A DNA stretch of 63,326 bases, counting the filler, from Octopus bimaculoides (taxonomy: Eukaryota), in NCBI RefSeq assembly GCF_001194135.2. It is 7 parts of 7 records of this genome, joined end to end, with 100 filler letters (N's around TTAATTAATTAA, not from the genome) between each part and the next. Parts side by side here need not be neighbours in the genome. Positions count along the whole stretch, not along the records: positions 14,332 to 25,674 come from NC_068994.1; 6 more parts are not named here. One strand, written 5' to 3'. The first letter of the stretch is position 1. The number at the start of each line of letters is the position of its first letter. This document shows positions 1 through 63,326 of the stretch, in pieces. The position numbers were made by a program, and so were the translations under genes. The notes beneath the pieces are model-generated. The model did not search any database. It worked only from the letters and a program-made list of their open reading frames with translations, and was not told the origin of the DNA.

Positions 1-129
1 TTCTTCTTCTTCTTCTTGCTGTTGTTATTATGGTTATTGTAATTCTGAAAGACTCGGATAGTTCTTAATTCCCGGTTATTCTTTGCTTGAAAGTAGGCAA
101 TAACAAATCACCAAAAGTTTCAAGTATTG

Positions 130-1232
130 CTTTCGCCTGTAACTCAAAGAGACAATACTCTCCTTAGAATGTGAGTTGTACCCAACAATGCTGCCTTCTG
201 GATCACCTCGAGCCTGACAGCAGCTCCAATATTCTTAATATGTTTTTCAAAACACTTGGAAATTGCTCCTAATGCTCCAGTTACCACTGGTATCACCATT
301 CTTTTCCTCATGCTCCATAACTTACCTATCTCGTTCCATAGTGGCTGGTATTTCTCAATCTTTTCTGTTTCCTCACATTTCACCCTCGAATCGCCTGGTA
401 TTGCAGTATCTATTATCTCTACTTCTTTTTCATCTTTATGGATGAGCACAATATCTAGTCGTCTCGCCTCTATAACTTGGTCGCACTGCATGTTAAAATC
501 CCAGAGTATTTTGTAACGTTCGTTTTCTGTTACTCACTCTTGTTTACCGCACAACCTCTAGTGGACATATCTGGCCACATTGTCGTGTCTCCTTTTGTAT
601 TCACGTTGTGGGAGCTCACAGCACTCACTAACAATATGGCTTATACTTTCTCCTTTCTCAGAGCACATGCTACACTGGCGAGTCAATGCTTTTATCAATG
701 TGATATTTGGAGTAGTTTGTTCTGAGAGCTTGTTCTTGAGCGCTGCACACTAATGCCTCTGTGGGCCCTTTTAAGTCTCCTTTCTGTAGCTATTGCCAGG
801 TTCTATTCCAATCAATCTCATCTTTATTCTTCAAAACCCGACTGTACATTTTCTTGTCCTGTCAAATTTTCTTCATCTGCTCTCTCTGGTTTTTCTTAAA
901 TTGTGTTAGATCTACGACTTCGTTCACTTTTAAGGTTCCCTGCATTTTCTCTACTTCAATTATTTCTTCTTTACTCCCCCTGATATACCAAGCCAGGCTA
1001 TTCTCTTCCCTTACACAATCTTCACAATACATTAATCCCCATCCTCCTTTCCTCTTAACATATAAAATTGACACATCACTCTCGGGGATGTAGTTCCTTG
1101 TTCATTGTCATTAATTTATGTGTTCTCCGGTCTATCTATGGTAATTCATGCTTCTTCCAAGATACTATTCCTGCACCATATCTCATCAAAGCAACCACTC
1201 ACATGTTAATTGCTCTAATCTTATAGCGGCCA
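130..1232 (-). mobile_element. R4/Dong-type (RLE-bearing) non-LTR retrotransposon, decayed 3' half (copy A)
   Basis: Broken frames give LYVKRKGGWGL, LQKGDLKGPTEALVCSAQEQALR, a CCHC region (CSMC...HIVSEC...YKRRHDNV) and the restriction-like endonuclease RRLDIVLIHK..IIDTAIPGD...EKIEKYQPL...VIPVVTGALG. Confidence 0.9.
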
Positions 1233-1233
1233 T

Positions 1234-2830
1234 TTAGCTTCTATTGGAGCACAAGCCGAGTTCTCTACAAATGCACTTTCCTAGGTTTCCAATGTACCAC
1301 TTCCAATGTACACACAATGTACAGTTTCCAATGTACCACTTCCGCAACCTGATCGTGTCACCACAACTTGTAGTGGTTGGGGCAAGTCTGGGGCATTTGT
1401 TCGTGATATTTGCAATGGTTTCATGCACTCTATTGCAGATGCAACACAGCGGGGACACTTGCTCATTCCTAAGGTTGACTCTCCAGTTCGTGGCCAAAGC
1501 TTGGTCTTGAGCTGCCAGTATAATGCTATCAGTCTCATTTTTAAGTGTTCCCTTCATCTTTTTAAGCGTTCCTTTCACCACCTATTGTTTTCAGCAACTT
1601 CTGTTGTGGCTGCATGGAATTGGTTGTGTAGCTCCTTCTTGCGTAATTCTTCCTCATGGCCTTCTTTCGTTTTTACTTTTTTCTCTGCTTTCAATACACT
1701 CTCATTCTTAACTATCTCTAGCAAGGTTTCCTTACTTTAGGCTAGGTATCTCATTAAGCTCTCGAGTTCCATATGTATGCAGTGTTCCCCACTTATTAGT
1801 CCTCTTTCTCCATTTGCTCTCTTCATGTTTAGGCAATCAGGAGCTTTTTTGACTTCCTGTCCATCTCCTTTAGCTCCTCTTCTGTCCACTTCAGGATTCC
1901 AGTGCCATACCGAATTCCTGCGACTGCACGCAAGTTGATTCCCGAAATTATGTTTCTGGCATTTAGCTTTGAAGCCAATATTTTTCTCATTCGTCGCAGG
2001 GACTCTCTTTTTGTCTTTTCTTTCATGAAGTTGTGTTTAATTCTATCTGCCTCAAGTATTCCCAACCATTTATAGCTGGATTGAGGTTGAATTGCCTTCA
2101 TCATTTCACCACTTGGCAAAGCTATGCCTTCTGTCCTGACAAATTATTTGTTTCTCTGATGTTGTTTGTTCTGATGTATTTCAGAATTTCATTGAAATTT
2201 TTCGTTTCTTGGTGCAATTTCCATTGATCAACCTTTTTAAGGTTGCAAATAATGTCGCTATCGTTCTCCTGTAGTCTTACCTTTATTCTGTCGTAGATTG
2301 CCTTTTGTTCCTCTGTCATGTCGACATTAGTTTTATTGTCTTCTTTTTAGATCATCTATATGTCTCACATCAAGTAAACTACCACTGCTCCTTTCCTGTG
2401 CTATGAGATTACTCTTATTAGTAAGAACTGTATTTTCATTGTTATCTCTGCTGCTATTTTCTATGACCCGTCTTTTGATAGCTTCGAGCTCTAGTTTTGT
2501 GAACCAACATTTTTTTCTTATTGCTCTAGCTTGATCACATAGTCTCTGTTCCGTGAGTTGAAACAATCCTTTTTCTCTCCAATGATCATACATACGTTGT
2601 CGGTAACCCCTAATTTGAGCACCATTTTCATCTACCGGGTTGCTCAGGTAGTAACACTCCATGACCACAGCATTAATTTGTTTGCTCCATCTACGCCGCG
2701 TGTGGTGGTCCCTTTCTGGATATGGACAGGCTGGAGCCGGGTCAGAATCTCTGAGCCTACAGGGCGTAACACTGTCACCGTTATTGGCTTCAGTTTCATT
2801 ACCACCGTTATTCACAATATTTTGTTTTTT
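1234..2830 (-). mobile_element. R4/Dong-type retrotransposon, internally deleted (copy B)
   Basis: N-terminal RRRWSKQINAVVMECYYLS...GYRQRM...EQRLCDQARAIRKK (2815-2333) joins almost directly to late/post-RT YKWLGILEAD...RRMRKILASKLNARN (2119-1829). It then continues to LKNETDSIILAAQDQAL and CCHC (1581-1330); most of the RT core is missing. Confidence 0.88.
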
Positions 2831-3324
2831 TCATTGTCACTCATATGAGGTAGCGATTATCAGGTTGCGCAATTACCAGTATTTTTATTGTTACACTATC
2901 AGTAGATGTGGTAGTTGGGCCTCAGATTTCTGTGCTGTCATAATAGTCGTAGTTGTAATATTAATCTAGTGTTAGTAGTATTTAGTAGTAGCAGCTGCAG
3001 CATATTATTATTTTTTGTTATCATTATCATCATCACCACCACTACCACTGTTTGAGGGAATAGTTGGGTAGCAGTTTGGTGAATAAATCATAATCTACAG
3101 GACTATAAATAGATTCGGCAGATGGTGGAGAGGTCAACCATAGAGACAAAGGAATCTTCGCACCCTTTGGGTCAGCGGGGGTCAAATGTGTTTACTACTA
3201 CCTATGACCACTGGGAACGCTGCCTTGAAAAGAAGCAATTCAACCTGTCCTATTTGTAATTACTGGTAGAAAAAACAATAGCAATAGTATATATTCCCCC
3301 CATATATATATACATTTTTTTTCT

Positions 3325-3590
3325 ATAGTTTCAGCTGAGAGCTGCGGCCATACTGATGCACCGCCATTTTGCTACACTTTTATTACTGAGAGCCTCCTCT
3401 AATATGTGGCACTTGGTGAAGAATGGAATTTGATGTAGCTACCCTCATTTGCACCTCTTGCCGTGAGGTAGGTTCATCTGGGACTCTCGACAGGAAGAGG
3501 TCCAGCTTTGATTTAAAAACCTCTACATCTACTTTGTGCAGGTTCCTCAGGCTCTTTGGGAGAGTATTAAAAAGCTGTGGGCCCCTGAAA
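3325..3590 (-). mobile_element. 3' end of a CR1/L2-group LINE including 3' tail
   Basis: Translation FRGPQLFNTLPKSLRNLHKVDVEVFKSKLDLFLSRVPDEP...SNSILHQV, followed by the tail GGCGGTGCATCAGTATGGCCGCAG..CTGAAAC. The clade assignment is by recollection. Confidence 0.75.
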
Positions 3591-4009
3591 TATATATATA
3601 TATACATATATACTGATATTCACGTCGTCGAATTTTTGAATTTCTGAATTCAATTGTGTTTTTGCAATAAAAAGGTGTGTTTACGTATTTGGTTAATATA
3701 TTAAAGATTTTAAGTTTTTTTTTTAGATGTTCGTTTGTCTGTCCAGCTGGAGAATACAGTAGGACTTTTCCAATGAAAAGGATGTTTACATTTTCGAATA
3801 CTCAGAGAGAGAGAGAGTCAAAAAGAACAGAAAACAAGTTGTAGATAGTAAAGTTTTAAGATTTACTAAATATGGTCTTTTGTATGACCGCACAGAGAGA
3901 AATGGTAGTGTTCTTAGAATAAAAAGGAGGAGGATGTTTACATTTTCAAATACTCAGGGAGAGAAGAAAGGATAAGTATTCACACAGTAGTTGTAGATAT
4001 TAAAGGTTT

Positions 4010-4602
4010 TTTTTTTCCTTTTAAGCTGATCGTTTGTGTGTTCGAAAGCTGTAGATATGTAAGTTTCTTAACTTATTTTATTTTGTGGGAGATTTAAAAT
4101 ATTCACAGGAAATTGTAGATATTCCAGTCTTTGGGAATAGTAGGAGGAAGAGATGTTCACCGTGTTGGATTTTTGAATTTCTGAATTTCTTTTTCTTTTG
4201 GAATTTTTCTTCTCTTTCTAAAAGTTTTCCTGTGTTTTGCAGTTTTTGTAGTTGTGCAGTATGTATATATTGGCAGGTACCTACTTCCTTAATTTTTTAT
4301 CGTGCATTTAATTGTGTTGTTACAATAAAAGGCATGTTTACATTTTCTGTTAGTCAGGAAGAAGAGAAGACAAAATGTTCACACAAAACTGAACGTCACA
4401 GCGGCTGGACGTGTTCTTCGCTGCTCTGACGTGTCAGCAGCTGAAGACACAGAAACACGGTAGGACAACTGAAAAAAATAACTCCAAAAGATTGGAATAT
4501 CTACATTTTTCTGTGAGTATTTTGAATTTCCCTCAAAATAAGTTAAGGAACTTACATATCTACAGCTTTGGACATACAAACGAACACCTCAAAAGAAAAA
4601 AA
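4010..4602. mobile_element. Decayed foldback/MITE-like element with ~105-125 bp imperfect inverted repeats
   Basis: 4030-4135 is the reverse complement of 4482-4583 at high identity (AAAGCTGTAGATATGTAAGTT..TTAACTTATTTT..GTAGATATTCCA). Related direct repeats extend left to ~3630. Confidence 0.65.
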
Positions 4603-4622
4603 ATTATTATTATTATTATTGT

Positions 4623-4976
4623 TCAGTAGTTTATTTTTATAACGTGCTTTCACTTCACTACCGAGCGCAGCTCTGTGTGCCTTGGGTATGTGCTGTGGTT
4701 TGCTGTGATGCTCTTATGGTTACTGTATTGAAAGTGTTTTGCGTAGGATGTGTGCAGTGCTCAGTAGTGCAATTTTCTGTATGTTATATATATTTGTAAG
4801 TCCTGGTGTTTTTGTTATGTATTTGTCTGAATGTTTTTTTATTATACCTAAGGCACCTACTATGATAGGAATTGTTTCTGTTTTTAGATTCCACATTCGA
4901 GTTACCTCTATTTCCAGGTCTTTGTATTTTGAAAGTTTCTCCATTTCTTTTAAGGAAACGTTGTCATCTGCTGGTA
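4623..4976 (-). mobile_element. R4/Dong-type retrotransposon 3' end (same family as 23060-24937)
   Basis: MEKLSKYKDLEIEVTRMWNLKTETIPIIVGALG...KTLSIQ plus a 3' UTR nearly identical to 24575-24937. It abuts an (ATT)n run at 4603-4620 and is cut by an N gap. Confidence 0.9.
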
Positions 4977-5241
4977 NNNNNNNNNNNNNNNNNNNNNNNN
5001 NNNNNNNNNNNNNNNNNNNNNNNNNNNNNNNNNNNNNNNNNNNNNNNNNNNNNNNNNNNNNNNNNNNNNNNNNNNNNNNNNNNNNNNNNNNNNNNNNNNN
5101 NNNNNNNNNNNNNNNNNNNNNNNNNNNNNNNNNNNNNNNNNNNNNNNNNNNNNNNNNNNNNNNNNNNNNNNNNNNNNNNNNNNNNNNNNNNNNNNNNNNN
5201 NNNNNNNNNNNNNNNNNNNNNNNNNNNNNNNNNNNNNNNNN

Positions 5242-8200
5242 GAAGACTTTCGACTGTTTTGTTTGTTTTTTGTTTTCTGAACCCCTTTTGGTGTGCAGAA
5301 GGGGTTCTTTCGTGAAAAATTCCCCCTTTTAAGAGTGACATTTGGACTTTTTGTCCTTTAAAAAATATTTATGTTTTTCGTCGATGGAATAACAAGATGA
5401 CTTCCTCTGTCGAGGGGAGTGGCAGTGGCTGTTCTGACGTCCAGTACAGCGAAGGTTTTCCCCCTCGGAGCAGCACAAATAAGAGTACCAACACCCACTA
5501 CTAACAACACCAGTGCCACCATTAACATGAAAAAAAAAAAAAGAAAAAAGTCATGAAAACACCGCCAACACCGACATGAACACAGACAACACAAACGAAA
5601 AATAAAAGTCAAACAAGAACCACAACGACAAACCAAGCGGCAACGGTTTCGTCTCGGTGGCGAAACAAACCAGGCAATTAATTCAGTTAACTATCGATAA
5701 CTTAAAAAATGTAAAGGAGTTGGTAAGGAAGGAAGAGAATAATATCTTCCTTAACACCCCACAAGAAAAGGTAAAAGAAACGCAGAAAAAAACGGTGATC
5801 TACAGAACATTAAATATGAAAAAATATAAAGTGTGGAACGAGCGACTCAACAGCAATTGGAAACTGCGTTAAAACCAGTATGGAACAGGAAAACATATGT
5901 AACGAGGAAAACGCTTCGACACTGTGGAAGTGCGCTTCGCAACGGAAGAAGAAACAAGACAACATTCCACAGTGCCAATAAAGACAGGTATTCCTGCTCA
6001 TAATATCCTGGTTGGCGCGTCACTCGAATTAAAATTGGGGAGGTACCCCTCGAAATAGATATATGCTGGTTGGTGGCGCTGTCCTTTTTGATATAGAGGA
6101 TACCGCCACAATACTGGCGGTGCATAAATTGCACCAACAAAATTGGACGAGTCAGGGATTTGAGCTCCCCGTTCAAATTGAACAAAAAGTTCTAGATTCT
6201 ATCCCTGACTCTATAAACTTACCAGACGGCACAAGACTAACAAACAGCACAAACACCACCAACCTCACAGCCATCGACACCGACAACATAGACCTTGTGA
6301 CATACATTAGAGAAAACAGAGACGCCACAATGGAAGATTAAGACTTCCCAATTCACAATGCACCACTACCACACATACAAAATTTTAAAAGTAAAACAGG
6401 ACACCTACAACACATTGAAAATTAACATTCCAAATGCTGTTGGGTCTTTCTAGAAGACATTCTCTAAGAGACTATACAAAAACCTCGTGGAAACACCCAA
6501 AACAAAGACCAGAGGGACATTCCTGCCAGACAACAGTGGTAAGTAGAGTTCTTCATCTTAAATTTATTTTAACATGGTGATGCTCAGAATAGTTTGTATA
6601 AAGTCAGGGGCCTCGGGTCGCCTTGGAAAGAGGGTCACATTTTAAATGATCTGAGGTCCCTTAGGGTAATGAATCCAGACTATCCGATTCACGGGACCTC
6701 ATCCCCTTTTTCGCTGGATACAATATTTTTCTATCTCTGTGTCGGCCGGGAAAGGGCGGTGGTGATATTGTTGTGCTTTTCCGGAAGGGTCTGCATTTGA
6801 AAATAAAGGCAAACTTCCTGGATCTAGAAGGTAAGTTGGTGGTCCTAGATGTAAACAGTAGTGATGGCGGTGCTTTCAAACTGGTGGCTACCTATGCTCC
6901 AACAGGGGCAGGGTGGTCTGATTACTTCAAGCGTCTGGTGGTTTTGCTAGGAACGACTTGAACTTTAGTATTAGCAGGGGGCTGGAACTCTGCCTTAGAT
7001 GGACGTTTCGATTGCGTGGGAGTATCTGATAGGGGAAGAGGTGCAAAAGCCTCATGAACCTGCTTACACGTTTTCAATTGCCTGACAGGTACCGACTAGA
7101 TTACCCAATGTATCAATGTGGACTTGGACAAACCGCATCGGCTCATCTAGATCGTATCTAGATAGGGTATTTTGTAGGCCAGCGGACAAGGATAGCATAG
7201 GGTGTCCACAATTCCACATAGTCGGCTACACAAACCAAATATTTGTGATCTGTACTGCTGACTTAGATAGGCTTCATAGACAGGGTCCCGGTTACTGGAA
7301 GCTGAACATTTCGTTACCGGCGGATTAGCGAATTAGTTAAGCGGGCGTTGACGGGGCATCGTCAACAACTGGTTGTTTGCACTTAAAAGGGCAATTAGAG
7401 TAGAATGCATTAGGTTTAGCAAGGCATTAGCGGTAGAGAGAAATAGAATAGAAGGAGATTTAGTTAGAAAGTTCGATGAGGTGTGTTGGCAGTGAGGTTG
7501 GCCCTCGACCAATTTTTCGACGCCAAACAAGAAGGCTGCGTTGTCAGAGCTGAGGCACGTTCAGTAAGCGGGGATGGAACGAAAGCGTCACGATGGGCCT
7601 ACGTGGCGGAGGTGGAAAGTGGAAATAAAGCGATGAAGAACTGTATGAGAGGTAGACCACCAGGTTTGGATGGTCTGCCCTACGAGCTTTATACTTCGAT
7701 GCCAGACTTGTTTACGGACCTCTTAGCAAACGTCTACTGCAGATGGCAGCAGAATAGGAGAATTCCCACTTTTGTCTCTCGAGGGGCGCTGGCAATGTTC
7801 AGAAAGGACCCAAAGAAGGGGGATGTTATAGAGAATTTCAGGCCCGTCATTCTGCTCAATGCAGAGTTGAAGATTTTGGTCAAGGTGCTAGCCAAGAGGT
7901 TGGCGCTTGTCATGGACAAGCTGGTTGGCGAGGTGCAAACATGCACCATCCCATCCAGGACTATTCACGATAACCTCCATCTTATGCGCTACATCATAGA
8001 GAGGGCGGTTTACATAGCTGTCGTGGGTGGGGCTCTGATCAATTTATATCAATCTGAAGCCTTTGATAGGGTCGACCATCAATACTTGGCAGCTGTCCTC
8101 AAGGCAGCCGATTTCGGTCCAGTTTTTCGCGTTGCGCTCGATCCGTCAATTGTGCCCTCTTTCCTCCCTTCTGTATGTACTGAATTTTGAGCCATTACTG

Positions 8201-9955
8201 CGGAAGTTCGAGGCCTTGAGGGGTGTCCCGTGTGATCTAGGATGTGGAAGAAGTGTGTCTGCTTACGCTGATTATGTCACCGTCATAGTGTCGAGCCAAA
8301 TGCATATAAACCTGACTGGCGAAATACTACAAGAATATGAAGCGATGACTGGAGCAAAAACTAACGCCTAAAAGTCAGTGAACTTGCAACTCGGTACCAA
8401 GAGCATCATGGGGCACTGGACAGACGATCCCGTTAAGTTGCTCGGAGACTAGTTTGGTAGGGACTTTCAGGTGGAGAAAAACTGAGACGTGGTGGTGAGC
8501 AGGGTAGCCTATCTCATCCAGAAATGGGCCGAAAAGAAAGGTCGAGCCGAGGTGGCGAATGCAGCCGTCGCATCCGTCATCTATTACCGCTTGATCGTTG
8601 TTCCTTGTACCGTTTTGCTGGTTGACCAAGCCGGTGCGCTTACTCTTCCGTTTTCTGTGGAAGGGGCGCGTTCCACAGGTTAGGTACTCCATCTGCTGTC
8701 AACAGCCGCTGAATGCAGGACTGGTCATGTCGTGGTTACAGATGCGCAGACATGTGCTGAGTTGCGATATCTCCAGCGTTTCCTTGGCGGTGAGCATGTG
8801 TGGTCATCGTTTGTAAGAGACACTTTCCACAGCTCGTCTCTTTGACTGCGCTGCAATNNNNNNNNNNNNNNNNNNNNNNNNNNNNNNNNNNNNNNNNNNN
8901 NNNNNNNNNNNNNNNNNNNNNNNNNNNNNNNNNNNNNNNNNNNNNNNNNNNNNNNNNNNNNNNNNNNNNNNNNNNNNNNNNNNNNNNNNNNNNNNNNNNN
9001 NNNNNNNNNNNNNNNNNNNNNNNNNNNNNNNNNNNNNNNNNNNNNNNNNNNNNNNNNNNNNNNNNNNNNNNNNNNNNNNNNNNNNNNNNNNNNNNNNNNN
9101 NNNNNNNNNNNNNNNNNNNNNNNNNNNNNNNNNNNNNNNNNNNNNNNNNNNNNNNNNNNNNNNNNNNNNNNNNNNNNNNNNNNNNNNNNNNNNNNNNNNN
9201 NNNNNNNNNNNNNNNNNNNNNNNNNNNNNNNNNNNNNNNNNNNNNNNNNNNNNNNNNNNNNNNNNNNNNNNNNNNNNNNNNNNNNNNNNNNNNNNNNNNN
9301 NNNNNNNNNNNNNNNNNNNNNNNNNNNNNNNNNNNNNNNNNNNNNNNNNNNNNNNNNNNNNNNNATGTCGAACACCCGCTGTCGCGGGTGGGATGGATCC
9401 GGCTATCAGCTGAATCCATTGTGATGATTGCCCCGCCGCCTTCTTTTGGCCGGGAGGGACAGGCAATTTTTATCTGCTTAGTGAAAGAAGTAGTATGGTA
9501 GCGAAAGAGGTAGTATGGTGGACCCGTTTGAAAGGTCTAAAGACAGATACTTTCCTCTTTGGTGAAGCCCTCATCAAATTTTTCAAGTTTCACTTGAAAA
9601 GGAAATTGAAGGTGGAGAGGGAAGTGTTACCTTGTAGCAAGTTTATTGAAAGGTGGATGAATGTCGGAAGAATAACCAGCGTGAAAGCACCAATTCTGAT
9701 GTGCACCTGTAAAAAAAGGAGAGGGGCTCTTGTCCTGTTGTTCGAGCACCCGTCACCCTTGTGGGTTTTTCCACAAGGACCTTAAAGCGCCTCCCCTTTG
9801 GGGAGTTTTAACTTGTTCAATTTTTATTGTTATTACATTGTGTACACGCGAAAAACTCATTGTATTGTCCTGTTTTTGTCTTTTATGTTGTTGTATGTCT
9901 TTTAATGTTTTTGTATATGATCCCTTGTGGCCAATAAAAGAATAAATTATTATTG
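5242..9955 (+). mobile_element. Decayed near-full-length Tx1/L1-clade LINE (putative ORF1 5397-~6520; ORF2 6574-~9720)
   Basis: ORF2 remnants: APE (VRGLGSPWK.GH, LVATYAPTG, GGWN, WTWTN...SYLDRVF, GPGYWKLN), RT (PPGLDGLPYELY, FRPVILLNAELKILVKVLAKRL, IHDNLHLMRYII, AFDRVDH, SAYADYV) and a Tx1-like C-terminus (FFKFHLKRKLKVERE...FIERW). It ends in AATAAAAGAATAAA. Assigning the upstream low-complexity frame as ORF1 is tentative. Confidence 0.82.
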
Positions 9956-10299
9956 TTGTTGTTGTTGTTGTTCTTGTCGTCGTCGAGTTAAGACGTAAAT
10001 TTTTGTGCTTTGTGAAAAGTTGCTTTTGTTTGTTGAAAAATTTTTCATAGAAAATTTTCGGAAAATAAAAACAGCAATGACGACTGAGCGAGGAAGTGGT
10101 AGCAGGAAGTTGAATATGAGTTCAACGAGGACTTCCGCGCCCTCACCACCACTATTGTTCCTGAACTGAAACTGTTCAGACGTGATTTCCTGAGCTCCGT
10201 TATTTTGAAAATTTCTTGTTACAAGGTATTGTACTTGTTTCTATTGTTTCTATTGTTTATGTTTTGTTTATGCATAAGATGAAAAAGAGCCTTGACCTA

Positions 10300-11803
10300 G
10301 ATACAACATTCTCAAAGGATTGGTGTTTGATCAGGATAAAAGTTATATGGTTGTGAAAAGGAGGAAAACTATAAACCAGACTAGTAACATATCCATCAAT
10401 GATTTGAATGTTTCTCCTGTATTTCACGAGAAATGTTACAGGTATCTAAGAGTAGATGAAAATATATCTTACAATGGCACTTGTAACAAAACACATGTCA
10501 CTAAAGAATATTACAGCCGAATAAAGAAAATTTGGACCTCAGAACTCTCTGCATTCAATAAAACAGTGGCCTACAATGTATTTGCATTGTCAGTACTCAT
10601 ACCAACATTTGGGCTGCTTGATTGGACGCTTGATGAGATCCGAGCCATTGATGTGGAAACCTGAAAAATGCTAACAAGCACACATAATTGCTACATAAAC
10701 AGTGATGTAGACCGCTTCTACCAAAAACGAAAACAAGGCGGCAAAGGCTTACCATAGATCCAAAATGCCTTTGAATGTCGCATCATATCCCTTCGGCAAC
10801 ATCTTTTAACCACCAAGTGTCGAAGTGCATCCCTTGACCAAATTTGTACACATGAGGCTGTTAACATCATAAGACTTGGAAGGCAGCTCCTTGAGCATCA
10901 NNNNNNNNNNNNNNNNNNNNNNNCTGATAACCTAGAATACATGGCCAAAGAAGTCGCACGACTTTACCGCAACATATCAGATGAAAGGATGAACCTGTAT
11001 GAGCAGAAGACCATGCATTGATATGTTAGTAGAATGCTGCCAGATAGCAGTAACATTCATCATCAATGCAATTTGTCTTGGACCAAGAAACGGATTATTA
11101 CCTTCGACTTTGAAGGGTATGCGTTTGCAATCAGGAATAGGAAATTTCAAACAAGTACCTGATGCACAAAAAGGATAGAGATGCAGGAAAAGCCGTAAAA
11201 TGTGACAACCCATGCAGACTTTGTGGAGTTCACACTCAAGATATCCCCCACATAATAAGCAGTTGTCCAAAAATGTTATCACGGTATAAACTGCGGATGA
11301 GGCATGACGTAACTACGACACACTATAATGAAATCCATCGGAAGGATAATCCTGAGGACAAAGAAATAAAAACCCACAATATGGAAGAAGCCACACCCAC
11401 TCAGAATAGAAAGGAATACTGGTGGAATGCCCCGGTGAAAATCTCAATAAAATGTAAGCACAACAGACCTGATATAATGATTTGGGATAGAGAAGAGGAA
11501 CTGTGCATAATTGTAGAATTTAGCTGCCCAGCGGATGTTAACATAAAGCTGAAGATCAGTGAAAATGAGAACACCTATCCTGAACTATTGAGAAATCTAC
11601 AGTTACTGTATCCGGATTACATGTTCAGGTTTATACCTGTAATTATTGGGGCCCTGGGATATGTAGCACACTGCCTAAATACCAATCTCGAGGAATTAGG
11701 CTTCTCAACACCAGAAAGGAGAAAACTGATTCGGAGACTACAGACCCAATCCATCACTGGAACTGTAAAAATCTGTAAAACTTTCCAGGAGTTTATCATT
11801 TAA
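10300..11803 (+). mobile_element. R4/Dong-type retrotransposon, decayed 3' half (copy D, different subfamily)
   Basis: YRYLRVDENISY...KEYYSRIKKIWTSELSAFNK, then CRLCGVHTQDIPHIISSCP...RHD (CCHC) and KHNRPDIMIWDREEELCIIVEFSCPAD...FIPVIIGALG (RLE). Confidence 0.88.
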
Positions 11804-12243
11804 ATATATATGAACATGTCTAAATATGCAACTATATGCATGAGAATACATACATAAGACATACAAATCTGCACATACATACATACATACATACATACAT
11901 ACATGCATACATACATACATACAAACATACATATATGTGTATACGTGAGTGCATGCGTGTATGTATGCATGCATGTATGTATGTATGTATGTATGTATGT
12001 ATGTATGTATAAAGTACGAATGTCACACAGACGAATAGTTAGAAACCAGGTGGGAATGATGTTCTATGGGGAAGCTAAGAAGGGAGGAAGAGGTAGATGT
12101 GAAGATTGATGTATCAAAGTGTATCTGTTCACTGAAAACAGGCTAAAAAGGAGCGATGCGTTTGTATTAGTGTAGTGTGTATGTATATGCGTGTGTATGT
12201 ATGTGTGTATGTATGTGTGTGTGTGTATGTGTGTGTGTCTGTG

Positions 12244-12288
<45 letters not shown>

Positions 12289-13014
12289 AAATGTTTAAAT
12301 AGTCACATTGTTTAGTGATGGGGACATAGTTTGAAAGCGTGTATATGAGGTGAGAAGGTGTGCGAATGTATGAAAATAAGGATATGATGAAGTGGTATGG
12401 TAGAACAAAAGCAAAGTGAAAAATGTTATTGGTGTATTTGCCAGTGCACAACAAAAACACGTAGAAGTGAGAAAACGAATTTAGGTGTTCGGGGACAAAA
12501 CAAAGAGTGAAAGTTTTTATTAAAATTTGAGTTTTAAAATGGGAGGAAAATGTTTGAATTCTATGATGAGTAGTCAAAGTCATATTCAGTAAAAGAAATT
12601 GATAACTTATCCTGTGGATGGTAAAAGTGTCGAGGAAACAGTTTAAATCAAGAAAAAAGATGAATATAGTTTCAACAGGATTTCTGCCATTCTTTAATAT
12701 TATAGTGAAGAATGCTGCTATCATTTTTTAGTGAACAAATGTGCCAGCGGTTTTAAACCTACTGGAACACAGCACTTTGGGGTTATGACTGATCCGTTTT
12801 TATAAACCCGGTTTCATTCTGCAACCCTTTGATTGTTTATGTATGTTTTCATACCATTTTGTGGTTGACGTTTTTCCAAGTGTCCGTGTTGCTGTGGATG
12901 CTATTGGTTGTAGTGATTTAAATAGCTGATTTTTTAAAATATCTCTGGAACGCCGGTTACTAGTATTTGGTGTGTGTATGTGTGTGTGTGTGAAAGACAG
13001 AGAGAGGGAGAGAG

Positions 13015-13049
<35 letters not shown>

Positions 13050-14191
13050 NNNNNNNNNNNNNNNNNNNNNNNNNNNNNNNNNNNNNNNNNNNNNNNNNNN
13101 NNNNNNNNNNNNNNNNNNNNNNNNNNNNNNNNNNNNNNNNNNNNNNNNNNNNNNNNNNNNNNNNNNNNNGACAAAATGCACGCATTTCTGAGTGCCACAT
13201 CTTTTCCGGGCGTAAATCAGTGAAGGATGTTTACAACAGCGAGAATATAGCCAATGAATCGGTGCTTTTGAACAAAGAATCTCTTTTGTACTTGTTATGT
13301 CCGAATTCCACAAAGGAACAATTGTCGTTCTTGCCAAAATGAACTAGTGATAGGCACGTTGGAAACTTTTAACTAATGACGGTATTGTTCAGCAAATACA
13401 TGATACAAAATAAATTAGTATTTATTTCAATTAGGGAGTGGATGTAGAGGTTTCTAGAATGAAACAATTACGTGACAAACTGGTTGTAGAAATTCTTTAA
13501 CCGAAATATGATGTTCTTCCAGAGTGTAGGTTTCTCTTAAATGTTTAGAGGAATGTTTGACAGGCAGACAACCACCGCCTTATTGTAAGAACACTATTCA
13601 CGTTTACCACTATATTTCAATAAAACTTATCTATATTGGCTTACGTATGTTAGTGTCTAAGATTTATTTTATTGCGCATATGTTTATATGCATAAATGTA
13701 TGTATACATGTATGTATATATATATTTGGGTTTGGGCTACGGTAGTTGTCATTGCTAGTATATGTGTATGTGTGTTTGCATCCCTCTCTCCCTCTCTTTC
13801 CTAATCCCTCTTTCTACGCATTGTGTGTGTGCGCGCGTATACATATTGTTAATGTATATATCTCATTACCTCTCTACTTCTGTCCCTATATTGATGAGTC
13901 AATCTTTCTTCTTAGCTTTTTAATATGTTCTTCTTTCTCCTCCACCTCTCTCACCACACAGCCAAAACAAAATCCATGCTCCTGTGGTATGACACTGAGA
14001 GAAAAGCAAGTCAACGAAAGCAAGACACGAGAATTGCTCTTCTAACTTATTGTGTCTCTTCTTACATATCTCAAAAGATACGGAAGGTAACATTACTGAA
14101 ATGGTGCTCTAACTAATGTTTTAACATCCAAATATGCAAAACGCGTTAAAAATATACAAGTGAGATATAGAAAGGCAAGTCCTTATTTATG

Positions 14192-14231
<40 letters not shown>

Positions 14232-14331
14232 NNNNNNNNNNNNNNNNNNNNNNNNNNNNNNNNNNNNNNNNNNNNTTAATTAATTAANNNNNNNNNNNNN
14301 NNNNNNNNNNNNNNNNNNNNNNNNNNNNNNN
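14232..14331. other. Assembly gap spacer N44-TTAATTAATTAA-N44; the same spacer recurs at 25719, 31083, 34884, 44618 and 57003
   Basis: An identical 12-mer with stops in all six frames is centred in exactly 100-bp placeholders, so these are scaffolding artefacts of unknown true gap size. Confidence 0.95.
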
Positions 14332-14492
14332 TCTGCTGTAATAATACACATACACATACATACTTTTCTTTGTACGACGGCCTGTCTTTGATTATGTTCT
14401 TATATGTCGCATTCACACTCTCACACAGACATACATCTTTAACACTACAATAAATATCTCTGTTATTCATCTTATACGGTTGTGGTCTTTCA

Positions 14493-14668
14493 TTACTGGT
14501 CATCTATGTTATCGTCGCATAACATATCATCTATATCATCATTTGATATATATTTGTATGTTCGACCGTGCGACGCGTTTAAATAAAAGGAGTCCTCTGT
14601 TTTTCCATTCGTCACCATTGCTCCTTTTATGAGTTCGCACGGTCGTCCCTTACAGTTCGTTAAAAGTG
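14493..14668 (-). CDS. Candidate distal terminal coding exon of the CBM14 gene (Asp-rich tail)
   Basis: Acceptor tttgttttacatattcAG (14670-14669). The phase-1 frame is open for 57 codons, (T)LLTNCKGRPCELIKGAMVTNGKTEDSFYLNASHGRTYKYISNDDIDDMLCDDNIDDQ, and ends in tandem stops TAA TGA. The frame is compatible with the exon-2 donor; there is no transcript evidence. Confidence 0.55.
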
Positions 14669-16576
14669 CTGAATATGTAAAACAAATACCTTTCTACCAT
14701 CGTGTACCATATAAAGGTTATAAGAACAAGAGAAAAGTTTTCAATATGCTGTCCTTTATAATAATATTTATTCGGCTGAGTCTAACGGTTGTTCTCTCAA
14801 TCAGACGTGTATATATGCGTGTGTGTGTTGTGAGAGTGTTATGTTGTGAGAATGTGTGTGTGTGTGTATGTGGGGGGTATATGTATACATGTATGTCTCC
14901 AAGCATGAATGTATGTACATACGTCTTTACCTACCTACATACATAGATACATACATACGTGCATACATATGTACATACATACTTGCATGCATACATACAT
15001 ACATACACACATGCTTACAATTCTGCCTGCTCCCCACCTTAATTATGTTAAATAGGGCTGGCCTTGGGCAAACAACAACGAAAATAAAATTATATTTCCC
15101 ATGGTGGCAAAATATTTTCATTAACACAGAAAGACAGCAGAGTGACGCCGTTTGTTGTAGTAGTTCGAAAGATGAAAGAGGAGAGTGAAATATTTTATCT
15201 GAATAAATCAGGGGAAGCTAAGCTAAGACAGGAGAAAAGGAAAAAGTAAAAATTGAGAGAATGAGAAAACTGAGAGTTTGAAAATGGAGGGAATGAAAAC
15301 GAGAACGAAAACACTATGCTGCTTTTTTATACTAGACCATTATAGTATTGTCTTAGATACACCAGCACATTAATACTTTCATTGTTGTTGTTATAAATAT
15401 CATTTCCTGCATCATAACCATCATCAGTATCACCATCATAAACACCATAGTTACTGCCATTATCACCATTATTTTTATGAACATCATAAATTTCTTGAGC
15501 TTTATTATTTATTAATGAGTATTTCGATTCAATTATCTATTAAACATTAAACCAATTCTTGGACCTTTTCCGTTTAATTGCATCTTTGGAAATTTTAATG
15601 TTTAGTAAATATTTTAAAATTTGGTGATTCTACAGTGAATCTCAGGCGATAAGTCACTTTTTCCAGAAAAAATCTTTTTAAAAGTTACAGAGGTTTACCC
15701 AGTCAGAAAAACAGGATTTAGATGTCATTTTGAGCGTGACTTCGCGTGTTGTTCACTGTAAACAAATGAAATATTGGAGGAACTCTTCTTTACGCACGCC
15801 ATATAACCCCACAAAACTATATATATACATATATATATACATACATATATATANNNNNNNNNNNNNNNNNNNNNNNNNNNNNNNNNNNNNNNNNNNNNNN
15901 NNNNNNNNNNNNNNNNNNNNNNNNNNNNNNNNNNNNNNNNNNNNNNNNNNNNNNNNNNNNNNNNNNNNNNNNNNNNNNNNNNNNNNNNNNNNNNNNNNNN
16001 NNNNNNNNNNNNNNNNNNNNNNNNNNNNNNNNNNNNNNNATATATTAGTTTTCAGGAAAATTTTGTAAATTTGTATTCCTCACGGAAAATTATACAATTA
16101 TGCAAAAATAAGAACAAGAATTAGTGTGTAAATGAAGGGCCATTTAACTATTATTTTTGGTACATCTCACGACTACCTCATACCTCATGTATTTTAAGCA
16201 TTTAATAAGCGAAAAATGACCACGTAGGAAAGCAGCTTGGTAACAGCTTGTCTTGTTACTATGGAAACAGGCACCTATATGCCTGTGGCTTTGGATTGGA
16301 TAAAATTGCAAATTTTAAAGGTTATTAACTCTTTGTTGAATTATGGCAAAAATAAATGTCATGCCAATGATTACTATACAAGACAACACCAATATTCCAA
16401 ATATAAAAATCAATTGGAACTCAAATTGAAGAAACTTGAAAGTGGCAACCAAAGAGAAAATATATCAATTCCTACAAGAACTTCAACCCATATTTGTATG
16501 GTGCTGATATTAGAGTTGCCAGGAATCACTTGCACCAAGCTAAAATGTTATAAGAAATCCAGCTACTGAACTATCA

Positions 16577-16584
16577 TCATATTC
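16577..16584 (-). CDS. Alternative proximal terminal exon start (adds Arg-Ile-stop), followed by possible 3' UTR
   Basis: Pyrimidine-rich acceptor aatttctgcctttcttAG (16586-16585), 300 nt below exon 2. Phase 1 gives A|GA ATA TGA. A possible ATTAAA polyA signal lies at 16206-16201. Confidence 0.35.
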
Positions 16585-16886
16585 CTAAGAAAGGCAGAAA
16601 TTCTGCTTTTATATACATTTTTGTTCAAACTATATACACACACACACACATATATATATACATATAATATATATATATACATAAAATATATATATACATA
16701 TAGATATATATATGAANNNNNNNNNNNNNNNNNNNNNNNNNNNNNNNNNNNNNNNNNNNNNNNNNNNNNNNNNNNNNNNNNNNNNNNNNNNNNNNNNNNN
16801 NNNNNNNNNNNNNNNNTCCATTGAATGTATATACATATGTATATACATTCAATTTTATCAAAGTAAACACAATCAGTTATACTTAC

Positions 16887-17048
16887 TTGGAACACATGGG
16901 ACATCAGCTGCATTAGCACAGACAAAGTAATCACTGAAATATGAGCCGGTAGCACATTTGAAAAGTTCCTGCGATTGTCCAGTGCATTGGTAGAATAGTT
17001 CACAGCGTTCAGGATGCCTGCAGAATGGGGCTGTACCACATATACAAG
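16887..17048 (-). CDS. Exon 2: chitin-binding type-2 domain (CBM14 / peritrophin-A / ChtBD2)
   Basis: 162-nt exon between acceptor ttttctaccattctAG (17050-17049) and donor A|GTAAGT (16886-16881), phase 1/1. It encodes (A)CICGTAPFCRHPERCELFYQCTGQSQELFKCATGSYFSDYFVCANAADVPCVP, with the HPxxC-x5-C-x9-C-x11-C-x7-C spacing and aromatic residues typical of CBM14. Confidence 0.9.
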
Positions 17049-17124
17049 CTAGAATGGTAGAAAATAAACAGAATGATGAGACAGATAAGTATTTGTATAA
17101 TATAGGTTTCAAATTATGGCACAA

Positions 17125-17290
17125 GACCACCATTTGCAGGATAGGGGTAAGTTGATTACATCACCCCCAGTGCTCTACTGATATTATTTTATCGACCACA
17201 AAAGGATGAAAGGTAAAGTCAAACTTAGCGGAATCTGAACTCAGAACGTAAAGGCGGATGAAATGCCGCTAAGCATCTTGCCTTAGATGT
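17125..17290 (-). mobile_element. Octopus tRNA-derived SINE, family A (intronic)
   Basis: Matches the reverse complement of 21790-22015 (GATGAAAGGTAAAGTC, GAACTCAGAACGTAAAG, GAAATGCCGCTAAGCA). Confidence 0.8.
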
Positions 17291-18062
17291 GTTATATAGC
17301 TGGTGAGATAATACATAAGATAAATTGTTTTATAGTATTTGCGTTTTTTCCCTTTACTTTCCAATTCTAATCCCGAGAGAAGCAAATCTATTGCTAAAAT
17401 ATTTACTGGTCAGGGTTAGGTGTTCAATTAAGTCAGTACAAAATTAGCTTTGTGCTAATTTATCATAACTTTTTACAGGCCTGAAGAACATTTTAGCCCT
17501 GTTTGCCCCACATCAATTGAAAAAATAAAACTTTCTTTGAAAACATTCCGGGTGGGGAGATTTAATTATCTCCTAATAACATCGGATTCTCAATAAAAAC
17601 AAAGCCTTTGCACCAAGGTAAATTAGATATTTAATATATTTTTCAAACCAGTCAGAATCTTTTCAAATCAGTCACAATAACAAAATTACTTAATGAGGAG
17701 AATACACGTTTGTCTATGCCAACTCTAGTATTGACACTATTAGAGAACGCATAAGGAAGTCTCAATTTACAAACAGATTAACTCTTCATAATTTGACAGT
17801 CCCTTCTCTTTGTTTAAGGCAGCGGTCGCCACGACTAAGAAACATACAACTATCAAGTCGATTCCTCTATGCGGGATCGATGTTCAGTTCCATCTTCCAA
17901 GACCTGAATATTGCAATACTCATTAAACTGTCCTTAATAGTAAAGACTTTGATTTAGATCAAAATGAATCAAATGTAAAAAGCAAATGGCGATATAATTC
18001 TTGCAAAAAGATGTAATCCGGAATACTAATGAAAGAAATTAGTTAAGTAGCAGTAATAATTG

Positions 18063-19025
18063 GGATCTTTTCATGGGAAACTCGATTAATTAATTTTCTT
18101 TAACTAAACACTTTGAAACTCCGTGTACTGATAGAATGTGTCATATAGAACATCTTTTACTCTTAGCGTTATTGAGAAAAGTTTCTATTTACGAAGTTAT
18201 TTCGTGTTAAGGTTGTCGTATTTCGGTAATTTCAACCAATCAATGACGTGTATTCAACTGAATAAAATTACTGCAGTTATTTGTTAACAACAACTTCAGG
18301 CGGTGTATATTTCGTTTGTCACTGTTATTTATGACATCGTTCGTGCGTTTGTAGTAGTTTTAGCTTTACGGTTTTAGGGTTATGGTTAGGGTTAGGGTTT
18401 TAGGGTTATGGTTGGGGTTTTAGGGTTAAGGTTACGGAAAAAGGGAAAAATGAAGAAATTGAGCGGGAGGGGTAAGGGGAGGCCAACAAATTTCAAAATT
18501 CCGATTTTTGGCAATTTTCCGGAATCTCTGTATCCGAAAAGCTGGGTTTTTGGCAAAAAAATTTTTTAAGAAACAATAACTTGCGAGAAAATGTGGGCGG
18601 AGAGAGTCTTTCCGAAAATAGTAGCTGAAAAACAGGAAAAAAGCCTAAAAGCAGTAGAAATGCACGAACGATTATGGTGGTGTCATGAAGTTAACGTGTT
18701 TCAGATACACTCGTTTATTCATACGAACGTAACTGAGATGAAATATGTCATAAATAACAGTGACAAGCGAAATATACACCGCCTGAAGTTGTTGTTGACA
18801 AACAACAGCAGTAATTCTATTCAGCTGAATGCACGTCATTGATTGGTTGAAATTACCGAAATACAACAACTTTAACACGAAATAACTTCGAAAATAGAAA
18901 CTTTTCTCAACAACGCTAAGAGTAAAAGACGTTCTATATGACACATTCTACCAGTATCCGAAGTTCCAAAGTGTTTAGTTAAAGAAAATTAATTAATCGA
19001 GCTTCCCATGAAAAGGAAAAGGTCC
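18063..19025. mobile_element. Mutator(MULE)-like non-autonomous foldback element, ~270-bp TIRs, 9-bp TSD
   Basis: 18063-~18335 is the reverse complement of ~18746-19025. Termini are GGATCTTTTC...GAAAAGGTCC, flanked by identical TAATAATTG at 18054-18062 and 19026-19034. A 9-bp TSD with long TIRs is the Mutator signature. Confidence 0.85.
18370..18435 (+). repeat. Degenerate telomere-like (TTAGGG) repeats inside the foldback element
   Basis: ggttttagggttatggttagggttagggttttagggttatggttggggttttagggttaagg. Confidence 0.7.
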
Positions 19026-20273
19026 TAATAATTGTGGTATATTTACCGTAACATTATTTCAAACATTAAGTTATCTAATTTTTTGTTTCCGTTACAGATC
19101 CTGTAACTTAAAGAATTCACCTTCCTATCGTATATTTAGAGTAAACCAGCTTAGTAGTAGCCATCTCTCCAAGTCACACACTGATTAGTAATTCATACCA
19201 GCCCAGAATAAATAATTACCATTATTTTATGGAACTAAATGACTTCCCCATGGTCTCAGTGCAGCACCGATAACGGAATCCAAAATAGAGAGCCTTCCAT
19301 CAGTAATCTAATAACTGGTAAATTCTAAACTCGGATATCGTGTCTCATCATCAAATAAAAATAGCATTCAAATTCATTTCTTTTGACTACGTAAAAGGAC
19401 TTGTAGTTTAGAGTGGGATAAAGAACCAGTATTCATAAGGTTTCCAGTCGCACTGACGGTACAAGTAAAAGGAAATTGCTTAGTTTAGGATTTGAAGCCG
19501 CCAACCACATTTATATTATACATACCTAATAAACTTGTGACTACGTCGCAGGTTTATTAGAAATAAGAAAATGATGTGATAATATGCATGCCATTCTTTT
19601 GTAAGCGATATCTGCTGTAAGGGTGAAGTGAAATGGTTAATGCCTTGTATCGAAACCGGGTTGCAAACTCCGTTCTCCGTTAGTTTCCTGTGAACAAACT
19701 GCCCAGGTACAGTTATGGAATTAAAAAAAACTTCTGGATTCAAGCTGTATCTGAACAATAAAGAGGCACGACTGCTCTGCTTAATAGTATACTTATTCAA
19801 ACATTAGACTTTTAATGTAATATAAAGTTTTAGTGTAACAATATCTCATCTGAAAACCTTAGATATGTAAAGCAAATGTTTACCAGTATCACATCTTAAG
19901 TTAATCTAAAAATAAGCATCGTTTTTAAAACTCTGAATTCCTGGACCAGAAAGAAATCAACTTTTTGTTGATCAGGTACGTAGTCATTTCAATAGATTTT
20001 GATGTATTAAGAGCATTTATTTTATTCACCCTCTTGAGAGCCACAAGACTATTTCAGATAGAATCTTCACGACAAAGACTGTAACGAATCGATGTTTTCC
20101 CCTAGGATTTACCATATTCAGTCTTTCATGGGTACACACTGCATAGGACACAACAGACTTGTTATACTAGCATTGGTTTATAGTGATCTTGAACGTTTGA
20201 ACTGAGGGAATATTTATAAGGTGATTTAGAGAAATCAAAGTAACAACAAATTTTGAAATATCTAACTACTTAC

Positions 20274-20334
20274 CTCCGTTGCAAGTTACTATCCCTAAAG
20301 ATAGTATAAGACAAATCGCGAGAAAGTTTTGCAT
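20274..20334 (-). CDS. Exon 1 (signal peptide) of a secreted CBM14 chitin-binding protein gene
   Basis: Minus strand reads ...AAAA ATG CAA AAC TTT...: MQNFLAICLILSLGIVTCNG plus 1 nt, then a canonical donor G|GTAAGT (20273-20268). It has a hydrophobic core and small residues at candidate cleavage sites. The phase-1 donor matches the phase-1 CBM14 exon, and a TATA box and Inr lie just upstream. Confidence 0.85.
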
Positions 20335-20399
20335 TTTTGCTGGTGTGTGAGTATATGTATTGACATATAACTTCGTACAAAGTTCTTTAGTGCAAGAAA

Positions 20400-20440
20400 G
20401 CAAACTGCGAGCATTTGTCAAAATCATGTATTTATATAGA
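20400..20440 (-). promoter_or_regulatory. Core promoter of the CBM14 gene: TATA box and initiator
   Basis: Minus-strand TATATAAA at 20438-20431. An Inr-like GCAGTTT has its A at 20406, 32 nt downstream of the first T of the TATA box, predicting a ~72-nt 5' UTR before the ATG at 20334. Confidence 0.7.
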
Positions 20441-21789
20441 ACGAAGCATATGAAAGTCGTATACAATTCATGTGCATTTACACGTGTTTACGTAAGAATG
20501 TATTATTATTATTATTATCATTTCCGAAAAGGGAGGAGCTAATACGTGTCTTGTTACTTATCTAGATTTTCCTACGCTCAAGAATGCTTAGTTGCCACGT
20601 GCTAGATTTAACAACTCCTCAATCAATTTGGCATTCTGATGAATAAATAGGAGAAAGCTATATTAGAATTATAAAAGGAATTGTTTGAAAAAAAAAATAA
20701 TCGTGTTTTTAAGAGTTGTATTTGTTTTTATATGCTCAAATTCCTTAAAGGAATATGCTTTTCAGAATATTATATGAAACAAAAAATTCTCCCTAAATAT
20801 TCACTCACTCGTGAATATATTACTATACCATTGAAACATGTTCCTTAACTTTAAACCAGTTTGAACTTGTTTTATTATTTCACTATTTTTGTTTTATTAA
20901 ATCAATGATTGACAATAAAAGGAATCTAAAAAAAAAAATGAAGAGATCGTCTCGTTTCATCTGATAGTTTTTAAAACCTTACCACAATCTACACGTATGA
21001 CAAGCGGAACATAGTACCACCCCCAAGATGTGATCCACTGTTCTCATGCTTCAATATCTGGTAGCTTATTGAAGTGAGAACCGACGCTGTAGCTAAATAA
21101 TTTTGCAATGGGAATTTTTCCTTCTGATAAGGAGGGGAAAACCTGATATTCTTTTTTTTTTCTTTCTTGTTTTCCCACCGCATTACAAACAGACACCCAA
21201 TTTCCAGCTTTTACTTTATTCTTCAATAACCTGTTCTTCAAATTTATACATTTCGAAAAACTGTACATTATCTATTGTCCACACAAGCTTAAACCTTATA
21301 TATCAGAAGAATAGGTTGTATAGAAAGACAATAAACATCGAAAGGCAATTAGGTGCAAAGAGTAGATTTTATATACGATACGTGTGTATATGTACATAAG
21401 TGTTTGTGTATAAGCAGAAATGTATATTTCGATGAATCACAATGAACACCCACGAAAATTAGTTGGTTTCAGAATGATTTCACGCAGAATGCAAAATAGT
21501 GTTCGAATTTTAAAAAGAAAAACGTTCCGACATTATACTCTTGAATTTCTCATTAAACATTTATAGATATGCAAATTGCAATACCATTCAAATTCAAATT
21601 GCAGCGTAAGATGTTAAAATTATAAGCCCTGCTTGTAATCGTTTTAGATAAAATCAAATTTAATTGAAAATTAAATTTTACTTCGTATGACTTTCTCTGA
21701 ATTTCTTTTAACTTCAAATTATCCATAACTCTATACATAGAGAAGGTTTTCATTTGCTTTTTCTACATCCCATTGAGTAATAAAACTCA

Positions 21790-22015
21790 ATTCAATAATT
21801 GGATTACACAAGGCGGCGAGTTGGCAGCAACGTTAGCATTCCAGGTGAAATGCTTAGCGGTATTTCGCCTGTCCTTACGTTCTGAGTTCAAATTCCGCCG
21901 AGGTCGACTTTGTCTTCCATCCTTTCGGGGTTGATAAATTAAGTACCAGTTGTGTACTGGGATCGATCTAATCGACTGGCCCTCTCCCCATAAATTTCGG
22001 GCCTTGTGCCTAAGA
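21790..22015 (+). mobile_element. Octopus tRNA-derived SINE, family A, full length
   Basis: GGCGGCGAGTTGGCAG (A-box-like) ... GAGTTCAAATTCC (B box), then GTCGACTTTG..CATCCTTTCGGGGTTGATAAATTAAGTACCAG. At least 9 related copies occur in the window. Confidence 0.85.
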
Positions 22016-22389
22016 AATGGAAAATACCAAACATTTTCTTGGACAATTGAATCCGTATAGTAATAAATATTTCTTTTTAGCAGCATTTTTTTTTTCGTAT
22101 TATCTATAATACTGGTTTTAAATTCTTTTTGTAAACGCACAATTATTCGGAACACAAATATTAATTTAGTCTGCATATTGACGCACTAAGTGCATCAATT
22201 AATGATTCCTGATTTGAGCTATCGATAAATGTAATTATCTTCCCCAATAATTTCGGAAAAGAAAAGAATAGGGTTCCTTTTTATTTACCACATTATAACA
22301 GTCATTAAAATAACAGTCATTAAAATGGTCTTTCGGCTCCCTCCATATCATTGGTAGGGCAAGAAGCATGGACTTTCCTTATTATTGAA

Positions 22390-23008
22390 CCAGTCACGAA
22401 AGCTATTTCAGCAAGCTGAGCAGATAAAATGTGGTGTCCATAGCTTGTCCTGATCTCCAAGAGGATAGTCAAAATATAGCATATAAATCTTCTTTATCTC
22501 TGGTGTTGTTGTACGTTTTTGACCTTTCACAAATTGTCTACAGACATTAAAAAACACATCAGGACGATTTCTACACTGTCTTGATATTGTTAACACTGTA
22601 AAACAAGTAAGGAAATAGATACAAACGGTTTTACTTATATTGAATTTGAGATGACTAAAAATTTTATCAGAGCAATTATGACTGGACAATTTCAGATGTT
22701 GAAATACTTATTTCATCAGGCAAAACTGGATTAGTTAGTTTAAGATGATGAAATATTGCATCTGAACTATGCAGCAATGAAAAGTATAATTTATTTTAAA
22801 GGTATGCTTCCATGATGTAAATTAAATACATACATACACGTCATTAACTGGAATTTTTATATCATGCATGAACTAAAACCAAAAAAACTTTCCTATCTTG
22901 AAAGCAGTACGTGATGTCAAAAAACTAATTGTATATTTGAAATCAGCATTAAAAACTACACTAAGTACACCTTAACATATGCTTGATGAAAAATACTTGT
23001 TGACCAGT

Positions 23009-23009
<1 letters not shown>
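22390..23009 (-). mobile_element. DNA transposon 5' remnant, Chapaev3-like (CMC group) transposase N-terminus
   Basis: Terminus CACTGGTCAACAA at 23009. Downstream frame ISRQCRNRPDVFFNVCRQFVKGQKRTTTPEIKKIYMLYFDYPLGDQDKLWTPHFICSAC fits the C-x-N-x-PD-x-FCY-x-CG...LGDQDK-x-WAPH-x2-C-x2-C pattern. The superfamily name is from memory. Confidence 0.6.
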
Positions 23010-23051
<42 letters not shown>

Positions 23052-23059
23052 TAATAAAA

Positions 23060-24937
23060 GAGAAAAGATTTATCGATTCTCAACGAAATTAGTAGACAAT
23101 CAACACAACTAAGTAACAAGAAGAAAACAAAAATACTGTACGAATACAACATTACAGAAAAAGACTTACCTGAGGCAAAAGAAAAGCTAAAGCAAGATAT
23201 CCTTGCCAAAGCACAAAGGATCCGCCGGTATGAGAAACGCCAACGTTTCTTTGAACAAAACAAACAGTTCAAATCCAACCCCAAAAAAACTCTACCTAGA
23301 ACTGTTCTGCATGGCACTCACACCTTTAACTGAATTGCAAAATAGAACTGGATGCGGATACAAATGTTACGGCAAAACAGTAAGCCACCTTTTATATATG
23401 GATGACCTAAATTTATACGCTAGAAATGACAAAGAGCTGGAAACACTACTACAGACAGTACATGGCTTTACCAAGGAAATAGATATGAAATTCGGATTAG
23501 AAAAATGTGCCAAAGCAACCCTGAAAAGAGGAAAATTAGTTAAAAGTAGCAACATCACACTAGATAAAGCCAATAAAATAAGAGACGAAAGCCAGCCATA
23601 CAAATATTTAGGAGTCAATGAACTAGATATGATACAAAACACACAAATGAAAGAAAAAATAAAGAAAGAGTACTATAGACGAGTTAGATCAATACTAAAA
23701 ACAGAGCTCAATGCTAAAAACAAGATAATAGGTATTAACACTTTAGCTGTCCCAGTTATAAGTTACAGCTACAATATCCTTAACTGGACACTAAACGAAC
23801 NNNNNNNNNNNNNNNNNNNNNNNNNNNNNNNNNNNNNNNNNNNNNNNNNNNNNNNNNNNNNNNNNNNNNNNNNNNNNNNNNNNNNNNNNNNNNNNNNNNN
23901 NNNNNNNNNNNNNNNNNNNNNNNNNNNNNNNNNNNNNNNNNNNNNNNNNNNNNNNNNNNNNNNNNNNNNNNNNNNNNNNNNNNNNNNNNNNNNNNNNNNN
24001 NNNNNNNNNNNNNNNNNNNNNNNNNNNNNNNNNNNNNNNNNNNNNNNNNNNNNNNNNNNNNNNNNNNNNNNNNNNNNNNNNNNNNNNNNNNNNNNNNNNN
24101 NNNNNNNNNNNNNNNNNNNNNNNNNNNNNNNNNNNNNNNNNNNNNNNNNNNNNNNNNNNNNNNNNNNNNNNNNNNNNNNNNNNNNNNNNNNNNNNNNNNN
24201 NNNNNNNNNNNNNNNNNNNNNNNNNNNNNNNNNNNNNNNNNNNNNNNNNNNNNNNNNNNNNNNNNNNNNNNNNNNNNNNNNNNNNNNNNNNNNNNNNNNN
24301 NNNNNNNNNNNNNNNNNNNNNNNNNNNNNNNNNNNNNNNNNNNNNNNNNNNNNNNNNNNNNNNNNNNNNNNNNNNNNNNNNNNNNNNNNNNNNNNNNNNN
24401 NNNNNNNNNNNNNNNNNNNNNNNNNNNNNNNNNNNNNNNNNNNNNNNNNNNNNNNNNNNNNNNNNNNNNNNNNNNNNNNNNNNNNNNNNNNNNNNNNNNN
24501 NNNNNNNNNNNNNNNNNNNNNNNNNNNNNNNNNNNNNNNNNNNNNNNNNNNNNNNNNNNNNNNNNNNNNNNNATCAATACCAGCAGATGACAACGTTTCC
24601 CTAAAAGAAATGGAAAAACTTTCAAAATACAAAGACCTGGAAATAGAGGTAACCCGAATGTGGAATCTAAAAACAGAAACAATTCCTATCATAGTAGGTG
24701 CCTTAGGTACAATAAAAAAATATTCAGACAAATACATAACAAAAACACCAGGACTTACAAATATATATAACATACAGAAAATTGCACTACTGGGCACTGC
24801 ACACATCCTACGCAAAACACTTTCAATACAGTTACCATAAGAGCATCACAGCAAACCACAGCACATACCCAAGGCACACAGAGCTGCGCTCGGTAGTGAA
24901 GTGAAAACACGTTATAAAAATAAAACTACTGAACAAT
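23060..24937 (+). mobile_element. R4/Dong-type retrotransposon, internally deleted (copy E)
   Basis: Pre-RT KQDILAKAQRIRRYEKRQRFFEQNKQF is fused to late RT FCMALTPL...SHLLYMDDLNLYA...MKFGLEKCA...YKYLG. After an N gap come the RLE C-terminus and 3' UTR. It is flanked by (TAA)n at 23010-23055 and 24935-24947. Confidence 0.92.
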
Positions 24938-24949
24938 AATAATAATAGG

Positions 24950-25512
24950 CCAATCATTATATTGAAAGGCTTCAGACAAAAATCATGCCTCCTCATCGAT
25001 ATGACAGTCCTAATCGACATAAATGTATCTGTCAAGACCTACCAAAAACTGAGCAAATATAAAGATCTTGAAATAGAAATTAGCAAAATGTGGAACCTCA
25101 AGATTAAAGCAATACCTGTTGTCATAATTTTCCTAGGAATGATAGCAAAAGGGGCTGATTATTACCTAGATCAGATACCAGGAAACCGCGCACAATGGCA
25201 GGAATTCAAAAGATAGTACTCATGGGGACTGCCCATATCCTATGTAAAATACTGTCTGTCTAGTCTCAAATTTTAAAACAAACTTATAATTTTCGTATAT
25301 TTTCGTAAATATTCTCTAGAACAATACAATGTGCAAAACCAATTATATGACACCAACTTGAACTTCTAGCTTGTTGTCTCTTGAGGTCTCTTGGTGAGAC
25401 TCGGAGTCAACTTGTACAAATACAAAGCAAAAGTCCACAGCACATATCCAAGGCGCACAGAGCTGCGCTCGGTAGTGAAGTGAAAGCACGTTATAAAAAT
25501 AAAACTACTGAA
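24950..25512 (+). mobile_element. Second R4/Dong-type 3' end (copy F) plus duplicated 3' UTR of the copy E family
   Basis: LLIDMTVLIDINVSVKTYQKLSKYKDLEIEISKMWNLKIKAIPVV (RLE). 25441-25512 repeats 24862-24937 and runs into (TAA)n/(TGA)n. Confidence 0.85.
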
Positions 25513-25558
25513 CAATAATAATAATAATAATAAAGATAATGATAAAAATAATAATGAA

Positions 25559-25606
<48 letters not shown>

Positions 25607-26054
25607 AGAAATAATAATAATGATAATAATGATAATAATAATAATAATAATAATAATAACCAACAGCAGAAGAANNNNNNNNNNNNNNNNNNNNNNNNNN
25701 NNNNNNNNNNNNNNNNNNTTAATTAATTAANNNNNNNNNNNNNNNNNNNNNNNNNNNNNNNNNNNNNNNNNNNNATATATATATATATATATATATATAT
25801 AATACACACACACACATATAGTGAGAGAGAGAGAGAGAGAGAAAAAGAAAGGTAGGATGGACTAAACAGAACAGGAGGAGAGACGTGGGATGGAAGAATC
25901 CTTGAAGAGGTCGCAGGTGTGAGACGAAAGATTTCCATATAATGAACACGTATATATACATATATGTAAGTATATTTATTTACATACATTTATACATATA
26001 CACACATGTATTTATATAGATGTATTATATTATATACATGTATTATATAAATAC

Positions 26055-26220
26055 CCGCAGGCGATGTATTACAGACTTGGCTTAGCTGTGTGGTAAGAAG
26101 CTTGCTTCCCAACCGCATGGTTCCGGGTTCAGTCCCAATGCGTGGTACCCAGGTCGAACGTCTTCTACTATAGCTTCGGGCCGATCAAAGCCTTGATTTG
26201 GTAGACGGAAACTTGAAATA
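26055..26220 (+). mobile_element. Octopus SINE family B, 5' part
   Basis: GCTGTGTGGTAAGAAGCTTGCTTCCCAACC..GGTTCCGGGTTCAGTCCC (A/B-box-like head), then GGGCCGATCAAAGCCTTG..TTTGGTAGACGGAAAC. Confidence 0.8.
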
Positions 26221-26231
26221 TATATATATAT

Positions 26232-26760
26232 AGGATCTTTCTGATTTGACGTTCAACACTTGTTTTCTTAACGAAACACTTTCAAACTTGGGATACTGGT
26301 AGAATGTGTCATATAAAACAACTTTTTCTCTTAGCCTTCTTAACAAAAATTAGTTCTTAATAAGTTATTTCATGGTAAAGTTGTCGTATTTCCGTAATTT
26401 CAACCAATCACTGATGTCTATTCGGCTGAATACAGTTACTGCTATTTTTGTAAACAATAATTTTTGCCGGTGAGAAGAATGTTATTCCCTGCTGTTAATT
26501 ATTTCCTTATTCCCTAGTAATTATGACATGTTTCATCCGGTTTTTTCGTTTGTTTTCTTTTGAAGCAGACAAAATTACAGAAAAATGGTAATTTATACGC
26601 ATATATTGTTTATATAATAAATTACGCTGTGCGTATCTGTGTTTGTATTAATGTATGTTTGAAGCTAATCTCGTTTCAAGCCACTCACCCACTGATTATT
26701 TTTGCCGAATTTGTTGGAAATGTGTTCAACAATTGTTCGCTAATTTTCTTAAATAAGTAA
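26232..26760 (+). mobile_element. One-ended copy of the Mutator-like TIR family
   Basis: Starts GGATCTTTC and is homologous to 18063-18300 (AAACACTTT.AAACT...GTAGAATGTGTCATATA.AACA; TAATTTCAACCAATCA.TGA). It shares a 50-bp identical block with 56909-56958. Confidence 0.75.
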
Positions 26761-28664
26761 AAGAGTAAAGGAGCATATATGTGTGTGTGTGTGCGTGTGT
26801 ATGTGCGCGTGTGTGTGTATATATATATATAGAGAGAGAAATCAAGGGAGATAAAAAGACAGACAGACACAGACAGACATAGACAGAAAGACAGACAGAT
26901 AGATAGATAGATAGATAGATAGACAGGACACATGTGATTGTGTCTGTGTATGTGTGAGTGCGTGTGCTTGTGTGTGTACATAGATGTGTCTGTGTGTGTG
27001 TGTGTGAATGTGTGCGTTTGTGGTTACATTTATACACATACATACATGTATACATAAATATGCATGCATGTGTGTGTGCGTGTGTGTGTGGTGTGAACGC
27101 ACATACACCTAACACGCACACATCCTTCCTGAGATTGTATTATCTACACTCTACATCAATAAATTTTTGACCTCTCCGATTCCGTGAAGTCTGAAATTGT
27201 ATTATTAAAAGCGGCAGTTTAAATGTACGTAAAAGTCAGTGGACCGCAACGGAGTGTAAAGTGGAAGAGCCCTTCAAATATTTAATACTCATAAGAGGGT
27301 GGTGATGCGTGACGAAGCTTTAGATATTGAGTGACGGCGAGTCAGAGATATAATGACAGGTACGAAGAATTTTTAGGTTTATAATTCTGTTCGACCCCGC
27401 CCTCCACGGCTACCACCTCAATCTGCTGAAGACCATCGCTACAGCCACCAGTTATATCCCGTATATGTGCAAATAACACGCATCAGATATAATAATGATG
27501 ATGATGATGATAGAGGTGCTGGTAGCGATGGTGGTGGTGACATTGTTGTAGTGAATGTTATGGTGGTGGTGGTGGTGGTGGTGGTGATAGCGGTAATGAT
27601 TATAATCATCATCCTTAGCCAAGGGTCTTTGTCTAACGGGCAGCTAAGCGTCTTTATATATANNNNNNNNNNNNNNNNNNNNNNNNNNNNNNNNNNNNNN
27701 NNNNNNNNNNNNNNNNNNNNNNNNNNNNNNNNNNNNNNNNNNNNNNNNNNNNNNNNNNNNNNNNNNNNNNNNNNNNNNNNNNNNNNNNNNNNNNNNNNNN
27801 NNNNNNNNNNNNNNNNNNNNNNNNNNNNNNNNNNNNNNNNNNNNNNNNNNNNNNNNNNNNNNNNNNNNNNNNNNNNNNNNNNNNNNNNNNNNNNNNNNNN
27901 NNNNNNNNNNNNNNNNNNNNNNNNNNNNNNNNNNNNNNNNNNNNNNNNNNNNNNNNNNNNNNNNNNNNNNNNNNNNNNNNNNNNNNNNNNNNNNNNNNNN
28001 NNNNNNNNNNNNNNNNNNNNNNNNNNNNNNNNNNNNNNNNNNNNNNNNNNNNNNNNNNNNNNNNNNNNNNNNNNNNNNNNNNNNNNNNNNNNNNNNNNNN
28101 NNNNNNNNNNNNNNNNNNNNNNNNNNNNNNNNNNNNNNNNNNNNNNNNNNNNNNNNNNNNNNNNNNNNNNNNNNNNNNNNNNNNNNNNNNNNNNNNNNNN
28201 NNNNNNNNNNNNNNNNNNNNNNNNNNNNNNNNNNNNNNNNNNNNNNNNNNNNNNNNNNNNNNNNNNNNNNNNNNNNNNNNNNNNNNNNNNNNNNNNNNNN
28301 NNNNNNNNNNNNNNNNNNNNNNNNNNNNNNNNNNNNNNNNNNNNNNNNNNNNNNNNNNNNNNNNNNNNNNNNNNNNNNNNNNNNNNNNNNNNNNNNNNNN
28401 NNNNNNNNNNNNNNNNNNNNNNNNNNNNNNNNNNNNNNNNNNNNNNNNNNNNNNNNNNNNNNNNNNNNNNNNNNNNNNNNNNNNNNNNNNNNNNNNNNNN
28501 NNNNNNNNNNNNNNNNNNNNNNNNNNNNNNNNNNNNNNNNNNNNNNNNNNNNNNNNNNNNNNNNNNNNNNNNNNNNNNNNNNNNNNNNNNNNNNNNNNNN
28601 NNNNNNNNNNNNNNNNNNNNNNNNNNNNNNNNNNNNNNNNNNNTGTATATATGTATATATATAT

Positions 28665-28892
28665 ATATGTGTGTGTGTGTGTTTGTGTGTCTGTGTTTGT
28701 CCCCCCAACATCGCTTGACATCCGATGCTGGTGTGTTTACGTCCCCGTAACTTAGCGGTTCGACAAAAGAGACCGATAGAATAAGTACTAGGCTTACAAA
28801 GAATAAGTCCTGGGGTCGAATTGCTTGACTAAAGGCGGTGCCCCAGCATGGCCGCAGTCAAATGACTGAAACAAGTAAAAGAGTAAAAGAGT

Positions 28893-28893
<1 letters not shown>
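28665..28893 (+). mobile_element. Octopus SINE family B, 3' part with LINE-derived tail
   Basis: GTGTTTACGTCCCCGTAACTTAGCGGTTCG.CAAAAGAGACCGATAGAATAAGTAC...GGCGGTGCCCCAGCATGGCCGCAG..CTGAAACAAGTAAAAGAGTAAAAGAG. Confidence 0.85.
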
Positions 28894-28927
<34 letters not shown>

Positions 28928-31139
28928 TAAACACACATATGTAACACATTCATGCAGACAGGCACATAAAGATAGAGATAGGCAGACACGCAGGCAGGCA
29001 GGCGGACAGACAAACATATTCGCTCATATTATATACATGCATACGTAGTAAATGAAATAGGCCACTGACATGTATTTGAACAATATAGAGTTATATTAAA
29101 TAACGTGCAAGATTAATTCTTTTATTGAATTTTCTCTACTTCTAGAGAAGATACAACAATCGCTTGGAAGCAACTTTAAATAAGTAGGAAGTATAATCCC
29201 AACAATCAAGTATTATTCAAAATTTAGATGCCCCTAAAGAAAAGAGAGTCACATTGTTTATAAATGTCTCGCTTGCTGAAGCTCAGATAGGAAAATTGCT
29301 GTTGCTAATTGACGATTATTGAGACGAAATTTATCTACAAATGATAATGATATTTGGGACAATGCAAATGTGTAAAACTTTCCAAAGATTCAGAGTATGA
29401 AGAACAAAACAAGATTCTTTCTTTTACAACCTTGCTACCAAATAGGTGGTCGGACAAAATTTTCTCTGAATTAAAAAGAGAAAGAGAACTCATACATACA
29501 TGCTTACACACATATATGCATGCATACACACGCGCGCACGCACACAGTAAAACACTTCATTTCACGTTTTTCGAATCCGCTCAGTTGTAAATAACAAACC
29601 TTGTGATGTACCGATATCCCGTTCAAAGGGAATATTGTGATCTCGTCCTATATACGATATGGAAACTGGGTAACCGGCTCTATGAGTTCAAGTTGTCGAT
29701 ACAGCAATGTCCAGGAGGTTGACGATTATACGCTTATAGTAGTATCAATAGGCACCCGGCAACATTTGACGGGGTATTTGACTTGATCTTTATACGCGTA
29801 AATCAACTTCGTTTTTTCAATTTTTCAATGTCGCTGAGATATGTACAAGTAACTGGACTGTACGAGCGTTGCTATAATTGACTAAAACATTAAAAGACAT
29901 GTACCCATACATAGCTACAGACGAATCAATCGAAACCGGAAATGGATGGTAGAATTGATAAAGCATGAGTCAAAGTACCAACACGAATTCTATCCGTTCA
30001 TTGTATGATCCGATTACGTTATTTTGCATCTAGGTTAACGTGACCATTCGCCTTCATCCGTGTTAGTTAAAATAAGTTAATACGGAAGTCTTGTGGAGCC
30101 AATACTATAAACAAGAAAACATTGAAGTTAGCGCCTCAGTAAAAGAATAAAACGTCTAAATGATCTACATGATGTAGTCCATTGTCATATCGAATGAGGA
30201 GGCCACCCAACACCAACTATACATCATTGTGTTCTTGGTTGATATTAAGTCAGTGGGCTTCAACTGTAAGTAGCAGCAATAAATTTGCTAAGATCGAGAC
30301 GTCTGATTCAGTTTGTGACATAGACAAGTCGTAAATACACTATAAAACAAAATATGACCTGCTCTAGTCTTAGAACAAAATTCTGTTGCCGATTCATAGT
30401 TAGGTATCATATGGCAAAAAAGTTTGTAGATACAGCGGGGAATGCTTGCCGTCAGGATGTGTGCGCGTGCATTTAAGGTTTTGTAAGCTTTTATCGTTTC
30501 CTAGTATTGACGTGGTGGATTTGAGGGTTGGTCGATGGCCTGATGTCCCCTTCCTCCCATCACACACCCTGACACCATCTCTCTATCCGATTTGTTTATT
30601 GCAGCTTCAGTGTTATATAGTTTTATGGTTTAGTCGGAAGAAGGGGCAGAAAGAATCCATGGCCTTTTGTAGGAAAAAGAGAGAGAGAGAGAGAGGGGGG
30701 GATATGGAGGGAGGAGGAGGGGAAGTAGCCACTTCATGGGTCGATGAAGTGCGTCAAGAAATCGCATTGTACTCAAACCCGAAACTGGGCCTTAAATGCT
30801 TGCAACAAAGTGGACCCAAAGGAAACCACAGCGCCAAAAAGTGGTCCTTAAAAGGATAAAAGATTAAGTCTACTACCTTAAATATCAAAAGATAGAATTC
30901 TCTGACAGGCTTCCATGCAGTTTCCTTCTACTCAATTCCTGTTACACGTTTGTCTGCTCGGCTTGAGATTAAGATAGAAAGTATTTGGTAAGAACGCCTT
31001 GCCAGCATGAGCGAAACCGAACCCATATGACACACAGCNNNNNNNNNNNNNNNNNNNNNNNNNNNNNNNNNNNNNNNNNNNNTTAATTAATTAANNNNNN
31101 NNNNNNNNNNNNNNNNNNNNNNNNNNNNNNNNNNNNNNG

Positions 31140-31445
31140 TACCGCTTGACTGGCTCCCGTAGGATTTTCAAGCGAGATCGTTGCCAGTGCCCCTGGACTG
31201 GCTTGTGCGGGTGGCACATAAAAGACACCATTTCGAGCGTGGCCGTTTTCGTGCGGGTGACACGTAAAAGCACCCACTACACTCTCTGATTGGTTGGCGT
31301 TAGGAAGGGCATCCAGCTGTAGAAACTCTGCCAAATTAGACTGGAGTCTGGTGTTGCCATCTGGTTTCACCAGTCCTCAGTCAAATCGTCCAACCCATGC
31401 TAGCATGGAAAGCGGACATTAAACGATGATGATGATGATGATGAT
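31140..31445 (+). mobile_element. SINE-like element with RTE-type 3' tail ending in (GAT)n
   Basis: GGTTGGCGTTAGGAAGGGCATCCAGCTGTAGAAAC...AACCCATGCTAGCATGGAAAGCGGACATTAAACGATGATGAT; the 5' end is lost in a gap. Confidence 0.7.
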
Positions 31446-32073
31446 GATTCACATACATATATATGAATATATATATACAGATAATGACACTGATAGCTAA
31501 ATAAAAACCCTTTGATATACAATTGTATGCATTCAGATACAGATCACTCTCACACACACACACACACACACACACAATGTGTACATTCATATGCATGCAC
31601 ACACAAGCAATCATATATATAGACACATATACGTAAAATATACTTGTTCTAGTACTTACGCATACATATATCAACGTATATCTGTAGACTGCCAAAGCTT
31701 AGCCACAGACACACACACATATACTTCTTAGTTATGCATACATTTTTAAGCTGATTTCATGACACATAAAGTCTGTGAAGGTACAGGTACCAAAAATACT
31801 TAGAAATAATTAACAACACACTATGATATTTCATTGATAATTAGGAATTTTACAATCTTAAAGAAGCATGAAAAGTATGATAAGATTTAAGACAGAATAT
31901 TAATAAAGTAGTAATACATAATATAACATTTTAAATGAATGATAGTTCATAGATAATTAATAATTTAACACATGATACAGACTTCTTAAAGAAACATGAT
32001 AAAGCATTAATAAAGTATTAATGCAAGACAATACAATATACGTACATATGTGTGTGTGTGTATATGTATATGC

Positions 32074-32105
<32 letters not shown>

Positions 32106-32114
32106 ATATGCATA

Positions 32115-32428
32115 GAGGAGACCTCCTTCGGTCATGAATGACAATGGGATTGCACCTAGAAAGTTACCCTCCGGGTACAAGTCCGGGCAAAGTTGTTTGT
32201 GGAAGCCCAGCAGTTTGCCATGCATACCAGCCTCCCCTCTCCACACCACTGATGTTATCCAAGGGAAAGGCAAAGACCGATACAGCTTGGCACCAGTGAC
32301 GTCACAACTCATTTCTATACCTGAGTGAACTGGAGCAACGTGAAATAAAGTGTCTTGCTCAAGAACACAACATGCAGCCTGGTCCGGGAACTGAACTCAC
32401 CACTTCACGATCATAAGCTCGATGCTAT
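32115..32428 (-). mobile_element. tRNA-headed SINE (family D)
   Basis: Minus strand: GATCGTGAAGTGGTGAGTTCAGTTCCCGGACC (B box), GTGTTCTTGAGCAAGACACTT, GCTCCAGTTCACTCAG core, ending GCAATCCCATTGTCATTCATGACCGAAGGAGGTCTCC. Confidence 0.75.
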
Positions 32429-33056
32429 GATATATATATACATATATGAGCTATGCATATATATACATACATACATACATACATATATATATATATATAN
32501 NNNNNNNNNNNNNNNNNNNNNNNNNNNNNNNNNNNNNNNNNNNNNNNNNNNNNNNNNNNNNNNNNNNNNNNNNNNNNNNNNNNNNNNNNNNNNNNNNNNN
32601 NNNNNNNNNNNNNNNNNNNNNNNNNNNNNNNNNNNNNNNNNNNNNNNNNNNNNNNNNNNNNNNNNNNNNNNNNNNNNNNNNNNNNNNNNNNNNNNNNNNN
32701 NNNNNNNNNNNNNNNNNNNNNNNNNNNNNNNNNNNNNNNNNNNNNNNNNNNNNNNNNNNNNNNNNNNNNNNNNNNNNNNNNNNNNNNNNNNNNNNNNNNN
32801 NNNNNNNNNNNNNNNNNNNNNNNNNNNNNNNNNNNNNNNNNNNNNNNNNNNNNNNNNNNNNNNNNNNNNNNNNNNNNNNNNNNNNNNNNNNNNNNNNNNN
32901 NNNNNNNNNNNNNNNNNNNNNNNNNNNNNNNNNNNNNNNNNNNNNNNNNNNNNNNNNNNNNNNNNNNNNNNNNNNNNNNNNNNNNNNNNNNNNNNNNNNN
33001 NNNNNNNNNNNNNNNNNNNNNNNNNNNNNNNNNNNNNNNNNNNNNNNNNNNNNNNN

Positions 33057-33950
33057 NTGTGTGTGTGTGTGTGTATATATAAATATATATATATATACCT
33101 CCCACACACACCATACACACACACAACACACACATATACGCACACACAACACATACATACATGCGTGCACACAAACACACACACACATACACACGTACAT
33201 ACACGCATGCACACACACATACAAAAATACACATACTTCCACACACAATCCCAAGTTCACACACACATGCATACACACACACACGCACACACACATACAC
33301 AAACATACACACACGCACGGGCATACATGCACAAAAACACACATATACCTCCACACAACCTCACGTTCTCACACACATATACACACGCACATAAGCACAC
33401 ACACATATACACACACATGTACACACGCACATACACTCACAGACATGCATATACAGATGTACACATATACATACACAGGCACATGAATGCGCACATACCT
33501 CCCACACACATAACACGCACTCATACATACACATACATGGGCATACACACACACGCAAATACACACAGGAATACAAATATACTCCACACACACACATACA
33601 CATACATACACACACACACACATACACACACAAATGCACACACTACACACAAATGCACACACTACACACAAAACACACACACACACAACAAATACATACA
33701 CGCACACACACACACACATACATACACACGCACACACATACTTCAAACTGCCAGTCAAACACCTTTCTACTGTCCATTCGTCATATGTTATATATGCATA
33801 TGCTCACTCACACTCACATGGAACACTCGCATGTACACCCACATATATATGCAACCGTACACATGTACATATACATGTACATGTATACATACCCGCCCGC
33901 CCGCATACACAAAAAGTTCATATACACATCTATATATGCACATGCACAAG
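33057..33950. repeat. Long degenerate (CA)/(TA) low-complexity tract
   Basis: About 900 bp of decayed CA/TA repeats, which account for the His/Thr-rich pseudo-ORFs. Similar tracts lie at 11870-12010, 12170-12285, 26780-27120, 37690-37800, 39300-39780, 41770-42010, 43080-43520 and 59680-60660. Confidence 0.95.
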
Positions 33951-34115
33951 AAAAATGGAGGGTGAAAGGTAAAATACAGAAAAAAATGTGTAAAAATATA
34001 TAAAGCAATAAAAATATAAAAATATATCTATAAATATGTAAAAAATATATAAAAAATATATACAAGTATAGAGAGATAAAAAGCTTGCACGTGGACACAA
34101 TATAAAAAGCAAGTT

Positions 34116-34470
34116 CTATCTATGATCTTGTGGGGACCAAAAACATAAATATTTAGCCACATATGAACATGATCCAAAAAGTTCAGTTCTTGAGTTGAGA
34201 CATTTAGCAGGGTCTAAGCTGTTTTTCCAGATGAGCCATCTTTCCATATCACAAAGACTGCACTTTCCACTGCCGTTGGTGTAAGGCTTACACTTCGCTA
34301 AGATCTTCCAATGGATGTTGTAACTGACACCTTTATCTTTTAAAGACCATACATGACTGGATAATTTGGTTGTTTTCCTTTTATCCCAGTGCCTGAAGCT
34401 CAAGGTGTGATTATTGAACCTGGCCTTGAAATTTCCCTCTGTAAGGCACATATTTTTTTGTTGAAACTGT
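34116..34470 (-). mobile_element. Penelope-like element, GIY-YIG endonuclease C-terminal remnant
   Basis: CLTEGNFKARFNNHTLSFRH...TTKLSSHVWSLKDKGVSYNIHWKIL...KCSLCDMERWLI...LNSRTELFGSC matches the PLE pattern TE..FK.R..NH..SF / C.LC..E...I / LN.R.E...C.H. Confidence 0.85.
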
Positions 34471-34519
34471 GTCCTTAGGGGTTGTAGAGTCTATGGTGAA
34501 TTCATAAATGATGGTCTCG

Positions 34520-34838
34520 TACATGCAAGCTCCATTTAGCAGGCACAGATTTTTATCCCTGCATGAACAGCTGGCTTCATTTTGTGGTTTTTAATAAAGT
34601 ATCGGACAAACGGGGCGGCGCCTGGCCGACCGATTCGCGGAACACCTCCGAGATATCAACGTCGGCAATGACACCCCGGTGTCACGCCACTTCCGTTCTG
34701 CCGGCCACTCCTTGCGGCAACACCTGTCTGTGTTTGGATTGTCCATGCACAGGGGCCATCCGGACTCCCGTTTGCGCCGTGAACAGGGATTAATCTTCTA
34801 TCTTCGATCCTTTGCGCCACATGGGCTCAACTCCCCTC
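34520..34838 (+). mobile_element. Penelope-like element GIY-YIG remnant, second family
   Basis: IGQTGRRLADRFAEHLRDINVGNDTPVSRHFRSAGHS...RLRREQGLIFYLRSFAPHGLNSP. Confidence 0.85.
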
Positions 34839-34939
34839 CNNNNNNNNNNNNNNNNNNNNNNNNNNNNNNNNNNNNNNNNNNNNTTAATTAATTAANNNNN
34901 NNNNNNNNNNNNNNNNNNNNNNNNNNNNNNNNNNNNNNN

Positions 34940-35708
34940 TGGATGGGGAGGTGGCTATTCGATTACATCGACCCCAGTGCGTAGCTGGTACTTAATTTAT
35001 CGACCCCGGAAGGATAAAAGGCAAAGTCGACCTCGGTGGAATTTGAACACAGAACGTAAAGACAGACGAAATACCGCTAAGCATTCCGCCCGGCGTGCTA
35101 ACGTTTCTTATTTCTTTATTGCCCACAAGGGGCTAAACATAGAGGGGACAAACAAGGACAGACAAAGGGATTAAGTCAATTACATAGACCCCAGTGCGTA
35201 ACTGGCACTTAATTTATCGACCCCGAAAGGATGAAAGGCAAAGTCGACCTCGGCGGAATTTGAACTCAGAACGGAACGGCAGACGAAATACCCGCGAAGC
35301 ATTTCGCCCGGCGTGCTAACGTTTCTGTCAGCTCGCCGCCTACCTTCATAAAATATTGTCAATGCAATCCCCAACATATTTTAATCCGTAAATAGTGTCA
35401 AAACACTTTTAGATGCACATAACAACAAACACCTTTGACTGTCATCTTAACACCCGTGTATCATCGTATAATCAAATTACTTTTGAAACAAACTTCTAAT
35501 TTACTTATGTTTAGACAGACATTCTCTGGAACGATACTCCGTGAAAAGCCAAATATGATGCAGGGCACCCTAGTCATGCCACCAACTTGAACTTCTAATT
35601 TGGTGTCTCTTAAGGTTTCTGCGCTAGACTTGGAGTTAACTCTACAAGCAAAAGACAAAAGCCGAACCTAATAATAATAATAATAATAATAGTAATAATA
35701 ATAATAAC

Positions 35709-35766
<58 letters not shown>

Positions 35767-35930
35767 CTTTCTATTATAGGTACAAGGCCTGAAACTTGGG
35801 TTTAGGGTTTTTAGTCGATTACATCGACCCCAGTGCATAAATGGCATTTATTTCATCGACCATGAGAGGATGAAAGGTAAAGTCGACCTCGGCGTAAGGA
35901 GGAATGCAATATCGCTAAGCATTCCGCCAG
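34940..35930 (-). mobile_element. Cluster of family A SINE copies (34940-35105, 35172-35342, 35780-35925)
   Basis: Repeated ATCGACCCC.GAAGGAT.AAAGGCAAAGTCGACCTCGG.GGAATTTGAAC blocks. Confidence 0.85.
35470..35668 (+). mobile_element. 3' UTR remnant of the R4/Dong copy F family followed by (TAA)n
   Basis: CACCAACTTGAACTTCTA..TGTCTCTT.AGGT....AGACT.GGAGT.AAC matches 25349-25440. A long (AAT)n follows at 35668-35764. Confidence 0.65.
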
Positions 35931-35937
35931 ATCGCCC

Positions 35938-36009
<72 letters not shown>

Positions 36010-36010
<1 letters not shown>

Positions 36011-36572
36011 CGCCCTGATGCAAAATCAGACAGTGGCTCTCATGGCCTTTGATCTTGACTGATTGGAAGTGTTATCATGTACATATTTTGTCTTGGTATA
36101 AAAAATGGGCTACAACAAATATTCTGGTCAATACCACAGATTTGCTTGTTCGTTATTTGACCTTAACCAGTTGAGTATGTCCCTTGGTGGCTGACGATAT
36201 GTGCATCTCTGATCACGAGCAGAAGTAGTGGGGGAGCATCATAGCCATGTATTAAAAAGAATTCTTTGGGGTTTGGATAATTCATCTTTTGAAACATAGG
36301 TGTTTCATTCAACATCCTTAAACAACCCTTATTCAAGGACCTTTTGAGTGGGACGGGCTACTCAGTCTGGAGAAAATTCTAACAGGGCCCCACCTGTAAG
36401 GTCATAGGCTGTTTATCATCATATGAGATCACCATGTCGCGCACATATGATTGTGATGTATGTGCCTGGTGTACCCTTATCAGAAAGGTAGTCATGGTAG
36501 GAGTAATGGACTTCGCATATTTTTATATCCCAGAATCACTTTGATGGCATGCATTGCTCTTTCACTCGATGA
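36010..36572. mobile_element. Non-coding ~560-bp probable interspersed repeat inserted within (TAA)n
   Basis: Complex sequence bounded by (AAT)n at 35938-36008 and 36573-36615, with no ORF. Single copy in this window, so its repetitive status is inferred. Confidence 0.5.
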
Positions 36573-36574
36573 TG

Positions 36575-36616
<42 letters not shown>

Positions 36617-37339
36617 GATGGAAACGAAATTGACTGTCGTCTTCATGTTTTCTCGAATCGGTTATCTATTCTCCATTCTTCATTTCAATCACTGATCACA
36701 GTTAGATGATAATATTTGATTGATCGATACATCATTTATATTTCTTTTATTTTACTATTGTTTTTTTATTTACATTTATTTGCTTCTTTGTTGTGTGTTT
36801 TTTCTTTTATATTTTTGATCTAGTAGTGAAAGAAAGCATGTAAAACGGATATTAGATATGAGCTATCGATTAACTAGTTATCAGTGATAATCTATTGATC
36901 AATTATAGGCAATTAGTGAGCTGCAGTTATTTATTAGATAAATATCTCATCATGGTATTTGATAGAGTAAGATGTTCTGTTTACAGTCAAGAGGAAATTG
37001 AGTTACTTGTTTTAGAATAACGCTGTTCATAGGTTATATATTCAAACACACGATTGTCAATTTATATTGCTACGCAGCCTCATATTTAGATAAGCATAAA
37101 GAACAAAAAGATTGCACGGGAAAATTATCTCATATTTAAATAGAAACACCACCCCGAATTTAAATGATTGCGTGAACTCAAATCTCGACAGCCATGTGAC
37201 CAGTACCGGATTTACCATTGTGCTAAGGTGTGCTTAAGTACAGGGTTCCGTTGACCCCCAAAATTTTAACCACTCCTGAATTTCCTGAGCATGTACGCCG
37301 GACTGTCCTAGTAAGGAGTCTCATAACTTAAGTAGCATA

Positions 37340-37670
37340 GGAATTTGAACTCAGAACGTAAAGACAGACGAAATATCGCTAAGTATTTCGCCCGGCGTGC
37401 TAACCACTCTGCCAGCTCGCCGCCTTAATACGAGGACACTATTAAAGGAGCGAATTAGCAGAAATTGTTAGTATGTCGGACAAAGTGTTTAGAGGCATTT
37501 CTTCCGGCTTTATGTTTCTTTTCTTTTTGTTTTTTTAGTTTAAATCTCGTCAATGTTGACTTTGACTTTCATTCTTTCGGGGTCGATAAAATAAAGTACC
37601 AGTCAAATACTGGAATCAATGTAATCAACTAATATCCTCCCACTCAATTTTCTGGCCTAATGTCAAAATT
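37340..37670. mobile_element. Two family A SINE copies (37340-37426 minus; 37445-37670 plus)
   Basis: GAATTTGAACTCAGAACGTAAAGAC...GCCAGCTCGCCGCC, and TTTCATTCTTTCGGGGTCGATAAAATAAAGTACCAG. Confidence 0.75.
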
Positions 37671-37689
37671 TGGAAGCATTATTAAAACT

Positions 37690-37730
<41 letters not shown>

Positions 37731-37760
37731 ATATATATAATATATATATACATACATATA

Positions 37761-37792
<32 letters not shown>

Positions 37793-39296
37793 CCTAAATA
37801 AACAGAAAAANNNNNNNNNNNNNNNNNNNNNNNNNNNNNNNNNNNNNNNNNNNNNNNNNNNNNNNNNNNNNNNNNNNNNNNNNNNNNNNNNNNNNNNNNN
37901 NNNNNNNNNNNNNNNNNNNNNNNNNNNNNNNNNNNNNNNNNNNNNNNNNNNNNNNNNNNNNNNNNNNNNNNNNNNNNNNNNNNNNNNNNNNNNNNNNNNN
38001 NNNNNNNNNNNNNNNNNNNNNNNNNNNNNNNNNNNNNNNNNNNNNNNNNNNNNNNNNNNNNNNNNNNNNNNNNNNNNNNNNNNNNNNNNNNNNNNNNNNN
38101 NNNNNNNNNNNNNNNNNNNNNNNNNNNNNNNNNNNNNNNNNNNNNNNNNNNNNNNNNNNNNNNNNNNNNNNNNNNNNNNNNNNNNNNNNNNNNNNNNNNN
38201 NNNNNNNNNNNNNNNNNNNNNNNNNNNNNNNNNNNNNNNNNNNNNNNNNNNNNNNNNNNNNNNNNNNNNNNNNNNNNNNNNNNNNNNNNNNNNNNNNNNN
38301 NNNNNNNNNNNNNNNNNNNNNNNNNNNNNNNNNNNNNNNNNNNNNNNNNNNNNNNNNNNNNNNNNNNNNNNNNNNNNNNNNNNNNNNNNNNNNNNNNNNN
38401 NNNNNNNNNNNNNNNNNNNNNNNNNNNNNNNNNNNNNNNNNNNNNNNNNNNNNNNNNNNNNNNNNNNNNNNNNNNNNNNNNNNNNNNNNNNNNNNNNNNN
38501 NNNNNNNNNNNNNNNNNNNNNNNNNNNNNNNNNNNNNNNNNNNNNNNNNNNNNNNNNNNNNNNNNNNNNNNNNNNNNNNNNNNNNNNNNNNNNNNNNNNN
38601 NNNNNNNNNNNNNNNNNNNNNNNNNNNNNNNNNNNNNNNNNNNNNNNNNNNNNNNNNNNNNNNNNNNNNNNNNNNNNNNNNNNNNNATATATATATATAT
38701 ATATATCAATTTTCCCTCTTCTTTTTCACAATCATTGTGATTTTCCCAGGTTATTTCTATTTTATTTTCGAATTCATGTTCTTTGTTTTGTTTTTTGTTG
38801 GGTTTTTTTTTTTGCTTTTGTTATTGTTTTGTTTTTTGTTTCATAAATTCGTTTCGTTGATATTTTTTTTTATTGATTTATTTATATTGCAAATATCTGC
38901 AGATATTCTCACGAAAACCAATAAAAGTTACAAGAAATAACAAAATGGCGAATTTTATACCCTTTCTTGGTCGCCATTGTTAACACATGGCTTCATAGAG
39001 TGGTCTGCTTATAAACTGCAGCTTGCTTTGCTTGACAATATGTCTCTGGACAATGGAGAGCTTCGGTAAAGTCACACAATAAAACACAGAGCTTACTCAA
39101 CTTTCTAGGACAGTATTGTGGTATTTCTGTCCATCTTTCTTATCGATATCTCTATCGATCTCTGTCTATTGATTTCGATCAGCTTTATTACGTCAGCCGC
39201 ATGACACGATTTTCAGCACAAAAGGATCAGATTAAACGACTCACAACTGAGCTTATATTTAAATATTAGTATCTGTACATATAAGTGTGTACAAAA

Positions 39297-39352
<56 letters not shown>

Positions 39353-41906
39353 GTATAATATATTTATGTATGTATACACATATATAATTATATACGCATA
39401 TATAAATAGATGTATGCAAAATTCATAAATGTAATACAAGGTGCAAAATATATCTGTAAAAACATAGATGTAATACATGTGTGTGTGTGTTTACTCCTTA
39501 TATACACAGAAACACAGGCATGCATACGCACATATGCATACATACACAAATATATATGTATACATACATACATGCATACTCACATACATACAAACATTCA
39601 GACATGCATACAGAAGATATTTCATGTATTCTAAGATATTGAATTCAGACTTGGAAAAAATCGGTATGTGTGTATAAATGTCAACACATGGATATAGGCA
39701 TGTATATTTATGCATGTATATGTCTGTATATGTATGTGTGTATGTATGTATGTATGTATGTATGTATGTATGTATGCATGTACTGCAATNNNNNNNNNNN
39801 NNNNNNNNNNNNNNNNNNNNNNNNNNNNNNNNNNNNNNNNNNNNNNNNNNNNNNNNNNNNNNNNNNNNNNNNNNNNNNNNNNNNNNNNNNNNNNNNNNNN
39901 NNNNNNNNNNNNNNNNNNNNNNNNNNNNNNNNNNNNNNNNNNNNNNNNNNNNNNNNNNNNNNNNNNNNNNNNNNNNNNNNNNNNNNNNNNNNNNNNNNNN
40001 NNNNNNNNNNNNNNNNNNNNNNNNNNNNNNNNNNNNNNNNNNNNNNNNNNNNNNNNNNNNNNNNNNNNNNNNNNNNNNNNNNNNNNNNNNNNNNNNNNNN
40101 NNNNNNNNNNNNNNNNNNNNNNNNNNNNNNNNNNNNNNNNNNNNNNNNNNNNNNNNNNNNNNNNNNNNNNNNNNNNNNNNNNNNNNNNNNNNNNNNNNNN
40201 NNNNNNNNNNNNNNNNNNNNNNNNNNNNNNNNNNNNNNNNNNNNNNNNNNNNNNNNNNNNNNNNNNNNNNNNNNNNNNNNNNNNNNNNNNNNNNNNNNNN
40301 NNNNNNNNNNNNNNNNNNNNNNNNNNNNNNNNNNNNNNNNNNNNNNNNNNNNNNNNNNNNNNNNNNNNNNNNNNNNNNNNNNNNNNNNNNNNNNNNNNNN
40401 NNNNNNNNNNNNNNNNNNNNNNNNNNNNNNNNNNNNNNNNNNNNNNNNNNNNNNNNNNNNNNNNNNNNNNNNNNNNNNNNNNNNNNNNNNNNNNNNNNNN
40501 NNNNNNNNNNNNNNNNNNNNNNNNNNNNNNNNNNNNNNNNNNNNNNNNNNNNNNNNNNNNNNNNNNNNNNNNNNNNNNNNNNNNNNNNNNNNNNNNNNNN
40601 NNNNNNNNNTATATATATATATATATGTATTTATATATGTATTAATACATTTGTGATTGTGTGTATGTAACTTGGGCGTCCACATGAATCATTTTAACGT
40701 GCTCAATGCGTCTAATGGTATTTATTCATTTATTCGAAAATAAGGCTTCATCCATCACCCAACTCTGCGTTTCCATTTTGATAATACGTGATATAATCTC
40801 ACGTGATGAAAAGTGCTACTTAATCAATACATAATTACTTCCTTTTAAGGTCATTTGTTCAAATCTCAACTGACTTCTACCTTTTGAAGATGAATCATCT
40901 CAGTTAACTCATCTGCTAAAAAAAATAGATCCCAGTTCTTTAAGATGGCCAATTAGCCGAGTCGTTAGAGCTTTAGGTAAATTGTACTGCGCTTATTGTT
41001 CCGTCTCTGTGCGCACGGAGCCCAAAACCCGTCTTTTGAGGTTGATGAATCAAGTACCATTCTTGTACTTTGCTCGATTTCATTTCTCGTTCTATAATTC
41101 TTTCTTTCTGTCAATCTGCTTCTCTGGAGAAATAGTCTGTGGCTAAGCCTAGCAAGAGATGATCACACATACATGCATATATATATATATANNNNNNNNN
41201 NNNNNNNNNNNNNNNNNNNNNNNNNNNNNNNNNNNNNNNNNNNNNNNNNNNNNNNNNNNNNNNNNNNNNNNNNNNNNNNNNNNNNNNNNNNNNNNNNNNN
41301 NNNNNNNNNNNNNNNNNNNNNNNNNNNNNNNNNNNNNNNNNNNNNNNNNNNNNNNNNNNNNNNNNNNNNNNNNNNNNNNNNNNNNNNNNNNNNNNNNNNN
41401 NNNNNNNNNNNNNNNNNNNNNNNNNNNNNNNNNNNNNNNNNNNNNNNNNNNNNNNNNNNNNNNNNNNNNNNNNNNNNNNNNNNNNNNNNNNNNNNNNNNN
41501 NNNNNNNNNNNNNNNNNNNNNNNNNNNNNATATGGAAAAAAGACAAAGTAGAAAATGCTAAAATACATTTATAAAAAACATTTCAGTACCGGTTTAGATC
41601 CTTGAGATCTTTTCAACAGTAAATATGGATAACAAATTTTGGCAAAATTAAATTTTGGCAAATTTAAATGAAAAGTCTTTTTAAAAACATATTTGTATAG
41701 TATTCAAATACCAGGGGCATTTTCTTGTTTCTGTCTATCTCTGTTTCACTTGTTAACTCTTGTGTGTTCGTGTATGTGTGTATATATATATGCATGTATG
41801 CATGTGTACATTATATATATCTATATATAATATGTATATGTATGTATACAATCAGTTCAAAAAACGATGTATGTATATATATACATGTATATATATATAT
41901 GTATGT

Positions 41907-41937
<31 letters not shown>

Positions 41938-42749
41938 CAAATACATAAATATATATATATATATGTATATATATACATGTATGTATGTATACAAACACAT
42001 AAACATATATATGACTTGAGAACAAAATTCCTTTACTGCGTTATTGGCACGCATTCTCCTACTGTAAGTGGGACAGTTAGATAATTAAGAAAACTTTATG
42101 GAAATTAACCATTTCATTCCACCCAAAATCTATGTGATTCTACACATAGTTTTTGTGATTTTGCGCAAACTGTCAATAATTCCACACGCATTTCTTATGA
42201 TTCTACGCAAAAGACTTGTAAAATTCTACAAGAACGTTATGGTTCTTAAAACTATAGAGATGTTTTCACTTAATTTGCAGAATACTACACAGATTCTCCA
42301 TAGTTCTACATGAATGGTAACTATAATATACACCATGCTATCATTGCAACTTATGATGTTATACATACGTACATACATACATACATAGTACAGCAAACTG
42401 TCCTTTTTTGCGTCGAGGGCTTATATGTCCCATTATTAGACTATGTGACTATTATTAGATTATTGTTAGATTATAATGACAGTATTAGACTATTAGATTT
42501 TTGGACTATTATTAGACATTATTAGATATTATTAGACTTAGTCAATGCACGATGATCGCTTATAAGCTTTAAGCTTATAAAATAATATTATTATCATTAT
42601 ATATATATATGTACACACACATGCATATATATATATATATATATATTCTTTTTATGTGCTTGTTTCCTGATATTAAATTGATATTAATTAATATCAAACT
42701 TTTTACCCTACTGTTTAATTTAATTAACCATAACCACGTTCTCAAAGTT

Positions 42750-42816
<67 letters not shown>

Positions 42817-43321
42817 CGTCTGTCACTTCATGTAGTAACAACGTTCTATAGACAGAAAGATGTGTTTCCCTGTTTAAAGTTTTAAATCATTTTTCGAAGT
42901 TTCTGTCCCACATATTCAGTAGGAGGTGTTGTAATATCAAATTACAGCAGGAGGCCCTATAGTCTATATATTATTATATACACTCCCTGCTTTTATTGTA
43001 GGCTGCAGACGATAGCTGGCTGTTTTTGGTTGTGGTAGAGTGGCATACACTACATATGGAATGTTGAGAACTTTCCACATATATAATCCAATAGTATACA
43101 TATACATTCATGTGTATATGCAAGGATGTACGTACGTACGGATTTATGTATGCATGTATCTATGTATTTATGTATGTATGTATGTATGTATGTATATATA
43201 CGTACATATATATACATACACACATATATAACACAGCAATACACATGCCCACACTCTGACACACACACACACACACACATGTAGTAATGTAAATAAATAT
43301 ACTATGTTTATATAGATATAC

Positions 43322-43407
<86 letters not shown>

Positions 43408-44518
43408 GTACATGTATGGATATATATTTATACACACACACATACATATACACATATATATATATACGCATATATGCATTGATGCCTGTACATATATGAT
43501 TGTGTGTGTGTGTGTGAGAGAGAGAGAGAGTATTGCATCATACCATAACCATGGTTAGTATGACACTAATTAGTCCATCGATTTGCCAGAAATAGCAACC
43601 GAATTTTACTTGAAACCAGCATCGGAACACACCCGTCGTTAATAAAACATCAAATGACACCTGGAAAGATACAAGCGAAATGTCATCAAGTATGGATAAC
43701 ATAATGACTGGATGGTCACGGTTGGAGAGCATTTGATTATAAGTGTACTGGATCAGCACTGACAGAGTCAAACAACAGGAACAACAACGAACTGTTCACA
43801 GGTGGACAGATGAAAAGGTTGGAGATCCATTATTAATCCACCCAAATATTAATTGCTTTGATAGTAAGACGTTATCGGAGGGAATGTGACATGCTAATCC
43901 AGGGACAACGTCTTCGTTCCTGCGTCAGCGTTAATAACGAAAAGAAAATATCAGTGAAATATAGAATATATATCCTTTAACGAGTGAGTGCTCCAGCATG
44001 AGCGCAAATCCTACTATAATGAATTAACTTAGATATACCGAAACGTACATAAGATGAATAAATAAATATATATGTATATNNNNNNNNNNNNNNNNNNNNN
44101 NNNNNNNNNNNNNNNNNNNNNNNNNNNNNNNNNNNNNNNNNNNNNNNNNNNNNNNNNNNNNNNNNNNNNNNNNNNNNNNATGTATGTGTATATGTGTGCC
44201 CATACACATACATATATATGCATTAAACACGCACAAAGTTAGATTCTAATATGCATGACTGACTGCGTAGAGGACATTTCTATAAAATGACAGGTAAAGG
44301 AATACGCACACAGCAAATGGCAAAGATCAATACAGAGATCGATATAGGCTAATCGATACTGGTAACCAAAATAGCGTTCGTTTTTACATCTTGCACGTTG
44401 CTGCGTTTACAGCTGACGGAACATAATTATCGATGACAACATGCGCGCATGTCAGAGATTACACACACGCGCACACACACTGATATACACACGCACACAA
44501 ACACACACACACACACAT

Positions 44519-44573
<55 letters not shown>

Positions 44574-46659
44574 NNNNNNNNNNNNNNNNNNNNNNNNNNN
44601 NNNNNNNNNNNNNNNNNTTAATTAATTAANNNNNNNNNNNNNNNNNNNNNNNNNNNNNNNNNNNNNNNNNNNNAGTCAGACCTTCTGAAGAAACCTAGAG
44701 GCACATCTACTATCCAAGCCTTGTCGGCTCATCCCTACATAACACTGAAGAGATGGAGATAACCTGAAAGATTTTGTTGCCCCTTGGCAGAAACGGCTGT
44801 AAGGAACTAGTACCTGCACACCCATTTAGTTTTTTGCCAATTTGCTCATTTGTTTCTATATGCTTATATGTATTCACACCCTTGTTTATGCAGTTACCAG
44901 CTTTTTCCACTTGATAATCTGTACCACTCATACATGTGTGTGTATTCATCCAATACATTTGAATAACTAGACATACTGGAATGTTTACCGGCTGATGTCT
45001 GTCGATTTTATATTCTCTCCATTTTCTTATTTGCCATATAAATCAAGGGTAAACTACTCGTTTACCCCCGCCCATATATAATACTCAATTGCGAGATTGC
45101 TATGCAATAACTAACACTTGGCTATGAATAATTGGGTACACTACCAGTAGTATATTGGATAGGTACTATCCCTTAGTTGGTTTCTCAACCTCTAACTCAC
45201 ATAGAAATATATATACATATACATGCATTCATATATACATATTTATATATACATACATTCATACATATATATGCACACGCATACATACACACGTGTACCC
45301 AAACACACTCATATATTTATTTCAAATGTATTTAGACATTGGGAAATAACTACAATAATATGCAAAAAGATAATTAACAAATTTATAAAGAGCCTACAAA
45401 GAAAGAAGAAAAAAAACTGGTCCTACCTGTATTAAAACATGATAATATCAGACTATGGAACTGAAATAATATATTAAACCAGAATTGTGTATGAAATTAA
45501 AAGAATGAACTGACAAATATACTACTGCTTAACTTTTATAACACTGCTAGTGTCTAGATAGATGGATGGAGAGACAGATGGTTGAGATGGCAGTTTAATT
45601 CAGACACTGACTGCTATAATCCAAGAAACTTTTATGAAGCATTGCTAGTGCAATTACCCCTAATAAATAAATCATTTCTTTATTATTACTATTATTATCG
45701 TTAATTTTTTTTTTGTCTTTCCTGTTATTCAGGTTAGTTTTGCTATTTTCTTAGACAACAATCCATCAGAATTTCCCTGTCTTTCTTTCTCTCTCTCTGT
45801 CTTTTTCACTTTCTCTCATTCTCTTTTACACACACCACACATATGCAATTTGCTGATGGTAGTTCATGTCATGGGGAATGAGAAAATTGTGAGTTGCAAA
45901 TAGCTGATAGCCAGCCACAAAAAAAAAAATTATACATATGATTATATGGGTGTCTCTCTCTCTCTTTAAAGCAGCATTACCTATGAGGAGGTTCACTGTT
46001 ATTGTACTGATGATACTCTTTGTGGCTTGTAAAACGGCTTTGATAGTGCATGAATTGAAGTGATAGCTGCTGTATATAATCTAATCAACAGATAATGTTG
46101 TCATGGCTGACCTAACAGAACTGGCTAATTGGATTGTTATGCAGGTGTGTGTATATTGTTAGCTACTGATTAACTGTTGGTTCTGTTTACTTCTGGATAC
46201 CATATCAACCATTATTATGTCTTGTATAGGTTTTCGTTTCACTTGGCTAAACATTCTATTTTCAACCATTTATATCCTTGATCAGATTGAACCAACTACA
46301 AACTCCATAAATATCTAATGGAAAAATTATATAGAAGAATGTGATATAATGATTATTATTGTGGAGGGGTCAAAATAACTGAGCGGATAAGGCTTTTCTA
46401 CTTTATCACTTCAGAATGATTTCACAAGTGCCACTTCTTAGGAAGCCTGTTAATGCTCAGCATTGCCCTTTCTGAGTTAGGAAGCTCAGAAAGAGAAGGG
46501 CAATTGTTGTACTTGTTTAGCACCAGGTGAGCTCTGATTGAGCAGACTCATGATCAAAGGCCCATACTATTTTTTAAACAGCAACTAAGCCCATACAGTT
46601 TCTTAAAACTGTTTTTCTTTACATTATCCAGTATATCCTTCATTTTTTTAAAAAGATGC

Positions 46660-49468
46660 AGGTGTGACAGTGTGTTAAAAAGTCCCCTTTGCAACCACAT
46701 AGCTCTGGGTTCAGTTCCACTGCATGTTTTCTACTATGGCACTGGGCTGACCAAAGCCTTGTGATGGGATTTGGTAGATGTAAATTGAGGGAAGCACATC
46801 TATATACAAATATACATGCACACACACACGTGTGTGTGTTGGTATTTCCTTGCCTTGACATTGCATGGTAGTTGTAAAAAATGTTACCATCATGCAAATA
46901 GTGTTCTTCATTTTCAATCTTCCATGAAAATATATCAATTCATGAGGAAATATTCCCTTGCTTGGAAACAGGTAAAGGTTGCTGATAGGAAGGACACATA
47001 TGTATACATACACATACACACACACACAAGATGGGTTTCCAAACAGTTTCCCTATAGTAAATTCACTTATGAGGTTCAGGGCTATGGTAGACACTTGCCC
47101 AAGGTGCCTTGCAGTGGGAGAGAAATTGAAACCATGTGGTTGCAAAGTAAGTTTCTTAACCACACAGCCATGTTTGTACTTGAACTCTTTCTTTCTTTTA
47201 TTAATTACATACAACTGTGTGCATGTAGCTTAGTCAGAACCATAGCCCTAAAACAAGTAGAAAATATCAAAAAAAAATTGTTTTCTCTTATCATCCATCT
47301 TCATATGTTGTAAGCTGTAACTTGTAACTAGTCTACAAGTTTCAGTTGGTAGATAGACATTTCAAGACAGAATAAAGAAATATATAAATATTTATGGATC
47401 TAGCATTGAACTGTGAAATATATGTGAAAGGTGAGCTACTTATCGTTGTTATTTAACATTTTTCTTCGTAATCTGAAAATACATCAGCCTTTAACAACGG
47501 CTGACATTCCACAAAGCACAAGTGAAACCTTGGGCAAGTGTCTTCTACTATGACATTGGGCTGACCAAAGCCTCATGACAGGGATTTGGTAGACGTAGAC
47601 TGAAAGAAGCGCATCTATATACAGATATATATATAGATACATGCACACACACACACATATATATATGTATGTGTATGTGTGCATATATATGTGCGTATGT
47701 GTGTTTTTGTGTCTGTGTTTGTACACCACTGCTTGACAACCAGTGTTGGTGTATTTATGTCCCCATGACTTAGTAGTTTGCCAAATGAGACCAATAGAAT
47801 AAGTACCAGTTTTTAAAAAAATAAGTACTGGGGTTGATACATTCAACTAAAATTTCTTAAAGGTGGTGCTCCAACATGAACATAGTCTAATGAATGAAAC
47901 AAGTAAAAGATAAAAGATGTGTGTGTGTGTGTGCCTTTGTGTTTGTCTCCTCCACCACATGACTACTGGTGTTGGTTTGTATGTATCCTGTAACTTAGCA
48001 GTTCAGCAAAAGAGACCGATAGAATAAGTACTACGCTTAAAAAATAGTAGTGGGGTTGATTTATTTGAAGACCCTTCAAGGTGGTGTCCCATCATGGCCA
48101 CAGTCCAATGACTGAAACAAAAAATAAAAGCTAAAAGATAAATGTACAGCATCGAATGCATTTTTCTCATAAATTACTGTATCACTTTCCTTTCACCTCA
48201 TCACTTAACTCTTTAGTATTCAGATTATTCTACCAAATGTATAATGCTTCTTTATTCTGTTTTGAATTAAGCATTACTTATAGCTTTGAAATTTCAACGA
48301 TATGATTGTATAGTTTTAGAATGATATTGTAGGGTTAGATGTGAGAGGCCAGATCTGGCTGGTTTGAGTGTAAAACAGGTAGAATATTTGGGCTGGATAT
48401 GGCTGGTTTAAATGCTAAAGGGTTATGGTTGTCTAGGGAACCAAATTGCTGCTCAGTATAAAAATCTTGGTTTCTGCATATTTTCCCTTTGCTTGAGAGA
48501 ATGATGTTTAAGATCAATATAACTTATGGGCTTGTTTCATTAACTGGGATATAATAAAATAAACAAAATAAATATATAAATAAAATAAAATAATAAAAAG
48601 CATCAATATGCAACTGAGTTATAATCTACAGGATGTAATAACTGTAATGTTATTATATTCAAATGTAATAAATCAGAGAAATAGGATACGTCAATAATGT
48701 GTATTTAAAACAAGCTGGAAATCATACAAATGTATAATATCTTTGATCTCAATTATCAAAGGGTGAACTAGTATAACTATGATCAAGTATTGGTGGCTGG
48801 AGGCCAATAGAAGCAAAACCAATATAAGCATTAACATACTAAAATATTTTATCCAGAATACAGCACAACAAAACATGCCACGATGAACTGAGAGAAAGCT
48901 AAATTGGATAATGGAAACCTGGAAAACCCTAATATAGACAGGATGATCATGGCTGGGGTACCTTGAACACAGGTCAGCTCAAGGTTGAACAGCGACAAGA
49001 TGGGCCTACATGTTATAGATGCTTGTTGGGGTTGACAAGATGAATAAACAGAGATGAGTAATCCAAAACAATTTGTGTGTATGTAGAGGGATTTACTCTT
49101 TTACACTATAATTTGTTTCAGTTGTTGGACTGTGGCCATGTTGGAGCACTACAGATAAAACCTGGTACTTATTTTAAGTCTGGCATTTATTCTATCAGTC
49201 TCTTTTGCCAAACCACTAGGTTATGTGTATATAAACAACTCAACACTAGTTGAGAAGCAGTGGAGGGACAAATACACATACACACATACATGAACGCACA
49301 TGGATGTGCAAGTATGACTGTGTGATAGAGAAGCTTGCTTCCTGACCACATAGTTTTAGGTTCAATCCTATTGTGTGGCACCTTAGGCAAGTGTTTTCTA
49401 CTATTGCCCCAGGCTGACCAAAGCCTAGTGAGTGGATTGGGTAGACAGAAACTGAAAGAAACCTATTG

Positions 49469-49549
<81 letters not shown>

Positions 49550-49850
49550 TAGTGGTACAACAAGACACCAATGTTTATTGGAAATAGCAGTCGATACATT
49601 TACAACGCTATAGTAAAGCTTCAATGTGTATGTACTGGCAAAGACGTGTGAGGACAGCAAACATGAAAAATTTTGTCTTACCTCTAGAAAGAACATTAGA
49701 TAAATGGACAACCCAGAAGCAGATAATCCAGTACCTAGGTTTCGGACTCTTCAAATATGTTCGCCAACATAAATTTGATTAGTCTTAATCAGCTGGATTT
49801 ACCTCGACAATATTTCAAATGTTGTATATGTTATATATACATATATATAT

Positions 49851-49890
<40 letters not shown>

Positions 49891-50045
49891 ATTTCTTTCA
49901 GTTTCTGATTACCAAATCCACTGACTTGTCTTTAGTCAGTCTAGGGTATAGTTGAAGACACTCAACCAAGACCCTGCGCAATGGTACTGAACCCAAGACC
50001 ACAAGGTTGGGAAGCAAGCTTCTCAACCACCCAGCCATGCCCACA
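46660..50045. mobile_element. Cluster of CpG-decayed family B SINE copies (46660-46810, 47030-47170, 47500-47920, 47925-48140, 49090-49260, 49310-49470, 49885-50045)
   Basis: Each aligns with 26055-26220 or 28665-28893 (GG.CTGACCAAAGCC, GGTAGA...AAACTGAAAGAA, GATAGAATAAGTAC) but with CpG-to-TpG/CpA changes. Confidence 0.8.
48209..48422. mobile_element. piggyBac-like MITE (214 bp)
   Basis: TTAA|CTCTTTAGTATTCA ... TTAAATGCTAAAGGG|TTAT: imperfect ~14-bp TIRs with CYC/GGG ends. The left flank is TTAA and the right is TTAT (decayed TSD). Confidence 0.65.
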
Positions 50046-50499
50046 TCCCACCACTGATGCTAATGATAAATTACTAATGTTGTTATAATACTGTTTTAAT
50101 AAATCTGAGTTGAGTGATATATTCAGAACTAACAACTAGCTTTTCAAATTGTTAATACCTTCATTTCATAAGATATCCAGCAGCTGCCAGACATAAACCA
50201 CATACACAGACCAAGCCATGAGAGTACGGAAAGTAGATGCGTATGAATGAACAATGATGACAATGACGACGACAATTATTTGTCAACAACAATGGCAGCA
50301 ATAATATAAAATAAGCTTGCATGAGTAAGTAGACACACACAGGCGCACACACCACCACCATCACACATGACATTATATGAACAGATGTCTTTTTAAAGAA
50401 ATGAAAAGTCTGCAGTTCAATGGAAATAACTGACAGAAGAAATCTACATTATAAAATGATGATGATGATGATGATAGTAAGACATAAGGCGTAAAATAA

Positions 50500-50670
50500 A
50501 AAAATCGGTGGGGGGGAGTGTTAGTTGATTACATCAACCCCAGTGCTCAACTAAAAAATTATTTTATTGACCCCACTGAAAGGATAAAAAGCAAAGTTGA
50601 CCTCGGTGGAATTTGAATGTAAAGAACCAGAATAAATGCTGCTTAGCATTTTGTTTGATACACTAATGAA
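50500..50670 (-). mobile_element. Family A SINE, decayed
   Basis: GATTACATCAACCCCAGTG...GGATAAAAAGCAAAGTTGACCTCGGTGGAATTTGAA. Confidence 0.7.
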
Positions 50671-50884
50671 CGATGCTATGGATCACGAACTGAATGCTTG
50701 TGCATCAAACACTCAGCTATAAGCCAGGGAAGCTTATTACATACTTCCTATCCCCTTGTCATTTATTTAATTTTGTATTATGCACTGTACTTGCCTAAAG
50801 CTTTATCCTGAAGCATATGTATATTGAATTCTAACACCAGGTTATTATTATCATTATGCCTAGGTGAGATCTTAATATACATAT

Positions 50885-51400
50885 TCTTTTACTCTTTCAC
50901 ATGCTTCAGCCATAAAGCTGTGGCCATGCTGATGCCCTACCAGTATCATCACCTTTTGAACGGCCATTTACATGTGGTTGACTTTTGATGAAGGAGAGAA
51001 TTTGATATTGCTCCCTTTGTTTGAGTTTCATGCTGTGATACAGGCTCATTTAGGATCTTGGACAGTAGAGGTTCTAGGCATGTAGATCTCTCAGCTCTTT
51101 AAGGATGATATTAAACAGCTGTGGGCCTTTGAATCACAAACTATTGCAGTATTTGGTCAAATCGTATTACACACCCCTTGTGTTTCCATATTTTGCTATG
51201 ATCCTCACCTTGCTAAAGACCTCAAGTCCTTTACTGCTATCTCTCTATCCCTTGTGTGTGGTAATGCTGGCCATTACTTGTTCATGATGCACTCACCCAT
51301 TCCCACTCTTGAAACCAATACCAGAAATCTCTTCCCTTATATCGGAAACCTTTTCTCTTATACCAGAAATGCCAACAGGGCTGTGCCTCACTTCTGTACC
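50885..51400 (-). mobile_element. 3' end of a CR1/L2-group LINE (same family as 3325-3590) with tail
   Basis: Minus-strand frame ...TKYCNSL*FKGPQLFNIILKELRDLH..., followed by the tail CAGCATGGCCACAGC..GCTGAAGCATGTGAAAGAGTAAAAGAAT. Confidence 0.7.
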
Positions 51401-51689
51401 AGAAGAATTGCATACTTCCATCCCTCAAACCACCCACATCTTTCTGTCTATACATAATAGACTCACCATCAGCAGCTCATTTACTTAACTGGCCTATTAT
51501 ATTTGCAGCAGTAACACTTATATTTACAACACTCATAACACTTATATTTACAATGATTACATTACACTCACTCACACACACCCCACCCCACACAATAGGG
51601 GCAACCATTTTTAACCTTTTTGAATGATGGTAGGTTAAAGTGAGAGAACAACTGATGTGACATGTCTGTTATCAAACAATCACAGAAAC

Positions 51690-52370
51690 CTTTTTTTTCA
51701 GGTGCTGAATAACATCACTCCTTCCCACATCCCTTTCCCAGTTTTCAAAGTTGGCACTGTCAATGTAAGCACATTGAACAGTAAGTCTAGCAAAATTGTT
51801 GAGATGCTTGAACAGAGGTGTGTTGATGTATGTTGCATCCAAGAGGTAAGGTGGAGTGGAGCTTCAGCCAGGTTCCTGACAGGCAAGGCACATAGGTATA
51901 AAATTTTCTGGAAAAGTAACAGTGATGGGGTAGGTGGCGTTGGCATACTCCTTGCAGAGAAATGAGTGGATAAGACCATAGAGGTAGTCAAAGTGGGTGA
52001 TAGAGTGCTAAAGCTTAGGCTAGTTTTACAGAACAGTATAGTGACAATTATCTCTGCCTATGCCCCTCAAGCAGGCCTACCAAATGAACAGAAGGACCAC
52101 TTTTACGATATTCTTCTGCAGGCTACCTCAAAAATGAGTGACAATGATCTCCTCTTCGTGGTTGGGGATTTCAATGGGCATGTCAGGCAGTAGCCTGGTA
52201 TCTTCCATGGTGTCCATGGGGGCCATGGGTTTGGCTCCTGAAACAAAGAGGGAACAAGTCTACTGGAGTTCTGTGATGCAAATAACCTTTTGATCTGCAA
52301 TACAAACTTCAGGAAGCCAGCCAGCCACCTGATAACTTACCAATCAGGTGCCTGTGCTAGCCAGATCAAC
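51690..52370 (+). mobile_element. RTE-clade LINE, apurinic endonuclease domain remnant
   Basis: VGTVNVSTL...CCIQEVRWSG...GVGILLAEK*VDK...ISAYAPQAG...FVVGDFNGHV...LLEFCDANNLLICNTNFRKPASHLITYQSG, with stops. Confidence 0.9.
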
Positions 52371-52374
52371 TGTG

Positions 52375-52414
<40 letters not shown>

Positions 52415-53225
52415 TGCATATATGTATCTATGTATGTATGTATATATATATATGTAATACCAAAGCACAGTTTTCAGTGAAGCAAGTAACAAGCAAATGT
52501 ACAGCACTGACAAGCCTCAACAAAGGCAAAATGCATCTGTCATTCTCGTTAGTGACTGCAGTGACAGTGTTCGTCTTGCTCCATTATATGTGTTCAATAT
52601 TTCAGCTGCAACCTTTTACTATCAATCAATACAAATATTAAGTGGCAAGATAACCAGTTATTATAACCTGTTGGACAATCTAATTGGAGATCATAAGTTC
52701 AAACATGATTTTCCAGGGTCTCCATTGGTCAGATTTAACAATACCCCTGCAGATGTGTGAACAGACTTTTTTTTAAGGAAGACCAGCAGTGAAACAATTG
52801 ATATATTTGTAATAACTTCTACACGACCATAAATGGTGATTGGCATAGGAAAGAACAATTGATAAAATTAACTCCAGTACATCACTGGTACTTATTTTAT
52901 CATTAAGACTGGCAGTATGAAAGTGGTAAAGTCAATCTCAGCTCAAAAAAATTTTTTTACTCATTAGACTGACTTGTCTGAGGAAGAGGCTGTATACCAC
53001 GAAAACTCCAGAACAGGCCTCAAGATTAGTATATATGTATACACACAGACACATGCACACAGAATTTTAACTCAGATGTTTGTGTAAGAGTTGTCATTTT
53101 AATGTCCACTTTTCTATACAGGATGACCATTTGAAATACTGAACTTCCCACAGCATAAAATTAATTAACTTGTACTGTTTTATTATAGTTTTAGTTCTGA
53201 AACATTTTGGACATATCTACATACA

Positions 53226-54112
53226 TACAAGATGCATTCAAGAAGTACCTGTCTTTATATTTCCCTACCAAAACTAATGCTATGCAGGTAAAATTCTTTG
53301 GGTTGGAAGTGATGCTACCGATCTGTGTACATGTGAAAATGTTCATGTTGGTAGGCTGTGTCAATTCACAGTTATTATGCATAGAGCACAGACATTTAGT
53401 GTGCACTCATCAGATTTCGTTTTCTCTGAACACATCAGGCAGAGATATTGAATCAAGTTTTGCCAAGAGCGTGGTGATACTTAGGCTCAATTCTTCCAGA
53501 AGTTTCAGCAGGCCTTTAGATGTTATGTCATCGGCAAATCTCAGAACAAGGAGTGGTACAACTGCTTCAAACATAGCTGCACCTGTGGAGAGTGAGGCAC
53601 ACTTAGGCAGACCATCCTCAAGCTGAAACAAAGAGCTGACTAAGAAAGTTCAGTGAATAGTCATAGAAGAACATCATGTAACAATCCAAGAAATTGCTCA
53701 TGAAGTGGGAATAAGCACAGGATCTGTGCATTCTAGTTTAATGGAGGATTTGTGAATGCCGAGAGTGTTGGCTGAATTCGCCCCCAGAAGCAACCCCACA
53801 TGGAAATCACTCAGGACATGTTGGACTGTGCAAACCACGACACAGACTTCATAAAAACCATCATCACTGGTGATGAGACATGGGTTTATGATCTCAGCTC
53901 GATGCGATAGGCCATCTTGCATGAAACAAAAATCCGAGCACATACTACACGTCTGTAGAATTGGTGTAACAGCTGGGAACTGATGCGGATTAGCGGCAAA
54001 TTTTTACGCATCCGCAGGAGGGGTTGTGTCATCTCCCACCCAAAGGATTTTGCCCACGCGGCATTAGTTTTGACTGAAAAAAATAAAGTCGGATACTTCT
54101 CCTGTACACATG
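53226..54112 (+). mobile_element. Decayed mariner (Tc1/mariner) transposon with imperfect TIRs
   Basis: Frames give IKFCQERGD...KEWYNCFK...GRPSSS...TIQEIAHEVGISTGSVHS...AEFAP and FIKTIITGDETWVYD. Left TIR GAAGTACCTGTCTTTATATT versus right TIR (reverse complement) GAAGTATCCGACTTTATTTT. Confidence 0.85.
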
Positions 54113-54254
54113 CACAAACAGTTAAAAATTTATTCCCCTAAAACAACGAAAATTGACTGAATAGAAGATTCAGTCCTAGTATAGTATCTAATATTTATTA
54201 TTTTGTTGACAGTAACTCAGTTTCACCAAGAAAGCGGTTTATTCAAAGTGACAT

Positions 54255-54631
54255 CTTCCTTGTTGGCACTCCGTCGCTTACGACGTCGAGTGTTTCAGTT
54301 GATCCGATCAACGGAACAGCCTGCTCGTGAAATTAACGTGCACTCCACAGACACGTGCACCCTTAACGTAGTTCTCGGGGATATTCAGCGTGACACAGTG
54401 TGACAAGGCTGACCCTTTGAATTACAGGCACAACAGAAACAGGAAGTAAGAGTGAGAGAAAGTTGTGGTGGAAGAGTACAGCAGGGTTCGCCAGCATCCC
54501 CTGCCGGAGCCTCGCGGAGCTTTTAGGTGTTTTCGCTCAATAAACACTCACAACGCCCGGTCTGGGAATCGAAACCACGATCTTATGACCGCGAGTCCAC
54601 TGCCCTAACCACTGGGCCATTGCGCCTCCAC
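54255..54631 (-). mobile_element. Young-looking tRNA-derived SINE (family E)
   Basis: Head GGAGGCGCAATGGCCCAGTGGTTAGGGC (A box) ... GGTTTCGATTCCCAGACCGGG (B box), then a ~300-bp CpG-rich body. Confidence 0.8.
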
Positions 54632-55444
54632 TACATCTTCATTAAAGCACATACATAAAACTTTGAAGTCGTTGTCAAATAAAACGTGTGTGCGTGCGTG
54701 CGTGCGTGCGAATTGGCTGAGTGATTAAACAGTCATCTCACTGCGCTGCGAGTTCATTCATCATCTTTAATGTTTCACTTTAGAAAATGGATCTCCAATA
54801 GTGTGAAATTAGATATAAATGCTAATAATATTTGGGAACATATGTTAAGCTGTTTGTAGTAAAATCAACAAAAGAAAGTTGAATCATAATGTTAAGACCT
54901 ATATTAATACATGTTATCCGCCAGAACAACACCATGAGATGTTTTCTTGGTTCGTGGTTAATATAACTCCAAATCAATTTTGGAAAAAAAGCCACACACT
55001 ATAAACATTTAATGTAATAAAACAAGAAATATTTAAAATCAGTTATTAAATTACGGTACATGACTTGTGCACAATAAGTGTGCGTGTGTGTGTGTGTGTA
55101 CTCATATATATGATAGCACTACACAAACGTAGAAAAAAACCCCTTTTATTCAATTTCTTAAAGACAATGAAACAAAACATTTAAGCCAGTTATTTACTGA
55201 CAATGCATAACAGCTTGAAAACACCTTACACAATATCGAGACACACGTATATTCAGTATTTTTAATGTTGATGACTAAAGAGGTATATTCCAGCAGAAGC
55301 CACCAATAAACTCCACACAGCCTTTTAGTTCTTCCGTCCAGCGACACTCACAACTGATGAAAGTTTTTCTCCAATAAAATTTTCCTGGATTCAATTATTC
55401 CAAGTAAAGTTAACCAATGCGTTATATTGATTTCAAATTTTGGC

Positions 55445-55567
55445 ATAGAGCTATCAGTGCTCAATTGGTACTTATTTCATCGACCTCAGCGGAGTTTGAA
55501 CCCAGAAACTAAAGACGGACGAAATGCCGCTAACTGACATGCTAACGATTCTGCCAGTTCACTACCT
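55445..55567 (-). mobile_element. Family A SINE, internally deleted
   Basis: GGTACTTATTTCATCGACCTCAGCGGAGTTTGAACCCAGAA..AAAGACGGACGAAATGCCGCTAA..GCTAACGATTCTGCCAG. Confidence 0.7.
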
Positions 55568-56639
55568 TCATTTATAACTAGTCTGTAATATTGCTGGAGA
55601 TATATGTTTAATGTTCCTTAAAACTTTACGTTTACGTATCGTAATTGGATATGCCGAAAGGTAGATTTAGTTTGGGTTTTAGACAGTTTATTTTAGTTGT
55701 ATCTAACTTTTCATATTTGTTTTATTTCAGTATGATACGAGCTAAAATAAATATAATTACACATAAATATGTATGAACATATATACATACATACATACAA
55801 ACATGTAAGTTAATACTTGTTAATACATACATAAATACACACACACACACACACACTTTTATTTCGAATCAGCCTTCTAGTATACAAGATGAAAGATGAA
55901 AAATACTTTAAACCTGTCCGTACGCATACACAAAGATGTATATGTATACACACACACATATATAAACAGCTATATACATTTATATATACACACGCATGTA
56001 TATATGTAAACATGTTTCTGTATACATATATCATGTATATGTGGTAGCTACATAAACTCCAAGTTTATTCACCTATATTAGCATAAAATAAAGACAAAAA
56101 CACATGAAGCAGCACATATACTTCAAGCATCAACAATTCCATTCCTTCAACTCGTTTTTAATCATCTTCCGCAATCTATGCAAACAGTTACACAACAGCT
56201 ACGGGCAAATATGAATAGAAAATTACTATCACCAAACAGGAAAATATACAGCCGATAGCCAATTTGAAATGAAAATAAAATTCGGACTTCAAACATAGAA
56301 ATTGAACAACTTTATCAGGATATTTTCTGGAGCTAAGATGCTGAAATGTAAACAGCCGGCAGCACAATGGGATAGCAACACTATGTGTACAGCCCCTATC
56401 GACTTTGTTTCTTCATAACTTAAAAAAAAATTGACGTTTTTAATGAAAGTTTTGGCAAATACCTTTCAGATGGTGAAGATTCCGATTATATCAGAATTAA
56501 ATTTAAATATATATATAAAGGAAATTGTGTTTTGTAGTTGTTGTCATTATCAACCCCAAACGTATCACCAAGGGAGAGAGAGAGAGAAAGAAAGAAAGGG
56601 AGAAAGAATTAATCTACAAAATTCCCTGTTAGTTGGAAA

Positions 56640-56958
56640 AAAAATGGAATCTATTTCAAAACGGGGGCACCAGTATTTTCTTAACGAAACACTTTGAAAC
56701 TTGGGACACTGGTAGAATGTGTCATATAAAACATCTTTAACTCTTAGTCTTCTTAACAAAAAAAAAGGAATTCGCAAGTTATTCCATGTTAAAGTTGTCG
56801 TATTTCTGTAATTTCAACCAATCACTGACGTCTATTCAGCTGAATAGAGTTACTGCTGGGCAGTCATAAAAATGTTATTCCCTGTGACATATTTCATCCG
56901 GTTTAATCGTAATTTATACGCATATATTGTTTATATAATAAATTACGCTGTGCGTATC
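56640..56958 (+). mobile_element. One-ended copy of the Mutator-like TIR family
   Basis: Homologous to 26260-26640 and 18100-18300; truncated by an N gap. Confidence 0.75.
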
Positions 56959-57736
56959 NNNNNNNNNNNNNNNNNNNNNNNNNNNNNNNNNNNNNNNNNN
57001 NNTTAATTAATTAANNNNNNNNNNNNNNNNNNNNNNNNNNNNNNNNNNNNNNNNNNNNTTTTTTTTTTTTTTTTTTTTTTTTTTTTTCAGCTTTATATTA
57101 CATTAATCTTAATATATATACACACGCACACACATATATGTATGTATGTATATGTGTGTGTATATATGTATAGGTATATCTTGTATGTAATGTGTGTGTT
57201 TGTGTGTGTACCAGATAGTCTATCTAAAATATTTAGTAGCTGCTAGGAACTGGATGCCATGCTTGAAGTAGTGAAGCGAAAATACTTTTTAATTATTTGG
57301 AATCAAAATGCTAATGACGTAAAAAAAATTCCAAGGAGACAAAAAAAGCAACAACAAAATTCAGTGAACAGAAAACAAAGACTGATAAAAACAAAATAAG
57401 CAGAAAAAATATCATTAGCGTTAACGAATATTCTCGCAGGTGGCAAGGGAGAGAACTTGGGGAATTTCAATCAATCCTCAATTAATAGTGTTGTGTGAGA
57501 TGCGTGATGCTGAAATACGTATATGTTGTTATATATAACCGTATGAGCGTACGTAGATTGATACGTATGTACGTATGTGTAGATGTATGTGTGTGTACGT
57601 GTGTGTGTGTGTTGTGTGAGTATGTGAGTGTATGAGTATGTGTGTAATTATGTATGTATTTTATATGTGTGTAAAAAAAAAAGATTAAAAGGAAAGGCAA
57701 ATTTGAATTTTAACCGTTATCCGCGAAACTAATATC

Positions 57737-57787
<51 letters not shown>

Positions 57788-58199
57788 GATGGATAAGCGT
57801 ATATGTATGTATACTTTAAGATTAAACGTATATTTGTGAGTGTGTGTAAGTGTCTATATAATTGTATGTACTTCTATATATATGTATAAGTAAGGTTATG
57901 TTTGCATATATATATCTAAGACGTTTGATTCATTCACCGTTAGACGGTGGTGAGAGGGACAAACGCACACGCACACACACACACGCGCGCGCGCACACAT
58001 ATATATATGTGTGTATCTATATAGAGAGAGATTCAAGATGAATATGGTACTTAAGTTTAGACACCAGAATTAAGTATGGTATTATCCATACAATTGGAAA
58101 ATAAGGTGATTAAAAGCAAAATAAGCAACAAGGATATCGAAAGTTAATGCAGTACGATCGTTTCATACGACTCCGTTTATTTAAGCAATATGAACATTA

Positions 58200-59680
58200 C
58201 AGTCGCTCATCACTCATCCTTACCAAATGTCCCCTACCACCTCAAACGTCTTTGCAAAATCATTGACTCTAGACTTCTACTGCCACTCCTCTCAAGCACC
58301 TCCACATTACTTGTGGCCATTTTCCAGTTTATCCCACCCACCAATTTTTTTTCTTCTCAGACAGTATTGATGGTATCGATCCAATTGCCTTACCTGCTTG
58401 CGGTAAACAACTCATGCTCACTTCCATATAACAAAGATGGGAGGATGCATGTGTTATAAACCTTAACTTTAATTTGTGAAGATATATTATGTTGTCTCCA
58501 CAGACCCCTATCAAGCCTACCAAAGGTACTACTAGCCCTGCTGATTCTGTATGAAATTTCATCATCAAGACCAGCAGTCTAGGTACAGTCTCCAACCTTT
58601 GACCATTCACAGTCATAAAAGGTTCCACATACATTTTGAAGTGGGCGGGCTGGTACATTATAACAATTTATTTTAGATTGATTGTTAGACCCTACAGAAA
58701 TCACATTCACCATATGCTGCATATCTTTCTGAGAATGTGCCAACAGGTCACAATCATCTGCATACAGAAACTCAATGAGGTGAGAATGCATAACTTTCGT
58801 TTTGGCACAGAGTCTTTTGAGATTGAACAGTTTTCCTGTTGTCCTATATCTTATATAGACCCCTTCAGGGCAATCTTTAAAAGCTATTTGAAAGACTATT
58901 GCAAAATATATAGCAAACAGTGTAGGAGCAGGAATAACACTTTGCTTCACACCATTTTCTACAGAAATTGGATCTCATAAGGTACCACCAACATTAACTC
59001 TCACTTCCATCTTGTCATGGAATTGTCTAAGCATTCTCACAAATTTTTCAGGGCATCCTAGCTTTTTAGGATCCCAAAGTGCAATTCTATTGATAGAATC
59101 AAACGCCTTTGTTAGATCAATGAAAACCTAGTAGAAGTCCATATCCCGTTCGATGCACTTCTCTTGCAACTGTCTAGCTGAAAATATATCCATAGTACTC
59201 CTACTATCCCTAAACCCACATTGAGATTTTGGTAGAACCTCATCAGCAATGTGCAGAAGCAATCTGTCCAGCATTACCCTACAGAGGACCTTTCCAGCAA
59301 CAGCTAACAGACAGATGCCGCGATAATGATCCCAGACATCCTTTCTACCTTTAGATTTATATAGTAACTCCATAGTTGCATCACACCAATCCGGAAGAAC
59401 GTCTTCACTTTGCCAAACCCTCTGAATCACATCCGTCAACATTACACAAAGATGATCACCATCATATTTATATCTCTCTGCACCTAATCCATCCATACCA
59501 GGTGCATTTCCATTGTTCAATTTCCTGATTGCTGCTTTTATTTCAGCCAGGTTTGGAACTTTTACTTATAAGATGTTTTATTGGTCTCTCGGGTATATTA
59601 TCAAGAAAAGAGGGGTCAACCTCATTGGGTCTATTGAGCAACTCATCAAAATGTTCTTTCCATCTTCCAACATACATACA
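58200..59680 (-). mobile_element. RTE (BovB-like) LINE, reverse transcriptase remnant
   Basis: GRWKEHFDELLN, APGMDG, YRGICLLAVAGKVLCRV, QCGFRDSRST, FIDLTKAFDSI, GVKQSVIPAPTLFAIYF, RYRTTGKLFNLKRL, EFLYADDCDL, with stops and frameshifts. Confidence 0.92.
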
Positions 59681-59880
59681 TACATACATACATAAACACA
59701 TGTAAATAGATACACTCATATGTATATGAATACACATGATATATCTACATATATATGTATGTACAGACATACATTTACCTCTATACATATATATTTATAT
59801 GTGCTTTATTGTATTTGTGGGTGCATCCGTGTGCGTGTGCTTTGTGTCTGTGTGTGCGTGTGTGTGTCCCCGTGTGCGTA

Positions 59881-59917
<37 letters not shown>

Positions 59918-60226
59918 ATATCTGTGTATAGTACATGCTTCTCTCGGCGTTCTAATTAATCCCAGCAACGTGGCCAGGAATTGTGAGTTCTCAGTAGGTT
60001 GAAAACACGCCGACCCCAATCTGTCAACTGTTTTTCCTTACACATATTCTCTCTTTCCTTCTCTCTCATTCCCTCTCTCTCTCTCTCTCTCCCTCTCTTT
60101 ATTCCATTCCGTTTAACAATACAACACAGCGAAATGCAAAGACACACGCAAACACATACACACAAACACACAGAGGCGCAACCACTTACATATACACACA
60201 TATATGCACCATTAGTATATATATAT

Positions 60227-60271
<45 letters not shown>

Positions 60272-60478
60272 GATATAGATATGTGTGTGTGTGTATGTAT
60301 ATATATATATTCATATATATATATATATATATATATATCCACAAACATAAATATCTAAATATAAGCTTATANNNNNNNNNNNNNNNNNNNNNNNNNNNNN
60401 NNNNNNNNNNNNNNNNNNNNNNNNNNNNNNNNNNNNNNNNNNCCTATATACATATACATGTGTATATTTGTGTGTGCT

Positions 60479-60531
<53 letters not shown>

Positions 60532-60807
60532 TTATATATTCTTATGTGTACATATATATATATGTACATATATATGTGTGTACATAAATATATTCTTATA
60601 TGTACATACACACGTACGGACGTACGTACACACACTCACATACACACACATGCATAAGTGAATGTTTATAATGATATATGAATGGAGTTAATACAAAGAG
60701 ACATTTTAAAATAAACCCAAAGTCCATATTGTCATAAAAACATTATTTCTAGTATGTGTGTGTGTGGCGGGGCGGAATGTTGTGTGTATATATATGTCAG
60801 CGTACAC

Positions 60808-60852
<45 letters not shown>

Positions 60853-61029
60853 GATAGATCGATCGATAGATAGATAAATAGAGAGGGAGAGAGTGGCGTA
60901 GGTGATACGCGAAAATGTCTTCATCTTTTACCGTTTTGGGATTTCAGTCATGGAACTCTAGCCATGCTGACGCCTCGCCTTCAAGGACTCAGTTGAATAA
61001 TTCTATCGCCGCAACTTATTTTCTTTACG

Positions 61030-61122
61030 TTGGAACTTAATCTCTCACTTTTGCTGAACCGTTAAGTTACGGGGACGTAAACACACCAAGAGGTGGTCGG
61101 GTACAAATACAAACACAAACAG

Positions 61123-61179
<57 letters not shown>

Positions 61180-61845
61180 GATATAGATTTACATGACGGG
61201 CTTCTTTAGGTTTCCATCTACCAAATCTAACTCACGAGCCTTTATTGCAGGAAAGACACTTGCTCAAGGTGCCATGCACTGGAACTTAACCCGGAACCAT
61301 GTGATCGAGAAGCAAAGTTCTTTAGTCAAACAAATCATCCCCAGGACTTATTCTTTGAAAGCCTAGTACTTCTTCTATCGGTCTCTTTTTTGCCAAACCG
61401 CTAAGTTACGGGGACGTAAACGCACCAACATCGGTTATCAAGCGATGGTGGAGGGACAAACACTGACACAAACATATATAGCTATTCCTGTCGTAATCCA
61501 AATTTAGCCGAATGCGTTTTTCTTTTTCAATATTTATCTTTGGTTGCAATAACCTGTTCTTTTGGTCAAACTATCGTATCTCCAGCTGCTTCAGATGCCA
61601 AGATATCAAAAATTGTCAAAGTGTAGTACAACGGCTTTGCTATGGAATTGTGAAACTACTTTTTCGTCTTCTGAAAAAGCAACGTTTTGGACTTACGATA
61701 CTTTTGCATAATAACGAGATATATATATATATATATATTTATAGGCTCAGGCGTGGCCCTGTGATAAGTAACTTGCTTCCCAATCATATGATTCTGGGTT
61801 CAGTCCCGGTGCGTGGCACCGTGGACAAGTTTTTTTTCTACTGTA
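61030..61845. mobile_element. Family B SINE copies (61030-61465 minus, with CA tract; 61745-61845 plus head)
   Basis: CCGCTAAGTTACGGGGACGTAAAC, TTTCCATCTACCAAATC, and head GGCGTGGCCCTGTGATAAGTAACTTGCTTCCCAATC..GGGTTCAGTCCC. Confidence 0.8.
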
Positions 61846-62609
61846 ACCTCAGTATATCGCGGGTTTCTGCGACCGATAGTTATTTATATTTTTCACCTAT
61901 CGCGAGAGATTTTGGAACGTAACAACCGCGATAGTCGAGGGATTACTGTATATTTATCTATATGTATGCGTATACATTTCATATTTATACATCCTTCTCT
62001 GCCCGTGCGCGTGCCTGTGTGATTCCATGAAAGTGCATGAGTATCAATATATATCTGCACAAGTTCCTATATTAATGTACATACCCTAATTTTACTCCCT
62101 GGCACCCTCATTTATAGGTCCGTATGTATGCATATATGTCTTTCAATTTTCCATATTGTTTAAATACTAATTAAACAGTGTAACGGGAAAATCATTTGGA
62201 AAATATGCAATAGCCACGTGATATTATAATTGCTTTCATAATTTATTCCAGGCCAATACAGGTAAATGCCATTACCATTGATATTTTAAATATTTGCCTC
62301 CTTGATTTAAAATCTGTTTCCAACGCGCGAAACACTCGGTCCTTGAGCCACTCTGTAACTTCTGCTGATTATTACTGAAAAGAAACATCTCTCTCTCTCT
62401 CTCTGTCTCTGTCTCTCTCTGTCTTTCTCTCTCTCTCACTCTATCTATCTGCTTATCTATGTATCTATCTAACTACATCTTTATATAAAAACACGCATGA
62501 TATATACATATAGATACATACATATATAAATATACGTACATATATATATACATGTGTGTGTTTATGTATCTATATGTATAAGTATATAAATACTATAATC
62601 ACGCAAATT

Positions 62610-62645
<36 letters not shown>

Positions 62646-63280
62646 TAGATAGATAGATATTGTGAAGTTATTGCATACATGTATTACATCATCATCATCA
62701 TCATTATTATTATTATTATCATTATTATTATTATTGTTATTATTATATCATTCCTATTTGTAACCTCTCTTGACGGAAGAGTGGATCGTTTCGATTCTCT
62801 CGTGTCAAATTGGAAAAATATTCAACAATAGGAATTCCCCTGCAGGTCCCTTCCTTAATTGCCGTTAAAACTCCATGAGGTAAAGCCAGATTCCTCTCTA
62901 ATCTGATTATTAATGAATTATTACATCCAAGATATCACACATCGTTGTCAGAAATTCTCGGGGTTTTTTTCAGGAAAATTGTCCACTACATTTAACTTCT
63001 GTAACTCTACATATAGTTGCCTAGGCCAAGATAGGAAAGACAGACATATCTGGCCGCAGGGGCAGCGATTTCGATATTTCTTGTTCACGTGGAAAGAAGA
63101 GGCGCTGCAACGTTCGGTTGCTTGACGCAGTAGTCTACGCTCGTGTTTGTCATCGTAACATTCAGTTGACGATGTGCTGATGTGTTAGCCGCCATTTTGA
63201 GTTGAACCTTTAATCGATGTTCGGTATATTTTTCTCCACCAGTTTCCTGCTCGTATATATTGATGCAACACTTATTTAGA

Positions 63281-63326
<46 letters not shown>

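Follow-up and report, generated by a model that had tools for sequence, protein, structure and literature searches.

Chitin-binding modules of the CBM14 (ChtBD2) type follow the cysteine consensus C-x11-24-C-x5-C-x9-19-C-x10-14-C-x4-14-C, with aromatic residues following the second and fourth cysteines. Tachycitin, mytichitin-CB and squid chitin-binding beak protein 3 (7bwe; DgCBP-3 is also stand-alone) are stand-alone domains of ~60–75 aa built on this scaffold. Larger secreted matrix proteins, such as Pif97/Pif80 of Pinctada fucata and BMSP of Mytilus, combine a peritrophin-A chitin-binding module with a LamG-like region; they also have acidic low-complexity regions and between one and four VWA domains. 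The LamG3/Pif-like proteins of the Argonauta hians eggcase matrix and the Nautilus pompilius shell matrix consist of a signal peptide, three consecutive ChtBD2/CBM14 modules and a C-terminal Laminin_G_3 domain without VWA, with homologues in Pinctada, Lymnaea and shell-less octopus (bioRxiv 10.1101/2021.07.10.451900; PMC9635652). The Octopus bimaculoides lamG3 is named in the literature as Ocbimv22010162m, and the Argonauta papers raise the question of why shell-less octopods retain a LamG3/Pif-like shell-matrix gene (bioRxiv 10.1101/2021.07.10.451900; PMC9635652).

Here, we analyze a locus in a 63,326-nt stretch of O. bimaculoides DNA (the window, along which all positions are counted; all features are on the minus strand). 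A preliminary description had proposed a compact, probably poorly annotated gene with two small exons and a single CBM14 domain. The sequence piece matches O. bimaculoides chromosome CM046614.1 (GCA_001194135.2) at 100% identity, N gaps included, and window 20438–16887 (-) very probably holds the 5' end (promoter, signal-peptide exon and the exon of the first CBM14 module) of LOC106873033, an eight-exon LamG3/Pif-like gene spanning ~26.5 kb. RefSeq XP_052828695.1 (399 aa as annotated, 368 aa counted from its MQNF start) uses the same two exons exactly, containing their joint product, and continues with six more exons that lie 9.9–20.4 kb past the edge of the piece. Eight exons separated by GT-AG introns rebuild this protein from the chromosome sequence, and 20274/17048 and 16887 are the junctions in the window; gene models and conservation across species are the basis of every splice junction. 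The two small exons were thus described correctly, with coordinates, splice phases and signal-peptide exon all matching the boundaries of XP_052828695.1 exactly. The locus is not poorly annotated: the full gene is in RefSeq as LOC106873033, a short 78-aa form is in UniProt as A0A0L8FQV8, and the family is published. What is new is an inverse pattern of conservation, in which coding exons evolve approximately fourfold faster than introns between octopus species.

The coding part of exon 1 (20274..20334, -) starts with the ATG at 20334 and comprises MQNFLAICLILSLGIVTCNG, a predicted signal peptide of 20 aa, and the first base of the codon that intron 1 interrupts. It ends at 20274 in front of a GTAAGT donor (20273–20268, -), and 18 of the 20 residues are identical in the O. 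vulgaris and O. sinensis orthologues. Residues 4–17 have a mean Kyte-Doolittle hydropathy of 2.7 (hydrophobic core FLAICLILSLGIV), and small residues are found at -3/-1 of the predicted signal peptide (V-T-C or C-N-G). Intron 1 (17049..20273, -) has 3225 nt and zero N, contains a SINE copy and an inverted duplication, and joins exon 1 to exon 2 in phase 1 without an assembly gap.

Upstream of exon 1, a TATA box (TATATAAA, 20431..20438, -) marks a putative core promoter. It is identical in O. bimaculoides, O. vulgaris and O. sinensis, as is most of the surrounding 330 nt; with 2.3 occurrences of TATAAA per kb of the piece, the motif alone is weak evidence. An Inr-like GCAGTTT (20401..20407, -; ACAGTTT in O. 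vulgaris and O. sinensis) would place transcription start at the A at 20406 (CAGT-type), 32 nt past the first T of the TATA box, so that both elements of the promoter proposed earlier are present. RefSeq starts the coding sequence further upstream, at an ATG (20425..20427, -; coding start at 20427) that adds 31 aa ahead of the signal peptide. This is probably not the true start: the ATG is only 4 nt past the TATA box, a 1-nt indel shifts its frame in O. vulgaris and O. sinensis, where stops lie upstream, and orthologue models start with MQNF or MQF. The added residues would bury the signal peptide, but the upstream start is not conserved.

Exon 2 (16887..17048, -) is 162 nt long and of phase 1-1, with the acceptor ttctag before CT at 17048 and the donor GTAAGT after CCAA. 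As the preliminary description had it, this symmetric phase-1 exon encodes one CBM14 module, ACICGTAPFCRHPERCELFYQCTGQSQELFKCATGSYFSDYFVCANAADVPCVP, here called module 1, and splicing to exon 1 gives a product of 74 aa. The module has eight cysteines, spaced C-x-C-x5-C-x5-C-x5-C-x9-C-x11-C-x7-C; six of these fit the CBM14 spacing (C4-x11-C16-x5-C22-x9-C32-x11-C44-x7-C52), with an extra pair at C2/C10 and aromatic residues in CELFYQC and GSYF. Pfam CBM_14 (PF01607) scores the exon 2 peptide alone at 21.4 bits, 0.7 below the cut-off of 22.1, and the whole of XP_052828695.1 at 40.2 bits over three stretches. Scored singly, modules 2 and 3 reach 28.7 and 16.2 bits. An exhaustive HMMER search returned 100 hits at E <= 1e-3, and all ten extra hits that were checked are strong CBM_14 proteins. 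Against known structures, module 1 aligned weakly to squid beak protein 3 (7bwe; E = 0.63) and better to the chitinase CBM14 6g9c (E = 0.021). CBM14 modules have a tachycitin/hevein-like fold, for which AlphaFold2 models (pLDDT 50.5 from a single sequence, 36.6 from four sequences) were too poor to search. The splice sites of exon 2 are conserved in O. vulgaris, and the boundaries 20274/17048 and 16887 also hold in A. hians. Compared with O. vulgaris, the exon diverges strongly in its 3' half, with flanking introns 94% identical.

A compact single-CBM14 gene of the tachycitin or mytichitin type could end shortly after exon 2. If exon 2 is read past its donor, the frame gains SKYN and stops at 16875–16873; the resulting open reading frame, 78 aa rather than the 76 aa of the preliminary description, was formerly annotated as A0A0L8FQV8, an old truncated entry. 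The SKYN-stop tail is also present in O. vulgaris, though general intron conservation explains this. However, the donor is conserved, and in four species the gene models splice it to six further coding exons. Neither AATAAA nor ATTAAA occurs in the 70 nt between exon 2 and the gap or in 600 nt of gap-free O. vulgaris intron, so that nothing supports a short isoform. In addition, the old 78-aa entry and a 294-aa entry combined give the merged RefSeq protein, and hence they are most simply read as two pieces of a single gene that an earlier annotation had failed to connect.

The alternative form of the compact gene, a 132-aa model with a third exon at 14493..14669 (-), depends on sequence beyond an assembly gap. 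Intron 2 as scaffolded is 12,451 nt long, of which 6,486 are N, with exon 3 placed 9.9 kb past the edge of the piece; in the window its assembled start is 14332..16886 (-), and only 16817–16886 are demonstrably contiguous with exon 2. Both N gaps (16717–16816 and 15854–16039) are downstream of exon 2 and inside this assembled intron; therefore, no reading frame crosses them. In O. sinensis, positions 16040–16716 and 14654–15609 map ~10–13 kb past the 3' end of the gene's last exon; in O. vulgaris the distance is ~9.7 kb. The contigs 16040–16716 and 14332–15853, bounded by N gaps, are thus probably misplaced, and the 100-N join after exon 2 imports non-adjacent DNA that sits downstream of the gene in sister species. 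The hypothetical third exon lies in one of these contigs, outside the DNA alignable to O. sinensis except for 16 nt; it has no Pfam hit and no protein homology to the orthologues, occurs in no gene model, and is absent from XP_052828695.1. We rejected it and consider the compact gene, in either form, hardly credible. In a gap-rich assembly, the head of a long gene can pass for a complete mini-gene.

In LOC106873033, exon 2 is instead followed by six further exons, which encode CBM14 modules 2 and 3 and a LamG/ConA-like domain. The product of ~368 aa has a predicted signal peptide, three CBM14 modules, one in each of the phase 1-1 exons 2, 3 and 4, and the LamG/ConA-like domain at its C terminus. 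The preliminary description had anticipated that extra exons might reveal the domain as the tail of a larger protein such as a chitinase; the larger protein exists, and the domain is its head. What survives of the earlier interpretation is that a secreted cephalopod chitin-binding protein would start here, but as part of a multidomain gene. In O. vulgaris, all eight exons are collinear with an intact 368-aa open reading frame, and the A. hians orthologue GAB1603942.1 (383 aa) has the same eight-exon layout, its tie to the eggcase protein being one of architecture. Seven of the eight exons were found in O. sinensis, exon 7 falling in an assembly gap. The A. hians protein scores 43.1 bits for CBM_14, with module 1 as the best stretch, and 30.3 bits for Laminin_G_3, above the cut-off of 27.6. 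Laminin_G_3 matches the C-terminal domain in three of four orthologues (best E 3.3e-8), the O. bimaculoides domain reaching just 14.8 bits, to Laminin_G_2, and a profile search of this domain against PDB sequences gave nothing significant. No VWA domain was matched at E <= 1, a lack that sets the LamG3/Pif-like family apart from Pif and BMSP. Judged by these domain matches, the architecture is that of the published LamG3/Pif-like family of molluscan matrix proteins.

Each of the four public models of the gene is defective. Two exons are missing from the O. vulgaris model, which is also misnamed, the O. sinensis model ends in a foreign tail as a result of the gap over exon 7, the start codon of the O. 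bimaculoides model is probably wrong, and the fourth is the 78-aa fragment.

Between O. bimaculoides and O. vulgaris, exons are 73% identical and introns 93% (p = 1e-52), that is, an exon divergence of 27% against 7%. Of 366 codons, 166 encode a different amino acid, 87 of them after two or three base changes, and all 24 cysteines are kept. The dN/dS ratio is ~1.4 which, together with the invariant cysteines, suggests diversifying selection, although single estimates (1.3–1.85) are not significantly above 1 (Fisher p = 0.08–0.37). Such values, and the lack of an external shell in Octopus, are also what would be expected if the shell-matrix gene were a functionless relic drifting neutrally with dN/dS near 1. 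However, relaxed constraint cannot make exons diverge fourfold more than introns, and in the close pair O. vulgaris–O. sinensis the frequency of change at non-synonymous sites is 5.5 times that in flanking introns (p = 2e-8). The reading frames are also intact in O. bimaculoides, O. vulgaris and A. hians, with all GT-AG sites and cysteines retained, which makes a decaying relic very unlikely.

Exon-limited gene conversion from diverged paralogues, or a mutational process targeted to exons, could raise exon divergence independently of selection on the protein. Four-fold sites in codons with an unchanged amino acid differ at 14%, against 7% in introns (p = 0.03), which hints at a modestly raised mutation input in exons. 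Conversion tracts would have to stop at the edges of each of seven exons, the databases searched yielded a single such gene per species, and the excess consists mostly of amino-acid replacements. We therefore regard this explanation as unlikely, if less so than a relic.

A mechanism can be proposed from the domain content. The signal peptide would be cleaved and the protein secreted, the disulfide-knotted CBM14 modules would attach it to chitin or chitosan fibrils, and the LamG-like beta-sandwich would offer a second binding surface that links chitin to other matrix components. The proteins of Argonauta and Nautilus come from a mineralised eggcase and shell matrix. The analysis itself shows gene structure, orthology, domain content and accelerated exon evolution, whereas secretion and chitin binding, like the tissue and the role in a shell-less octopus, are what we infer. 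Purely structural matrix proteins do not usually have dN/dS above 1, which may be a sign of a different role. Tentatively, and at slightly less than even odds in our judgement, the LamG3/Pif-like gene of shell-less octopods is no quiet relic but is under intense diversifying selection, redeployed in an arms-race setting. If so, candidate settings are prey handling, interactions of egg or sperm, and recognition of pathogens or parasites that carry chitin. The excess of exon over intron divergence deserves further study, as it bears on why shell-less octopods keep a shell-matrix gene.

Compared with known systems, the octopus protein shares its architecture with the LamG3/Pif-like proteins of Argonauta and Nautilus, but Octopus has neither shell nor eggcase. 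It is likewise a predicted secreted matrix protein like Pif and BMSP, but without a VWA match, and its exon 2 module has the scaffold of tachycitin, mytichitin-CB and beak protein 3, but as the first of three in a 368-aa protein. The combination of a conserved signal peptide, invariant cysteines and hyperdivergent exons has otherwise been described in toxins, immune receptors and reproductive proteins. Conotoxin and snake-venom genes belong to large families, whereas the octopus gene is single-copy per species in the databases searched and a toxin or salivary-gland role has no support. The divergence pattern itself is the same: in the ‘accelerated evolution’ of conotoxin and snake-venom genes, the signal-peptide exon and introns are conserved, and the mature-peptide exons are hyperdivergent around an invariant cysteine framework.

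The locus forms the 5′ end of LOC106873033 (RefSeq XP_052828695.1), a LamG3/Pif-like gene that is already known and annotated and has eight exons on the minus strand. The preliminary description had placed a TATA box and Inr, a signal-peptide exon with a GTAAGT donor and a phase-1 CBM14 exon here (CBM14, PF01607 or ChtBD2, is a chitin-binding module), and all of these are present on the minus strand, base-exact. The TATA box TATATAAA is at 20438–20431 and is followed by an Inr-like CAGT with its A at 20406, 32 nt past the first T of the TATA box, both read from the sequence. The coding part of exon 1 runs from ATG 20334 to 20274 and encodes MQNFLAICLILSLGIVTCNG plus one base of a split codon, with GTAAGT next. 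Exon 2 (17048–16887, 162 nt, phase 1 at both ends) has the acceptor ttctag before it and GTAAGT after it, and its peptide, ACICGTAPFCRHPERCELFYQCTGQSQELFKCATGSYFSDYFVCANAADVPCVP, contains eight cysteines, of which six follow the CBM14 spacing. Splicing of the two exons gives a product of 74 aa, and read-through of the second donor extends this to 78 aa, where 76 aa had been stated earlier. Within the piece from NC_068994.1 (14,332–25,674), tblastn found no further CBM14 exon or downstream exons, and Rfam and tRNA scans found no RNA features; a sigma-70 promoter scan is inapplicable to the piece because the host is a eukaryote. The genomic 86-aa ORF of the window has no database record.

A homologous-protein search with the 78-aa model returned no matches. 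Its UniProt twin belongs to a cluster represented by a sequence without the N-terminus, and was recovered solely through a HMMER search and the cluster listing. This entry, A0A0L8FQV8, is a 78-aa O. bimaculoides sequence titled ‘Chitin-binding type-2 domain-containing protein’ and matches the read-through model residue for residue. The best single-stretch HMMER match is a 308-aa Octopus vulgaris protein, with 65% identity between residues 1–72 and query residues 1–72. Its own cluster and an adjacent one together include A0A0L8FQV8, XP_052828695.1 and a 294-aa partial entry. The 399-aa XP_052828695.1 includes the product of exons 1 and 2 exactly and continues past exon 2 with NCGGKSRVKDLYNC..., two more cysteine modules and then a beta-rich C-terminal domain. 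Because the 294-aa partial entry starts at exon 3, the earlier annotation had kept LOC106873033 as two fragments, and the ‘compact gene’ of the preliminary description is the first of them.

The chromosome record CM046614.1 of GCA_001194135.2 matches the piece at 100%, with the same N runs. A splice search on it rebuilt XP_052828695.1 exactly from eight GT-AG exons, with exon 1 ending at window position 20274, exon 2 at window 17048–16887 and exons 3–8 sitting 9.9 to 20.4 kb beyond the left edge of the piece. Exons 2, 3 and 4 are phase 1-1 and hold one cysteine module each. O. vulgaris has the eight exons in collinear order, with an intact 368-aa open reading frame, and Argonauta hians has the same eight-exon layout within 11 kb. 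The two exons begin a longer gene, and the reading as a compact single-domain gene is not supported; the suggestion that the locus is probably poorly annotated does not hold for a gene recorded as LOC106873033 and, in short form, as A0A0L8FQV8. Literature searches by accession found no papers. Among the models from sister species, CAI9733052.1 of O. vulgaris carries the name ‘3-ketoacyl-CoA thiolase, mitochondrial’ and omits exons 6 and 7, both intact in the DNA (32630–32726 and 34370–34452 of the O. vulgaris locus, L001). In O. sinensis, exon 7 is lost to a 100-N gap (26225–26324 of the O. sinensis locus, L003), which leaves the model XP_029645353.2 (489 aa) with an unrelated C-terminal tail.

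Against Pfam CBM_14 (cut-off 22.1 bits), the exon 2 peptide scores 21.4 bits and the full protein 40.2 bits, the latter above the family cut-off. Among PDB sequences the peptide matches the chitinase CBM14 6g9c (E = 0.021), with a weak match to squid chitin-binding beak protein 3 (7bwe, E = 0.63). When 1.84 billion representative proteins were searched exhaustively with HMMER, there were 100 matches at E ≤ 1e-3, and all ten of the further matches examined are strong CBM_14 proteins. AlphaFold2 models, with a pLDDT of 50.5 for the domain alone and 36.6 for the full protein with a four-sequence alignment, were too poor for a fold test.

The RefSeq start is the ATG at 20427 (20425–20427), which is 31 codons before MQNF, the first residues from ATG 20334, and 4 nt past the TATA box. 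In O. vulgaris and O. sinensis this upstream ATG is put out of frame by a 1-nt indel, with stops ahead of MQNF, and the orthologue models begin at MQNF or MQF. On both counts the MQNF start is better supported than the RefSeq ATG, and comparison with the orthologues favours the start chosen in the preliminary description. The MQNF start also places the hydrophobic segment at the N-terminus, as a signal peptide requires.

Intron 1 contains no N, so the junction between signal peptide and CBM14 is unaffected by assembly gaps; both gaps named earlier are downstream of exon 2. Intron 2 as scaffolded is 12,451 nt long, 6,486 of them N, and past exon 2 only 70 nt align to the O. vulgaris intron. Window 16040–16716 and 14332–15853 align approximately 10–13 kb 3′ of the last exon in O. 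sinensis (L003 41057–44034), and their O. vulgaris match is approximately 9.7 kb 3′ of the last exon (L001 52638–52957). The two contigs keep their order and orientation relative to the sister species, and the remainder of the locus is collinear. The simplest reading of these alignments is that, in assembling O. bimaculoides, the contigs were probably scaffolded into the wrong gap; the minimum conclusion is that the DNA on either side of the 100-N gap after exon 2 is not continuous. A third exon at 14669–14493, needed for the proposed 132-aa form, has no family match and no similarity to any orthologue, and was rejected; it lies inside the misfitting contig block, and nearly all of it falls beyond the part that aligns to O. 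sinensis. Neither AATAAA nor ATTAAA occurs 3′ of exon 2 in the window or in a gap-free 600-nt stretch of the O. vulgaris intron.

The piece also holds several repeats. Intron 1 contains a 276-nt inverted duplication (18067–18342 and 18740–19015, 93% complementary), the 397-nt spacer of which holds degenerate TTAGGG-like repeats (~18360–18440); in O. vulgaris the arm is found in single copy only (L001 10524–10877). A short interspersed repeat, unrecognised by ARAGORN and Rfam, is present as two opposed copies at 17148–17283 (minus) and 21810–22010 (plus), with many more in the O. vulgaris locus. A reverse-transcriptase fragment at 23203–24840 (plus; RVT_1, 36.9 bits), broken by a 772-N gap, is followed by 92-nt direct repeats (24856–24947 and 25435–25526, 97% identical) that each end in (AAT)n and resemble the 3′ termini of retroposon copies. 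At 25505–25665 there is a long (GAT)n/(AAT)n microsatellite.

One point at the locus is of wider interest: its coding exons evolve at a strongly accelerated pace. Compared exon by exon between O. bimaculoides and O. vulgaris, identity is 93.5% for the flanking introns and UTR (3,270/3,499 positions) and 73.8% for the coding exons (813/1,101). A 5.4-kb alignment of the same pair over exons 3–7 gives 92.8% for introns and 73.3% for exons (Fisher p = 1e-52), with a trough in the identity profile at every exon; the signal-peptide exon, at 92%, is outside this pattern. Codons are replaced at 166 of 366 positions, 87 of them by two to three base changes, all 24 cysteines are kept and, among codons left unchanged, 14% of the four-fold sites differ. 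The overall Nei-Gojobori dN/dS is 1.43, with 2.2 for the LamG-like part; dN/dS alone is not significantly above 1 (p = 0.08–0.37). In the close pair O. vulgaris and O. sinensis, exons differ by 3.0% compared with 0.64% for flanks (p = 8e-8), with 27 non-synonymous and 4 synonymous changes. Since the exons outpace their introns, relaxed constraint fails as a cause, because it cannot drive exons faster than their own introns. A modest exon-biased mutation input may contribute to exon divergence. Judged from these sequence comparisons, diversifying selection on the mature protein would be the best explanation.

The A. hians orthologue scores 30.3 bits against Laminin_G_3 (cut-off 27.6), a profile matched by three of the four orthologue C-terminal domains; a VWA domain is absent, and a LamG domain profile search against PDB sequences gave nothing significant. 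Octopod clusters were the only result when databases were searched with the O. vulgaris protein and with a four-species profile, the profile returning the same three. Ten database matches of 310–410 aa were considered as LamG3 relatives and rejected, all being plain multi-CBM14 proteins; insects are the source of the few with a named origin, and the others come from unnamed assembly contigs. The opposite-strand neighbour in the A. hians locus (L004 16187–16993, minus) also encodes a CBM_14 domain, a hint that chitin-binding genes may be clustered locally.

Going by its family, the LOC106873033 product would be secreted and extracellular, with three CBM14 modules that would bind chitin or chitosan. 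The LamG-like domain may offer a second interaction surface, through which chitin would be tied to further components of the matrix. In Octopus, the stylets, beak, radula, sucker lining and gut cuticle are candidate places for it to act. A LamG3/Pif-like protein, described as having a signal peptide, three ChtBD2 and Laminin_G3, occurs in the matrix of the A. hians eggcase and in that of the Nautilus shell, and shell-less octopods retain it, according to the authors, “for other, presently unknown, reasons” (bioRxiv 10.1101/2021.07.10.451900; PMC9635652). PMC9635652 cites an O. bimaculoides lamG3, Ocbimv22010162m, an ID given without sequence, and our literature searches found this ID in the Argonauta genome paper only. 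LOC106873033 would share the LamG3/Pif-like architecture, with a putative signal peptide, three ChtBD2 and a LamG-like C-terminal domain, without VWA.
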